Of a stretch of DNA of 48,655 bases, positions 1 to 48,655 are shown piece by piece. Where the stretch lies: contig JAFZVH010000013.1 of assembly GCA_017617915.1 (NCBI GenBank), positions 1 to 48,655 of the forward strand, read 5' to 3'. The stretch is from Alphaproteobacteria bacterium (GTDB lineage: Bacteria > Pseudomonadota > Alphaproteobacteria > Rs-D84). The notes under the pieces were generated by a model. It did no database searches, was not told the origin of the DNA, and was given only the letters and a program-made list of their open reading frames with translations. Position 1 is the stretch's first letter. Every line of letters starts with the position of its first letter. The position numbers and the translations under genes are program-made.

Positions 1-1356
1 GATCTGCCACGCGATGGGTTCAAAATTCGCAGCGTTGCCGGCGCATATTGGAAAGGTGACGCGAAAAACAAAATGCTGCAACGCATCTATGTTGACGCGT
101 TCGCAAGCAAGGAAGAATTGGACGCTTTCTTGAAAATGCAAGAAGAGGCCGCGGCGCGTGATAACCGCAAACTGGGCAAAGAAATGGATTTGTTCCATTT
201 CGAACCTGAATATGCGCCAGGTGCGGTGTTCTGGCATGACAAAGGTTTCAAAATTTATCGTCGCCTTATTGACTATATTCGTGCACGTCAGGAACGCGCG
301 GGATACCAAGAAATTTCTACACCGTCGGTGATGGACAGGGTGCTGTGGGAACGTTCGGGACACTGGGCGAAGTATGGCGCGCATAACTATTCTGGAACAA
401 CCCAAGATGGCAAAGTTTTCTGTGTAAAGCCTATGTCTTGTCCGGGCGGTATGTTGGTATTTGGTCAGGGTATTAAATCTTATAAAGATTTGCCGTTGTA
501 TTTGGCTGAATTTGGCAAGGTCAATCGCTATGAAGCGGCGGGCGCTTTGGCCGGTTTGATGCGCGTTCGTGAATTTACCCAAGATGATGCGCATATTTTC
601 TGCACCGAAGAACAATTGGAAACGGAAGTTGTTAAAATCTTGAAGTTCATCAAAGACATTTATAATAAATTTGGCTTTGAAAAAATTACTATGAAATTGG
701 CAACCAGACCGTTGTCCGAATTCCGTATTGGGTCTGATGAAGTTTGGGACAAGGCCGAAGGCGCACTTAAAAACGCGTTGGATACCAATGGTATTGAATA
801 CGAAATCGCCGAAAATGATGCAGCGTTCTATGGTCCAAAGATTGATAACTATCTGAAAGATTCTATGGGGCGCACTTGGCAATGTGGCACTGTGCAGTTG
901 GATATGAATCTGCCAGAACGGTTTGATTTGTCCTATATCGGTGAAGATGGTGAACGTCATCGTCCAATTATGTTGCATCGCGCGATGCTGGGGTCTATTG
1001 AACGGTTTATGGGTATATTGCTGGAATCAACGGGTGGTAATTTACCGCTGTGGTTATCGCCAGAACCAGTCGTCGTTGTACCGGTTTCTGAAAAGTTCAA
1101 AGGTTATGCAGAGCAGGTTGTGTCCGATTTGCGTGCGGCGGGTGTTTATGCGCGCGCCGACTTGCGCGATGAAAAGGTCAATTACAAGGTTCGCGATTTG
1201 TCTTTGGCGAAAACACCGATTATTGCGGTTGTTGGCGAAAAAGAAGAAAACGACAAGACCATTACTTTGCGTAAATTGGGTGTGGAAAAACAGGAAGTTG
1301 TTTCTTTGTCCGATTTTGTGAAGCAAATGCAAGATGCAGTAAAATTGCCGTTATAG
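1..1356 (+). CDS. thrS: threonyl-tRNA synthetase, C-terminal part (5' end outside window)
   Basis: Frame 1 is open from base 1 (DLPRDGFKIRSVAGAYWKGDAKNKMLQRIY...). Class II catalytic core strings (MRVREFTQDDAHIFC, HRPIMLHRAMLGSIERF) are followed by an anticodon-binding domain. TAG stop at 1354-1356. Confidence 0.95.
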   Translation, partial: DLPRDGFKIRSVAGAYWKGDAKNKMLQRIYVDAFASKEELDAFLKMQEEAAARDNRKLGKEMDLFHFEPEYAPGAVFWHDKGFKIYRRLIDYIRARQERAGYQEISTPSVMDRVLWERSGHWAKYGAHNYSGTTQDGKVFCVKPMSCPGGMLVFGQGIKSYKDLPLYLAEFGKVNRYEAAGALAGLMRVREFTQDDAHIFCTEEQLETEVVKILKFIKDIYNKFGFEKITMKLATRPLSEFRIGSDEVWDKAEGALKNALDTNGIEYEIAENDAAFYGPKIDNYLKDSMGRTWQCGTVQLDMNLPERFDLSYIGEDGERHRPIMLHRAMLGSIERFMGILLESTGGNLPLWLSPEPVVVVPVSEKFKGYAEQVVSDLRAAGVYARADLRDEKVNYKVRDLSLAKTPIIAVVGEKEENDKTITLRKLGVEKQEVVSLSDFVKQMQDAVKLPL

Positions 1357-1365
1357 TGGTTAGTG

Positions 1366-1393
1366 GTGTCTGGCGATGCAAATCGCCAGACAC
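1366..1393 (+). other. perfect 11-bp stem-loop downstream of thrS (no U-tract)
   Basis: gtgtctggcga-tgcaaa-tcgccagacac. No T-run follows, so it is either an atypical terminator or an RNA stability element. Confidence 0.4.
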
Positions 1394-1413
1394 AAGAACA
1401 ATAAGGAAAGGCG

Positions 1414-1557
1414 ATGAAAAAAATAATTCTAGTTGTTGCAATGTTGGCGCCGGTTGTGTTGGCGGCGTGTTCGCACACTTGTGAAACTGAACCTATTGTG
1501 CAGGAAAATCATAAACTGATTGTGCCGCCAGATTTTGGCGTACGCCCAACAAAATAA
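1414..1557 (+). CDS. small lipoprotein (47 aa), hypothetical
   Basis: ATG 1414 follows AAGGAAAGG. MKKIILVVAMLAPVVLAAC has a signal peptide and LAAC lipobox. It is below the ORF-track size cutoff. The tail LIVPPDFGVRP resembles short DUF3035-type lipoproteins (weak, from memory). Confidence 0.45.
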   Translation: MKKIILVVAMLAPVVLAACSHTCETEPIVQENHKLIVPPDFGVRPTK

Positions 1558-1559
1558 TT

Positions 1560-1587
1560 TTGTTTAATCATTTTTTTATGATATAAT
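1560..1587 (+). promoter_or_regulatory. sigma70-like promoter with extended -10 (TTGTTT-N16-TATAAT, TGATATAAT)
   Basis: TTGTTT at 1560-1565 and TGATATAAT at 1579-1587. AGGAG at 1604-1608 precedes ATG 1618. Confidence 0.5.
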
Positions 1588-1617
1588 ACTTCTATATTTA
1601 AGTAGGAGTTTAATATC

Positions 1618-2421
1618 ATGAACGATGAAAATTTAGATTTACTTGATTTAGATGATGCCGATACGGTGGCGGATGATAACTTGCCCGAGGCTACACCTTT
1701 CGTTGCGCCGCGCCCGCACAGACCATGGTTGTTGTTGGGGGTTGGGGTTGCGATTATCGTTTTGGCGGTCTTTATTATTGTCCGCGTAGTGGGCAGCAAT
1801 TCTTCATCGTCCATCGATGTAGATTTGGGTGCGCCAGTGGTTGTTGAAGAACGCGTTGTTGATATTGCACCGGTTCCGGCACCAAAACCAGAACCTGCGC
1901 CAATGCCTGCGCCTGTACAGGTTCAGCAACCTGTGGTTCAACCGGCACCTGCGCCAGTGGCTGTACCAGCACCTATGCCGAAACCAGAACCTGTGCGCGT
2001 GGTACCGGCACCGGTTCCAGGGCAAAATGTTCGCGTGATTGAGGATCGCAAACCGGTTGAATTTAATCCAGCACGTGAGACAGCGGCGCCAAAGCCGATT
2101 AAGGTTCCGGCCAAAAAACAAGCAAAAGCCCCAGAAAAACCAAAGGCGGCACCAAAGCCTGCGCCAAAGGTTGCAAACGGGGGTTGGTATGTTCAATTTG
2201 GTTCATATTCAACACGTGATGCCGCAAATGCCGCAGAAAAGAAGATTCGCGCCGGACACGCAAATCTGTTTGATGGAAAACAATTTGTGGTTTTGGCGGC
2301 GGTCTTGCCAAATGGTCAGACAACATACAGATTGCGTATAGCTTTTGCAAATTCAAATGATGCAAATGGATTCTGCCGTAATGCGAAATCTGATGGTCTG
2401 GATTGCTATGTAGCAAAATAA
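1618..2421 (+). CDS. SPOR domain-containing membrane protein with proline-rich linker
   Basis: N-terminal TM segment (WLLLGVGVAIIVLAVFIIV), PAPxP-rich linker and C-terminal SPOR-like domain (GWYVQFGSYSTRDAANAAEKKI...YRLRIAFANSNDANGFC). Confidence 0.8.
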   Translation: MNDENLDLLDLDDADTVADDNLPEATPFVAPRPHRPWLLLGVGVAIIVLAVFIIVRVVGSNSSSSIDVDLGAPVVVEERVVDIAPVPAPKPEPAPMPAPVQVQQPVVQPAPAPVAVPAPMPKPEPVRVVPAPVPGQNVRVIEDRKPVEFNPARETAAPKPIKVPAKKQAKAPEKPKAAPKPAPKVANGGWYVQFGSYSTRDAANAAEKKIRAGHANLFDGKQFVVLAAVLPNGQTTYRLRIAFANSNDANGFCRNAKSDGLDCYVAK

Positions 2422-2433
2422 TAGGAGATTAAA

Positions 2434-2640
2434 ATGTTTGGAAGACTTGGATGGATGGAAATACTGGTTATTGTTGTGTTGTTGCTGATTCTGTTCGGGC
2501 ACAGCAAGATACCGACGATGATGAAGAATTTGGCCAATGGTATAAATGTATTTAAAAAAGAAATGAAAACTGGCGACAAGAATGCACCGAAGAAAAAGCC
2601 GGTGGCGAAAAAGTCTAAACCAGTTGCAAAAAAGAAATAA
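2434..2640 (+). CDS. tatA: twin-arginine translocase subunit TatA/E
   Basis: MFGRLGWMEILVIVVLLLILFGHSKIP, then an amphipathic helix and a Lys-rich tail; 68 aa. Confidence 0.85.
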   Translation: MFGRLGWMEILVIVVLLLILFGHSKIPTMMKNLANGINVFKKEMKTGDKNAPKKKPVAKKSKPVAKKK

Positions 2641-2644
2641 CAAA

Positions 2645-2672
2645 ACAGGTGGCAAATGCCACCTGTTTTTTT
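2645..2672. terminator. bidirectional rho-independent terminator (tatA / dksA)
   Basis: acaggtggc-aaat-gccacctgt, followed by TTTTTT on the + strand and preceded by an A-run (a T-run on the - strand). Confidence 0.8.
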
Positions 2673-2686
2673 GTCGCGATATTTTT

Positions 2687-3115
2687 TTATTCGCGTTTTT
2701 CGTGTTCTTCTTGTTCTTCGATTGTCATGGTTGCCAATGGCCGCGCCAACATACGCGAAAGGCCAATTTCATCGCCAGATAAAACACTGTAACCAAATGT
2801 GCCGTTTTCTATTCTTGCCAGTGCGCTGTTGATTTTTATCAACAAATTGTTACTGCGTTCCGCGATACGCATAGTCATAGTTGTTTCCTGTTCTGCGGTT
2901 GCGTTATCTGAATCATCGCCGGTAATAGAAGATTGGTCTATTGTTGTTGCAGTCACAGAATTTAAAGCGTCAGCATTCTGTTGCAAAATATCTTCTTTTT
3001 GTGCGGTCAACAGTTGATAAAAATACGCCAAATGTTCTGGACACATATATGGTTCAGATTTTTTTGGTACGTATTTCGGTGCAAGTTCTATTGTTTTATA
3101 ATCTTTTTTTGCCAT
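2687..3115 (-). CDS. dksA: DksA/TraR-family transcription factor lacking the Cys4 zinc finger
   Basis: MAKKDYKTIELAPKYVPK..., a coiled-coil region with an acidic tip (GDDSDNATAEQE) and a C-terminal GTFGYSVLSGDEIGLSRMLARPLATMTIEEQ. ATG 3115 is chosen because AAAGGAG lies 7 nt upstream, inside the trxA 3' end. Confidence 0.8.
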   Translation of the reverse strand: MAKKDYKTIELAPKYVPKKSEPYMCPEHLAYFYQLLTAQKEDILQQNADALNSVTATTIDQSSITGDDSDNATAEQETTMTMRIAERSNNLLIKINSALARIENGTFGYSVLSGDEIGLSRMLARPLATMTIEEQEEHEKRE

Positions 3116-3117
3116 AT

Positions 3118-3438
3118 TTAGGCTCCTTTTAATTCCATAATCCATGCGGACAAAGTTTCTTGGTCCATTAAACCACTGCGTGCTTCAACCAATTCGCCGT
3201 TTTTAAACGCCAAAACACTTGGAATGCCGCGAATACCAAACTTTGCAGGTGTGCGTTCGTTGCCTGGGCCAACTTCGAATTTAACAAAGTTAACATCGGG
3301 CATAGTTTCCGAAGTTGCTTCAAAAATTGGACCGAACATACGGCATGGTCCACACCAAGGTGCCCAAAAGTCAACCAAGGTTAATGCGCCACCAATCATT
3401 TCACTGAAATTCTCATCTGTTGCATGATTTATTGCCAT
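3118..3438 (-). CDS. trxA: thioredoxin
   Basis: WCGPC active site (DFWAPWCGPCRMF), 106 aa. ATG 3438 is preceded by AAGGAGAAA. Confidence 0.95.
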   Translation of the reverse strand: MAINHATDENFSEMIGGALTLVDFWAPWCGPCRMFGPIFEATSETMPDVNFVKFEVGPGNERTPAKFGIRGIPSVLAFKNGELVEARSGLMDQETLSAWIMELKGA

Positions 3439-3514
3439 AATTTTTCTCCTTTTAATTGTTGATATTGTGCACAAGTGTATTATAATTCACACAAAATGCA
3501 AGAGAAAACATAAA

Positions 3515-4630
3515 ATGAATAAAATCATATATTTAGATGCCGCGGCCAGTGCCTTAAAACCAAAATCAGTTATAAAGACCGAGGGTGATTTTTTGCGTAA
3601 ATCTTATGCAAATGCAGGGCGCGGTGTGTGCGCCCGTGCAGTGGCGGTTGATGATATGGTGTCGCGTGTGCGTGGTCGTGTTGCAGAATTTATAAATGCA
3701 AACCCTGCGCAGATTGTTTTCTCGTCTGGTGCAACGGATGGCCTGAATCGCATTGTAAATATTTTAACCAGTCAACCGTCTTACAGCGAATCGTCCAATT
3801 TTACAGTTTCAGATTTAGATCATCATTCGGCGCGCCTGCCATGGGAGGCACTTTTGCATTATGGAAAAATCCGCAAAATGCAAATATTAAAATTGGATGA
3901 AAATTTCGATATAAAAATTGATTCTGTTCCAAAAACAGATTTCTTGATTATAACCGCAATGTCTAATGTGTTGGGGCGGCCGCAGGATGTTGAACAAATT
4001 ATTTCTGCGGCGCGCAGGAAAAACCCAAATGTTATAACCATTGTTGATGCATCGCAATACGTCGTGCATAAACAAATAGATGTAAAAAAATGGGACTGCG
4101 ATTTTATGGTCTTTTCGGGACATAAAATTGGTGCAGATACGGGTGTTGGCGTTTTGTATATTCGCGATTCGGAAAAATATTTGCCAGATAAATTTGGTGG
4201 CGGAATGGTTATGAAAGTTTCTGGTTCAGAACTGGTATTAAACAGCGCGCCTGAAAAGTGGGAGGCAGGCACATTACCACTGACCCAAATTGCAGGGCTG
4301 GGGGCGGCGATAGATTATTTGGAACAAAAGCGTCCGAACCTTTATCTGATTAAATATGCCTATGATGAACTGTCCAAAATGCCACGCGTAAAAATTCTGA
4401 CCGGTCGCGATGCCGCAATTTTAAGTTTCGTTGTTGATGGTATGCATCCATTGGATGTTGGTGCAATGCTGGGGGCGCACAATATCTGTGTGCGTGTTGG
4501 AAATATGTGTGCCGCTTGGATTCATAATGCGATGGGGATTTCGGGTTCTGTGCGCGTGTCGATTGGCGCATGGAATACGATTCAAGATATCAAAGATTTT
4601 ATAAAGGTAATGAAAAAAATAGTGAAATAA
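3515..4630 (+). CDS. sufS: cysteine desulfurase, SufS/CsdA-like class V aminotransferase
   Basis: IYLDAAASALKP N-terminus, PLP-lysine motif FSGHKIG, and a C-terminal catalytic Cys context VRVGNMCAAW...VRVSIGAWNT. Start taken at MNKIIYLD. Confidence 0.85.
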   Translation: MNKIIYLDAAASALKPKSVIKTEGDFLRKSYANAGRGVCARAVAVDDMVSRVRGRVAEFINANPAQIVFSSGATDGLNRIVNILTSQPSYSESSNFTVSDLDHHSARLPWEALLHYGKIRKMQILKLDENFDIKIDSVPKTDFLIITAMSNVLGRPQDVEQIISAARRKNPNVITIVDASQYVVHKQIDVKKWDCDFMVFSGHKIGADTGVGVLYIRDSEKYLPDKFGGGMVMKVSGSELVLNSAPEKWEAGTLPLTQIAGLGAAIDYLEQKRPNLYLIKYAYDELSKMPRVKILTGRDAAILSFVVDGMHPLDVGAMLGAHNICVRVGNMCAAWIHNAMGISGSVRVSIGAWNTIQDIKDFIKVMKKIVK

Positions 4631-4631
4631 A

Positions 4632-4946
4632 ATGGATGCACTTAGACAGACAATCATAGATGCACTGAAAACAGTTTATGACCCAGAAATTCCGGTCAAT
4701 ATTTGGGATATGGGGCTGGTTTATGACATAGATATTTCAGACACATTGGTTGTTATTAAAATGACTTTTACCAGCCCGACCTGTCCAATGATGGAAGAAA
4801 TTTTAATGCAGGTTAAAGACGCTGTTCAGGCGGTGGCGGGTACGCGCAGCGTTCAGGTTGACTTGGTTTGGGAACCTGCGTGGGATTTGTCGCGTATGTC
4901 TGATGCGGCGCGTCTGGAATTAGATTTGACTAACGAAGGTTGGTAA
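4632..4946 (+). CDS. sufT: DUF59/MIP18-family Fe-S assembly protein (SufT-like)
   Basis: VYDPEIPVNIWDMGLVYDI...TFTSPTCPM motif; located between sufS and sufE. Confidence 0.75.
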   Translation: MDALRQTIIDALKTVYDPEIPVNIWDMGLVYDIDISDTLVVIKMTFTSPTCPMMEEILMQVKDAVQAVAGTRSVQVDLVWEPAWDLSRMSDAARLELDLTNEGW

Positions 4947-4951
4947 TAAAT

Positions 4952-5314
4952 ATGAATTACGAGCAAATAAAAAAGATTTTAGATTCTTTGGATGATCCTG
5001 TGCAAAAACTGGAATATGTTATGGAAGTTGGCAAAAGTTTACCAACGCCGCCCGCAGGCGTACAATGCAGTGAAATTGTAGGTTGCACATCTTTTGTTCA
5101 AATTTGTCGCGATGGAAACAAATTTTATGGAACCGCCGATTCGGAATTGGTGCGCGGAATTTTGACAATAATTTTGTCGATTGTTGACGGTAAGACGTCG
5201 GATGAAATACGCGAACTGGACCTTTTTACTGCTTTTGCGGACCTGAAAATAAACATCGGCGCGGCGCGTTTGAATGGCGTAAATTCTATGATTCGTTTTT
5301 TGAAAAATTTGTGA
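4952..5314 (+). CDS. sufE: SufE-like sulfur acceptor
   Basis: KLEYVMEVGKSLP...VGCTSFVQI (conserved Cys)...GTADSELVRGIL...GAARLNGVNSM. Confidence 0.8.
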   Translation: MNYEQIKKILDSLDDPVQKLEYVMEVGKSLPTPPAGVQCSEIVGCTSFVQICRDGNKFYGTADSELVRGILTIILSIVDGKTSDEIRELDLFTAFADLKINIGAARLNGVNSMIRFLKNL

Positions 5315-5350
5315 TAAAATAAAGCATAAGATTTAATTCGGAATGGTGAA

Positions 5351-5647
5351 ATGAACGAAGATGAACAAATGTTTCGCATCGGGTCGGTTATGCTGGTCGT
5401 GATGATAATAGTGACTGTCGCGTTGCAGGTGTGTTACAGAACTCAAAATACAGAAAGAAAACGTGTGCGTGCAGATATCGTTAAAACCCAGCAAGAAATC
5501 GCGGTGGCTCAGGCGAATTTTGCGTCCCAGGTTCGGCCAGAAAGTTTGCGGAATTTGGTTTCTGGGGTTGTTCCGCGTGCCGAGACGATAAGTTTTCATA
5601 AATCGATTGCTGTTCAAGATTTGCCAACCAGAACGGATGAAAAATAA
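5351..5647 (+). CDS. ftsL: small bitopic membrane protein, probable cell-division protein FtsL
   Basis: One TM segment (IGSVMLVVMIIVTVAL) then a coiled-coil-like stretch. Its stop overlaps the ftsI ATG (TAATG). Confidence 0.5.
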   Translation: MNEDEQMFRIGSVMLVVMIIVTVALQVCYRTQNTERKRVRADIVKTQQEIAVAQANFASQVRPESLRNLVSGVVPRAETISFHKSIAVQDLPTRTDEK

Positions 5648-7272
5648 TGTTTGAAGTAGGTCGTGATATTTTTAAACATGGTTTTAATGGCGCCCCAGGA
5701 AATGCGGTTGGGCACCAACGGTTGCGTTTAGTTTATCTGTTTTTTGTGATGGCGTTCGTTGTTTTTGCTTTGCGAACAATACAATTGGGAATCCAAGGTA
5801 CGAATCGCGCACGCCCACAGGCAGGTGATGCGGTGTGGTTAGTGGACAGGGCGGATATAATCGATAGAAACGGTGATATTTTGGCCAAGAATTTGATGTC
5901 TTGCCATTTGGCGGTTACGCCGGGACGCGTTAAAAAGCCTGATGCGGTTGCGCAAATGATTCATGAATTATTGCCGTATGATTATTCTGTTCAAGATGTG
6001 TTTAAAATCTTGAATGCAGGTAAACGAACATATATTAAAAAGTTTATGTCTGATGACAAGTGTCGAATTGCAGTCGCGGCAAAGCATGAAGGTGTTGAAA
6101 TCGAAAATGCCCAAAAACGTAAGTATCCAAAGCGGCGCTTGTTTTCGCATATTGTTGGCTTTGTCGGTAATGAGGGCCATGGGTTAGATGGTGCGGAAAA
6201 AACATATGATGCCCAGTTGGTTGATAACCCAGATGAACCGTTGCAGTTGTCTTTGGATTCTCGTATTCAATCGGTGTTTTATGAACAGTTGTCTGCGGCA
6301 ATGCAAAAGTACAGTGCCAAGGCGGCGATGGGAATGTTGATGAATTCGCGCACAGGTGAAATGATTGCGATGGTTTCTTTGCCAGATTATGACCCAGAAA
6401 ATATTAGCTTGGATGCCGCCGCAAACAGGTTATTTAAACCTATGCGCGCAACTTTTGAAATGGGGTCTATATTCAAAATTTTTAATACGGCGATGGCAAT
6501 GGAAAACGGAATTACCAAAGAATATTATGTAAAAGAGCCGTTCAAAATTTACGACAAATTTGGTCGGGTATCTAATAAAATTAGTGATATAAGAAGTTTT
6601 AAACCGCCAAGACCAAATTTGACGGTCGAAGAAATAATGTTGCATTCTTGCAATGTGGGCAGTGCGCAAATTGCGCTGGATTTGCCAGATGGTACCCAGC
6701 CAGAATTTATGCACAGGTTACATTTGGACGAACCGTTAGATTTAGAATTTGGACGGACAGAAAGGGCACTGACCCCCAAAAAATGGGGACCAGTTGAACG
6801 CGCTACGGTTTCGTTTGGACATGGTATTTCTGTGACGCCCATGCATTTGTTATTAGCGGTGAATTCTATGATAAATGGTGGTGTTTATATTTATCCGACA
6901 ATATTAAAAAAGAATTTTGGACCTTTGCGTGGTCGGCGCGTGTTGTCGGATGAGATTTCAGGGCGCCTGCGTGCGATAATGTTTCGTATTGCCGAAGAAA
7001 CGACCGCCAAGCAAGCACGTGTTGCGGGTATTAAAATTGGTGGAAAAACGGCGACCGCCGAAAAGCGTGTCAATGGTAAAATAGATAAATTCAAAAATTT
7101 GACCGCGTTTGCAGGAATATTTCCAGTTGATGCACCACAATATACAATACTGGTAATTCTAGATGAACCCAAGGGCACAGAAGATACTTTTGGTCTTAGG
7201 ACTGCGGCATGGAATGCGGTGCCAACGACAGGAAAAATTTTAGACAGCATCCTGCCATTGCTATTTGAATAA
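5647..7272 (+). CDS. ftsI: peptidoglycan D,D-transpeptidase FtsI (class B PBP3)
   Basis: N-terminal TM segment, SxxK (GSIFK), SxN (HSCNVG) and a KTG-like box (GGKTATAE). Confidence 0.9.
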   Translation: MFEVGRDIFKHGFNGAPGNAVGHQRLRLVYLFFVMAFVVFALRTIQLGIQGTNRARPQAGDAVWLVDRADIIDRNGDILAKNLMSCHLAVTPGRVKKPDAVAQMIHELLPYDYSVQDVFKILNAGKRTYIKKFMSDDKCRIAVAAKHEGVEIENAQKRKYPKRRLFSHIVGFVGNEGHGLDGAEKTYDAQLVDNPDEPLQLSLDSRIQSVFYEQLSAAMQKYSAKAAMGMLMNSRTGEMIAMVSLPDYDPENISLDAAANRLFKPMRATFEMGSIFKIFNTAMAMENGITKEYYVKEPFKIYDKFGRVSNKISDIRSFKPPRPNLTVEEIMLHSCNVGSAQIALDLPDGTQPEFMHRLHLDEPLDLEFGRTERALTPKKWGPVERATVSFGHGISVTPMHLLLAVNSMINGGVYIYPTILKKNFGPLRGRRVLSDEISGRLRAIMFRIAEETTAKQARVAGIKIGGKTATAEKRVNGKIDKFKNLTAFAGIFPVDAPQYTILVILDEPKGTEDTFGLRTAAWNAVPTTGKILDSILPLLFE

Positions 7273-7316
7273 ATTTAGATTATAATACCCTTGATAATAA
7301 AACAAGAGTATTAAAG

Positions 7317-9071
7317 TTGAGAAAGATAGTAGAAAAATCCATTCGCGGGCGCGCATGGGTTGTGGCAGATGAAAGTGATTCTTGGTTTGTCGCAGAAGAT
7401 GATTTATTGCAACGTATTTTGGCGGCGCGAGGCGTTGCCGAAAGCGATGTGCAAAAGTTTTTGAATCCTGTGGTCAAGGATTATATGCCTGACCCTTTTG
7501 TTTTGCGTGATTGTGAAACCGCCGTTGATATTATTGCAGATTCAATAATTAAAAATGAAAAAATTGCTGTATATGGCGATTATGATGTCGATGGTATAAC
7601 TGCAACAGCAATAGTTGTAAAATATTTGCGTGCAATTGGCGCAGATGTTGTTTGGCATTTGCCGACACGCGAAGGTGAAGGTTATGGGTTGAACCAAAAT
7701 GCGGTTCATCAACTGGCCCAGGATGGCGTAAAACTGATAATTACTGTTGATTGCGGAATAAGTGGTATGACCGAAGTGGATTTAGCCAAGTCATTGGGGA
7801 TGCATGTGGTTGTGACAGACCATCACTCGCCAGAAGACACTTTGCCGAATGCAGATGCGGTTGTAAATCCAAAGCGTGAAGATGATACTTCTGGCCTTTC
7901 ATATCTGGCGGGTGTGGGTGTTGCTTTTTTGGTTTTGGTCGCATTGAATAGAAAGTTAAAATCGTTTGGCGATGATGCGCTAAAAGAAAAACTGGAATCT
8001 GTGAACCTGTTGAATTTCTTGGATTGCGTGGCATTGGGGACTATATGCGATACTATGCCTTTGATAGAATTAAACAGGGCGTTTGTTGCGACAGGTTTAA
8101 AGGTTTTAAATTTGCAACAAAATTTAGGTTTAAAAACTTTGATGCGGGTCGCCAAGGTTGACAGGGTTTCTGTCTATGCAGCAGGCTTTGTTTTGGGACC
8201 GCGTTTGAATGCCGCGGGCAGGTTGGATTCTGCAAATCCTGCGTTGAATTTATTGCTGACTGATAATCCGTTGATTGCGCATGAACTGGCGACAAAATTG
8301 GATGAAATGAATCATGAACGTATAGAGATTCAAAATGTCATTATGTCCCAAGCAACCGAAATCGCAGACAAATGTTGTGCTTCTGGGCGATGCAGTTTGT
8401 TCGTTTGTGGTGATAATTGGCATGGCGGTGTTATGGGAATTATCGCGGGGCGTCTGAAAGATAAATATAATTTGCCAACATGCGTTGCAACACGCGCAGA
8501 TGGTGTGGTCAATGGTTCAGGAAGGTCGATAGTTGGTGTGAATTTAGGCGCAATTATACACGATGCGTTGGGGCAGGGAATTATTTCCGAAGGTGGTGGA
8601 CATGCGGCGGCGGCGGGTTTTTCTTTGCCAGCGGAAAACGAAGAAAAATTCTGTGACTTTTTGGAACAAGCGGTATTACACCAGATGGGTGGTGCTGTGC
8701 CGATTCCAGATATTGTCGTTGATGCAGAAATGGATGCCGCAGGCGCAACAATGAAACTAATAAATCAACTGTCTAAACTTGAACCATTCGGTCAAGGAAA
8801 TCCAGAACCGATATTGGCGTTGCGTGGTGGCACATTGGTATTTGCAACAGTTATGGGACATACTGGTTGTCATTTACGGGGTCAGATAAACACATCGGCG
8901 GGAACACGTCTGGATTTTGTTGGGTTCAATTTGGTTGGAACGCCGGTTGGGGATTTTTTACTGGACGAAGCCAACATAAATACTAGAATAATACTGTTAG
9001 GGCGCTTGGTTCAGAATAATTATAATGGTCGAACAAGTGCGCAACTGGTATTGGAAGATATTGCAATATGA
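7317..9071 (+). CDS. recJ: single-stranded-DNA-specific exonuclease RecJ
   Basis: DHH motifs (VYGDYDVDGITA, VTDHH), DHHA1 (GGGHAAAAGF) and a C-terminal OB-like region. The start is a TTG at 7317 and is uncertain. Confidence 0.9.
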   Translation: MRKIVEKSIRGRAWVVADESDSWFVAEDDLLQRILAARGVAESDVQKFLNPVVKDYMPDPFVLRDCETAVDIIADSIIKNEKIAVYGDYDVDGITATAIVVKYLRAIGADVVWHLPTREGEGYGLNQNAVHQLAQDGVKLIITVDCGISGMTEVDLAKSLGMHVVVTDHHSPEDTLPNADAVVNPKREDDTSGLSYLAGVGVAFLVLVALNRKLKSFGDDALKEKLESVNLLNFLDCVALGTICDTMPLIELNRAFVATGLKVLNLQQNLGLKTLMRVAKVDRVSVYAAGFVLGPRLNAAGRLDSANPALNLLLTDNPLIAHELATKLDEMNHERIEIQNVIMSQATEIADKCCASGRCSLFVCGDNWHGGVMGIIAGRLKDKYNLPTCVATRADGVVNGSGRSIVGVNLGAIIHDALGQGIISEGGGHAAAAGFSLPAENEEKFCDFLEQAVLHQMGGAVPIPDIVVDAEMDAAGATMKLINQLSKLEPFGQGNPEPILALRGGTLVFATVMGHTGCHLRGQINTSAGTRLDFVGFNLVGTPVGDFLLDEANINTRIILLGRLVQNNYNGRTSAQLVLEDIAI

Positions 9072-10030
9072 TAACACAAGAACAAGTAAAAATTTTTGAT
9101 AAAAAAATACGGGGTGCGGAATCCATCTTTTTGATGGCGCACAAGAACCCTGATGGTGATGCGTTGTGTTCTGTGGCGGCGTTGTGTCGGCTGATAGAAT
9201 TAAATTATGGTAAATCTGTCACCTGTGTTTATGATGGCAATATTCCAGATAATTTGGACAATGTGCCATTGCGGCGCAGGTTGCATTTCTTTGAACGCGT
9301 TGAACCAGATACCCCAGTAGATGTCGCCATTGTTATGGACTATGGCATTATAAGGAATATTGGTGGACCGTACAAATTTGTTGAAAACGCCGGTTTCGTA
9401 ATAGAAATAGATCATCACATAAACGATAACAAGGTCGGGAAATTATGCCTAGATGACGAGTCTGCGGCGGCAACGGCCGAGATAGTTTATGAGTTGGCCT
9501 TGGCGGCGGGATGGGAAATGGATGTGACCGTTGCTATGTTGATGATGACGGCAATAATTACCGATACAGGTTTCTTTAAATTTGTTAAGAGTGGCAAAGT
9601 TATGCGCATTGTTGCAGATTTAATTGACCGCGGTGTCGATATCCAACGCATTATAAATGATTTGGCACAAAAACCGCGTAAAACAGTGGTGACCGAGGCG
9701 GAATCTGTTGGCGCAACTGAATTTTATTTCAAAAACAGACTTGCGATTGCAACCATAACTGCGAACCAATACAAGAGAATGGACGGGCGCGGCGAAACGG
9801 CATTGAACTTGTTGGGACAAATGCGCGGTGTTGATTATACGGTTTTGTTGAAAGAGCAAAAGCCTGATCAGATTGGTGTTTCTTTGCGCGGCCATTATAA
9901 AAGCGTTGATAAAATTGCTGTTGCTCTTGGCGGGGGTGGGCATGAATATGCGGCGGGCGCGGTTGTGCATGACACACTGGACAATGTGAAGCAACGCATT
10001 TTAGATTTATTTAAAAAGGTGTCTTGGTGA
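9068..10030 (+). CDS. nrnA: DHH/DHHA1 phosphoesterase, NrnA-like oligoribonuclease/pAp phosphatase
   Basis: HKNPDGDALCS, IEIDHH, ITDTGFFKF and GGGGHEYAAG. Overlaps the recJ stop by 4 nt. Confidence 0.7.
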   Translation: MITQEQVKIFDKKIRGAESIFLMAHKNPDGDALCSVAALCRLIELNYGKSVTCVYDGNIPDNLDNVPLRRRLHFFERVEPDTPVDVAIVMDYGIIRNIGGPYKFVENAGFVIEIDHHINDNKVGKLCLDDESAAATAEIVYELALAAGWEMDVTVAMLMMTAIITDTGFFKFVKSGKVMRIVADLIDRGVDIQRIINDLAQKPRKTVVTEAESVGATEFYFKNRLAIATITANQYKRMDGRGETALNLLGQMRGVDYTVLLKEQKPDQIGVSLRGHYKSVDKIAVALGGGGHEYAAGAVVHDTLDNVKQRILDLFKKVSW

Positions 10031-10644
10031 TGAAAAAAATTTTTATTGCAATAGTGTTTTCTGTGTTCGGTGCACACGCATTTGGTGCGGTTGATAGTGC
10101 GTTGGTTTCGCGTGCAGAAAAGTATTTGAATTCTATCACTGGGCTTTCTGGTGGCTTTGTGCAGACGAATAACGGTAAAAGCGAGCAGGGTAATTTTTCA
10201 TTGTTGCGACCGGGGCGCGTGCGTTTGGATTATCAAAAAATGCCTGTGCAACTGATGGCGGACGGTGCAGATTTATATTTCTATGATAAATCTTTGGACC
10301 AGATTACGACGGTACCGCTGACCAGCACGCCTGCGGGAATATTGGTGCGAAAAAAAATAGATTTGCAAAATGCAGATATAAATGTTGTTGATACAATGAA
10401 TTATAAAAATACTTTTGCGGTTAAAATGAATTTGCGCGGCCAAGAAGGTCTTGGGAATATGACGGTTGTGTTTAATAAAAATCCTGTTGCACTTCATTCT
10501 TGGACGATTGTTGACGCGGTTGGGAACCAGACGGATGTTTTGTTCAAAGACTTGCGTGTAAAGACGGATTTTGGAAAAAATTATTTTCAAATTCAGCGCC
10601 ACAAGACAGTTAGCACCAGTGGTGGCGACAATTTTTACGATTAA
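10030..10644 (+). CDS. lolA: periplasmic lipoprotein carrier LolA
   Basis: Signal peptide MKKIFIAIVFSVFGAHAFG, then LSGGFVQT...GNFSLLRPGRVRLDY...LMADGADLYFYD. The ATG overlaps the nrnA TGA. Confidence 0.75.
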   Translation: MKKIFIAIVFSVFGAHAFGAVDSALVSRAEKYLNSITGLSGGFVQTNNGKSEQGNFSLLRPGRVRLDYQKMPVQLMADGADLYFYDKSLDQITTVPLTSTPAGILVRKKIDLQNADINVVDTMNYKNTFAVKMNLRGQEGLGNMTVVFNKNPVALHSWTIVDAVGNQTDVLFKDLRVKTDFGKNYFQIQRHKTVSTSGGDNFYD

Positions 10645-10646
10645 AA

Positions 10647-10916
10647 ATGTTCGGAATCAGTTGGGCAGAATTTTTAGTAATTTTGTTGGTTGCGATTTTG
10701 GTCGTACCTGCGCGATATTGGCCAGATGTGGCGCGTGCGCTTGCAAGGGCAGTAAAATTTATTCGTGGACTTATTTGGAAAATCACAGATGCATCGGAAA
10801 AAATTAAAGAGCAAATCGAACTGGAACAGCCGATAAATGAAATCGTGCAAACTGCCAGCGAAGAAGTCTTGGACGCATTTTCGGTCAAAAAGAAAAAACG
10901 GAAATCAGCCAAATGA
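10647..10916 (+). CDS. tatB: twin-arginine translocase subunit TatB
   Basis: MFGISWAEFLVILLVAILVVPARYWPDVARALARAVKF. Confidence 0.8.
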   Translation: MFGISWAEFLVILLVAILVVPARYWPDVARALARAVKFIRGLIWKITDASEKIKEQIELEQPINEIVQTASEEVLDAFSVKKKKRKSAK

Positions 10917-11617
10917 AAAAAATGACAATGATGCAACATTTTTCTGAACTGCGTAGCCGCATTTTGTGGACATTGGCGGTCTTTGTTATTGCGTTTGGCT
11001 TTGGATGGTTCGTTGCGCCGTTTGTGCAAGAATTTTTGACTGCACCACTGATTGCGGTTTGGGGTGATGCACAACTTATATACACTGGATTGACCGATGG
11101 TTTAATGGTCCAGTTGTCGCTTGCTATGTTGGTTGCATTGCTGATAACGACACCGGTTGCATTGTTCGAAATTTGGCAGTTTATTGCGCCAGGCCTGCAT
11201 AAAAAAGAACGCCGTTTTGTTGTGCCTATATTTGTTTTGTCGCCAATTCTGTTTTTGGCGGGTGCGGCGTTTGCGTTTTACGCACTGTTGCCGTTTGTGT
11301 TTCAGTTTTTTATAGAGTTGAATACGGCGGCGCCAGTGCCTGCGGTGATTATGCCAGCAGTTCGAAATTATTTAACTTTTTCAATCGATATGTTAAAGGT
11401 GTTTGGAATCGCGTTTCAGTTGCCTTTGGTTATGGTGCTGTTGAACAGGGCAGGGGTCTTGTCACGTGCGCGCGTTATTCGGTTTCGGCGCTATGCGATA
11501 ATTTTTATAGTGATTGCGGCGGCGGTTTTGACGCCACCAGATATAGTTTCACAAGTCTTGTTGGCGTTGCCAATGTGGCTGTTATTCGAAGCCAGCATAT
11601 GGTTTATGAAAAAGTGA
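10913..11617 (+). CDS. tatC: twin-arginine translocase subunit TatC
   Basis: HFSELRSRILW and six predicted TM segments; overlaps tatB by 4 nt. Confidence 0.9.
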   Translation: MKKMTMMQHFSELRSRILWTLAVFVIAFGFGWFVAPFVQEFLTAPLIAVWGDAQLIYTGLTDGLMVQLSLAMLVALLITTPVALFEIWQFIAPGLHKKERRFVVPIFVLSPILFLAGAAFAFYALLPFVFQFFIELNTAAPVPAVIMPAVRNYLTFSIDMLKVFGIAFQLPLVMVLLNRAGVLSRARVIRFRRYAIIFIVIAAAVLTPPDIVSQVLLALPMWLLFEASIWFMKK

Positions 11618-11679
11618 TTAGTGGTTATCCGCTTTCGCTTTGCTACGGCGAGATAAAGTGTAAGTGGTAAGTGATTAGT

Positions 11680-11708
11680 GCGGGCGCATTCGCGCCCGCT
11701 GTTTTTTA
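11680..11708 (+). terminator. rho-independent terminator after tatC
   Basis: gcgggcgc-att-cgcgcccgc followed by a T-run at 11702-11707. Confidence 0.8.
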
Positions 11709-11729
11709 TTTTGCATAAAAGCAGATTTA

Positions 11730-11738
11730 TGATATAAT
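11730..11738 (+). promoter_or_regulatory. extended -10 element TGATATAAT
   Basis: The same 9-mer occurs upstream of the SPOR gene, the nlpD-like gene and the 32490 gene. Confidence 0.4.
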
Positions 11739-11744
11739 TCGAAC

Positions 11745-11927
11745 GATATGGCGGGTTGCCATATTGAGGCGTCAGAACCTCTAAATTTTCGGTGTCCGTG
11801 GGGACAAAAAAACACCTCCAAGCGTATTTTGTTGGAGGGCGGTGAGTAGATTGAATAAGCACGCTATTTTTCTGAAAATTATAGTTCTGAACCTCCAACC
11901 ACTTGAAATTGTTTCGGTGGTTTTTTT
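11745..11927 (+). ncRNA. candidate small RNA or structured 5' leader (unclassified)
   Basis: It lies between the TGATATAAT element and a weak hairpin+T7 (aaccac-N14-gtggtt-ttttttt). It contains hairpins atatggc/gccatat and cctccaa/ttggagg. No credible ORF. Confidence 0.25.
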
Positions 11928-11942
11928 CGTTGGGGAAGAATT

Positions 11943-12233
11943 GTGCGTATATTGTGCGTATTTTTATCGTTGTTATTTTTGGTGCCGTTTTCTGCACGCT
12001 GTGACGATATGGAAAAACAAATGCAAATCGCATCACTTAAACGCGAAATCAACGACCTTGAAATCGAACTTGAAGCCTGCAAACGCAATACCAAAAATTG
12101 GAAAGCCGCAACCATTGTTGGCGCGGCGGGCGTGGCAACAACTGGCGCAATTGCCATAGGGCAGGGGATAAAACTGCACAAAATGAAACAGGCTGGTATG
12201 ACAACGCAAGAAGAAAAGAAAGGGCAAGAATGA
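11943..12233 (+). CDS. small secreted/membrane-anchored hypothetical protein
   Basis: GTG start, signal-like MRILCVFLSLLFLVPFSA, a coiled-coil stretch, then the glycine-zipper hydrophobic segment WKAATIVGAAGVATTGAIAIG and a basic tail. Confidence 0.4.
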   Translation: MRILCVFLSLLFLVPFSARCDDMEKQMQIASLKREINDLEIELEACKRNTKNWKAATIVGAAGVATTGAIAIGQGIKLHKMKQAGMTTQEEKKGQE

Positions 12234-12433
12234 AAGTAATAATGTTATTTTTATTATTTTTGCCGTTTGCGGTTTACGCCGAACCTGTTGATATGTTGGA
12301 TTACTAGATAAATGAATTGACGCGTCGTCGTGATGATTTAAAAAAACAAATAGCAAAATGCGAAGCGAATACGCGCAAGTTCAAAATAGCGGGTGTATCA
12401 ACACTTGGCTCGACGGGTGTCGGTGTCGTGTGA
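12230..12433 (+). pseudogene. paralog of the preceding small protein interrupted by an in-frame TAG
   Basis: MKVIMLFLLFLPFAVYAEPVDMLDY-TAG(12305-12307)-INELTRRRDDLKKQIAKCEANTRKFKIAGVSTLGSTGVGVV, all in one frame. It aligns to ...LKREINDLEIELEACKRNTKNWKAATIVGAAGV of the upstream ORF. Confidence 0.4.
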
Positions 12434-12440
12434 TCGGTCT

Positions 12441-12638
12441 ATGAGGTGGGCACTTATGGCACATGGGTATGGTACAGAGACCGTATTTTATGAGGATTAT
12501 AGTTTTCCAGCCATACAAGGCGAGTCAGAATGTAAAGAAGTTGTTGACTTTGCTTCGCAATTAATGGATCAGCCGATAGATTTTAAGTGGGTACAAGAAG
12601 ATGAAGAAGCTAAGTGTCATGCATGCTTTGATAAATAA
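12441..12638 (+). CDS. hypothetical small acidic protein
   Basis: The ORF is followed directly by a terminator. No recognisable motif and the start is uncertain. Confidence 0.25.
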   Translation: MRWALMAHGYGTETVFYEDYSFPAIQGESECKEVVDFASQLMDQPIDFKWVQEDEEAKCHACFDK

Positions 12639-12653
12639 GTAGTAATTCACTAA

Positions 12654-12680
12654 CCTCACCCAAATCGGGTGGGGTTTTTG
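12654..12680 (+). terminator. rho-independent terminator
   Basis: cctcaccc-aaatc-gggtgggg followed by TTTTT. Confidence 0.75.
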
Positions 12681-12702
12681 GTTTGGGTAATGCGCCTTTT
12701 TG

Positions 12703-12711
12703 TGATATAAT
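12703..12711 (+). promoter_or_regulatory. extended -10 TGATATAAT only 9 nt upstream of the nlpD-like ATG
   Basis: TTTTTGTGATATAAT is identical to the element at 32451-32465. No Shine-Dalgarno sequence lies between it and ATG 12721. Confidence 0.45.
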
Positions 12712-12720
12712 TTGGTTGAT

Positions 12721-14250
12721 ATGAAAATTCGGCCGATATTTTTTATTTTGGGTGCGCTTTGGCTTGCGGCCTGTGATTTGCAACCCAAAATTGCATCTAT
12801 TCCTGATTCTATTGGGGAGTTTATTTCGTCGCGGTATCCGGCTTTGTTGGCGGATCCTGTTAAAGAACCCGAAATTTATAACTCGGCGGCGGGCGACTAT
12901 GGTGTGTATGCTTCACCAGAACTCTATGGCGGGGATGTTGGCGAATATGTGAACTATGCCGCCACAGATGATTATGTTTTCAAAGATGAATATACATACA
13001 CGCCAACCGAAACACAGGAACCAGAGGAATCAGAACCCGCAGACACAGCCGATGATACAATACCTGTGCCAGAACCAGAATCTGAATCAGAACCCGCACC
13101 AGAACCGGAACCAGAACCCGAAGATATTATAACTGTGGCGGATTATCAAACAGATGAACTGTATGTTGCACCGCGTGCGGCGGCGGGTACAGTGGTTGTG
13201 CGGCGTGGCGATACACTGTATGCAATCGCGCGCGATAACAATATGACTATTGCGGACCTTGCAGAAATAAACAATTTGAAATCGCCGTATAATCTGCGCA
13301 TAGGTCAAGTGTTAAAGTTGGAAAAACCTGTGCCAAAAGAAATTGAAAAGCCAAAAGAAATTGTGACGCCAAAACCTGTTGAACCGAAACAGGAAATAAA
13401 ACCAGAAGCCAAATCCGAACCAAAGCAGGCTAGGGCTGCACCAAAGGCGGATGTGCGTGTGCCTGTTAAAACTGTGACGGTGGCGCGGGGTGATACTCTG
13501 TATTCTTTGTCGCGGGCTTACTCTGTGCCGGTGAACGATTTGGCGGTGATGAATAACTTGTCTGCGCCGTTTGCGCTGGCGGTGGGGCAACAGTTGCGTG
13601 TGCCAGATTTGCCAAAGGCCGAATCGCTGAAGAAATCAGTTAAACAAACCGAGCAACCGAAAAAACAAGAAAACAAAAATACAGAGAAAAAGAAACCGGA
13701 ATCTAAACCGCAACAAAAGGTGTCCACAAAGGTTGATTCTGCGGCGAAAGCCAAAACCAAAGCGGCGAATAAAAATACACCAAATAAACAGCAGACAGCG
13801 AAACCTGCCGAACCGAAAAAGGTTGCCACAGCCCAAAAGAAGCAACAAACAACACCAAAAATTGCGGCGCGTTCATCGTCAAAGTTTTCTTGGCCTGTGC
13901 GGGGCAAGATTTTGTCGCACTTTGGTGCCAAGACCGGTGGTCTGTATAATGATGGTATAAATATCTCGGCGGCGTTTGATTCGCCTGTGCGTGCGGCGGA
14001 AAATGGCGTTGTTGCGTATGCGGGCAATGAAGTTCGTGGTATGGGCAATTTGGTTATTATTCAGCACGAGGGCGGTTGGATGACGGTCTATGCGCATATG
14101 AATTCTATGGTGGTGCGGCGTGGCGCAGATGTCAAAGTCGGACAAAAGATAGGAACGCTGGGCCAAACGGGTAAAGTCAATAAACCACAGCTGCATTTTG
14201 AGATTCGTAAAGGCACCAAGGCTTATAACCCCGCAGATTATTTGAAATAG
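12721..14250 (+). CDS. nlpD: LysM/M23 (LytM-domain) lipoprotein, NlpD-like
   Basis: Lipobox LAAC, two LysM repeats (VRRGDTLYAIARDNNMTIADLAEINNL, VARGDTLYSLSRAYSVPVNDLAVMNNL), acidic PEPE and Lys-rich linkers, and a C-terminal M23 fold (GNLVIIQHEGGWMTVYAHM...GQTGKVNKPQLHFEIRKG). Confidence 0.85.
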   Translation: MKIRPIFFILGALWLAACDLQPKIASIPDSIGEFISSRYPALLADPVKEPEIYNSAAGDYGVYASPELYGGDVGEYVNYAATDDYVFKDEYTYTPTETQEPEESEPADTADDTIPVPEPESESEPAPEPEPEPEDIITVADYQTDELYVAPRAAAGTVVVRRGDTLYAIARDNNMTIADLAEINNLKSPYNLRIGQVLKLEKPVPKEIEKPKEIVTPKPVEPKQEIKPEAKSEPKQARAAPKADVRVPVKTVTVARGDTLYSLSRAYSVPVNDLAVMNNLSAPFALAVGQQLRVPDLPKAESLKKSVKQTEQPKKQENKNTEKKKPESKPQQKVSTKVDSAAKAKTKAANKNTPNKQQTAKPAEPKKVATAQKKQQTTPKIAARSSSKFSWPVRGKILSHFGAKTGGLYNDGINISAAFDSPVRAAENGVVAYAGNEVRGMGNLVIIQHEGGWMTVYAHMNSMVVRRGADVKVGQKIGTLGQTGKVNKPQLHFEIRKGTKAYNPADYLK

Positions 14251-14332
14251 TGGATAGTGTAAGTGGTTAGTGGGGTTCTCGTCCAATGCTTCCAGACCAT
14301 AATTAAAACCGACGCAAGGTCGGTTTGAATTC

Positions 14333-14444
14333 TGGTGGGCGCATGGGGATTGCACATCCCCAACATAAATGTCGGGGACCCCTTCCACTCGCAACGGTTT
14401 CGCTGCGCCGAGGGCTTGCAAAACCGGCTATCGTGTCGAACCCC
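14333..14444 (-). other. 112-nt tRNA-3'-end-bearing structured module, copy A
   Basis: Minus strand: GGGGTTCGACACG...GGCGCAGCGAAACCGTTGCG...TGGGGA-TGTGCAA-TCCCCA-TGCGCCC-ACCA. It is followed by the same terminator as tRNA-Lys. Confidence 0.3.
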
Positions 14445-14507
14445 TTGGGGTTCTCGTCCGATGCTTCCAGACCATAATTAAAACCGACGCAAGGTCGGTT
14501 TGAATTC

Positions 14508-14619
14508 TGGTGGGCGCATGGGGATTGCACATCCCCAACATAAATGTCGGGGCCCCCTTCCACTCGCAACGGTTTCGCTGCGCCGATGGCTTGCAAAACC
14601 GGCTATCGTGTCGAACCCC
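14508..14619 (-). other. 112-nt tRNA-3'-end-bearing structured module, copy B
   Basis: Near-identical to copy A, with 2 substitutions inside the module. Confidence 0.3.
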
Positions 14620-14654
14620 TTGGGGTTCTCGTCCAATGCTTCCAGACCATAATT

Positions 14655-14676
14655 AAAACCGACGCAAGGTCGGTTT
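14655..14676 (-). terminator. terminator of tRNA-Lys (copies also at 14305-14326 and 14480-14501)
   Basis: Minus strand: aaaccgacc-ttgc-gtcggtttt, followed by aatta. Confidence 0.7.
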
Positions 14677-14682
14677 GAATTC

Positions 14683-14758
14683 TGGTGGGCGCATGGGGAC
14701 TCGAACCCCAGACCCACTGATTAAGAGTCAGTTGCTCTACCAACTGAGCTATGCACCC
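14683..14758 (-). tRNA. tRNA-Lys (anticodon CUU), CCA encoded
   Basis: GGGTGCA-TA-GCTC-AGTTGGTA-GAGC-A-ACTGA-CTCTTAA-TCAGT-GGGTC-TGGGG-TTCGAGT-CCCCA-TGCGCCC-A-CCA. A full 76-nt cloverleaf. Confidence 0.95.
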
Positions 14759-14788
14759 ATGGATCTATTCTTTTTCCAAGACCCGCTG

Positions 14789-14816
14789 ATTATATACCTT
14801 TTTTTCTAAATTGCAA
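14789..14816 (-). promoter_or_regulatory. sigma70 promoter for tRNA-Lys (TTGCAA-N16-TATAAT)
   Basis: Minus strand: cTTGCAAtttagaaaaaaaggtaTATAATcagcgg, about 30 nt upstream of the tRNA 5' end. Confidence 0.65.
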
Positions 14817-14936
14817 GCATTTATCAAAAAGGTATCCATACCTATGCAAACTTCGTGCGCCACATGTTAGAATTTTATTCGTCAAGAGTGTAATAATGCA
14901 CCCTTTCAAAAAATGTTAAAAACAAAAGGAGAAAAC

Positions 14937-15539
14937 ATGAAACAAGTCGCAATCCCTGTGTTGGCCGCTTTGGTTGCATGCCCTGCAATGGCAGGTCAAT
15001 ATAATCAAGAATCTTTCTGGGATTCGTTGAATCCGTATATGTCCTTGCACGTCGGTGCAGGCTATACAAATCTGAATTACAGATTTAATGGATATAAAGA
15101 ATCTTTGTCTGACGAAGAGTTGCATGGCCGTGCTGCGCTTGGGTTGGCAATGTGGTGCAACAAAGCCAGAACCGAAGTCGAATGGTCTATGTACACAAAA
15201 ACCAAAGACAACGATAAATTTGGTGGTACAACAGTAAATGTTGATACGAAATTACAAACCTTGTTAATGAATGCGTACATGGACTTGGGGGATTATAAAA
15301 TGATTCGTCCGTTTGTCGGTCTGGGCGCCGGTGCCGCATTTACAGAACAGACAGCTAAGGTCCCAGGCGTTAGCAGCAAAAAGCACGACAAAGGAAGTTT
15401 TTCAGCGATGGGAACATTGGGTATGACCTTTGATTGGCGTATCTTTTCTGTAGATATGGCATTGCGTTATACGTATGCAGATGTCAACTCTGGGTTGCAT
15501 AACTTTACAGGTGATGTCGGTGTAAGATATATGTTCTAA
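14937..15539 (+). CDS. small outer-membrane beta-barrel protein (OmpA-N/Omp25-like)
   Basis: RBS AAAGGAG, signal peptide MKQVAIPVLAALVACPAMA, alternating beta-strand pattern and a terminal GVRYMF with C-terminal Phe. Confidence 0.7.
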   Translation: MKQVAIPVLAALVACPAMAGQYNQESFWDSLNPYMSLHVGAGYTNLNYRFNGYKESLSDEELHGRAALGLAMWCNKARTEVEWSMYTKTKDNDKFGGTTVNVDTKLQTLLMNAYMDLGDYKMIRPFVGLGAGAAFTEQTAKVPGVSSKKHDKGSFSAMGTLGMTFDWRIFSVDMALRYTYADVNSGLHNFTGDVGVRYMF

Positions 15540-15571
15540 ACGAAATCGTTTCTGTTTAACATTGTGTCCGA

Positions 15572-15597
15572 CCCCAAATAATTTTATTTGGGGTTTT
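15572..15597 (+). terminator. rho-independent terminator
   Basis: ccccaaata-attt-tatttgggg followed by TTTT. Confidence 0.75.
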
Positions 15598-15685
15598 GTT
15601 TGAATTGGGCGTGGGCAATCATACCTAGGGCAATCGCGCAAGGCTTGTAATATAATCTGTTCTGTAACAACCCAAGGAGAACAAA

Positions 15686-16252
15686 ATGAATAAACTTTGT
15701 AAAAAACTTTTAACTTTTTCGATTGCTTTTGGTGCAGCAATTGTGTTGGCTGGCTGTGGCGGTGGATGCGGCGAGCATCAACATCATCATGGCAAACATC
15801 ACAGTATGCAACACCACGCGCAACCACAAGAAGTCATTATGTACGAAGAAGTTGATGTGGTCGAAATGCAACCAATAGCCAATCCTGTGATGAAGGCAAA
15901 AATGCACACACGCAGCAGTCGTGGTGGTGCATCTGAAATGGGGTATATCAAATTTATGCGTGGTGAAAATGGTGTAAAAATGATGGTAGATTTAATTGAC
16001 TTGCGCCCAGGCAAAGACTATACAGTTAAAATCTATCCATGCGGCAATTGCAATGATTACAGTTGCTGTGCCAAACAATGTATGAATCTAAAATTGCCTA
16101 TGCTGTCGATTGATGAACCAGGACGTTTGACCCAGAGTTTTGACATCAAAGGTGTCACATGCAGGGAATTAAACAATGCCAAGATTGTTTTGTCGCGCGA
16201 TGGTGGACATAAAGCAGCCTGGGGACGTATACACCAAGTAGCACAGAATTAA
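15686..16252 (+). CDS. lipoprotein with His-rich N-terminus and degenerate Cu,Zn-SOD-like fold
   Basis: Lipobox LAGC, then GEHQHHHGKHHSMQHH. GYIKFMRGENGVKMMVDLIDLRPGKDYTVKIYPCGNC aligns by eye to the SodC pattern G.v.f....gv.....L.pG.HGFHIHe.G.C, and the C-terminal AAWGRI aligns to IACGVI. Confidence 0.5.
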   Translation: MNKLCKKLLTFSIAFGAAIVLAGCGGGCGEHQHHHGKHHSMQHHAQPQEVIMYEEVDVVEMQPIANPVMKAKMHTRSSRGGASEMGYIKFMRGENGVKMMVDLIDLRPGKDYTVKIYPCGNCNDYSCCAKQCMNLKLPMLSIDEPGRLTQSFDIKGVTCRELNNAKIVLSRDGGHKAAWGRIHQVAQN

Positions 16253-16275
16253 ATATAATCATGATAATGATAAAA

Positions 16276-16298
16276 ACCGTCCATTTGGACGGTTTTTT
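16276..16298 (+). terminator. rho-independent terminator
   Basis: accgtcc-attt-ggacggt followed by TTTTTT. Confidence 0.8.
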
Positions 16299-16348
16299 GA
16301 TAATTTTTTACTTTAAGAAAAAAATCCTGTGTGCTAAACTTTTTGATA

Positions 16349-17845
16349 ATGAAATCAGGTAGTTATATCTTTGCTGTTTTATTACTATTATGTATGTTTC
16401 CTGTGCAGGCAACTGAATATTATGGCACGTACAATGAAGATTTATATTTATCGACTGATATTGTCAAAAATTATGGCACTTTGAACGGTACAATACATAT
16501 CGCAAATGGTGCGACGGTTGCATTTGAAAACTATGGCCAGATAAACAGTTTGTTTGATTATGGCGATAATATAATTCTTAGTCAGCAGATAACAAGCACA
16601 GATAATTTACATAAAATTTATAATTTATCTGGACACACAATTAGCGTATTAAATGCGAATAATATAAATATGTCTGATTTGGTCTATACGGCGGAAAACG
16701 CCGTACAGATAAATTTAGAAAATTCTTTGATTGTGGTTGATACCAGTTTTCAAAATTTCAATGTGCCAATAAATATAGATGGTAATGCAGTCACTTTTTG
16801 CGTTAGTGGTAATCCAGAAAATTGGTTAGACACAGATGTTCCTGTTTTGTCTAACATAGTTGGAAGCCAGTCGCCATATATTCAAATAGCAAATAATAAT
16901 CCTTTGTACGCGGTGCAATCGCATTTGACAAATGGAACTTTGTATGTTCGGTCTGTGCGGCAAACAGAATATTCTGGTGTGACATCCAATCAAAATTTGG
17001 GCGATTATTTGGATAAATTACAAACAACTAATCCAAATGATCCACTGATTCTGGCGCTGAATAATGCAACAAATATGGCGCAAGTAAATAATATTTTGGC
17101 GCATTCACCAAAAACCAATCCTATAAAACTTATGGATGCGGTTCGTACAGTTGGATCTTTGAAAATTGCAAATTCTGTCTATACGCCGGATTTAGGCGTA
17201 TACATCAAATCTGGTTATGCTTTATCAGATGATTTTTCATATTATAATGTAAACGGAAATTTGACATTAAATATTCATGATAGGCTGATTGCGGCATTTG
17301 GCGTAGATATTGGTTATTTGAATTATACAGATAAATATGCAAATGCATCAGGAATGCTATACGGCGGAAATCTTGGGCTTCGTTATGATGAGGATGAATA
17401 TTTTATTGGTCTATTTGGCGATGTTTCTTATGCACAGTTTTACGGTATAGAGGTTTTTGATGGCACCAAAGTTGTTAAAAATCCACATGGAATTAGTGAG
17501 ACTGTTGTGTTAGATTCTGGTATGAAATTACAAATATTTGATGTGGTAAATATTTCGCCGTTTATCGGATTGCGTATGAATAATGTTGAATTGAGGGGTC
17601 AAGGCGATTTTGATATGTTGGGGCGACTGGGGTTTAATTTGAATCATGAATCTAAATTTGATGACAATGTATATTCCGTTGGTTTGGACGCGTATGCGGA
17701 AACAAATAATACTTTTTATGCTGGGGTTCGTACCAATGTATTATCAAGTGTGGACGGCTTGTCTGGCGGGGCAGGGTTTGGCGCGTTGTACGATGATATG
17801 GGGTGGACCTATCAGGTTACATTGAATGTTAAATTTTTGTTTTAA
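16349..17845 (+). CDS. autotransporter-type outer-membrane protein
   Basis: Signal peptide MKSGSYIFAVLLLLCMFPVQA, an Asn/Ile-rich passenger, a linker (LGDYLDKLQTTNPNDPLILALNNATNMAQVNNILAHSP) and a ~250-aa beta domain ending VTLNVKFLF. Confidence 0.65.
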   Translation: MKSGSYIFAVLLLLCMFPVQATEYYGTYNEDLYLSTDIVKNYGTLNGTIHIANGATVAFENYGQINSLFDYGDNIILSQQITSTDNLHKIYNLSGHTISVLNANNINMSDLVYTAENAVQINLENSLIVVDTSFQNFNVPINIDGNAVTFCVSGNPENWLDTDVPVLSNIVGSQSPYIQIANNNPLYAVQSHLTNGTLYVRSVRQTEYSGVTSNQNLGDYLDKLQTTNPNDPLILALNNATNMAQVNNILAHSPKTNPIKLMDAVRTVGSLKIANSVYTPDLGVYIKSGYALSDDFSYYNVNGNLTLNIHDRLIAAFGVDIGYLNYTDKYANASGMLYGGNLGLRYDEDEYFIGLFGDVSYAQFYGIEVFDGTKVVKNPHGISETVVLDSGMKLQIFDVVNISPFIGLRMNNVELRGQGDFDMLGRLGFNLNHESKFDDNVYSVGLDAYAETNNTFYAGVRTNVLSSVDGLSGGAGFGALYDDMGWTYQVTLNVKFLF

Positions 17846-19149
17846 TCTTTTACAAATTCACCACGCAGTGATGCGCGATTTGCAGCAGTAATTTTTATCT
17901 GTGCCATTGTTTCTGGGGCTTGGTCTGTTTTCTTGGTCACGATACATTGTTGCATATACGGTGTACGATACAACAGGTGACGCCCAGTTTTGTCGGGACC
18001 TTCACATAAGCACAGCATTGTTTTATTAATGCATTGTTCATTAAATTCGCGTTGTATTTCATTTAATTCGTTATCCAGTATCGCCAAACGTGCGCGTTTT
18101 ATGTTTTCTGGTATTTGGTTTGGCATCAGTGCCGCCGCCGTATGCGGGCGTGGCGAATACTTAAAGGAATAAGAATTTATATATTTGACGCGTCGTGCAA
18201 TATCAACAGTTTTCTCGAAATCTGAATCTGTTTCGCCTGGAAATCCGACAATAAAATCACTGGAAATTTGAATGTCTGGACGCGCGGCGCGCAGTTTATC
18301 TATGATTTCCAGATATGAATCTAAACTATATGGCCGGTTCATACGTTTAAGCACATCGGGTGAACCACTTTGTATTGGCATATTCAAAAATGGCAACAGT
18401 TTTGGTTCGGTCCTGAACATATCTATCAGGTCGTCTGTCATTTCTGTTGGATAACTGGATGTAAAGCGTATACGGCGGATTTCGGGCATCACAGCGGTCG
18501 CGCGTATTAAATCAGATAAACGATATGTTTTTCCATTTTCGTCTGTATATTTATATCCATTTACATTTTGCCCAAGGAAACAAATCTCCACTGCGCCGGT
18601 TTTTGCGGCCGCGGCAGTGTCGCGCATAACATCATCAAATGCGCGTGATATTTCGCGCCCGCGTGTATACGGCACAATACAATATGTACAGCAATGATTG
18701 CATCCTTCTTGGATTGGAATATAAGATACCGTTGGCGCTTTTATCATTTGCGGCAGTTCATCAAATTTTTCAAGACCAGCTAAATCTATATTCAATAATT
18801 TTGTGTCTGGGTTTTCCAGAATTTCTGGCAACCGATGATAACTTTGTGGTCCCAACACAAAGTTTAATTCGGGTATGCGATGAAAGGCCTTGGCGCCCGC
18901 TTCGCGTGCAACACAGCCAACAATGCCGAACAATGCGTCCGGTTTTTTTGTGTCGCGTATGCGGCCCAATTCAGAAAATACTTTATTGGTTGCTTTTTCG
19001 CGAACTGAACAAGTGTTCAATATAATTATGTCCGCATCGGCAACACTTTTGGTTGCGCACATACCGCGTGCATCCAGCATGGCAGCAATGCGCCAGCTGT
19101 CGTACACGTTCATTTGGCAACCAAAAGTTTTAATAAAATATTTCTTCAT
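17842..19149 (-). CDS. miaB: tRNA-i6A37 methylthiotransferase MiaB
   Basis: KTFGCQMNVYDS, radical-SAM CNHCCTYCIVPYTRGRE and a TRAM C-terminus. Start taken at MKKYFIK. Confidence 0.95.
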   Translation of the reverse strand: MKKYFIKTFGCQMNVYDSWRIAAMLDARGMCATKSVADADIIILNTCSVREKATNKVFSELGRIRDTKKPDALFGIVGCVAREAGAKAFHRIPELNFVLGPQSYHRLPEILENPDTKLLNIDLAGLEKFDELPQMIKAPTVSYIPIQEGCNHCCTYCIVPYTRGREISRAFDDVMRDTAAAAKTGAVEICFLGQNVNGYKYTDENGKTYRLSDLIRATAVMPEIRRIRFTSSYPTEMTDDLIDMFRTEPKLLPFLNMPIQSGSPDVLKRMNRPYSLDSYLEIIDKLRAARPDIQISSDFIVGFPGETDSDFEKTVDIARRVKYINSYSFKYSPRPHTAAALMPNQIPENIKRARLAILDNELNEIQREFNEQCINKTMLCLCEGPDKTGRHLLYRTPYMQQCIVTKKTDQAPETMAQIKITAANRASLRGEFVKD

Positions 19150-19151
19150 AA

Positions 19152-19310
19152 TTATTTGTTTTTGCAATTATTCTTGCGCAGATTGGTCATTTTTTGTTTT
19201 TGAATTTTTTCAATTGCGCCTTGTGCGACCAACCCAGAAACAGTTTGCTGAGTATCTTCTACGATTTTAAAACTTTGACCAGTGATTGGATTATAGTGAG
19301 CTTCTATCAT
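19152..19310 (-). CDS. hypothetical 52-aa protein
   Basis: ATG 19310 follows AAAAGGAAAAAAA. MIEAHYNPITGQSFKIVEDTQQTVSGLVAQGAIEKIQKQKMTNLRKNNCKNK. It exactly fills the gatB-miaB gap, and its stop is 2 nt before the miaB ATG. Below the track cutoff. Confidence 0.3.
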   Translation of the reverse strand: MIEAHYNPITGQSFKIVEDTQQTVSGLVAQGAIEKIQKQKMTNLRKNNCKNK

Positions 19311-19322
19311 TTTTTTTCCTTT

Positions 19323-20843
19323 TTAGTTTAATTTTGTTTTTAAAATTTCATTTACAACTGCTGGATTTGCTTTGCCAGCAGACGCTTTCATAACATTGCC
19401 GACAAAGAACCCAAGCAAACCTGTCTTCCCAGACTTATATTGTTCGACCTGGGATGGGTTAGCTGCAATAACTTCGTCGATAATTTTTTCGATTGCTGAA
19501 GTGTCGGTGATTTGTTGCATACCAAATTTTGTTGCAATTTCACGTGGGGTACCAGATTCCCCATCCAGCATCTTGATAAATATTTCTTTGGCTTGTTTGC
19601 CATTGATTTCGGATGCGCCAACCATATCAACCAATTCAGCCAAATCAGACGGTGTGATAATACGCATACCATCAACCGTGCCAGATTTTTCATTTGTTAT
19701 GTCATAGTTTTCAGGGTGTGCAAATAATTCAGAAATCATCCAGTTTGCAACCGCCTTGGCGCGCGCAGGTTTGTCGCCAACCGCCGCATCGAACCAGTGT
19801 GATATATCAACAGTTTCGGTGAGTCTTGCCGCATCATATTCTGGCAGACCAAATTTTTCGATATAACGCGCGCGTGTCGCCGCCGGTAATTCGGGCATTG
19901 TTTTTCTTATGCGTTCGATTTGCTCGTCTGTAATAATCAGTGGCAACAAATCGGGGTCTGGGAAATAGCGGTAATCCAATGCGTCTTCTTTGCTGCGCAT
20001 AACAGATGTTGTTCCGTCGCCTTGGTTAAACCGCATTGTGCAACGTTCAATTTTCCCACCATTTTCAAGAATTTCAATTTGTCGTCTTGCTTCATATTCA
20101 ATGGCCGTCTTGATGAATTTGAACGAAACCATATTTTTAATTTCGCATCTTTCGTTAAAGTATTTTGCACCAACGGGGCGCACCGAAACATTTACATCGG
20201 CACGCATAGAGCCTTCTTCCATATTTGCTTTGGATACACCGGTCGCGCGTGCAATTTCACGAATTTGACGCAGGTATCTTTCAGCCTCGTCAGGGCTGGT
20301 TATATATGATCTATTGTCTGGGTTATTCAAGTCTATAAAGCATACGATTTCAAGTAGTGCAACGCCAGTACGATTATAATCTGCAAATGATTTTGTCGGG
20401 TGCACATCGTGTTTCAGTTTGCCCGCATCTTGTTCCAAATGGGCCCGTTCAATCAAAATCTTTTTTGGGTTTCCGTCGTCGCCCATAATTTCAATCCAAC
20501 CGCGACCAACCACAGGCGGTTCTTCGGCGGGCTGCGAAATCTGGTAGCCTTGGGGCAGGTCAGGGTAAAAATATTGTTTGCGCGCAAAACGGCTTTTGTG
20601 GGAAATTTCGGCATTTATGCCCAGACCAAACTTAATCGCCTGTTCAACACAATATTCGTTCAAAACTGGCAACATCCCAGGCATAGCAACATCAACCATA
20701 GAAACCTGAGTGTTTGGTGCAACGGTTGGGTTATAATCTGCGGACGCGCCACTGAAAATCTTACTTCTAGACAGAACTTCTATATGAGTTTCTAGTGCTA
20801 TAACAACTTCCCAATCGCCTGTTTTTCCTTTTATCGTAAACAT
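19323..20843 (-). CDS. gatB: Asp/Glu-tRNA amidotransferase subunit B
   Basis: MFTIKGKTGDWEVVIALETHIEV... and a GatB/YqeY C-terminus. ATG 20843 is preceded by AAGGAAAAAG. The longer track ORF runs antisense through tRNA-Phe. Confidence 0.95.
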   Translation of the reverse strand: MFTIKGKTGDWEVVIALETHIEVLSRSKIFSGASADYNPTVAPNTQVSMVDVAMPGMLPVLNEYCVEQAIKFGLGINAEISHKSRFARKQYFYPDLPQGYQISQPAEEPPVVGRGWIEIMGDDGNPKKILIERAHLEQDAGKLKHDVHPTKSFADYNRTGVALLEIVCFIDLNNPDNRSYITSPDEAERYLRQIREIARATGVSKANMEEGSMRADVNVSVRPVGAKYFNERCEIKNMVSFKFIKTAIEYEARRQIEILENGGKIERCTMRFNQGDGTTSVMRSKEDALDYRYFPDPDLLPLIITDEQIERIRKTMPELPAATRARYIEKFGLPEYDAARLTETVDISHWFDAAVGDKPARAKAVANWMISELFAHPENYDITNEKSGTVDGMRIITPSDLAELVDMVGASEINGKQAKEIFIKMLDGESGTPREIATKFGMQQITDTSAIEKIIDEVIAANPSQVEQYKSGKTGLLGFFVGNVMKASAGKANPAVVNEILKTKLN

Positions 20844-20897
20844 TTTTCTTTTTCCTTGCTTTTTTGTTTTTTGTATCTTATTATGTGTCCCACGGAT

Positions 20898-20973
20898 GGC
20901 CAGATAGCTCAGTTGGTAGAGCAAGGGACTGAAAATCCCTGTGTCAGTGGTTCGATTCCACTTCTGGCCACCA
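20898..20973 (+). tRNA. tRNA-Phe (anticodon GAA), CCA encoded
   Basis: GGCCAGA-TA-GCTC-AGTTGGTA-GAGC-A-AGGGA-CTGAAAA-TCCCT-GTGTC-AGTGG-TTCGATT-CCACT-TCTGGCC-A-CCA. Confidence 0.95.
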
Positions 20974-20977
20974 TTTT

Positions 20978-22444
20978 TTATTTCCCCATAACTTTTGTTG
21001 GTCTGTTATCGACATTTGCGCATTGTTCAATATGCTTTGCCAATTGCAACGCGCGAACATCATCAAACTTGCGGCCGACAACCTGCATCCCCAATGGTAA
21101 ACCGTTGGCGGCTAAACCGCATGGGACACTGACCGCTGGGATTCCCGCCAAGTTCATTGCAACAGTGAACAAGTCCAGTGCGTAATATTCCAGTGGTGTC
21201 AAATCTGAATCCAGTGGTAATGCGGTATTTGCACCCGATGGGCAAACAATCAAATCGCAATTTTCAAATGCGCGATCAAACGCGTCCGCAATTAAACGGC
21301 GCACACGTGCAGCCTGCATAAAGTACACTTCATACGAAGAACTGGACAGAACGGCGGTGCCGATAATCATACGGCGTTTTACTTCGTCACCAAAGCCCGC
21401 TGCGCGTGTCTTTTTATATGTGTCGTAAATATCACTGCCTTCAACTCTCAGACCATAGCGCACACCATCATAACGCGCAAGGTTCGAAGATGCCTCGGCT
21501 GGGGCGATAACATAATATGCCGCCAATGCATCCAAAATATTTGGAATAGAAACTTCGACGATTTCGGCGCCCAGTGATTTCAAATCGGCAACGCGTTTTT
21601 CAAACAAATTTTTCATATCATCGGAAACTTTCACATCGGCCAGTTCGCGAATTATACCAACACGCAATTTTTTTCCGTCGCCCAAGATTGGTTGCAGTGG
21701 CACAGAGATTTCTGTTTTAACATCGCTGCTGGTCGAATCTTTTGGGTCGTGCCCCGCCATTACGGACAGCAACAAGGCCGCATCATCCACAGTGCGTGCG
21801 ATTGGGCCAGGGGTATCAAGACTTGATGCAAACGCAACACAGCCCCAGCGCGAACACAGACCGTATGTTGGTTTTACCCCAACCAGACCAGTGATAGAGC
21901 AGGGAAAACGAATAGAGCCACCAGTATCTGTTCCGGTTGCGCCCATCGCCATACCCGATGCAACCGCCGAAGTTGAACCGCCCGAAGAACCGCCTGCGGT
22001 TAAATGGCGTTCCAATTGCCATGGATTGACAGGTGCGCCAAAGAACGAAGTTTTAGAAAAGGTTCCCATCGCGAATTCGTCCAAATTGGACTTGCCCAGC
22101 AATACCGTACCGCTATCGATAAATTTTTGTGAAATTGTTGATTCATATTCAGGAACAAAGTTTTCCAATATACGCGATGCCGCCGTTGTGCGAATGCCAC
22201 GTGTTGCAAATAAATCTTTCATTGCAATTGGAATACCGTCCAGCACGCGCGGGGTTCTGTTTTTAATGCGTTCATCCGCCGCCGCCGCGTCCGCCAAAGC
22301 GCGTTCAGGCGTAGTCGTAATATACGCATTTAATTTTGGGTTATACTTTTCAATGCGTTCAATATGTGCGCGCGCAAGTTCGGTCGCAGATATTTCGCGC
22401 TTTGCAAGTTTTTGTAATGCTTCGGTTATGGTCAAGTCTATCAT
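20978..22444 (-). CDS. gatA: Asp/Glu-tRNA amidotransferase subunit A
   Basis: Amidase signature GGSSGGSTSAVASG...GTDTGGSIRFP; 488 aa. Confidence 0.95.
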   Translation of the reverse strand: MIDLTITEALQKLAKREISATELARAHIERIEKYNPKLNAYITTTPERALADAAAADERIKNRTPRVLDGIPIAMKDLFATRGIRTTAASRILENFVPEYESTISQKFIDSGTVLLGKSNLDEFAMGTFSKTSFFGAPVNPWQLERHLTAGGSSGGSTSAVASGMAMGATGTDTGGSIRFPCSITGLVGVKPTYGLCSRWGCVAFASSLDTPGPIARTVDDAALLLSVMAGHDPKDSTSSDVKTEISVPLQPILGDGKKLRVGIIRELADVKVSDDMKNLFEKRVADLKSLGAEIVEVSIPNILDALAAYYVIAPAEASSNLARYDGVRYGLRVEGSDIYDTYKKTRAAGFGDEVKRRMIIGTAVLSSSSYEVYFMQAARVRRLIADAFDRAFENCDLIVCPSGANTALPLDSDLTPLEYYALDLFTVAMNLAGIPAVSVPCGLAANGLPLGMQVVGRKFDDVRALQLAKHIEQCANVDNRPTKVMGK

Positions 22445-22453
22445 TTTGCGTTC

Positions 22454-23056
22454 CTATTTTTGGTTTTCCAATGCTGCATTTATAACACTTTTATGAAACT
22501 TTTTTGCAAAATTTTCATAATGTTGCAATTCTTTTCTGCCAAAGGCACCACACTTGCGGTACATATTAATCATATCTTGGCATTCCTTATATGTGGGCGC
22601 ATCCATAATTGTAACACCAAAGTCGCGTTTCAAGAAATAGCCCAAGTCATATTCGTTTGCGCCCGACCAAGATTTGCGGTCTATGACAGTTTGCTTAATA
22701 CTCCATGCTTGTACGCTGCCCCGTATTTTGTTTAGTTTTTTTATTGCCGTATCGGGGTGCAGTGGTTTGCCGCGGCGTGCAATATTATTCGCAATTAAAT
22801 ACTGTGCATCGATTTCGGCATTAATGCGTCTAAATATTGGCATAAATTTATCCAATATTTTCTTATATTCTTGCTCGGTGGAGGCCAGCTTTGATTGTAT
22901 CATCATCTTTTGGACCTGCCATTGAATTTGCGTCACCAAGTGTTCCATGCGTTTTGTATGTTTTTCTTTGTGTGTAATTTTTTTATAGCCCCAACTGTGC
23001 ATAATTTTTTCAGTCCGGGTTTTCATAGGGTCATGAATCTTGCATTTGTGTGTCAT
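22454..23056 (-). CDS. hypothetical protein (200 aa), cassette gene 4
   Basis: Its ATG directly abuts the upstream TAG (TAGATG), and it ends 9 nt before the gatA ATG. It is Lys/His-rich and I recognise no motif. Confidence 0.55.
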   Translation of the reverse strand: MTHKCKIHDPMKTRTEKIMHSWGYKKITHKEKHTKRMEHLVTQIQWQVQKMMIQSKLASTEQEYKKILDKFMPIFRRINAEIDAQYLIANNIARRGKPLHPDTAIKKLNKIRGSVQAWSIKQTVIDRKSWSGANEYDLGYFLKRDFGVTIMDAPTYKECQDMINMYRKCGAFGRKELQHYENFAKKFHKSVINAALENQK

Positions 23057-23461
23057 CTATTTTGCCTGTGAGAGTTTATTTTGTTTTGCATAGTTCTGGC
23101 GCAGAGTGTCCATTTGTTTGTCATAAAATTCTTGTTCTGTGGTCAGTTCTTGAATCAATTTATTATATTGTTCAATTTTCGATTTGATTTCTGCTTTGTG
23201 GTTGTTTATCGCGGTCTCTGCGGTCTTAAAGTCGCGATATTTTGATGTTTGCATTTCTGCAATTTTGATGTGAATTTCTTCTAAACTGGTTTTGCCAATA
23301 TTTCTAAAATCTTGCAGTTTACGTGTGGTCAATACATGCAGCAAATCATCCAGTGTTTCAATGCCTGCACCAGCCAACGCATTAGTTGCACGGGTTGTCA
23401 GCCCCAGTTCGGAAATAGGCGCGGCAAGTTCTTGTTTGGTAAAATTATATTCGTTGGACAT
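23057..23461 (-). CDS. hypothetical protein with RpoA alpha-CTD-like helix-hairpin-helix domain plus coiled coil, cassette gene 3
   Basis: PISELGLTTRATNALAGAGIETLDDLLHVLTTRKLQDFRNIGKTSLEEIHIKI, compared with the alpha-CTD pattern LELTVRSANCLK..I..IGDLV....ELLK..NLGKKSLTEIK. The C-terminal half is heptad-like. Confidence 0.6.
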   Translation of the reverse strand: MSNEYNFTKQELAAPISELGLTTRATNALAGAGIETLDDLLHVLTTRKLQDFRNIGKTSLEEIHIKIAEMQTSKYRDFKTAETAINNHKAEIKSKIEQYNKLIQELTTEQEFYDKQMDTLRQNYAKQNKLSQAK

Positions 23462-23467
23462 AGTCGT

Positions 23468-23890
23468 TTATCTTTCTGTTTTGTACTTGTTCGGAAACAA
23501 AATTTTGCCGACATATTCACGTATAAACGGTGATGTACATTCGCCATCTCGTAGGCATGCCGGACAGCCAGCAGGAAAACAAGCAGGACATTCATTTGTA
23601 ATCATATTCGGAATGATTTCTATCAGTAATTCATTTGGTTTGTTTTTTGCAACATGTGGCATAAATGTTTTCGGGGCATCAAAAGACCGCGCATGAATTA
23701 CAGATTTATCAAAATGAACGCTGACCGCACAGCCGTCAATGAATTTCCAACCTTTGTGCTGACTTAGTTTGGCGATAAAATCTTGCCGTTGCTGTTCGGT
23801 CCAGTTGCCGATTTTTATATCCTGCGTTGCCAGTACACAAGAGTTATCAGGATAATTTGCAAGAATCACATTTGTTTTTTTATGTGGCAT
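23468..23890 (-). CDS. hypothetical Cys-cluster protein (140 aa), cassette gene 2
   Basis: C-terminal NECPACFPAGCPACLRDGEC (CxxC-x4-CxxC-x5-C). A 6-nt gap separates it from the next gene. Confidence 0.55.
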   Translation of the reverse strand: MPHKKTNVILANYPDNSCVLATQDIKIGNWTEQQRQDFIAKLSQHKGWKFIDGCAVSVHFDKSVIHARSFDAPKTFMPHVAKNKPNELLIEIIPNMITNECPACFPAGCPACLRDGECTSPFIREYVGKILFPNKYKTER

Positions 23891-23895
23891 TTGTT

Positions 23896-24177
23896 CTAGC
23901 GTCCTTGGTTTAATTTTTCGCGGGCAAATCTGTTTGTGGTGATAAGATTGTTAATCCTATAATATCGGGTCAAATACAAGTGCGGTATAATATCCACAGT
24001 TTCACCGACAGAATATGAAAATTTGTCAGTGTATTCAGATATACAGCTGACAATTTTTGTGCGTAGTCCATCTGCATTGTACTTTTCACGCTGATACGTG
24101 GCTTCATTTGCGGGACATGGCAATAAAGCAGAATTCAACGGAGTGATTGAGAGTTGTTCTGTAATAATGTGTGTCAT
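23896..24177 (-). CDS. hypothetical protein (93 aa), cassette gene 1
   Basis: Starts 18 nt after the gatC stop. No recognisable motif. Confidence 0.45.
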   Translation of the reverse strand: MTHIITEQLSITPLNSALLPCPANEATYQREKYNADGLRTKIVSCISEYTDKFSYSVGETVDIIPHLYLTRYYRINNLITTNRFAREKLNQGR

Positions 24178-24195
24178 GATATAAGCCTTTATTTT

Positions 24196-24492
24196 TTAAT
24201 CCCCGTCCATAACCTTTGGAACCGCGAAATAGCCGCGTGATACGCCCGCCGAATCTGGCGAATTTGCCAAAACCGCATCACGAATACCGCCGTCGGTGAC
24301 AGCGTCCCCACGCAGGGGCAAGTCGTGTTCCGCAGGGCTAAGCATTGGTTCAACACCAGTTGTGTCGATTTTCTGTAATTTATCAATCCATTCGACAACG
24401 GAATCGATGTTCATTTGTTCCAGTTTTTCATCAGGAATATCAATTTGTATCAAATCTGCAAATTTGCGTAATTGTTGCTTGCTAAATGCCAT
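24196..24492 (-). CDS. gatC: Asp/Glu-tRNA amidotransferase subunit C
   Basis: LIQIDIPDEKLEQM...VEWIDKLQKIDTTGVEPM...LRGDAV; 98 aa. Confidence 0.9.
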   Translation of the reverse strand: MAFSKQQLRKFADLIQIDIPDEKLEQMNIDSVVEWIDKLQKIDTTGVEPMLSPAEHDLPLRGDAVTDGGIRDAVLANSPDSAGVSRGYFAVPKVMDGD

Positions 24493-24528
24493 TTTGAATC
24501 CTATATTTAGTGTAGAGGTGATTATACA

Positions 24529-24969
24529 ATGATTTTGCCAAATTTCAAGGGTTTTCCGAGTTCGCGCTTGCTGGGGGTCGATTGGGGCGCGCGGCGCACA
24601 GGTATTGCCGTTTCATTTGATGACGGAATGTTTGTTGCAACGCGGCCTGTGCTAAATATGGCAAAGTATAGCCACGCGGAATTGGCGGCGCAAATCGCCC
24701 AAATTGCGACGGATGAACGATGCGATGGAATCGTTGTTGGACTGCCTTTGCGTATGGATGGAACTGAATCCGACACAACGGCGATGGTGCGAGAATTTGT
24801 TGCAGTATTAGAAACCAAAACAAATTTACCCATAGCCATGATAGATGAAACATTATCATCAGATGCGGCATCGGAAAATATAAAGCGTGCCGATATCAAA
24901 GAAAAACTTGATTCCGCCGCGGCACGTGTGATATTGGAAAACGCAATCGCAATGATAAAACGGGCATAA
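24529..24969 (+). CDS. ruvX: YqgF/RuvX putative pre-16S rRNA nuclease
   Basis: LGVDWGARRTGIAVS...GIVVGLPLRMDGTES...SSDAASE. RBS GAGGTG. Confidence 0.9.
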   Translation: MILPNFKGFPSSRLLGVDWGARRTGIAVSFDDGMFVATRPVLNMAKYSHAELAAQIAQIATDERCDGIVVGLPLRMDGTESDTTAMVREFVAVLETKTNLPIAMIDETLSSDAASENIKRADIKEKLDSAAARVILENAIAMIKRA

Positions 24970-24974
24970 GTTTG

Positions 24975-26003
24975 TTATTCATCTTTATTAGGAATCTTGC
25001 CGTCGGCGGACAGCAATATTGCAATCCAGCGCGTAGAATCGAACTGTGCGGTAATAATAAATACCGCCACCAATAATGGAACGCTGAAAAACATTCCGGC
25101 CACGCCCCAGATTAAACCCCAAAATACAAGGTTTATAAGTATCGCAAGTGTTGACAGGTTCAATGTTTTACCCGTCAATTTAGGTTCCAAGATATTTCCA
25201 AAGATTATCTGCAAACCAATCAGGCCCAATGATATCAAAACAACCTGATTCAATGTTGCGCCCATTATTGCGGCAAACAATATTGGCATTGTGCAACCCA
25301 AAATTGCGCCGATTGTTGGAATATAACTTAAGATAAATATTGCAAATGCCCACACGCCTGCAAATTGCAATCCCAACATATACATCCAAAAATACGATAT
25401 CAAACCAGTTGCCGCCGACAGCCATGTTTTCATAAACAGATACTTTTTCATATTTGTATCTATGCTGTGGAATATATATTGCATCTTTTTGTTTTGTGCT
25501 TTGTTCGGAAACAGGTGCAACAGTTTGTCGTGAAACGTTCCTTGTTCAATAAACATAAATATCATATACACGATGATCATACCGGTCGATGTTGCAATTC
25601 GCGCAACGGACGCGCCAATACTGGACACAATCGTCGTGATATTTGGCAAGGCAATTGCGTTTACATCCAATCCAAATGTATTCGATATATAGTTCCACAG
25701 GTTGTTCAAACTGACCTGAATATCGGGCAGGGCCAGCATCAGTTCGGAAAACATTGGGCGAACGCGCGTTGCAAACACATATATCAAACCAATGAAAGTC
25801 AAAACAGCCAATACATTTGATAATATATTATATGCGGTGTGGCGCGGGCATTTTTTTTCACATATTGGGAACAGTTTGCGATAGTAGGTTGCGGTCGCGT
25901 TTATCAAATACCACAGAAAGGTCGCAATCAACAGTGGAATAAATATCGAACTGCCAATCCAAAGAATAAATATAAATGCTGCAAATAAAATAAGTCCGTT
26001 CAT
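24975..26003 (-). CDS. AI-2E family (UPF0118/PerM-like) transporter
   Basis: About 8 TM segments with the typical C-terminal ILEPKLTGKTLNLSTLAILINLVFWGLIWGVAGMFFSVPL. ATG 26003 is preceded by GGAGG. Confidence 0.75.
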   Translation of the reverse strand: MNGLILFAAFIFILWIGSSIFIPLLIATFLWYLINATATYYRKLFPICEKKCPRHTAYNILSNVLAVLTFIGLIYVFATRVRPMFSELMLALPDIQVSLNNLWNYISNTFGLDVNAIALPNITTIVSSIGASVARIATSTGMIIVYMIFMFIEQGTFHDKLLHLFPNKAQNKKMQYIFHSIDTNMKKYLFMKTWLSAATGLISYFWMYMLGLQFAGVWAFAIFILSYIPTIGAILGCTMPILFAAIMGATLNQVVLISLGLIGLQIIFGNILEPKLTGKTLNLSTLAILINLVFWGLIWGVAGMFFSVPLLVAVFIITAQFDSTRWIAILLSADGKIPNKDE

Positions 26004-26021
26004 GTGCGATACCTCCACAAA

Positions 26022-26702
26022 TTATTCTATCACAACTTGACCGTTTGACAAAGTGGTTATATCGGTTGGGGCAACCAATTCAGTGAAATGCGGTTGATGA
26101 CTGATAAACACAAATGTTGTATTCGGCATAGAGCTCATCGTTTGCGCGATTAGCGTTTGCAGTTCTGAATCTGCGCCGGAATCTGGTTCATCCAACAGTG
26201 CAAGTTTTGGCCTTGTCAAAATTAAACGCAACAGCATTAGTCTTTTTCTTTCGCCGCCCGAAAAGCCAACATTGACACAGCGGTTCAACCATTCGCGTGG
26301 AATGTTTAATTTTTCGCGCGCAGATTCCAACATTTCAAGAAATTTGCCCATTGGTAAATCTTGGCCTGTTTGAAAATGATGATGCGCCGCCAAAGAATGT
26401 TTCAGAAAACTGATAATCGTCAGACCTGGAATTTCGGGAACATTTTGTGCGCCCGTAAATATGCCGGCTAATGCCCGCGATGTAGCGTTTTCACCTGTGA
26501 TATCGCGGCCGTCAAAAATAATTTGTCCTGAATCTATTTTATAATCTGGGTTGCCTGCAATACTTGCCACCAATGTAGATTTGCCAGAACCATTATGCCC
26601 CGCCAGCAAATGACGCGCACCAGATTCCACCGACATATTTACATCGGTCAGTAATTTTTTGTCGCCAAATGATACAGACAAATTTTTTATTTCTAAAATC
26701 AT
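26022..26702 (-). CDS. sufC: Fe-S cluster assembly ATPase SufC
   Basis: Walker A GHNGSGKST, signature FSGGERKR, Walker B LALLDEPDSG and H-loop ISHQ; directly downstream of sufB. Confidence 0.85.
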   Translation of the reverse strand: MILEIKNLSVSFGDKKLLTDVNMSVESGARHLLAGHNGSGKSTLVASIAGNPDYKIDSGQIIFDGRDITGENATSRALAGIFTGAQNVPEIPGLTIISFLKHSLAAHHHFQTGQDLPMGKFLEMLESAREKLNIPREWLNRCVNVGFSGGERKRLMLLRLILTRPKLALLDEPDSGADSELQTLIAQTMSSMPNTTFVFISHQPHFTELVAPTDITTLSNGQVVIE

Positions 26703-26705
26703 TTT

Positions 26706-28046
26706 TTACTCCTTGGATGACAACGCCATTTGTATAAGTTGCTTTGATTCCACTAAAAATTCCATAGGCAGACGCGACAAAATCGGCGTTGCCATAGACC
26801 CAATAATTAGCGCGGTTGCCGCGTCTGTGTCAATTCCCGCCATATTCAGATAGTGCAGTTGCGTGGCGTCGATTGCGCCAGTTTTTGCCTCGTGCGTTTG
26901 GGTGTTATTGTCAGAATTTTCATAAACTATATCGGGCATGGCGTTTGCCACTGCGCGGTCGCCAATAATGCGTGTGTCGCACTTTGACGCGTTTTTGCCG
27001 CGCGCGCCCATAAATTTAACCAGACTGCGAAATGTTTGGTGTGACCAATCCAGTGCAACGCCATAAGAAACGATATTTGATATTGTGTCATTTCCAATAT
27101 GCAGCATCTTGGTTCCTGTATCAGATTGTTGGCCGTCGCGTGTAATGGTCAGGGAATAAAAATCACTGGCTGAACCATCGCCATATAAAATTGTCGAAGG
27201 ATATTTCCAAGTCATGGCAGAGCCAACTTCGAACTGGGTCCAATCCAGCCGCGCGTTTTCAAAACATTTTCCGCGCTTGGTTACAAAATTCAATATGCCA
27301 GTGTTGTTGTATTCGCCTTCGGCTGGGGCTGTGCCTGCATGCCAATTTTGAACTGTTGCATATTTTACATGTGCGCCCGCACAAACAACAATTTCAACGA
27401 CGCCACTGTGCAGTTGATGATTTGGGCGGCGCGGTGCGCTGCAACCTTCCATATAACTAAGTTTTGCGCCTGTGTCTGCAATAATTAGTGTGCGTTCAAA
27501 CTGTCCAATCTTGGCGGTTTCAATTCTGAAATAACTGGCAAGGTCAATTGGGCATTCTGTATTTGGTGGAATATATACGAATGTGCCATCAGAAAATACT
27601 GCGGAATTTAGTGCCGCAAAAAAATTGTCCGATGGCGGAACAACACTGCCCAAATATTTTTTGACTAAATCAGGATGCTGTTTTACCGCTTCGGAAAACG
27701 GCAAGAAAATAATGCCGCGCGCGGCCAATTCTGCCGTATAGGACGTGTGAACAGACGCACTGTCTATGACTGTATCGGTTGCCATACCCATCAGGGCGCG
27801 TTGTTCGTTTTCTGGTAATCCCATTTTTTCGTATGTTGCTTTCAAATCACTGTTATCAACCTTGGCGGGGTTATTATAATAATTCAAAGAATCATAATCT
27901 ATGGGCGCGTAATCTATTTCCGCCCAATGGGGTTCGGCCATTTTCTGCCACGCGTGCAAGGCATCAAGCCGCCAATTGGTCAGCCATTCAGGTTCACCCC
28001 GCAGGTGTGAAATTTCACGAACAAGATTTTCCGATGGTTTTTTCAT
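26706..28046 (-). CDS. sufB: Fe-S cluster assembly scaffold SufB
   Basis: The SufB/D beta-helix region (GAHVKYATVQNW...ILNFVTKRGKCFENARLDWTQFEVGSAMTWKYPSTILYGDGSASDFYSL) and FKGKNASKCD-like C-terminal blocks. Confidence 0.9.
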   Translation of the reverse strand: MKKPSENLVREISHLRGEPEWLTNWRLDALHAWQKMAEPHWAEIDYAPIDYDSLNYYNNPAKVDNSDLKATYEKMGLPENEQRALMGMATDTVIDSASVHTSYTAELAARGIIFLPFSEAVKQHPDLVKKYLGSVVPPSDNFFAALNSAVFSDGTFVYIPPNTECPIDLASYFRIETAKIGQFERTLIIADTGAKLSYMEGCSAPRRPNHQLHSGVVEIVVCAGAHVKYATVQNWHAGTAPAEGEYNNTGILNFVTKRGKCFENARLDWTQFEVGSAMTWKYPSTILYGDGSASDFYSLTITRDGQQSDTGTKMLHIGNDTISNIVSYGVALDWSHQTFRSLVKFMGARGKNASKCDTRIIGDRAVANAMPDIVYENSDNNTQTHEAKTGAIDATQLHYLNMAGIDTDAATALIIGSMATPILSRLPMEFLVESKQLIQMALSSKE

Positions 28047-28594
28047 TCAGTGCCTTTGTCATCGGTCGCCAGTTGGCGTGCCTGTGTAAAAAAGGTCAGT
28101 GATTGTCCCAGTAACCCGTTCATAAATGTCGCCGCCAAAATTCCATCTGGCTCAATGTTATTCATATGATTTAGCAGGTTATCTGCGCGCGCGATATAGT
28201 TCGATACATCACGACGGACTTCGGCATCCAGTTTTATTGCGCGCCGCAATTTTTCCATAACAAACGGATTTTTTGCATACTCGTCAAGCAACCCACCAAG
28301 CGTTCGCCACAAAGGGTGTTCGTTTGTATTGCGGGGCATAATATCCAGAGCCGCCAAAATAGGAATAAGGTTTTGCAACAGGTCTTGATAGATAACCTCG
28401 GCATGTTCGGCAACCGCATTGGTTGCAGATTTACTTTTGAGTATATTTTGAATTTTCACAATCAAATTATATTGCAAGGTCATATTTTTTTCTATTGCAT
28501 TCAGGTGGTGTCGCGCCACAATGACAATGCCCAATAATGTTCCACATACCAAAACAACGATACCTAGACAGACCGTAAATATAATGTAGTACAT
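28043..28594 (-). CDS. hypothetical membrane-anchored protein, translationally coupled to sufB
   Basis: One N-terminal TM segment (IIFTVCLGIVVLVCGTLLGIVIV) and a helical soluble part. ATGA overlap with the sufB start. Confidence 0.5.
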   Translation of the reverse strand: MYYIIFTVCLGIVVLVCGTLLGIVIVARHHLNAIEKNMTLQYNLIVKIQNILKSKSATNAVAEHAEVIYQDLLQNLIPILAALDIMPRNTNEHPLWRTLGGLLDEYAKNPFVMEKLRRAIKLDAEVRRDVSNYIARADNLLNHMNNIEPDGILAATFMNGLLGQSLTFFTQARQLATDDKGTE

Positions 28595-28689
28595 AGTTCT
28601 TTCCTTCGGTTGGTTGCTAAAAGTATAACATACTTTTTCCGATTCGCCCTAAATTTATAAAAAACATTTCATTATTTTGTTTTTAGGTC

Positions 28690-28718
28690 TTGCACAGATT
28701 CGGTCAAATTGGTATAAT
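28690..28718 (+). promoter_or_regulatory. near-consensus sigma70 promoter (TTGCAC-N17-TATAAT)
   Basis: TTGCAC at 28690-28695 and TATAAT at 28713-28718. RBS AAGGAAAGGAAGG precedes ATG 28761. Confidence 0.7.
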
Positions 28719-28760
28719 ACACAATGTAATTACAGAAAATACCAAGGAAAGGAAGGTTAT

Positions 28761-29750
28761 ATGTTCCGTAAGATTTTGATTATTGCAATGTTTGCAACCG
28801 CCGCAGGCTACTGCTTTGCGGCGACAACTCTGCCCCAGGTGGTTACTTCAGAGGTGTTTTACACAACGCGTCCGAATAATAATCAAAGGGTCTATGTCGC
28901 ACCGGATGAAGGTTTTTATGAAGATACCTATGCGGGCGATGAATACCAAATGCCTGCCCAGGATACAGGAATACCTGTTTGGCCGATTGCGGGTTCTGAT
29001 GCCGATGTGGTTGTTTCTTGCGATGGTAAAACAGAATGTGCCAAGGGCGATAAAGAAAACTTTAAGATTGTGTCCAAGATTGGCTCTGATTTAGTTGTAG
29101 AAAACAGCTTTAATATGCCGAACAACCCCGGTACAGGTTGGTCTGGGGGGGCAAATATGTTGCATGGGACCCAGATACCGGTTGGCTTTGATGATGAATG
29201 TGGGCGCGGTTCAGAAATGCCGTTGTTGCATCGTGAAGTACTGGAAGACGATGGTGGTAATGTTTTGGCGGTTTCACGTTCTGGTCGTGCCAAATGCGCA
29301 AAGTATGCAGATGGTTATGATGCGTATTTGGCCAAAAACGGTTTGACAGAAAAAAGCGCAAATGGTGGTATTGTCACAGGGGCAGGTGTCGTTTCTATGA
29401 ATGCTGATGGTACTATTAGTTTAACAAATGATATTATTGGTGAAACGGAAATATCTGTGGATATGGCTGAAGATATGACACCAAATATTCAGGACCAAGT
29501 TCGTTCTTGGGTTGTTGCAAATGGTCAAACTTTGCGTGAAGTATTACAGTCTTGGTGCGACAAAGAAGGATGGGATTTAGTTTGGGCAACATCGCGCGAA
29601 TATCCTATTCAGGCCAGTGCAGTATTCAAAGGACGTTTTGTCGATGTCGCGTCCGCTGTTGTTCGGAATTTTGGTCGTGCAATTCCTGTGCCGTATGCAA
29701 AGTTCTATAAAGGAAATCGCGTTTTGGTGGTTAGCACAACAGAAGAATAG
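28761..29750 (+). CDS. secreted protein with TcpQ/PilL-like C-terminal domain (putative secretin partner)
   Basis: Signal peptide MFRKILIIAMFATAAGYCFA. The C-terminus WVVANGQTLREVLQSWCDKEGWDLVWATSREYPIQASAVFKGRFVDVASAVVRNF matches the W.v..G.tL...L..W....GW.l.W.....i.....f.G.f..A pattern I associate with the TcpQ family. Confidence 0.55.
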   Translation: MFRKILIIAMFATAAGYCFAATTLPQVVTSEVFYTTRPNNNQRVYVAPDEGFYEDTYAGDEYQMPAQDTGIPVWPIAGSDADVVVSCDGKTECAKGDKENFKIVSKIGSDLVVENSFNMPNNPGTGWSGGANMLHGTQIPVGFDDECGRGSEMPLLHREVLEDDGGNVLAVSRSGRAKCAKYADGYDAYLAKNGLTEKSANGGIVTGAGVVSMNADGTISLTNDIIGETEISVDMAEDMTPNIQDQVRSWVVANGQTLREVLQSWCDKEGWDLVWATSREYPIQASAVFKGRFVDVASAVVRNFGRAIPVPYAKFYKGNRVLVVSTTEE

Positions 29751-29778
29751 TCAAACAAAATTCGTAGGAGATTGATAA

Positions 29779-31404
29779 ATGACAAAATGTATAAAATTTT
29801 TTACAGGAATCTTGGCGGCGGTTGTGATGCTTGGGTGCGCGTATCAAGATTCTGCCAAAGTTGCGGCGTCTGTTGACCAGGATTTTATCAATGTCTATGA
29901 TGCGTTTGAAATGGCGAAAAATCCGCGGGCCAAGGTTGCAAGTGCTGATACTGTTTCTATGTCCGAAGGCGTTTGGTTGGGTGATAAATCTATGTTGGTT
30001 GATCATAAAAATAATTTGCCAAAGCAATTTGAAACAGATTCCGGAATTACAATTTTATTAAACGAACCTGTGACATTACAGGTCTTGGCAAATAATATAA
30101 ATTCTATTACCCGTATTCCTGTGAAAATAGACAGCCAAGTTGCCAGCGAAAAACTTAAAAAGACAATGAATATTGCGTATACAGGAAAACTTTCTGGTTT
30201 GTTGTCGCAGGTTGCAACAGATTTGGATTTGCTGTGGTACTATGACAAAACAGCCATTGTGTTCTATGAAACAGAAACACGTACTTTTACATTGTATGCG
30301 CTGGGAACGGATGTGTCTTACCAGTCTTCGGTGCAAACAGATAATGGCAACCAAGTCTACTTGGAATCTACATTGAAAGAATGGGACGAAGTTGAAAGCA
30401 CAATAGCATCTATTATAGGGAAATCTGAAAATGCTAACTTTAATGTATCGCGCAGTTTGGGAACAATCACTGTAACGGCGCCACCATCGGTGTTGGCACG
30501 TGTTGGTGATTATATCGCGCGCCAGAACAAGCGCTTGTCTCAGTTGGTTACAATTGATGTTAAGGTCTTGCAGGTTTCTATTGCAAATGATTCTGCGTTT
30601 GGATTGAATTTGGCGGCGGCAATAAATTCTGCATCTGGCTTGAATATCGTTGCAAATCCAAAGAATAACTTGGCAACGACCGAAGCAAGTTCTATGAATA
30701 TTGCAGTTTTGTCTAATACGGTTTCCGCATTGACAGGTGCAACGCATATGGAAAACGGTTCCAGTGTTGCAGGCGCATACACCCAAGATCAGATTAACAA
30801 TGGTTCTTTGTCTGGCTTGGCGGGCAGTACGGCTTTAATTGAAGCGTTAGCAAAGCAGGGCAAAGTGTCTTTGGTTACGAATGTAGGTGTGACCACAAGA
30901 AATAATCGCGTAGCGCCGGTAAATAATACCAAGAGCACTGGTTATATTAAACGTTTCGAATCGCGCAATTTTACAACTGTGGAATCCAGTACGGTTGACC
31001 AAGATAATTTGGAAACGGGTTTTTCAATGCAGTTGTTGCCGAATATTTTGGAAAATGGCAAAATCTTGTTGCTGTTCAGAATGTCTGTTCGTGAATTGTT
31101 AAAGATGTCCAGTCAAACTATTGGCGAAGTGACATTGCAGTTGCCAGAGGTTGAAGAACGCAGCTTTATGCAGGAAGTCATTATGGAATCAGGGCAGATG
31201 TTGGTCGTATCAGGTTTTGAAAAGCAAACCAATAACGATACGCGTTACGGCCTTGGTGATCCAGACTTTATGTTGCTGTCTGGATCGCGTGAAACGGCAT
31301 CACAGCGCGATGTGTTGGTTGTTATACTGACACCACAGGTTTTGGTCAGCCCGATGGATGCGGAACGCGCAATTCAGCAGCATTGGGGTGCACCTTTAAA
31401 TTAA
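29779..31404 (+). CDS. lipoprotein secretin (PilN/TcpC/BfpB-like type IVb-pilus-type outer-membrane channel)
   Basis: Lipobox VMLGC, N-domains (GTITVTAPPSVLARVGDYIARQNKRLSQLVTIDVKVLQVSI) and a C-terminal secretin domain (GFSMQLLPNILENGKILLLFRMSV...LPEVEERSFMQEVIMESGQMLVVSGFE...RDVLVVILTPQVL). Confidence 0.8.
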   Translation: MTKCIKFFTGILAAVVMLGCAYQDSAKVAASVDQDFINVYDAFEMAKNPRAKVASADTVSMSEGVWLGDKSMLVDHKNNLPKQFETDSGITILLNEPVTLQVLANNINSITRIPVKIDSQVASEKLKKTMNIAYTGKLSGLLSQVATDLDLLWYYDKTAIVFYETETRTFTLYALGTDVSYQSSVQTDNGNQVYLESTLKEWDEVESTIASIIGKSENANFNVSRSLGTITVTAPPSVLARVGDYIARQNKRLSQLVTIDVKVLQVSIANDSAFGLNLAAAINSASGLNIVANPKNNLATTEASSMNIAVLSNTVSALTGATHMENGSSVAGAYTQDQINNGSLSGLAGSTALIEALAKQGKVSLVTNVGVTTRNNRVAPVNNTKSTGYIKRFESRNFTTVESSTVDQDNLETGFSMQLLPNILENGKILLLFRMSVRELLKMSSQTIGEVTLQLPEVEERSFMQEVIMESGQMLVVSGFEKQTNNDTRYGLGDPDFMLLSGSRETASQRDVLVVILTPQVLVSPMDAERAIQQHWGAPLN

Positions 31405-31452
31405 AGGAGTTATTATGAAAGAAATAGATTTCTAGTTTTTGATGCAACAAAA

Positions 31453-31480
31453 GGCGTGCAGATTTGCACGCCAATTTTTT
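31453..31480. terminator. bidirectional terminator (secretin gene / rpsT)
   Basis: ggcgtgca-gatt-tgcacgcc with a T-run on the + side and an A-run on the 5' side. Confidence 0.8.
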
Positions 31481-31495
31481 ATCTAAACAGATAAT

Positions 31496-31756
31496 TTAGG
31501 CCAATTTTGCCGCAGACTTGGCAAGACGAGAAACCTTGCGTGCGGCGCGTTTCTTAGGCATAACTTTGCCTGCAGCCTTCATCATTTTGCTTTCTGCACT
31601 GCGAACTGCAGCAACCGCCGCAGCCTTGTCGCCAGAAGCAATTGCCTTGATGGCCTTTTTATTTTCGGTTTTAACAGCACTGCGACGTGCGGTATTTACC
31701 GCATTCTTTCTTGCAGTGACCAAGATTCTTTTTTTAGATGATTTGTGGTTTGCCAC
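31496..31756 (-). CDS. rpsT: 30S ribosomal protein S20
   Basis: MANHKSSKKRILVTARKNAVNTARRS... Confidence 0.95.
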   Translation of the reverse strand: MANHKSSKKRILVTARKNAVNTARRSAVKTENKKAIKAIASGDKAAAVAAVRSAESKMMKAAGKVMPKKRAARKVSRLAKSAAKLA

Positions 31757-31829
31757 TTTATTTTCCTTTTATTTGTTTTTGTTTTCTGCTATTTTATAGA
31801 AAACAAACATAAAATCAAGGAAAATAATA

Positions 31830-32417
31830 ATGATATATATTTTTTGGTTACTAATTTCATATTTATTGGGCAGTGTGCCGTTTGGTTTACTGGTTACACG
31901 CATATCTGGTCGTGGTGATTTACGCAAGGTTGGCAGTGGTAATACTGGCGCAACCAATGTTATGCGCGTTGGGGGACTGCGTCTTGCGGGATTGGTTTGG
32001 ATTTTAGATATGGCCAAGGCGATTATTGCTGTTTTGGTTGGCGCGGCGCTTGGTGGCGAAGCCTTTGGTGCATGGTGCGGTTTTGTTGCAATTTTGGGGC
32101 ATATCTTTCCAGTATGGCTTGGATTTCATGGCGGTAAAGGTATTTCTTGTTTGTTTGGAATATTTTTGGCGGTAAATCCGCTTATGTTTGTGTTTTGTGG
32201 TATAGAATGGTTGTTGGTGGCTTTATCAAGTGGCTATTCTTCGTTGGGGGCGTTGGTGGTTTTAACTGTGGCACCCGTTTTAGGTTTTGCCCAGGGGTTT
32301 GATGTAGGTTTGGCGATGATTGCAATATCTGTGCTGTGCTTTTGGCGGCACAGGGATAATATTTTGCGATTGGCGGGTCGCACAGAATCCAAAATAGGAT
32401 GGAAATGGAAAAAATAG
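31830..32417 (+). CDS. plsY: glycerol-3-phosphate acyltransferase PlsY
   Basis: YLLGSVPFGLLV...GSGNTGATNVMR...HIFPVWLGFHGGKG. Confidence 0.95.
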   Translation: MIYIFWLLISYLLGSVPFGLLVTRISGRGDLRKVGSGNTGATNVMRVGGLRLAGLVWILDMAKAIIAVLVGAALGGEAFGAWCGFVAILGHIFPVWLGFHGGKGISCLFGIFLAVNPLMFVFCGIEWLLVALSSGYSSLGALVVLTVAPVLGFAQGFDVGLAMIAISVLCFWRHRDNILRLAGRTESKIGWKWKK

Positions 32418-32418
32418 T

Positions 32419-32446
32419 GGGCAAATTTGTTTGCCCTTTATTTTTG
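32419..32446 (+). terminator. rho-independent terminator after plsY
   Basis: gggcaaa-tttg-tttgccc followed by tttattttt. Confidence 0.75.
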
Positions 32447-32456
32447 GCGCTTTTTG

Positions 32457-32465
32457 TGATATAAT
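32457..32465 (+). promoter_or_regulatory. extended -10 TGATATAAT
   Basis: TTTTTGTGATATAAT at 32451-32465. AGGAG lies 7 nt before ATG 32490. Confidence 0.5.
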
Positions 32466-32489
32466 AATATGATAAGTAGGAGAACATTT

Positions 32490-33311
32490 ATGCGTCAAAT
32501 TGTTTTCTTGAGTTTTTTATTATTACCAGCGGTTTGCGTGGCGGCGGATAGGGACCCGCGTGTCGGATTTTACAGTGCACCCGCGGTTGAACGTGCGGCG
32601 GTTGCTTCAAAGAATCAGATTAGTATGCAACAACAAATAGTTTCTTTGGGTGATGCTATGTCACCAAGTGTAAAGCAAGAACCTGCGGCGGTTGCAATTA
32701 TTGCAGATGAAGTTAAACCTGGTAAAAAGAACACCCGCGATTCGGAACGTGCGGCGTGTCTGGCAAATAATATTGGGGTCGGTAATACTTTTGTTTGGGC
32801 TTCGCGGTACAGTGATACGAGTGGTTATGCCACTTTGTTAGAAGATACAACGAATCCAGATAACAATGTTTGTTTTGTAAAGGTTGATATCCGTTCAGAC
32901 GATTCGCGCATAGATACATCGGATTTGCCAAGTAAGTATTTTGAATGGGGCAAACTTATAGAGTGTGGTTCTTGGGTTGATGAAAATATGTTGCAAGACA
33001 GAATACTTGCCGCCAAAAAGAAAGGACGCACTTGGGCGACAATTGGTGGTGCGGTTGGCGGCGCAGCCGTTGGCGTTGGTTCTATGGAATTGTTCGGAAA
33101 TCGCTTGATAGACGGCAAGGTTATGGGGCAAAAGGATTCTTCACTTAGTCGCACTGAAATTTTGCGGTCACAAATGATGGATATGAAACGACACAATGAT
33201 CCACGCTATGATGAAATAAGGGGTTATTTGCAGGACCTTGGGAGAGCATGCAGTGGTTCGACCAATCCAAAATGCACAGAGTATGATTACAAACTGTTAT
33301 TGCAAATCTAA
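32490..33311 (+). CDS. hypothetical secreted protein with glycine-zipper hydrophobic segment
   Basis: Signal peptide MRQIVFLSFLLLPAVCVA, and the internal segment KGRTWATIGGAVGGAAVGVGSMELFG. No other motif. Confidence 0.55.
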   Translation: MRQIVFLSFLLLPAVCVAADRDPRVGFYSAPAVERAAVASKNQISMQQQIVSLGDAMSPSVKQEPAAVAIIADEVKPGKKNTRDSERAACLANNIGVGNTFVWASRYSDTSGYATLLEDTTNPDNNVCFVKVDIRSDDSRIDTSDLPSKYFEWGKLIECGSWVDENMLQDRILAAKKKGRTWATIGGAVGGAAVGVGSMELFGNRLIDGKVMGQKDSSLSRTEILRSQMMDMKRHNDPRYDEIRGYLQDLGRACSGSTNPKCTEYDYKLLLQI

Positions 33312-33341
33312 GTTTGTGCACTATATAGTAATTTGAAAAGG

Positions 33342-33364
33342 CACCCATCTGATGGGTGTTTTTT
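33342..33364 (+). terminator. rho-independent terminator
   Basis: cacccat-ctg-atgggtg followed by TTTTTT. It overlaps the track's 33352 start, which is therefore rejected. Confidence 0.8.
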
Positions 33365-33402
33365 CTTGCAGTTTAATAGGTAATAATCTTATAGTGTCTG
33401 CT

Positions 33403-34416
33403 ATGAATGATTTATTTGAACGTTTGTTGATATTGCGCAGCCCAAAAATTGGACCAGCAACCTATAACGATTTGCTTGGTCGTTTTGGAACGCCCGCCGC
33501 GGTTGTTGATTTTTTGAGTCCCTCCCAAGATCTGCGGGATGCGGTTAGTCGTGAACTGGATGCGGCACAAGAATTAGATGTAAAGTTTGTATCTGATTCG
33601 GATGATTATTATCCAGCCGCGTTAAAACAAATAAAAAATCATCCGCCAATATTATCTGTTCGCGGAAATTTGGATGCATTGCGGCGCGAATCGGTTTCGA
33701 TTGTTGGAACAAGGCATGCAACAGGCACTGGAATGAATTTTGTTGCGGATATGGCAGCGGCATTTGCACAGCATTCTGTCGCGGTTGTGTCGGGTATGGC
33801 GATGGGAACAGATTCGGCGGCACATCGTGGGGCGCTGCGGGCGGCGGGCAACGCGAATACAATTGCGGTGTTGGCGGGCGGTGTAGATTATATTTGGCCA
33901 TTGGAAAACGAATCGTTGTACTACGAGATTTTATCGCGTGGCGCAATTGTTAGTGAAATGCCCATAGGCTTTGTTCCAAAAGGAACAAACTTTGTGCAAA
34001 GAAATCGAATCATTGCTGGAATCGGCACCAAACTAATTCTGTCCGAGGCGGATTTAGGTTCGGGCAGTATGAAAACCGCTGAATTTGCAATACAAATGGG
34101 TCGTCAAATATATGCGGTGCCGTCGCATCCCGCCGATTCGCGGGCCACAGGACCAAATTCTCTGATTCGGTCTGGGGCAGCAATATTGTGCCAAGGGCTG
34201 CAAGATTTCTTTGTGGCAGACCAAAAAACGCAAAAAGAGATAAAAAAATCCGAATCGGAAAATGCGATTCTTGATAAAATTGGAACTGTTCCAGTATCAG
34301 AATCTGTATTGGCAGAGATTGTCGGAAAAAATATTTCGGAAATTAAACGAGAACTCGTCATATTAGAATTGCAAGGTTTAATAAGAAAAACAGATTTAGG
34401 TTATGTTCGTGCATAG
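33403..34416 (+). CDS. dprA: DNA-processing protein DprA (Smf)
   Basis: SIVGTRHATGTGMNFV...VVSGMAMGTDSAAHRGAL...TIAVLAGGVD..YP.EN...VQRNRIIAG. Confidence 0.9.
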   Translation: MNDLFERLLILRSPKIGPATYNDLLGRFGTPAAVVDFLSPSQDLRDAVSRELDAAQELDVKFVSDSDDYYPAALKQIKNHPPILSVRGNLDALRRESVSIVGTRHATGTGMNFVADMAAAFAQHSVAVVSGMAMGTDSAAHRGALRAAGNANTIAVLAGGVDYIWPLENESLYYEILSRGAIVSEMPIGFVPKGTNFVQRNRIIAGIGTKLILSEADLGSGSMKTAEFAIQMGRQIYAVPSHPADSRATGPNSLIRSGAAILCQGLQDFFVADQKTQKEIKKSESENAILDKIGTVPVSESVLAEIVGKNISEIKRELVILELQGLIRKTDLGYVRA

Positions 34417-34783
34417 AAAAATGTATGTATATACATTGTCTATACAAAGCGCAGAAATCTAGTAAAAAAACGAATCGTGTCAAAAAATAAATTTGAAAAA
34501 ATTTAATAACATTTGGTTGCAAATAGAAATGAATCTTATACATTGTTTATCGTAATCAAGGCGCAGTAAGTATGAAAAAGGTTGTGAGATTTTAGGATTG
34601 ATTACGAAAGGAAGTTATAGGTATCAGACTTAATTGAAAAGAGAGGGTAGGGTGTACATAACAAAGCGTTAAATTTTATTGAAACATTTATGTTTGGTAA
34701 AATTTGGCGTTTGTATGCAGGTGGCTTTTGCATACCTTGCACCGGCAGGAAACTCTTTCGAAGAAAGGACAAGGAGAAACGAC

Positions 34784-36058
34784 ATGCAGGCAGCGATTTT
34801 GACAAAGCAAATAGATCTGGATGCAATCAAAACCAAGATTGCAGAGAGAATGGATGCGGCCTGTTTTTCTGCTTGGATTTCCCCACTTACAATAAAAATT
34901 TCTGATAATCAACTGGTGTTTGCGGCACCGAATCAATTTACTGCGGACTATGTGGGTGCGACATATTCAAATATATTAAACGATGTTGCCGCGGAATATG
35001 GATTGAACGCAACTGTTTATGTTGAAAATATGCATTCTGTTCGTCGCGAAAATGCGAATGACAACAATACGCAAACATATACCGCGCCAATGGCCGAAAA
35101 ATCTGATGATAACTTCGATGCTTTTATCGCATCCGAAGAAAACGCATTTATATTGTCGGCATGCAAAAAGGTTGCGTCCAAGGCGGCAACATTTTCACCA
35201 TTGTTTATTTATGGACCGGCGGGATGCGGTAAAACATTACTGGCAAATTCCATAAATGCGGCGGCACGTGGGCGGACGGTTATGATGTCTGGGGCGGCGT
35301 TTGTTTCTGAATTTGCACGTGCGTTGCAAAACAAGACAATTTTCGCATTCAAAGATTACTGCCGCAATGTTGATACGTTTATCTTGGATGATGTTCAGGT
35401 TTTGGCTGGTAAACGCGCCACCTGTGAAGAGTTTTTACAACTGCTTGTTGATTTACGTGGGGCGGGGAAACAAATCATATTGACTGCAAATGCGGCGCCA
35501 AGTAATCTTACCGGTTTTGATCACAGGGCCCAGTCTTTGTTCGCGTCCGGCTTGGTTGCAGATGTCGCGGCACCGAATCGCGCGGTTCGTTGCGAAATGT
35601 TCCGTCGTGCGGGTGTTGATGCAGGTTTGGCGGATACACTTGCGGGGCGTGTAATGTCGAACGGTCATATAATTTCTGGCATAGTTACCAAGATAAAAGC
35701 ATATGGCGAAATAATGGGCGAAAAAATAAATGCGTCGATTGCGGAAAAAATACTGTCTGATTCATTACAGAAATCCAAATCGCCGATTTTAATTGTAAAA
35801 TCCATGTGTGAAAAATTGGGTGTGTCGTATGACGCGGTCTGTGGAAATGGGCGTGCGCGCGCATTGGTTTTGGCGCGTCAGATGATGATGGTCGTATTGA
35901 AAAATGTGACGACATTATCACTGTCCGAAATTGGTTCTTATGTTGGTGGGCGCGACCATGCAACGGTTATGTATGGTATCGACAGAATTGAAAAAATCCA
36001 AGATTCTGATTTGGTTATGGCATCCCAAATCGCCCAGATGATCGAAGAGTATAAGTAA
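34784..36058 (+). CDS. dnaA: chromosomal replication initiator DnaA
   Basis: RBS AAGGAGAAA, Walker A GPAGCGKT, Walker B FILDDVQ and domain IV LSLSEIGSYVGGRDHATVMYGIDRIE. Confidence 0.95.
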   Translation: MQAAILTKQIDLDAIKTKIAERMDAACFSAWISPLTIKISDNQLVFAAPNQFTADYVGATYSNILNDVAAEYGLNATVYVENMHSVRRENANDNNTQTYTAPMAEKSDDNFDAFIASEENAFILSACKKVASKAATFSPLFIYGPAGCGKTLLANSINAAARGRTVMMSGAAFVSEFARALQNKTIFAFKDYCRNVDTFILDDVQVLAGKRATCEEFLQLLVDLRGAGKQIILTANAAPSNLTGFDHRAQSLFASGLVADVAAPNRAVRCEMFRRAGVDAGLADTLAGRVMSNGHIISGIVTKIKAYGEIMGEKINASIAEKILSDSLQKSKSPILIVKSMCEKLGVSYDAVCGNGRARALVLARQMMMVVLKNVTTLSLSEIGSYVGGRDHATVMYGIDRIEKIQDSDLVMASQIAQMIEEYK

Positions 36059-36123
36059 AATTATTCATTTTGTCTTTTTGGCCGCTTGTGATAAAATATA
36101 TTGATAAGTGCAAGAGGGCAAAG

Positions 36124-37125
36124 ATGAAAAGATTTCTTGTTATTTTAGCAGTTTTATTCGGTGTGCAATATGGCGCATGGGCTGATTTTGTGTGTAACAC
36201 TAGCTCTTTTTCTGTGAATAGTCAGGATGGACAAAAAAACGAGGCGTGTTATACAGGGGACGGTTTTGTAGAACTGATGGTGCATTTTGGTACAGGGCTA
36301 AAGACAGCCACTGATTATACCGATGTTAAATCATATTTAGAGAAGGTCGCACAAGATATAGGGCATATCATTGTTATAGGTTCTGCGGATATGCAACCAT
36401 ATAAAAGTGGTGATAGTTGGAAGAAAAACGCAACATTATCAGAAGAACGCGCCAAGTGGGTGATAGATAAGGTTTTACCTGGGTCAATTAAAAATAGTTG
36501 CAATTTGGATGGCAGGGAAACGGAACTCTGTTCGGTATATGTTACAGGCAGTGCGAATGATTATGCGAATTCTAATGGGGCGGCGGATGCCAATGTTGAT
36601 GAGCGTGTTGCCCATATATATGTTATTTGGAAATCTGCAAGATGTTCAAAAAATCTGGTTGATAATTTGAAAAGATATAAAGAAGCATTGGCTAGTTGTG
36701 CTTGGGCGGCGCAGTCTAGTAAGACAGGGTTGCTGGATGTTTGTAAAACTGAAGGTGTTATTGTAGTTGGAAATAAAGCGATTGAATTGTCTGAATTTTT
36801 GGCCGAAGCAGGTTTAAATTGTATGAATATTAAACAAATCAATGACGAGGTTGGTATATCAATTGAAATTGCGTATCAAAAAATCAACAGGTTCTTTAAT
36901 GGGTTAGGGTTATCGGTGTGGCGCGACAGAGATGGTAATTTTAATACTGCGCGTTTGGCGTCCGATTCGATTGCGGCGGTTGTATTGGGAACCGCGGGTG
37001 GTTTAATTACCAGTAAATTGGTCAAAAAGAATCAGATTAAAAAGGGTTTTGAAGATTTAAATTGCAGCATTGGCGGTCAGCGCGTTGCCACCTTTGGTGA
37101 TGAATTTAGCGTTGGATTGCAATAA
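36124..37125 (+). CDS. hypothetical secreted protein with weak OmpA/MotB-like segment and C-terminal glycine-rich hydrophobic segment
   Basis: Signal peptide MKRFLVILAVLFGVQYGAWA. IIVIGSADMQPYKSGDSWKKNATLSEERAKWVIDKVL resembles the GhTD..G...N..LS..RA..V motif. Also SIAAVVLGTAGGLITSKLVKK. Confidence 0.45.
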   Translation: MKRFLVILAVLFGVQYGAWADFVCNTSSFSVNSQDGQKNEACYTGDGFVELMVHFGTGLKTATDYTDVKSYLEKVAQDIGHIIVIGSADMQPYKSGDSWKKNATLSEERAKWVIDKVLPGSIKNSCNLDGRETELCSVYVTGSANDYANSNGAADANVDERVAHIYVIWKSARCSKNLVDNLKRYKEALASCAWAAQSSKTGLLDVCKTEGVIVVGNKAIELSEFLAEAGLNCMNIKQINDEVGISIEIAYQKINRFFNGLGLSVWRDRDGNFNTARLASDSIAAVVLGTAGGLITSKLVKKNQIKKGFEDLNCSIGGQRVATFGDEFSVGLQ

Positions 37126-37162
37126 AAAAATAAACCACTATTCCGCCACGTTTCACGTGGCA

Positions 37163-37188
37163 CCCCTTCGCCAGCGAAGGGGATTTTT
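37163..37188 (+). terminator. rho-independent terminator (preceded by a second hairpin gccacg-tttca-cgtggc)
   Basis: ccccttcg-ccag-cgaagggg followed by ATTTTT. Confidence 0.75.
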
Positions 37189-39667
37189 AAAACCTATCAT
37201 GTGTGCGGATAAAACTGCGCATAAAGGCAGGATCGAAATAACGCATAATTTCCGAGATTGAATATTGCCTGCGACCATTTGGCGAAACCAATACTGATAC
37301 ATTTACCGGTTCTGGGGCGGTGGCGCGCATTATTATGTCCAAACGCGCGTTCATCGCGCCGTTTGTAATCGCCAGTATTCCGGTTGCATCTGCATGATAC
37401 AATGACAATGCAATTGGTGCGGTTGTTGCAAAATTGCCATTATCGTATTTCCCTATAATTCGCATTGTCTTTATGCGGCTGTATCCAGATTCCAATGCGC
37501 GCATAAGTTCGCTTTCGACATTCAGGCGGTTTAACTTGTCCGCCGCACTGTAAAAATTATCCAAACCCAATCCGACAATATAACCCCCGTCAAATGTTAA
37601 ATCGACATCCCCAGACATATTGTACCAGATATCATGCGCAATATGCCCAGAGGTTTTAAGGTTTATTTCCGCGGTAATAGATGTGTCCATGATATTCAAT
37701 GGATAATTTGTGTTTAGTAATTTGCCATTTATTACGAATCTGTTCAGTTGCATAAAGATTTCATAGTTGGCGCGTTCCTTGATAATAGTGGCCAGCAAGT
37801 TTCCGCGCGCATTATCACTGATTGAAAATGTTTGGGTGTCAGATTTTAATGAATACACAAAATTTTTGTATATATTTTCATCGTAAATCAGTGTGTCGGC
37901 GTTTAGGTACAAGTTCTTGTCCAATCCAAACGGCAGCAATATTGGTGCATTTGATAAAAATTCCATTTCTTCGATATTTGCAAAATATTCTGGATTCAAA
38001 AATGCGCCCAGTTCCAAAACATCTGTGTTTAATGTAATACCATTTGAATCAAGCGCACCAGTAAATATATGCCCCGCGATTTTTATTGTCAGGTTTGATA
38101 TGTCGCCCTTGTCATTATAATAACCAGATACAGTATAAGGCATATCTTGCAAAGCACGCAAATCCAAGTTTGGCAGCCAGTCTTTGAAGTTTACGCCATT
38201 TACCAAAAAGAAATTGTTTTGCAATGTCAATGCCCATCGATTTGATTTTGGTACGAAACTCATAGTGTCGCCGTTCCAAACCATATTGCCAATTTCAGCC
38301 GTCATAAAATCTGGCAACAATTTAATATGCGGATTCAGCCATTTGAGATTTTTTCCATATACATAATTGTAATCTATTTTTGTGCCTTGGCGATTCGATA
38401 TATAACGACCACCAATATTTTTGAACTTGAATTTAATATCTATGTTTTTGCTGTTCAGCAATTTTACATAAGATTCCAATTCATTTGGTGAAACCGCGTG
38501 CGCCGACATCAATCCCCCAGTTATACCGTTTTTATTTTTTTCTATAAAGCCTGATAGGTCGCCATATACGAATTTGCTGCATCCCCAGCTTGATGGCGCC
38601 CCAGAAAATAAACATTGTGTTGCGTTGCCATCAAAGTTCGTATTTATCATTATATCGTGTGCACCATTTGCATCGATAATTCCACCAACAAATGTCGTGC
38701 CATCTGCAACGATTTTTTCAATTTGTATGTATTGTTCTGTACCGACAAGGTCCAGTTTTACATGACGAAAAGTTTTATTTTCAAATGTTAAATCGCCATA
38801 AAAATCTAAACTCAAACTGGTATTGTTTAAAACTTGCACAGGGTGCGCAAGAAACGAAAAGTCAAACTCTGTATCGTCAGAATACAGTGAAATAGTGCGC
38901 CGCCCATTTGGCATAATTTCTATATTGCCGCGAATATTATTTGCGACGATGTTGTTAAATTTAAATCCATATTCGCCGTCCCACCAAAAGTCTGTAACTA
39001 ATTTTACTGGAATATTTATTTTCGGTGTGTCAAATTCAAACCAAGAATTTATTTTGTCTGTGGTTATTTCAAGTACGCCTGATGCCGCCCCAGAATTATA
39101 CAGTGTGCCACTGATATTCAAATCTAGATTTTTATTTGTAATTGTGAAATCGCGGTCATGAAAACTTATTTCGTATTTATGTTGGCCTGTGCGAATCAGA
39201 CCATTAAAGGTTCCGCGCGCAAAAGTGCCATCTATTATAAAATAATCTTTGTCCATAAAGTTTACGACAGAATCGCGAACGGTTACATCGTATTTTAAAT
39301 TGCCTGTGCCCAGCGAAGTTAGTTTTATATTCGCGCCAGATACGGATACTGGTCCATTTAACTTTGTGTTTTTGATATTGAACAGACCAGAAAATGGGAT
39401 TTTCATAGATACTGTTTCAATATCACCATAGGGGGATTTTACATCGTGTGCAATAATAGTCGTTTTACCCAGCACACCAAATGTTATATCGCCTGCGATT
39501 TTTATTGGCATACCTGTTTCAGCCGTAACAGCGGATTCCAAACGCGCCCGCATATAGTTCAGGTTCATCATTGTTGGCGCAACCAGTGCAGATATACACG
39601 CCACAGCGGCAATGACAAATATCCACCAAAAGGTTCTGTGTTTATGTTTCGGCTTGATTTTTACCAA
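37187..39667 (-). CDS. large AsmA-family-like envelope protein
   Basis: Basic N-terminus plus a TM segment (FWWIFVIAAVACISALVAP), then an ~800-aa beta-rich periplasmic region with an AsmA-like N-terminal block (LESAVTAETGMPIKIAGDITFGVLGKTTIIAHDV). TTG 39667 is preferred because AGGGAG lies 7 nt upstream; the track ORF extends to 39721. Confidence 0.55.
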   Translation of the reverse strand: MVKIKPKHKHRTFWWIFVIAAVACISALVAPTMMNLNYMRARLESAVTAETGMPIKIAGDITFGVLGKTTIIAHDVKSPYGDIETVSMKIPFSGLFNIKNTKLNGPVSVSGANIKLTSLGTGNLKYDVTVRDSVVNFMDKDYFIIDGTFARGTFNGLIRTGQHKYEISFHDRDFTITNKNLDLNISGTLYNSGAASGVLEITTDKINSWFEFDTPKINIPVKLVTDFWWDGEYGFKFNNIVANNIRGNIEIMPNGRRTISLYSDDTEFDFSFLAHPVQVLNNTSLSLDFYGDLTFENKTFRHVKLDLVGTEQYIQIEKIVADGTTFVGGIIDANGAHDIMINTNFDGNATQCLFSGAPSSWGCSKFVYGDLSGFIEKNKNGITGGLMSAHAVSPNELESYVKLLNSKNIDIKFKFKNIGGRYISNRQGTKIDYNYVYGKNLKWLNPHIKLLPDFMTAEIGNMVWNGDTMSFVPKSNRWALTLQNNFFLVNGVNFKDWLPNLDLRALQDMPYTVSGYYNDKGDISNLTIKIAGHIFTGALDSNGITLNTDVLELGAFLNPEYFANIEEMEFLSNAPILLPFGLDKNLYLNADTLIYDENIYKNFVYSLKSDTQTFSISDNARGNLLATIIKERANYEIFMQLNRFVINGKLLNTNYPLNIMDTSITAEINLKTSGHIAHDIWYNMSGDVDLTFDGGYIVGLGLDNFYSAADKLNRLNVESELMRALESGYSRIKTMRIIGKYDNGNFATTAPIALSLYHADATGILAITNGAMNARLDIIMRATAPEPVNVSVLVSPNGRRQYSISEIMRYFDPAFMRSFIRTHDRF

Positions 39668-39685
39668 TGTTCTCTCCCTTGTTTT

Positions 39686-39699
39686 TTCATTATAATGAA
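39686..39699. promoter_or_regulatory. 14-bp perfect palindrome TTCATTATAATGAA giving overlapping divergent -10 hexamers
   Basis: TATAAT reads on the + strand (39691-39696) and on the - strand (39689-39694). It lies between the asmA-like gene and uvrB. Confidence 0.45.
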
Positions 39700-39707
39700 T
39701 TATACTC

Positions 39708-41702
39708 TTGGTTGTGAACAAAAAAATTTTTGATCTTGTAAGCGATTATAAACCTATGGGGGACCAGCCGGCCGCCATATCTGAACTGGTCGGCGGGGTC
39801 AGGGTAGGGCGCAGATCCCAAGTCTTGCTTGGGGTAACTGGGTCGGGTAAAACCTTTACTATGGCAAACGTAATCGCCCAGTTGGGGCGGCCCGCGTTGC
39901 TGATGGCGCCGAATAAAATCTTGGCGGCGCAACTGTACACGGAAATGAAGTCCTTTTTCCCAAACAATCATGTGGAATATTTTGTTTCCTATTATGATTA
40001 TTACCAGCCCGAAGCATACTTGCCCACAACCGATACATATATAGATAAAGATGCGTCAATAAATGACCAGCTGGATCGTATGCGACACAGTGCGACACGC
40101 GCGATGCTGGAAGAGCGTGATGTTATTGTTGTTTCTTCGGTGTCTGCAATTTATGGTCTGGGTACGCCAGAGCAATATTCTGAAATGAAATTGGCATTGC
40201 ATACTGGCGATGTTATTGGGGTCAGTGATGTTATTCGTGAATTGGTGAATATTCAATACAAGCGAAATGATATTGCGCTGGAACGCGGAAACTTTCGTGT
40301 GCGTGGTGATACATTGGATGTTTTTCCTTCGCACAGTCAAGACAGGGCGTGGAAAATATCTTTCTTTGGTGATGAAATCGAAGAAATTTGGGAATTTGAT
40401 GTTTTAACTGGCGCGAAACTTAGAAAACTGGACAGAGTCGTTGTATATCCAAATACACATTATGCGACACCTATGCCATCTATATTACAGGCGATTGGAA
40501 ATATTCGTGATGATTTGGAACAGCGCATAAAATATTTTCACGAAAATATGAAGTATATAGAAGAACAGCGTCTGCGCGAACGCGTGAATTTGGATATAGA
40601 AATGATGCAGTCCACAGGAACCTGTCGCGGTATTGAAAATTATTCGCGTTATTTGTCTGGGCGGTTACCCGGTCAGCCACCACCAACACTGTTTGAATAT
40701 TTGCCGAAAGACGCGGTTTTGTTCATAGATGAAAGTCATGTGACAGTGCCACAAATATCGGCGATGTCGCGTGGGGACAGGGCGCGCAAGGAAACATTGG
40801 CGCAATATGGATTCAGACTGCCGTCTTGTGTTGATAACAGACCGCTTACTTTTGATGAATGGGATGCAATGCGTCCGCAAACAATTTTTGTTTCCGCAAC
40901 ACCCGCGGAATGGGAATTGAATCAGGCGGGCGGAATAGTCGCAGACCAAGTCATTCGGCCAACGGGTTTGTTGGACCCCGAATGTTTTGTGCGCCCAATC
41001 AAAAATCAAGTTGATGATTTGTTAGCCGAGGTTAAATCTTGCAAAGGCCGTGTTTTGGTGACAACGCTTACGAAAAAAATGGCGGAACAGTTGACGGACT
41101 ATTTTGTAGAAAATGGTGTGCGTGCACGGTATCTGCACAGTGATATTGAAACACTGGAACGCATTGATTTGTTGCGTGATTTGCGTATGGGAAAATTTGA
41201 TGTTTTGGTTGGTATCAACTTGCTGCGCGAAGGTTTGGATGTGCCAGAGTGTGAATTGGTGGCAATTATGGATGCAGATAAAGAAGGCTTCTTGCGTTCT
41301 ACGCGTTCACTGATTCAAACCATAGGGCGCGCGGCGCGCAATGCAAACGGTCGTGTAATTTTATACGCAGATGTGATAACAGATTCCATGCAGGCCGCTT
41401 TGGATGAAACGAATCGGCGACGTGCAAAACAAATGGCGTATAATACCGAACATGGAATAACACCAAAAACTGTGACCAAGGCGGTGTTTGATGAAGTTAG
41501 GGCAAAGCAAGAAAAAGTTGATAAAAAACAAAGATTTTTGTATTCTAAAACAGGATTGGTTGATGCGGAAACTTTGCGCGCAGAAATTAAAAAACTGGAT
41601 AAAAAGATGCGTGCGGCGGCGGACAATTTGGACTTTGAAACCGCGGCAGAGATTCGCGATACTATCCACAGAATGCAAGACGACTTGTTGTTATTGGAGT
41701 AA
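39708..41702 (+). CDS. uvrB: excinuclease ABC subunit B
   Basis: GDQPAAI, Walker A GVTGSGKT, DESH box (FIDESHVT), helicase motifs and a C-terminal UVR domain (DFETAAEIRD). The start is TTG 39708 or GTG 39714. Confidence 0.97.
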   Translation: MVVNKKIFDLVSDYKPMGDQPAAISELVGGVRVGRRSQVLLGVTGSGKTFTMANVIAQLGRPALLMAPNKILAAQLYTEMKSFFPNNHVEYFVSYYDYYQPEAYLPTTDTYIDKDASINDQLDRMRHSATRAMLEERDVIVVSSVSAIYGLGTPEQYSEMKLALHTGDVIGVSDVIRELVNIQYKRNDIALERGNFRVRGDTLDVFPSHSQDRAWKISFFGDEIEEIWEFDVLTGAKLRKLDRVVVYPNTHYATPMPSILQAIGNIRDDLEQRIKYFHENMKYIEEQRLRERVNLDIEMMQSTGTCRGIENYSRYLSGRLPGQPPPTLFEYLPKDAVLFIDESHVTVPQISAMSRGDRARKETLAQYGFRLPSCVDNRPLTFDEWDAMRPQTIFVSATPAEWELNQAGGIVADQVIRPTGLLDPECFVRPIKNQVDDLLAEVKSCKGRVLVTTLTKKMAEQLTDYFVENGVRARYLHSDIETLERIDLLRDLRMGKFDVLVGINLLREGLDVPECELVAIMDADKEGFLRSTRSLIQTIGRAARNANGRVILYADVITDSMQAALDETNRRRAKQMAYNTEHGITPKTVTKAVFDEVRAKQEKVDKKQRFLYSKTGLVDAETLRAEIKKLDKKMRAAADNLDFETAAEIRDTIHRMQDDLLLLE

Positions 41703-41707
41703 TATAG

Positions 41708-42118
41708 ATGCAAACATTTATAACAAAAGATTTGAATGATACTCATAATTGGGCGCAGAAATTTGCGGAAACTTTGCACGCGCCAATGACGATTGCGCTG
41801 CATGGTGATTTGGGCGTTGGTAAATCAGAAATTGCGCGCGTGATAATTCAAACCCTGTGTGGCGCGGATACTGTGGTACCAAGCCCAACTTTTACAATTG
41901 TTCAATCTTATGTTGGTGCGCATGATAAAATATCGCACTTTGATTTATATCGTATTGCCGATGTTGCAGAACTGGTTGAAATAGGCCTGCAACATGCGAT
42001 TCAAAATGATATTACTTTGATAGAATGGCCTGATATTGCGCGTGATATGTTACCAGAAAACACAGTGCATATTTATATTTCTGAATACGCGGATGGACGA
42101 AAAATCGAAATTCACTAG
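41708..42118 (+). CDS. tsaE: tRNA t6A37 biosynthesis ATPase TsaE
   Basis: LHGDLGVGKSEIAR...VPSPTFTIVQSY...HFDLYRI...TLIEWP. Confidence 0.9.
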   Translation: MQTFITKDLNDTHNWAQKFAETLHAPMTIALHGDLGVGKSEIARVIIQTLCGADTVVPSPTFTIVQSYVGAHDKISHFDLYRIADVAELVEIGLQHAIQNDITLIEWPDIARDMLPENTVHIYISEYADGRKIEIH

Positions 42119-43896
42119 TTTTTGCCTTTGGGCAACAGTGATAACACTGCCAATGGAAAATCGGTGGCCGATGCCAGATAAGAGCCACTGACCAACACAT
42201 TTGCGCCCGCCGCCCAGCATGCGCCAGCGGTTTCGGCATTTATGCCACCATCTACAGAAATTGTAAATTTCAAACCATATTTTTTGCGGGTAGCATCCAA
42301 TGCAGAAATTTTTTGCAAAACTTTTGGGTTAAATTCTTGACCTGCCGCCCCAGGGTTGACCCCCATGATCATTACTTCATCTAATTCACGCAAAACGGTT
42401 TTTAACAGAGATACAGGCGAATCGGGGTTTAGCGCAATGCCAACGCGTTTTCCGCTTTTGTGCACAATTTGAATCGCCTTGCGCAGGCCAACAGTGTTTG
42501 TTGAAAGAATAACGGTATCTGCGCCTGCGTTTATTGCACCCGCCGCCCAGATGTCTGGCGCATCGGTCATCAAATGAACATGCAGGTGTCCATTCCACAT
42601 AGTTCGAATTTTTTGCAATTCATCCAAACTGCCCGCAATTTTATCAACATACAGACCGTCCATGATGTCAATGTGTATTGCACGAATTCCGCCAGATTGA
42701 AACATTGTGTATGTTTCGGGTCGCATCATATCAAAACACAAACTGCTGGGCATAATTGGAACGGCGGAGGTATGTTTCTTTTTTTTGAAATGTAAGAATC
42801 CAAACAATTTTTTAAACAATTTTCTTTGGCGATTTAATCGCGCAAGATAAGACGTACGTTGATTTTTGTGTCCGTTCCATATAAATTCTGAAAGTGTGCG
42901 AACGGTTACATCATCACCAAGTTTTTTAATAGGAATATTTAATTGTTCAGACAATACCTCCTGCAAACCATCCAGGTTTGCACCGCCACCAGTTAAAATT
43001 ATTTCGGAGGGCGCATATTTTGCAATATACATTTCTGAATCAGATTTAATTTGTTCCAGCCAATTTGTATAGAACGGAACAATCAGTTCATTTATATCGG
43101 CACATGAAAATGCGTATGCGCTGTCCGCGGGACTAAACCGCGCCATTTCTGTTGGTTTTAATGTTGCAACTGCACGTTTGATTCTTTCGGCTTCTAAAAA
43201 AGATATAGCAAAATGTTTCGCAATTTCATCTGTTAAATCGTTTCCACCAAGTGCCCGCGTGTTGTGCCATACTGGGCCGCGGTCCGTCCAAATTGACATG
43301 GTTGTATTTTCCGCGCCCATATCCAGAAACATTATGTTTTGTCCGGGTTGTTTATATACACTGTTTGCAATAAAATGTGGCGCATAGAATGCATCGGCTT
43401 GGATGTGCGCCTGACGCAAAAAGCCAAGAATTTTTTGCATATATTCATTATTAAAAAATAGTGCCGCAAATGTTGATACTAGCTGTCTATCGCTGTGGCC
43501 GATTGGGGACAGCATATTGCGAAACCGCGGTGTGTCATAACGCAGCGGTATTATATGCATTGGGAAATAATTGTCGGGCGACTCAATTCTTGCAAGTTGT
43601 GCCTTGATATCTGATACAGTAATTTTATGATCGGATGGCCATTTGTCATTTTGTGATGATATGCAAAAATAAGATGGGCCAAAATTTCCAGTGATATAGC
43701 AAGTTGTATCAGATCTGCGACCAATCTGTTTTTCCAGTTCGTCTATTACAGATTTTAGTGCAAAGATTGTATCAAAATCATCGACCGAATAGTATGCAGA
43801 TTTATCGATTCTGGCATTACGAATACGATGTGCAACCCCGCGGACACCACAGGTACCAATATCTAAACACAAAAAAGCAGAATCCAACATCCGCAT
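42115..43896 (-). CDS. ftsA: single ORF encoding divergent FtsA (aa 1-~380) fused in frame to ribulose-phosphate 3-epimerase (aa ~382-593)
   Basis: N-terminal part: LCLDIGTCGVRGV, MFLDMGAENTTMS, ILTGGGANLDGL, then an amphipathic KLFKKLFGFLHF tail typical of an FtsA C-terminus. C-terminal part: IHIDIMDG, HVHLM, MGVNPGAAGQEF and SVDGGIN (Rpe motifs). An A8 tract sits at 42779-42786 and a candidate internal ATG at 42751-42753. Confidence 0.8.
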   Translation of the reverse strand: MRMLDSAFLCLDIGTCGVRGVAHRIRNARIDKSAYYSVDDFDTIFALKSVIDELEKQIGRRSDTTCYITGNFGPSYFCISSQNDKWPSDHKITVSDIKAQLARIESPDNYFPMHIIPLRYDTPRFRNMLSPIGHSDRQLVSTFAALFFNNEYMQKILGFLRQAHIQADAFYAPHFIANSVYKQPGQNIMFLDMGAENTTMSIWTDRGPVWHNTRALGGNDLTDEIAKHFAISFLEAERIKRAVATLKPTEMARFSPADSAYAFSCADINELIVPFYTNWLEQIKSDSEMYIAKYAPSEIILTGGGANLDGLQEVLSEQLNIPIKKLGDDVTVRTLSEFIWNGHKNQRTSYLARLNRQRKLFKKLFGFLHFKKKKHTSAVPIMPSSLCFDMMRPETYTMFQSGGIRAIHIDIMDGLYVDKIAGSLDELQKIRTMWNGHLHVHLMTDAPDIWAAGAINAGADTVILSTNTVGLRKAIQIVHKSGKRVGIALNPDSPVSLLKTVLRELDEVMIMGVNPGAAGQEFNPKVLQKISALDATRKKYGLKFTISVDGGINAETAGACWAAGANVLVSGSYLASATDFPLAVLSLLPKGKN

Positions 43897-44577
43897 TTAT
43901 TTTACTAAAATCCTTGCGTCATCACGCATATCCAGTGTTTTGATTTTTTTTGATAACATATTATTTTTGCTGTTTAACGCAACCAAATTTCCAATCGCCG
44001 CAACAGGGTCCTTTTCAGGTAACATAACCGTAATTCCACCAGTCGTTACTAAATTCCAGCGGCGACCGTCAATCCATTCTAAATAATCTAAATCTGATAT
44101 TAAATTTGTTGCGGCTTTGGTTATTTCAGAAATATCGTTTGGTACGGGACCGCGGAATACAACTGCATCAGGTCTTCGTGATTCGGATGGGTTTTTTACA
44201 ATTGTACCGTCGGCAGATATCGGATAATAATATGTTCCATCGGTCCATGTCGCAACCGCACGATAAAGGTGAATTTGAATTGCAAGGTTGCCATTAGGCA
44301 AGCGTCTGACCGCTGATTCGCGGACACCTGGGGTTTTTGCAATTCGAGAATTTACCAAATCCAAATTTATAGAATAACTACGTGTGCCGGGTGAAATACC
44401 AGCTGCGCCAATCACCGAAGATAAATCTTGGGCATTTGTGTCCGCAGATATTGATAGGCGTTGAACCATTGAAACAGGGGTGCGCCCCATAAAGGTCATA
44501 ATTATTCGGGTTGCAAAATATATGGCCAGCAAAATTGCGGCGACAAAATACAGCCAAAACCAAATGTTTCGTTTCAT
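43897..44577 (-). CDS. ftsQ: cell-division protein FtsQ
   Basis: N-terminal TM segment, a POTRA-like region (VQRLSISADTNAQDL...) and an FtsQ beta domain. Its stop abuts the ftsA ATG (TAAATG). Confidence 0.8.
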   Translation of the reverse strand: MKRNIWFWLYFVAAILLAIYFATRIIMTFMGRTPVSMVQRLSISADTNAQDLSSVIGAAGISPGTRSYSINLDLVNSRIAKTPGVRESAVRRLPNGNLAIQIHLYRAVATWTDGTYYYPISADGTIVKNPSESRRPDAVVFRGPVPNDISEITKAATNLISDLDYLEWIDGRRWNLVTTGGITVMLPEKDPVAAIGNLVALNSKNNMLSKKIKTLDMRDDARILVK

Positions 44578-44584
44578 GCCAGAT

Positions 44585-44593
44585 ATTATAGCA
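44585..44593 (-). promoter_or_regulatory. extended -10 (TGCTATAAT) 7 nt upstream of the ftsQ ATG; leaderless candidate
   Basis: Minus strand: TGCTATAAT-atctggc-ATG. No Shine-Dalgarno sequence. Confidence 0.45.
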
Positions 44594-44628
44594 TATTTTT
44601 AGGAAATATAAAAGTCGGGTAAGTTTTT

Positions 44629-45009
44629 TTATTCTGCGCGCAGTAAATATCCGCGACGAAACATGCATTTGCGATAAGAGCCCACAGATTTAGATGTTGT
44701 GTTGCGTGGAACAGACAACAACGACCGTTGACCTACATCTTTGTATTCGTTCGATTGAAATGTCACCCACAGACCGTCCCAGTCAGGCATACGCGCACTC
44801 TGATTCGGTGACAATAATTTTGCCAGACGCGAACGCGGCATATAAGACGGTTGATTTATTCCAAGACAAGCCTTGTGATCGCGAACAAACTGTTCTGTGG
44901 TCACAGACTCGTTTTCCCAATTTAAAATAGTTGCGTTATCTATGCTGCCCGAATTCGGTGAAGCACAACCAACCAAACCAAGAAATAAAATTACTTTTAA
45001 CATTCTCAT
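44629..45009 (-). CDS. hypothetical lipoprotein
   Basis: MRMLKVILFLGLVGC lipobox. No other motif. Confidence 0.5.
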   Translation of the reverse strand: MRMLKVILFLGLVGCASPNSGSIDNATILNWENESVTTEQFVRDHKACLGINQPSYMPRSRLAKLLSPNQSARMPDWDGLWVTFQSNEYKDVGQRSLLSVPRNTTSKSVGSYRKCMFRRGYLLRAE

Positions 45010-45082
45010 ATTTCATATTATAATTTAATTGCCTTTTTGTGGCAATAGTTTTTATAATGTAAAAAACATTGGGGGAAAAGAG

Positions 45083-45406
45083 ATGGCGATAACCGTTCAA
45101 AATTTTATTAAATTGGCGAACTTTTATAACCAGGTTGCCAAGACTATGTCTGCAATATGCGTGACTAAGGGTGGCATCCCACTGGAAAATTATGTCGGAC
45201 GTTTTTTTGCGGCCGATGTGTTGGAATTTGTTGCAGAGTATGGCGAACGTTTGCTATCATCTGATAAGAACATTGAAAAAGATGTTGCCGATGTGATTGC
45301 TCGTTTCAAGGCACAGTTTGAACATGTGCGCAGTTTAACTACGCCTTCGCAAAAGCCTATATACGAAATGACGTTGGAAGAATTTGAACGGACTATGAAC
45401 ATATAA
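45083..45406 (+). CDS. hypothetical cytoplasmic protein (107 aa)
   Basis: The ATG is preceded by GGGGGAAAAGAG, and the gene ends 17 nt before the next ATG. No motif recognised. Confidence 0.45.
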   Translation: MAITVQNFIKLANFYNQVAKTMSAICVTKGGIPLENYVGRFFAADVLEFVAEYGERLLSSDKNIEKDVADVIARFKAQFEHVRSLTTPSQKPIYEMTLEEFERTMNI

Positions 45407-45423
45407 CCAAGGTGGGTGCAATA

Positions 45424-46740
45424 ATGAAAAAGTTTTTAAACCTATGTTTTGCAGGGATGATTGTGTTATTGTTCGGCTGTATGCAACAGTCTGATTTGCC
45501 GCAATATGACACAATTCAAGTTGTTGATAATTTGGTCATAGATGACAACTCGGTGCCAATTTTTCCGAAAAAGGCGGCGCTGACAACCGATACTGCGCGG
45601 CGCTTTTCGGTGGAGTTGCCGCGGCGTTGTACTGTGAATTGGGATAATCAGTCTGTCGTTTCTGTTGTCCCCGAAGAAAAAATAGAAATTGTTCGCTTAG
45701 ACAGGGGTGATGCGTTGCCAGATTTGGCGGTATCTGATTATGATTTTAAACAACAAACTGTTCGGGGCGCATTGGAAAAGTTGTTGCAGGGCGTTCAAAT
45801 AGATGTGATAGAACAAGAGCCTGTATATGAAAAAATTTCTGGTTCTATTGTTGGCGGAAATTTGGCGGAAGCAGTCGATTTGATGACACGCTTGGGGCGT
45901 GCGTATTATTCTTATGATGCAGCGGCGGGCGAATTAAAATTGTTTAATCGCGCAAAGTGGCTGATTAAAATGCCAAAGAATGAAACAATTATAATGGCGC
46001 TTCTGGATGCTATGCATGGTGCCGATGTTCGCAATATGATTGTTGACTGGTCGGACAAGACGCTGATTTTCGAAGGCAATTATCAAACGGAACGCGAAGT
46101 CGCGCATATCGTTTCAGACATTGCGTCCAAGAAATATGTATTGGCGTGGGATATGGATGTGTATCGTGTTTACCCAAAGACCGATAATCCGATTATTTGG
46201 ATGAATTTGTTGCCGGCGTTTGGAACAAATAATATCAAGATGTCTATCCCTGGGGTTGTTGGGCGTACATTGGTTGTCGGACCCGAAATCAATTCTAAAA
46301 CCCTGCAAGAATTTTTGTCGACTCAGGCGAATGTTGTCTTGATTTCCCAAGGCCAGTTTGTTGTGCCTGATGGTTGGCAATCAAGATTTGATATCGGTCA
46401 ATGTGGCAAAGAAGAACGCATAGAAACAGATTTGATTGTTGGTGCAACTGCGAAATATCGTGATTATGGTGGACGTGATAAGATAGATGCGAAAATCGTT
46501 TTGCGAACCAGTAATGGTGAGCTGTCTTCGTTTTCTATTCCGTCAAGTGTAGGTGATAATTACATAATTATCGGTATTCCAACGCATTCTTTTGTGACAA
46601 CGCCAGAAACACTGATAAGTCCGTTTGCTGAATTGGTTGTGTTTATGTCGCCAAGGATAGTGTCGATTGTAAATCCCGCAGATGTTCCGTCTGAACCAAG
46701 TTTGGTCGGTGATGCGTTGCGTGATTTCTTGCGGAAGTAA
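45424..46740 (+). CDS. lipoprotein with secretin-like architecture (STN/N0-like, N1-like and short secretin-like C-domain)
   Basis: Lipobox LLFGC. N0-like TVRGALEKLLQGVQIDVI...GGNLAEAVDLMTRLGRAYYSYDAAAGELKLF. N1-like IVDWSDKTLIFEGNYQTEREVAHIVSDI. Then VLAWDMDVYRVY and a C-terminal ...FAELVVFMSPRIV resembling the secretin end motif ELvi.ltP.iv. Confidence 0.5.
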   Translation: MKKFLNLCFAGMIVLLFGCMQQSDLPQYDTIQVVDNLVIDDNSVPIFPKKAALTTDTARRFSVELPRRCTVNWDNQSVVSVVPEEKIEIVRLDRGDALPDLAVSDYDFKQQTVRGALEKLLQGVQIDVIEQEPVYEKISGSIVGGNLAEAVDLMTRLGRAYYSYDAAAGELKLFNRAKWLIKMPKNETIIMALLDAMHGADVRNMIVDWSDKTLIFEGNYQTEREVAHIVSDIASKKYVLAWDMDVYRVYPKTDNPIIWMNLLPAFGTNNIKMSIPGVVGRTLVVGPEINSKTLQEFLSTQANVVLISQGQFVVPDGWQSRFDIGQCGKEERIETDLIVGATAKYRDYGGRDKIDAKIVLRTSNGELSSFSIPSSVGDNYIIIGIPTHSFVTTPETLISPFAELVVFMSPRIVSIVNPADVPSEPSLVGDALRDFLRK

Positions 46741-46753
46741 AACAGGATAAAAA

Positions 46754-48007
46754 ATGTTCACAAAACTGGAAAGAAAAATTGCTTTTAGATATCTGGCGGC
46801 CCGCAAGCGCGGCTTTGGTTCGGTTGTGACATGGGTGTCGTTCCTTGGGATTATGCTTGGTGTGGCAACTTTGATTGTTGTTATGTCGGTTATGGGCGGT
46901 TTCCATGATACGTTGCTGTCGCGAATCGTCGGGATGAATGGACATGTTGTTGTTTATCATCAAGACGGTGCAATTGCAGATTATGATTTTCTGGTTGATA
47001 AGATAAAACAGAATAAAACGGTTGCACGTGCGGTTTCTGGAATTGTGCCAATTGCTGAAGGGCAGGTTATGGTTACGGCGCGCGGAAATAATTCTGGGGC
47101 AATGGTGCGTGGTATTCGGATGAATGATTTAGAAACAAAAACACACAGTGGTGTGCGTCTGTATGGCAAGGCATTGTCGGAAATTCAGGATGGTGAATTG
47201 GTTATTGGTTCCACACTCAGTCGTAATTTGGGTGTGCATATGGGCGATTCGGTATCACTGGTTTCGGCGAACGGCGCCACGCCAACCGCATTTGGAACTA
47301 TGCCGCGGATTATGTCTTATCCTGTAAAAACCGCGTTCTTTATGGGAATGTATGAATACGATTCTGGCTATATATTTATGCCACTGGCAACCGCGCAAAA
47401 GTATTTGAATATGGGTGATGCGGTGACGCATATAGATTTGTTCTTGAAAAATCCCGCGGATACCGATTCGGTGCGTGAAGCCCTTATAACAGACTTGCCT
47501 AATGGGTTCATTGTGCGTGATTGGCGTGATTTAAACCGTGGTTTTGTTGGCGCGTTGCAAGTTGAATCAAATGTTATGTTTTTGATTTTAATGCTGATAG
47601 TAATTGTTGCGGCATTTAATATTGTGTCTTCATTGGTTATGTTGGTCAAAGATAAATCAAAAGATATTGCGGTTTTGCGTACCTTTGGTGTGTCGCGCCG
47701 TTCGATGATGCGAATCTTTATTTTGTCGGGAACGACCATTGGGGTTGTTGGCGCGCTGTTAGGAACTGTTTTAGGAACAATCGTTGCAGCATATATCGAA
47801 CCTATACGCCAGTTTTTCCAGTGGGCAACAGGTCGTGATTTGTTTCCTGCGGAATTGTATTATTTGTCAGAACTGCCGTCCAAAATTGTTCCGGCTACGG
47901 TGTTGGGTATTGCGCTGATTGCGATAGCGTTGGCGTTCTTGGCGACAATTTATCCTGCTTGGAAAGCGGCAAACACAGATCCAGTAGAGGTACTGCGCAA
48001 TGAATAG
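46754..48007 (+). CDS. lolC: lipoprotein-releasing ABC transporter permease LolC/LolE
   Basis: IAFRYLAARKRGFGSVVTWVSFLGIMLGVATLIVVMSVMGGF, a large periplasmic loop, a C-terminal FtsX-like 3-TM block and DPVEVLRNE. Confidence 0.9.
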   Translation: MFTKLERKIAFRYLAARKRGFGSVVTWVSFLGIMLGVATLIVVMSVMGGFHDTLLSRIVGMNGHVVVYHQDGAIADYDFLVDKIKQNKTVARAVSGIVPIAEGQVMVTARGNNSGAMVRGIRMNDLETKTHSGVRLYGKALSEIQDGELVIGSTLSRNLGVHMGDSVSLVSANGATPTAFGTMPRIMSYPVKTAFFMGMYEYDSGYIFMPLATAQKYLNMGDAVTHIDLFLKNPADTDSVREALITDLPNGFIVRDWRDLNRGFVGALQVESNVMFLILMLIVIVAAFNIVSSLVMLVKDKSKDIAVLRTFGVSRRSMMRIFILSGTTIGVVGALLGTVLGTIVAAYIEPIRQFFQWATGRDLFPAELYYLSELPSKIVPATVLGIALIAIALAFLATIYPAWKAANTDPVEVLRNE

Positions 48008-48077
48008 CGTGAAACAAACTTATTGTGACAGCAATAAAAAACAGGCAGAATATTAAACAAAAACGGAAGTGATAGTA

Positions 48078-48655
48078 ATGGCATCGATATTGAATTCTTT
48101 ATCAAAACCTAAACAAGGCGAAGCGGTCTTGTCGGTGCGTGATATTAAAAAGACCTTTATAGAAGGCGGTCAGCCCTTGCATATTCTGACTGGTGGTGGT
48201 TTTGATTTGCATCGGGGCGAAATTGTTGCGTTGGTTGGTCCATCGGGCAGTGGTAAGTCAACATTGCTGCAATGTGTCGGGTTGCTGGATAAGCCATCGG
48301 GGGGCAGTATTTTGATTTCTGGAACGCCGGTGCATACGATGAACGAAGAAATGCGTACTTTTGTACGACGCCAAAAGATTGGCTTTGTGTACCAGCGTCA
48401 TAATTTGCTTTCTGATTTTACTGCACTGGAAAACGTTATGTTGCCTATGTTGGCAAACGGCTGTGATTCATCTGTGGCGGCGGCGCGTGCAATGAAATTG
48501 TTAAAAGCGGCAAATGTTGCGCACAGGGCATCGCATTTGCCTGGCCAGATGTCTGGTGGTGAACAACAACGTACGGCTGTTGCGCGTGCGCTGGCAAACA
48601 ATCCCGATATATTATTAGCGGATGAACCAACGGGCAGTTTGGATCCAAATCATGC
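48078..48655 (+). CDS. lolD: lipoprotein-releasing ABC transporter ATPase LolD (3' end outside window)
   Basis: ATG 48078. Walker [11 protein letters not shown]-loop FVYQRHNLL, signature MSGGEQQR and Walker [10 protein letters not shown]. The frame is open to the window end, so it is absent from the ORF track. Confidence 0.9.

Follow-up and report, generated by a model that had tools for sequence, protein, structure and literature searches.

Variable gene content at a fixed site between core genes is known from the flexible or replacement islands of streamlined marine bacteria, from capsule and O-antigen loci and from defence hotspots; there, homologous recombination in the flanks swaps divergent alleles, and close strains differ in presence or absence. 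Defence hotspots gather diverse cargo. Two further kinds of locus are relevant here, namely integron cassette arrays, made of promoterless same-strand ORFs that vary in number and order and are served by one upstream promoter, and homing-endonuclease genes and phage morons, which are single ORFs set precisely between conserved genes, polymorphic among relatives, with high-identity tracts reaching a short way into the flanks.

The locus described here, the gatC-gatA junction of Candidatus Enterousia (order Rs-D84), resembles each of these in part. Enterousia is a reduced-genome gut bacterium (genomes below about 1 Mb) of an uncultured lineage that is common in human and livestock guts, and literature searches yielded general descriptions of it, with nothing on this junction. 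We show that the junction is a hypervariable islet within an essential operon, holding from zero to four genes, which are promoterless, lie on the same strand and tightly abut one another. By its fixed position between conserved genes and its variable content it is a flexible genomic islet. However, in contrast to the islands named above, it is tiny (0-1.8 kb), sits downstream of the promoter within a tightly packed, essential operon, bears no tRNA, integrase or mobile-element hallmarks, and carries four orphan families instead of diverse genes. As to the integron cassette array, this identity was rejected: the junctions of 0-18 nt contain no attC-like or other repeats, no integrase is annotated within about 10 kb, and turnover proceeds by homologous recombination in the flanking genes. 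A free-standing homing endonuclease gene was likewise rejected, as no nuclease domain or signature was found in the four proteins and no nuclease fold for O2 and O4; unlike homing-endonuclease genes and morons, moreover, the islet genes have no promoter- or terminator-like site above chance, reside in a bacterial chromosome and have no phage homologues.

Gene Layout and Expression Signals

In the window (the whole stretch of 48,655 nucleotides that was analysed, contig JAFZVH010000013.1), gatC (24196-24492, reverse strand; Pfam GatC, 6.6e-13) and gatA (20978-22444, reverse strand; Pfam Amidase, 4e-138) form the left and right conserved arms of the variable junction. Between them, also on the reverse strand, lie O1 (ORF1; 23896-24177, 93 aa), a member of an orphan family, O2 (ORF2; 23468-23890, 140 aa), a Cys4 protein of the core resident family of the junction, O3 (ORF3; 23057-23461, 134 aa), with an alpha-CTD-like helix-hairpin-helix domain and a C-terminal coiled coil, and O4 (ORF4; 22454-23056, 200 aa), of a basic orphan family. 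The sequence-only reading of this DNA had described four same-strand ORFs of these lengths, and the coordinates were confirmed; its gaps of 18, 5, 6, 0 and 9 nt along gatC-O1-O2-O3-O4-gatA also matched exactly, the O3 stop abutting the O4 start in TAGATG. The conserved gatA leader, CAAAAATAGGAACGCAAAATG, is composed of the last codons of the preceding ORF and the 9-nt spacer. For O4, the 200-aa start is favoured over the 190-aa NCBI call because of a conserved N-terminal KIHDPMK motif.

The view that gatC and gatA are normally adjacent is true of 18 of the 22 outgroup Alphaproteobacteria (spacing <80 nt). The gatCAB genes, however, are not the one uninterrupted operon they had been taken for, as a tRNA-Phe(GAA) on the opposite, forward strand (20898-20973; ARAGORN, and Rfam at 74 bits) separates gatA from gatB. 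The gatA-gatB spacing is 131-202 nt in most Enterousia species, the window included, which is consistent with the same tRNA-Phe in the other species, the tRNA scan itself having covered the window only.

Upstream of gatC, at 24521-24548 on the reverse strand, lies TTGAAA-16-TATAAT (11/12 matches), the best sigma-70 match in 8 kb and the sole near-consensus one, situated in or beside the conserved 37-nt divergent spacer between ruvX and gatC. Within the cassette, consensus scans gave promoter matches of 9/12 at most and one weak terminator-like site, thus nothing above chance, the region-wide counts being at the level of shuffled sequence; the earlier observation of no internal terminator or obvious promoter therefore stands. 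The anatomy suggests that the gatC promoter is the sole one, presumably with read-through over the four ORFs into gatA, whose expression would have to traverse the cassette. Each ORF is preceded by a Shine-Dalgarno-like purine-rich (AGG-type) stretch within the end of the ORF before it, an arrangement from which coupled translation or re-initiation may be expected.

Variability of the Junction among Relatives

Of 60 related genomes, 23 have an empty junction and 37 an occupied one, and about a third of the related species have none of the four genes. The length of the gatC-gatA gap ranges from -2 to 1764 nt over 58 species, in contrast to sufB-sufC and ruvX-gatC, which are constant. Nearly all junction ORFs (61 of 62) belong to four families, O1, O2, O3 (alpha-CTD plus coiled coil) and O4, arranged in 21 distinct architectures; a general hotspot for any cargo is ruled out, since only these families occur. 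O2 is found in 30 of the 37 occupied junctions, O1 in 10 and the O3-type alpha-CTD protein in 11 of the 60 genomes. The window holds the fullest combination seen, O1-O2-O3-O4; its 97%-identical relative L003 has O1-O2 only, and the more diverged L006 has O2-O3-O4 without O1. Further relatives have O2 alone, O1 alone or other combinations in varying order, such as gatC-O4-O2-gatA, gatC-O1-O4-O2-gatA and gatC-O2-O4-O4-O4-gatA, and there are paralogues, with three extra copies of O2 in L039 and three copies of O4 in L097. O4 was met in three further genomic contexts, every time at a gatC-gatA junction.

These are thus accessory genes, as had been supposed, whose content differs between 97%-identical strains and varies even among strains with 99% identical GatA. 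The question whether this is a lineage-specific cassette that moves as a unit receives a divided answer: none of the four families was met outside this bacterial lineage, and they sit nearly always at this junction, but across the genomes compared the genes occur separately and in differing orders, so that transfer as one unit does not hold.

Such a tie of O1, O2 and O4 to the gatC-gatA junction, together with an RNA-centred neighbourhood and the strongly basic O4, might suggest accessory factors that aid or regulate the tRNA-dependent amidotransferase or neighbouring tRNA functions (tRNA-Phe, miaB, ruvX). We consider this very unlikely: gatC abuts gatA in the 23 empty junctions and in 18 of the 22 outgroups, the content differs among the strains sharing 99%-identical GatA, O2 also occurs in an ACP-linked operon unrelated to gat, and the proteins have no similarity to known partners.

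A second hypervariable junction is gatB-miaB, with a gap of 8-1860 nt; in the window it contains a 52-aa ORF of the F2 family (19152-19310, reverse strand), with 25 members at the same position. Lineage-specific orphans are likewise hosted by other intra-operon junctions (gatB-miaB, sufC-AI-2E), and the larger ORFs of the neighbouring junctions are mostly orphans, along with one NUDIX protein and one methyltransferase.

Selection and Base Composition

The four ORFs are real genes. The arguments are as follows: the dN/dS between species is 0.06-0.40 over tens of substitutions, not the value of about 1 that non-coding ORFs would give (gatA and gatB, 0.02-0.12); the AlphaFold2 models of O2 and O4 are confident; and the families have invariant residues. 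The cassette genes exceed the flanking genes in dN by a factor of 5-20, and in the most recent comparisons dN/dS is 0.4-1.15, a range drawn from 2-22 substitutions only.

The latter values, i.e., relaxed constraint, could be taken to mean that the genes are hitchhikers protected by their position, of little or no benefit to the host, which are expressed and hard to delete between promoter-proximal gatC and essential gatA; in a deletion-biased, promoter-poor genome their deletion would cause polar damage, and they would spread via transformation and recombination. The reduced genomes (0.67-1.6 Mb; PMC12306168), the third of the species devoid of these genes and the orphans in the other intra-operon junctions agree with this reading, which nevertheless seems to us quite improbable in view of the purifying selection over longer spans, the invariant Cys and polar residues, co-evolution sufficient for confident AlphaFold2 models, and the persistence of a family that comprises at least 294 clusters at 50% identity. 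The restricted repertoire of four families and the recurrent fusions favour a specific function.

As for the base composition, the cassette is indeed more AT-rich than gatA (GC 0.383-0.398 vs 0.482, with a window median of 0.428), but the earlier step from this to an acquired module fails: other native genes of the window go down to GC 0.35-0.39, and the GC3 of the cassette, 0.33-0.41, equals the window median of 0.39, so composition gives no sign of foreign origin, and compositional foreignness is ruled out.

Turnover of the Junction Alleles

The window and L006 have in common an approximate recombination tract (22250-24290), over which the cassette is 96-99% identical against 80-90% for the flanking genes; dS is 0-0.10 in the tract and 0.48-0.76 in ruvX, gatC, gatA, gatB and miaB. 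On the left, the 3' third of gatC, from about 24270, already belongs to the L006-like tract, and on the other side gatA is ~97% identical over its first ~190 nt and 88-91% past about 22250. Within O2, near 23521, the window turns from L003-like to L006-like. A second case of exchange is the pair L032/L044, with 93.5% identity in the gap vs 77.7% in gatA, and a 180-aa ORF between gatA and gatB, common to L003 and L006, has a dS of 0.02.

Homologous recombination therefore swaps alleles between lineages, its breakpoints lying within the conserved flanks, and whole junction alleles are replaced in this manner, with no element-encoded machinery: no repeats bounding the cassette or repeat families at its junctions were found, and no recombinase or integrase is among the annotated genes within about 10 kb either side. 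On the left the crossovers are located in gatC or O2, on the right within the first ~200 nt of gatA. Precise deletion of ORFs via microhomology was rejected, the junction similarity being better explained by the conserved leader of the downstream gene and recombinational allele replacement. Natural transformation would fit as the DNA route because DprA (33352-34416), TcpQ and a secretin (both within 28677-31404) are encoded nearby.

The acquired module of the sequence-only reading is thus borne out as to lateral exchange, by the contrast in dS, and contradicted as to recent foreign acquisition, by the lineage-endemic families and the host-like GC3. The latter two features indicate that the module has long resided in the Enterousia gene pool and evolves fast there. 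A recently acquired four-gene module of phage or mobile-element origin, which the GC below that of gatA and the variable content had made conceivable, is extremely improbable, given this GC3, the independent occurrence of the four genes, the confinement of their families to lineage and junction, the lack of repeats and recombinase, and the absence of viral and plasmid homologues by sequence or fold. Against PHROGs, the four proteins gave only chance-level matches; tblastn of all four against 50,697 phage genomes gave none; the O2 and O4 profiles found no loci in IMG/VR contigs; blastn against PLSDB revealed no plasmid DNA match; and the O4 fold had no counterpart in BFVD. Prophage, phage moron and plasmid origins were rejected on the strength of these sequence and fold searches and of the missing bounding repeats, and the phage derivation proposed earlier has to be abandoned.

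Protein Families of the Islet

O3 is the only one of the four proteins with a recognisable domain. Its residues 4-68 (nt 23258-23452) match RNA_pol_A_CTD (PF03118) at 59.1 bits (cutoff 23.8; E 3.7e-16) and align to solved RpoA CTDs with E 2e-7 to 1e-5, which bears out the RNAP alpha-CTD-like domain noted in one of the ORFs. R24, N27, G56, K57 and S59 align with E. coli RpoA R265, N268, G296, K297 and S299, the DNA-binding residues of the 265 determinant of the alpha-CTD; T58 replaces K298 and A28 replaces C269. By sequence, O3 is a PF03118 family member that keeps most of the DNA-contact residues and the alpha-CTD fold motif, but not an RNA polymerase alpha subunit: in place of the alpha N-terminal domain it has a coiled coil, and against the full-length rpoA equivalog it reaches at best 54.5 bits (cutoff 356), matching only the C-terminal 65-90 positions. 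In some members, e.g., those of L008 and L014, the DNA-contact Arg or Asn is replaced. The possibility that O3 is the cell's own alpha-CTD, i.e., part of a split RpoA, was dismissed, since it is present in only 11 of the 60 genomes.

The Cys cluster noticed earlier in one ORF is that of O2, C101-x2-C104-x4-C109-x2-C112-x5-C118 in the window protein. Alignments show four invariant Cys in the family, C54, C101, C109 and C118, and the motif C-x2-NL-x2-GKC-x-DEF-I-x4-G-x2-LFP-x2-Y; the conserved positions are Cys, Gly and hydrophobic residues. The family numbers at least 294 representatives at 50% clustering. F9 is the sole weak relative of O2, via the C-terminal GKC motif (hhalign E 4e-4, probability 36%). 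O2 is fused to the alpha-CTD in L038/P0189 and L052 and to O1 in P0196; it is also fused to ACP-like domains in the separate, ACP-linked operon. In 10 of 11 genomes the alpha-CTD adjoins O2 or is joined to it in a fusion, but as this co-occurrence is little above the 30 of 37 of O2 itself, it is the fusions that carry the weight.

O1 has a pI of 8.6 and invariant I5, L14, C21, Q29, E31 and Y33, and its profile search yielded 37 clusters (89-99 aa), all of them free of Pfam domains. O4 (pI 9.9) has a conserved loop, LIANNIARRGKPLHxDTAIKKL, and its conserved positions are Cys, Gly and hydrophobics plus R95 and H100; none of its 61 clusters has a Pfam domain. The pI of O1, O2 and O4 ranges from 8.6 to 9.9. 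For these three proteins there is no credible match in Pfam, NCBIfam, PHROGs and PADLOC and no remote homologue of their profiles among PDB sequences, per-member Pfam scans of 49 O4 and 36 O2 members gave nothing, and hhalign revealed no relatedness of O2 to O1 or O4. No hydrophobic segments were found in the cassette proteins, which points to a cytoplasmic location. The Foldseek/AlphaFold check that had been proposed was run on O2 and O4 and produced confident AlphaFold2 models (O2, pLDDT 79.8 and pTM 0.77; O4, pLDDT 88.5 and pTM 0.83, a beta-hairpin plus a helical bundle), neither with a fold match in the PDB. GIY-YIG, HNH, LAGLIDADG and other nuclease domains were absent from the four proteins and from the 49 O4 and 36 O2 members in Pfam and NCBIfam scans, and Foldseek with the O2 and O4 models brought up no nuclease fold; the database scans and those of family members thus agree with the initial impression of no recognisable enzyme motif.

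Searches for defence systems in PADLOC-DB v2 (5,027 models) gave no credible match, and none at all for O2 and O4. O3 matches the BREX kinase PglW through the alpha-CTD region only, and the O1 match to PD-Lambda-6 (16 bits, E 0.0025), seen in 2 of 37 members, is attributed to chance; a known defence system was therefore rejected.

Functional Interpretation

Our best explanation as a whole, a hypervariable islet with read-through expression and recombinational turnover that encodes transcription-directed binding proteins, has in our judgement about an even chance of being correct. As to function in particular, we put forward tentatively, as a possibility suggested by domain identity, fusions and composition, that O1-O4 are soluble, non-enzymatic binding proteins whose joint target is the transcription or nucleoid apparatus. 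In this scheme, O3 would bind DNA as a dimer of the alpha-CTD type, and O2 would be a Cys4 metal or redox module partnering an alpha-CTD domain, which may be that of its own neighbour, a fused copy or, where O2 stands alone, the CTD of RpoA. O1 would be a partner of O2, and O4 a basic nucleic-acid binder. The ACP-like fusions of O2 in the separate operon are left unexplained by the transcription model.

Spx-type anti-alpha factors and WhiB-like proteins are small Cys-containing RNA polymerase binders, and by analogy O2 resembles them in logic, being a ~140-aa protein with invariant Cys and occurring more than once beside or fused to an alpha-CTD. Neither in sequence nor in fold, however, is it similar to the ArsC/Spx or WhiB families, and its Cys spacing, C-x46-C-x7-C-x8-C, is different.

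A high turnover, a raised dN and lateral exchange are less usual in housekeeping regulators than in conflict genes. The four genes might accordingly be imagined as a set, specific to the lineage, that serves defence or counter-defence against phages or other mobile DNA. In one version, the free alpha-CTD would serve as a decoy or sensor for phage factors targeting RNA polymerase alpha, and O2, O1 and O4 would supply the effector or adaptor; frequency-dependent selection would maintain the polymorphism. Presence or absence differing between 97%-identical strains, alleles crossing species, a dN 5-20 times that of the flanks, the expansion of O2 in L039 and of O4 in L097, and the alpha-CTD-like domain of PglW would all suit such a role. 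We still regard it as unlikely, because PADLOC offers no credible match, the proteins contain no nuclease, ATPase, TIR, Sir2 or kinase effector, the conserved residues look structural, and only four families ever occupy the site.

To return to the binding proteins directed at transcription, a bolder and rather doubtful extension is that O1-O4 constitute a modular system not recognised before, in which O2 and O4 would be new folds and the Cys4 protein O2 would dock onto the alpha-CTD. It would work as a transcription switch that responds to redox state or metal, or else as an invader-sensing alpha-CTD decoy. In a streamlined genome, an essential operon would have offered the system a niche that is deletion-proof and constitutively expressed, and the system would diversify by interspecies recombination.

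Implications for Enterousia

A housekeeping operon that is essential and tightly packed can, in a gut bacterium of reduced genome, harbour a hypervariable site for accessory genes, which would use the promoter of the operon, while the essential genes serve as recombination arms for their exchange. The analysis defines four uncharacterised protein families; for two of these, O2 and O4, the fold is predicted with confidence, and no structural relative of it is known. From the natural fusions (O2-alpha-CTD, O2-O1 and ACP-O2) come testable hypotheses of interaction, according to which these proteins may be factors directed at the alpha-CTD of RNA polymerase.

Gene layout and composition of the junction

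The gatC-gatA site is a hypervariable islet flanked by core genes; it is known in kind and carries new protein families. The coordinates assigned by the sequence-only reading to six minus-strand ORFs proved exact: gatC (24196-24492, 98 aa), ORF1 (23896-24177, 93 aa), ORF2 (23468-23890, 140 aa), ORF3 (23057-23461, 134 aa), ORF4 (22454-23056, 200 aa) and gatA (20978-22444, 488 aa), with GatC and the GatA amidase confirmed by Pfam. The tight spacing it had described was recovered on re-measurement (18, 5, 6, 0 and 9 nt, in gene order), as was the lack of a terminator or obvious promoter inside: a consensus scan of the cassette gave only weak promoter-like and terminator-like matches, with region-wide counts not above those in shuffled sequence. 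A near-consensus promoter, TTGAAA-16-TATAAT, is located upstream of gatC (24548-24521, minus strand). Its description of gatCAB as a single operon has to be abandoned, as an antisense tRNA-Phe(GAA) gene (20898-20973, plus strand) comes after gatA and before gatB; the gat genes here do not form one simple uninterrupted same-strand operon. The gatA-gatB spacing in most Enterousia species (131-202 nt) matches that of the window and is consistent with the presence of the same tRNA-Phe gene in them. That the four proteins are accessory factors of GatCAB or tRNA seems very unlikely to us.

The final codons of whichever ORF precedes gatA (…NQK-stop or …KQK-stop) and the 9-nt spacer are conserved and act jointly as the gatA leader. 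Junction ORFs of unrelated families (window and loci L003-L065) have similar K/Q/R-rich C-termini (…KQK, …NQK, …NRTKHK, …TRQK, each followed by the stop) right before the next gene; their reading frames apparently run on into an A-rich leader or Shine-Dalgarno stretch that is conserved ahead of the following gene.

Variability among relatives

By a GatA scan of GTDB species genomes, the window comes from Candidatus Enterousia and its relatives. They make up Rs-D84, an order without cultured members whose genomes measure 0.67-1.6 Mb and have no TCA cycle or respiration (PMC12306168). In the 58 Enterousia-type species compared, the distance from gatC to gatA ranges from -2 to 1764 nt (at most 90 nt in 23 species, at least 180 nt in 35), and in outgroup Alphaproteobacteria gatC abuts gatA in 18 of 22 cases. 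The cassette, earlier viewed as one module, is shared only in part by close relatives: L003/L004, with about 97% DNA identity to the window, have gatC-ORF1-ORF2-gatA and, after gatA, a 180-aa ORF absent from the window, and the more distant L006/L007 have gatC-ORF2-ORF3-ORF4-gatA. The sufB-sufC junction is essentially constant across the species compared, the ruvX-gatC spacer is fixed at 37 nt with the only exception of L039, and a comparably wide variation is seen elsewhere only at gatB-miaB.

The gatC-gatA junction does not take up genes at large; four families, labelled by family HMMs, cover 61 of the 62 junction ORFs from 37 occupied genomes. ORF2, including its weakly related variant F9, has a junction copy in 30 genomes, the ORF3-type alpha-CTD with coiled coil in 11, ORF1 in 10 and ORF4 in 4. 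Together they form 21 architectures, and the contexts of database homologs add other orders (gatC-ORF4-ORF2-gatA, gatC-ORF1-ORF4-ORF2-gatA, gatC-ORF2-ORF4-ORF4-ORF4-gatA). No paralogues of the junction ORFs were found in the window, and no members of these families elsewhere in the 6-kb flanks, except in L039, a single species with about three extra ORF2-family paralogues just upstream of gatC, between ruvX and gatC (3600-4800).

As for other sites, gatB-miaB is a second hypervariable junction (8-1860 nt in the window and L008-L065), filled with other small basic orphan families, F2, F3 and F6; the window has there a 52-aa ORF (19152-19310, minus strand) of F2, a family with an N-terminal NPITG-type motif. 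The junction of sufC with the AI-2E transporter gene is bimodal, the two genes either abutting, as in the window (26018-26022), or being separated, in 35 of 49 species, by a single orphan gene of about 300 aa, which had no Pfam match (L088 1829-2746). At 14271-14795 of the window a 175-nt unit occurs three times in tandem, the later two copies being 98% and 60% identical to the first; the third overlaps tRNA-Lys(CTT) (14683-14758), and the GC-rich (0.57) 97-aa ORF inside the repeats (14303-14596) is probably spurious.

The junction families and their possible function

The junction ORFs are real genes. Between moderately diverged species their dN/dS is 0.06-0.40 over 25-113 non-synonymous changes, which is the coding signature that the sequence-only reading had proposed to look for; gatA and gatB have 0.02-0.12, and dN in the junction ORFs exceeds theirs by a factor of 5-20. 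The values of 0.4-1.15 in the most recent comparisons rest on only 2-22 substitutions. Position-protected, near-neutral hitchhiking is, in our estimate, an unlikely explanation of these ORFs. Invariant residues are C54, C101, C109, G116 and C118 in ORF2, A93 and L99 (R95 and H100 nearly so) in ORF4, and C21, Q29, E31 and Y33 in ORF1. Public annotation appears to call ORF4 (22454-23056, minus strand) as 190 aa (cluster member P0022); the 200-aa reading is favoured because the conserved motif K-I/F-H-D-P-M-K of the family alignment starts at residue 6.

Profile searches of 5.8 billion proteins retrieved only 47 (ORF2), 61 (ORF4) and 37 (ORF1) clusters, none with a Pfam domain; the few with a named source are hypothetical proteins of alphaproteobacterial metagenome-assembled genomes. 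An exhaustive HMMER search gave 294 ORF2 representatives at 50% clustering. ORF1, ORF2 and ORF4, in which the sequence-only reading had recognised no enzyme motif, have no credible match in Pfam, NCBIfam, PHROGs or PADLOC. A role of the four proteins in a conflict system (defence or counter-defence) appears rather unlikely. The structural comparison suggested earlier produced confident AlphaFold2 models from family alignments for ORF4 (pLDDT 88.5, pTM 0.83; beta-hairpin and helical bundle) and ORF2 (pLDDT 79.8, pTM 0.77; beta-sheet domain and two helices), and Foldseek found no similar structure for either in PDB, or for ORF4 in BFVD (best E at least 0.1, TM below 0.3).

The alpha-CTD-like domain and the Cys cluster that had been noticed are those of ORF3 and ORF2, respectively. 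ORF3, alone of the four, belongs to a known domain family, PF03118 (59 bits, residues 4-68), although it is not an RpoA. In alignment to solved RpoA CTDs its R24, N27, G56, K57 and S59 fall at E. coli R265, N268, G296, K297 and S299, which are established DNA-contact residues; the C-terminal half matches coiled-coil families only. ORF2 carries CPAC-x4-CPAC-x5-C, and ORF4 has a pI of 9.9. Conserved positions of ORF2 and ORF4 are of the structural kind (Cys, Gly, hydrophobic) and do not resemble catalytic sets. No hydrophobic segment was found in ORF1-ORF4, and all four are predicted to be soluble.

Natural fusions link the junction families: ORF2-alpha-CTD (L038/P0189), alpha-CTD-ORF2-alpha-CTD (L052) and ORF2-ORF1 (P0196). 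We tentatively prefer a model, possible rather than probable, of non-enzymatic proteins that would interact with one another and act on DNA or RNA polymerase, in which ORF2, as a Cys4 metal or redox module, would dock onto an alpha-CTD domain. This transcription-directed model, however, leaves unexplained the fusions of ORF2 behind an ACP-like (PP-binding) domain in four clusters with mutual identity below 50% (P0247, P0253, P0273, P0282). P0282, the only one with informative context, belongs to a separate small operon outside the gat locus (L099 4342-5753), which consists of genes for 87-aa, ACP-like 118-aa and ACP-ORF2 250-aa proteins and has a promoter-like sequence of its own.

As to origin, a recent phage-derived acquisition is extremely improbable. 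The cassette is indeed more AT-rich than gatA (GC 0.38-0.40 against 0.48), which had been read as a mark of acquisition; but it lies inside the native-gene range and its GC3 (0.33-0.41) equals the window median (0.39), so the composition argument for foreign origin fails. The lack of credible PHROGs matches for ORF1, ORF2 and ORF4, of tblastn hits for any of the four proteins in 50,697 phage genomes, of IMG/VR loci for ORF2 and ORF4 and of a plasmid DNA match, together with the spread of the four families in many architectures across genomes, also argues against it. On the whole, the earlier observation was borne out, and its interpretation only in part.

Turnover by recombination

Compared with L006 in 300-nt windows, the flanking DNA is 64-90% identical, the segment spanning the 3' third of gatC and ORF2-ORF3-ORF4 is 96-99% identical, and identity returns to 88-91% shortly inside gatA. 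The dS values between the window and L006 agree with this: 0.48-0.76 for ruvX, gatC, gatA, gatB and miaB against 0.10 for ORF2, 0.009 for ORF4 and 0 for ORF3. Informative sites of the window are L003-like through gatC and L006-like from inside ORF2, near 23521; because of this switch, the apparent precise indel relative to L003 is explained as an allele replacement with crossovers in ORF2 and gatA. L032/L044 provide a second independent case (junction 93.5%, gatA 77.7% identity) and L034/L085 the converse (84.9% against 93.2%). Neither direct nor inverted repeats border the cassette.

Within 10 kb of it, the plus strand carries TcpQ-like and secretin genes (28677-31404) and a DprA gene (33352-34416), which suggest that the cell has a pilus and machinery for DNA uptake and recombination, by which the allele exchange seen could be brought about. 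Since these are encoded in the window, natural transformation with homologous recombination would be a sufficient mechanism, by which the junction alleles may have been exchanged.

Between gatA and tRNA-Phe, L003 (11903-12445) and L006 (12914-13456) harbor the 180-aa orphan ORF of family F8, absent from the window (20974-20985) and without a Pfam match. The repeat AATAAAAAATG borders the insertion on either side, and the ORF is nearly identical in L003 and L006 (dS 0.02, flanks 0.4-0.7).

Comparison with known systems

The gatC-gatA site behaves as a miniature replacement-type flexible genomic islet, unusual in its position inside an essential operon, downstream of the operon's promoter, and in that its cargo comes from four orphan families only. 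With integron arrays it shares promoterless tandem ORFs, but it has neither attC sites nor an integrase; with free-standing homing genes it shares an ORF-precise polymorphism, but its ORFs encode no nuclease.
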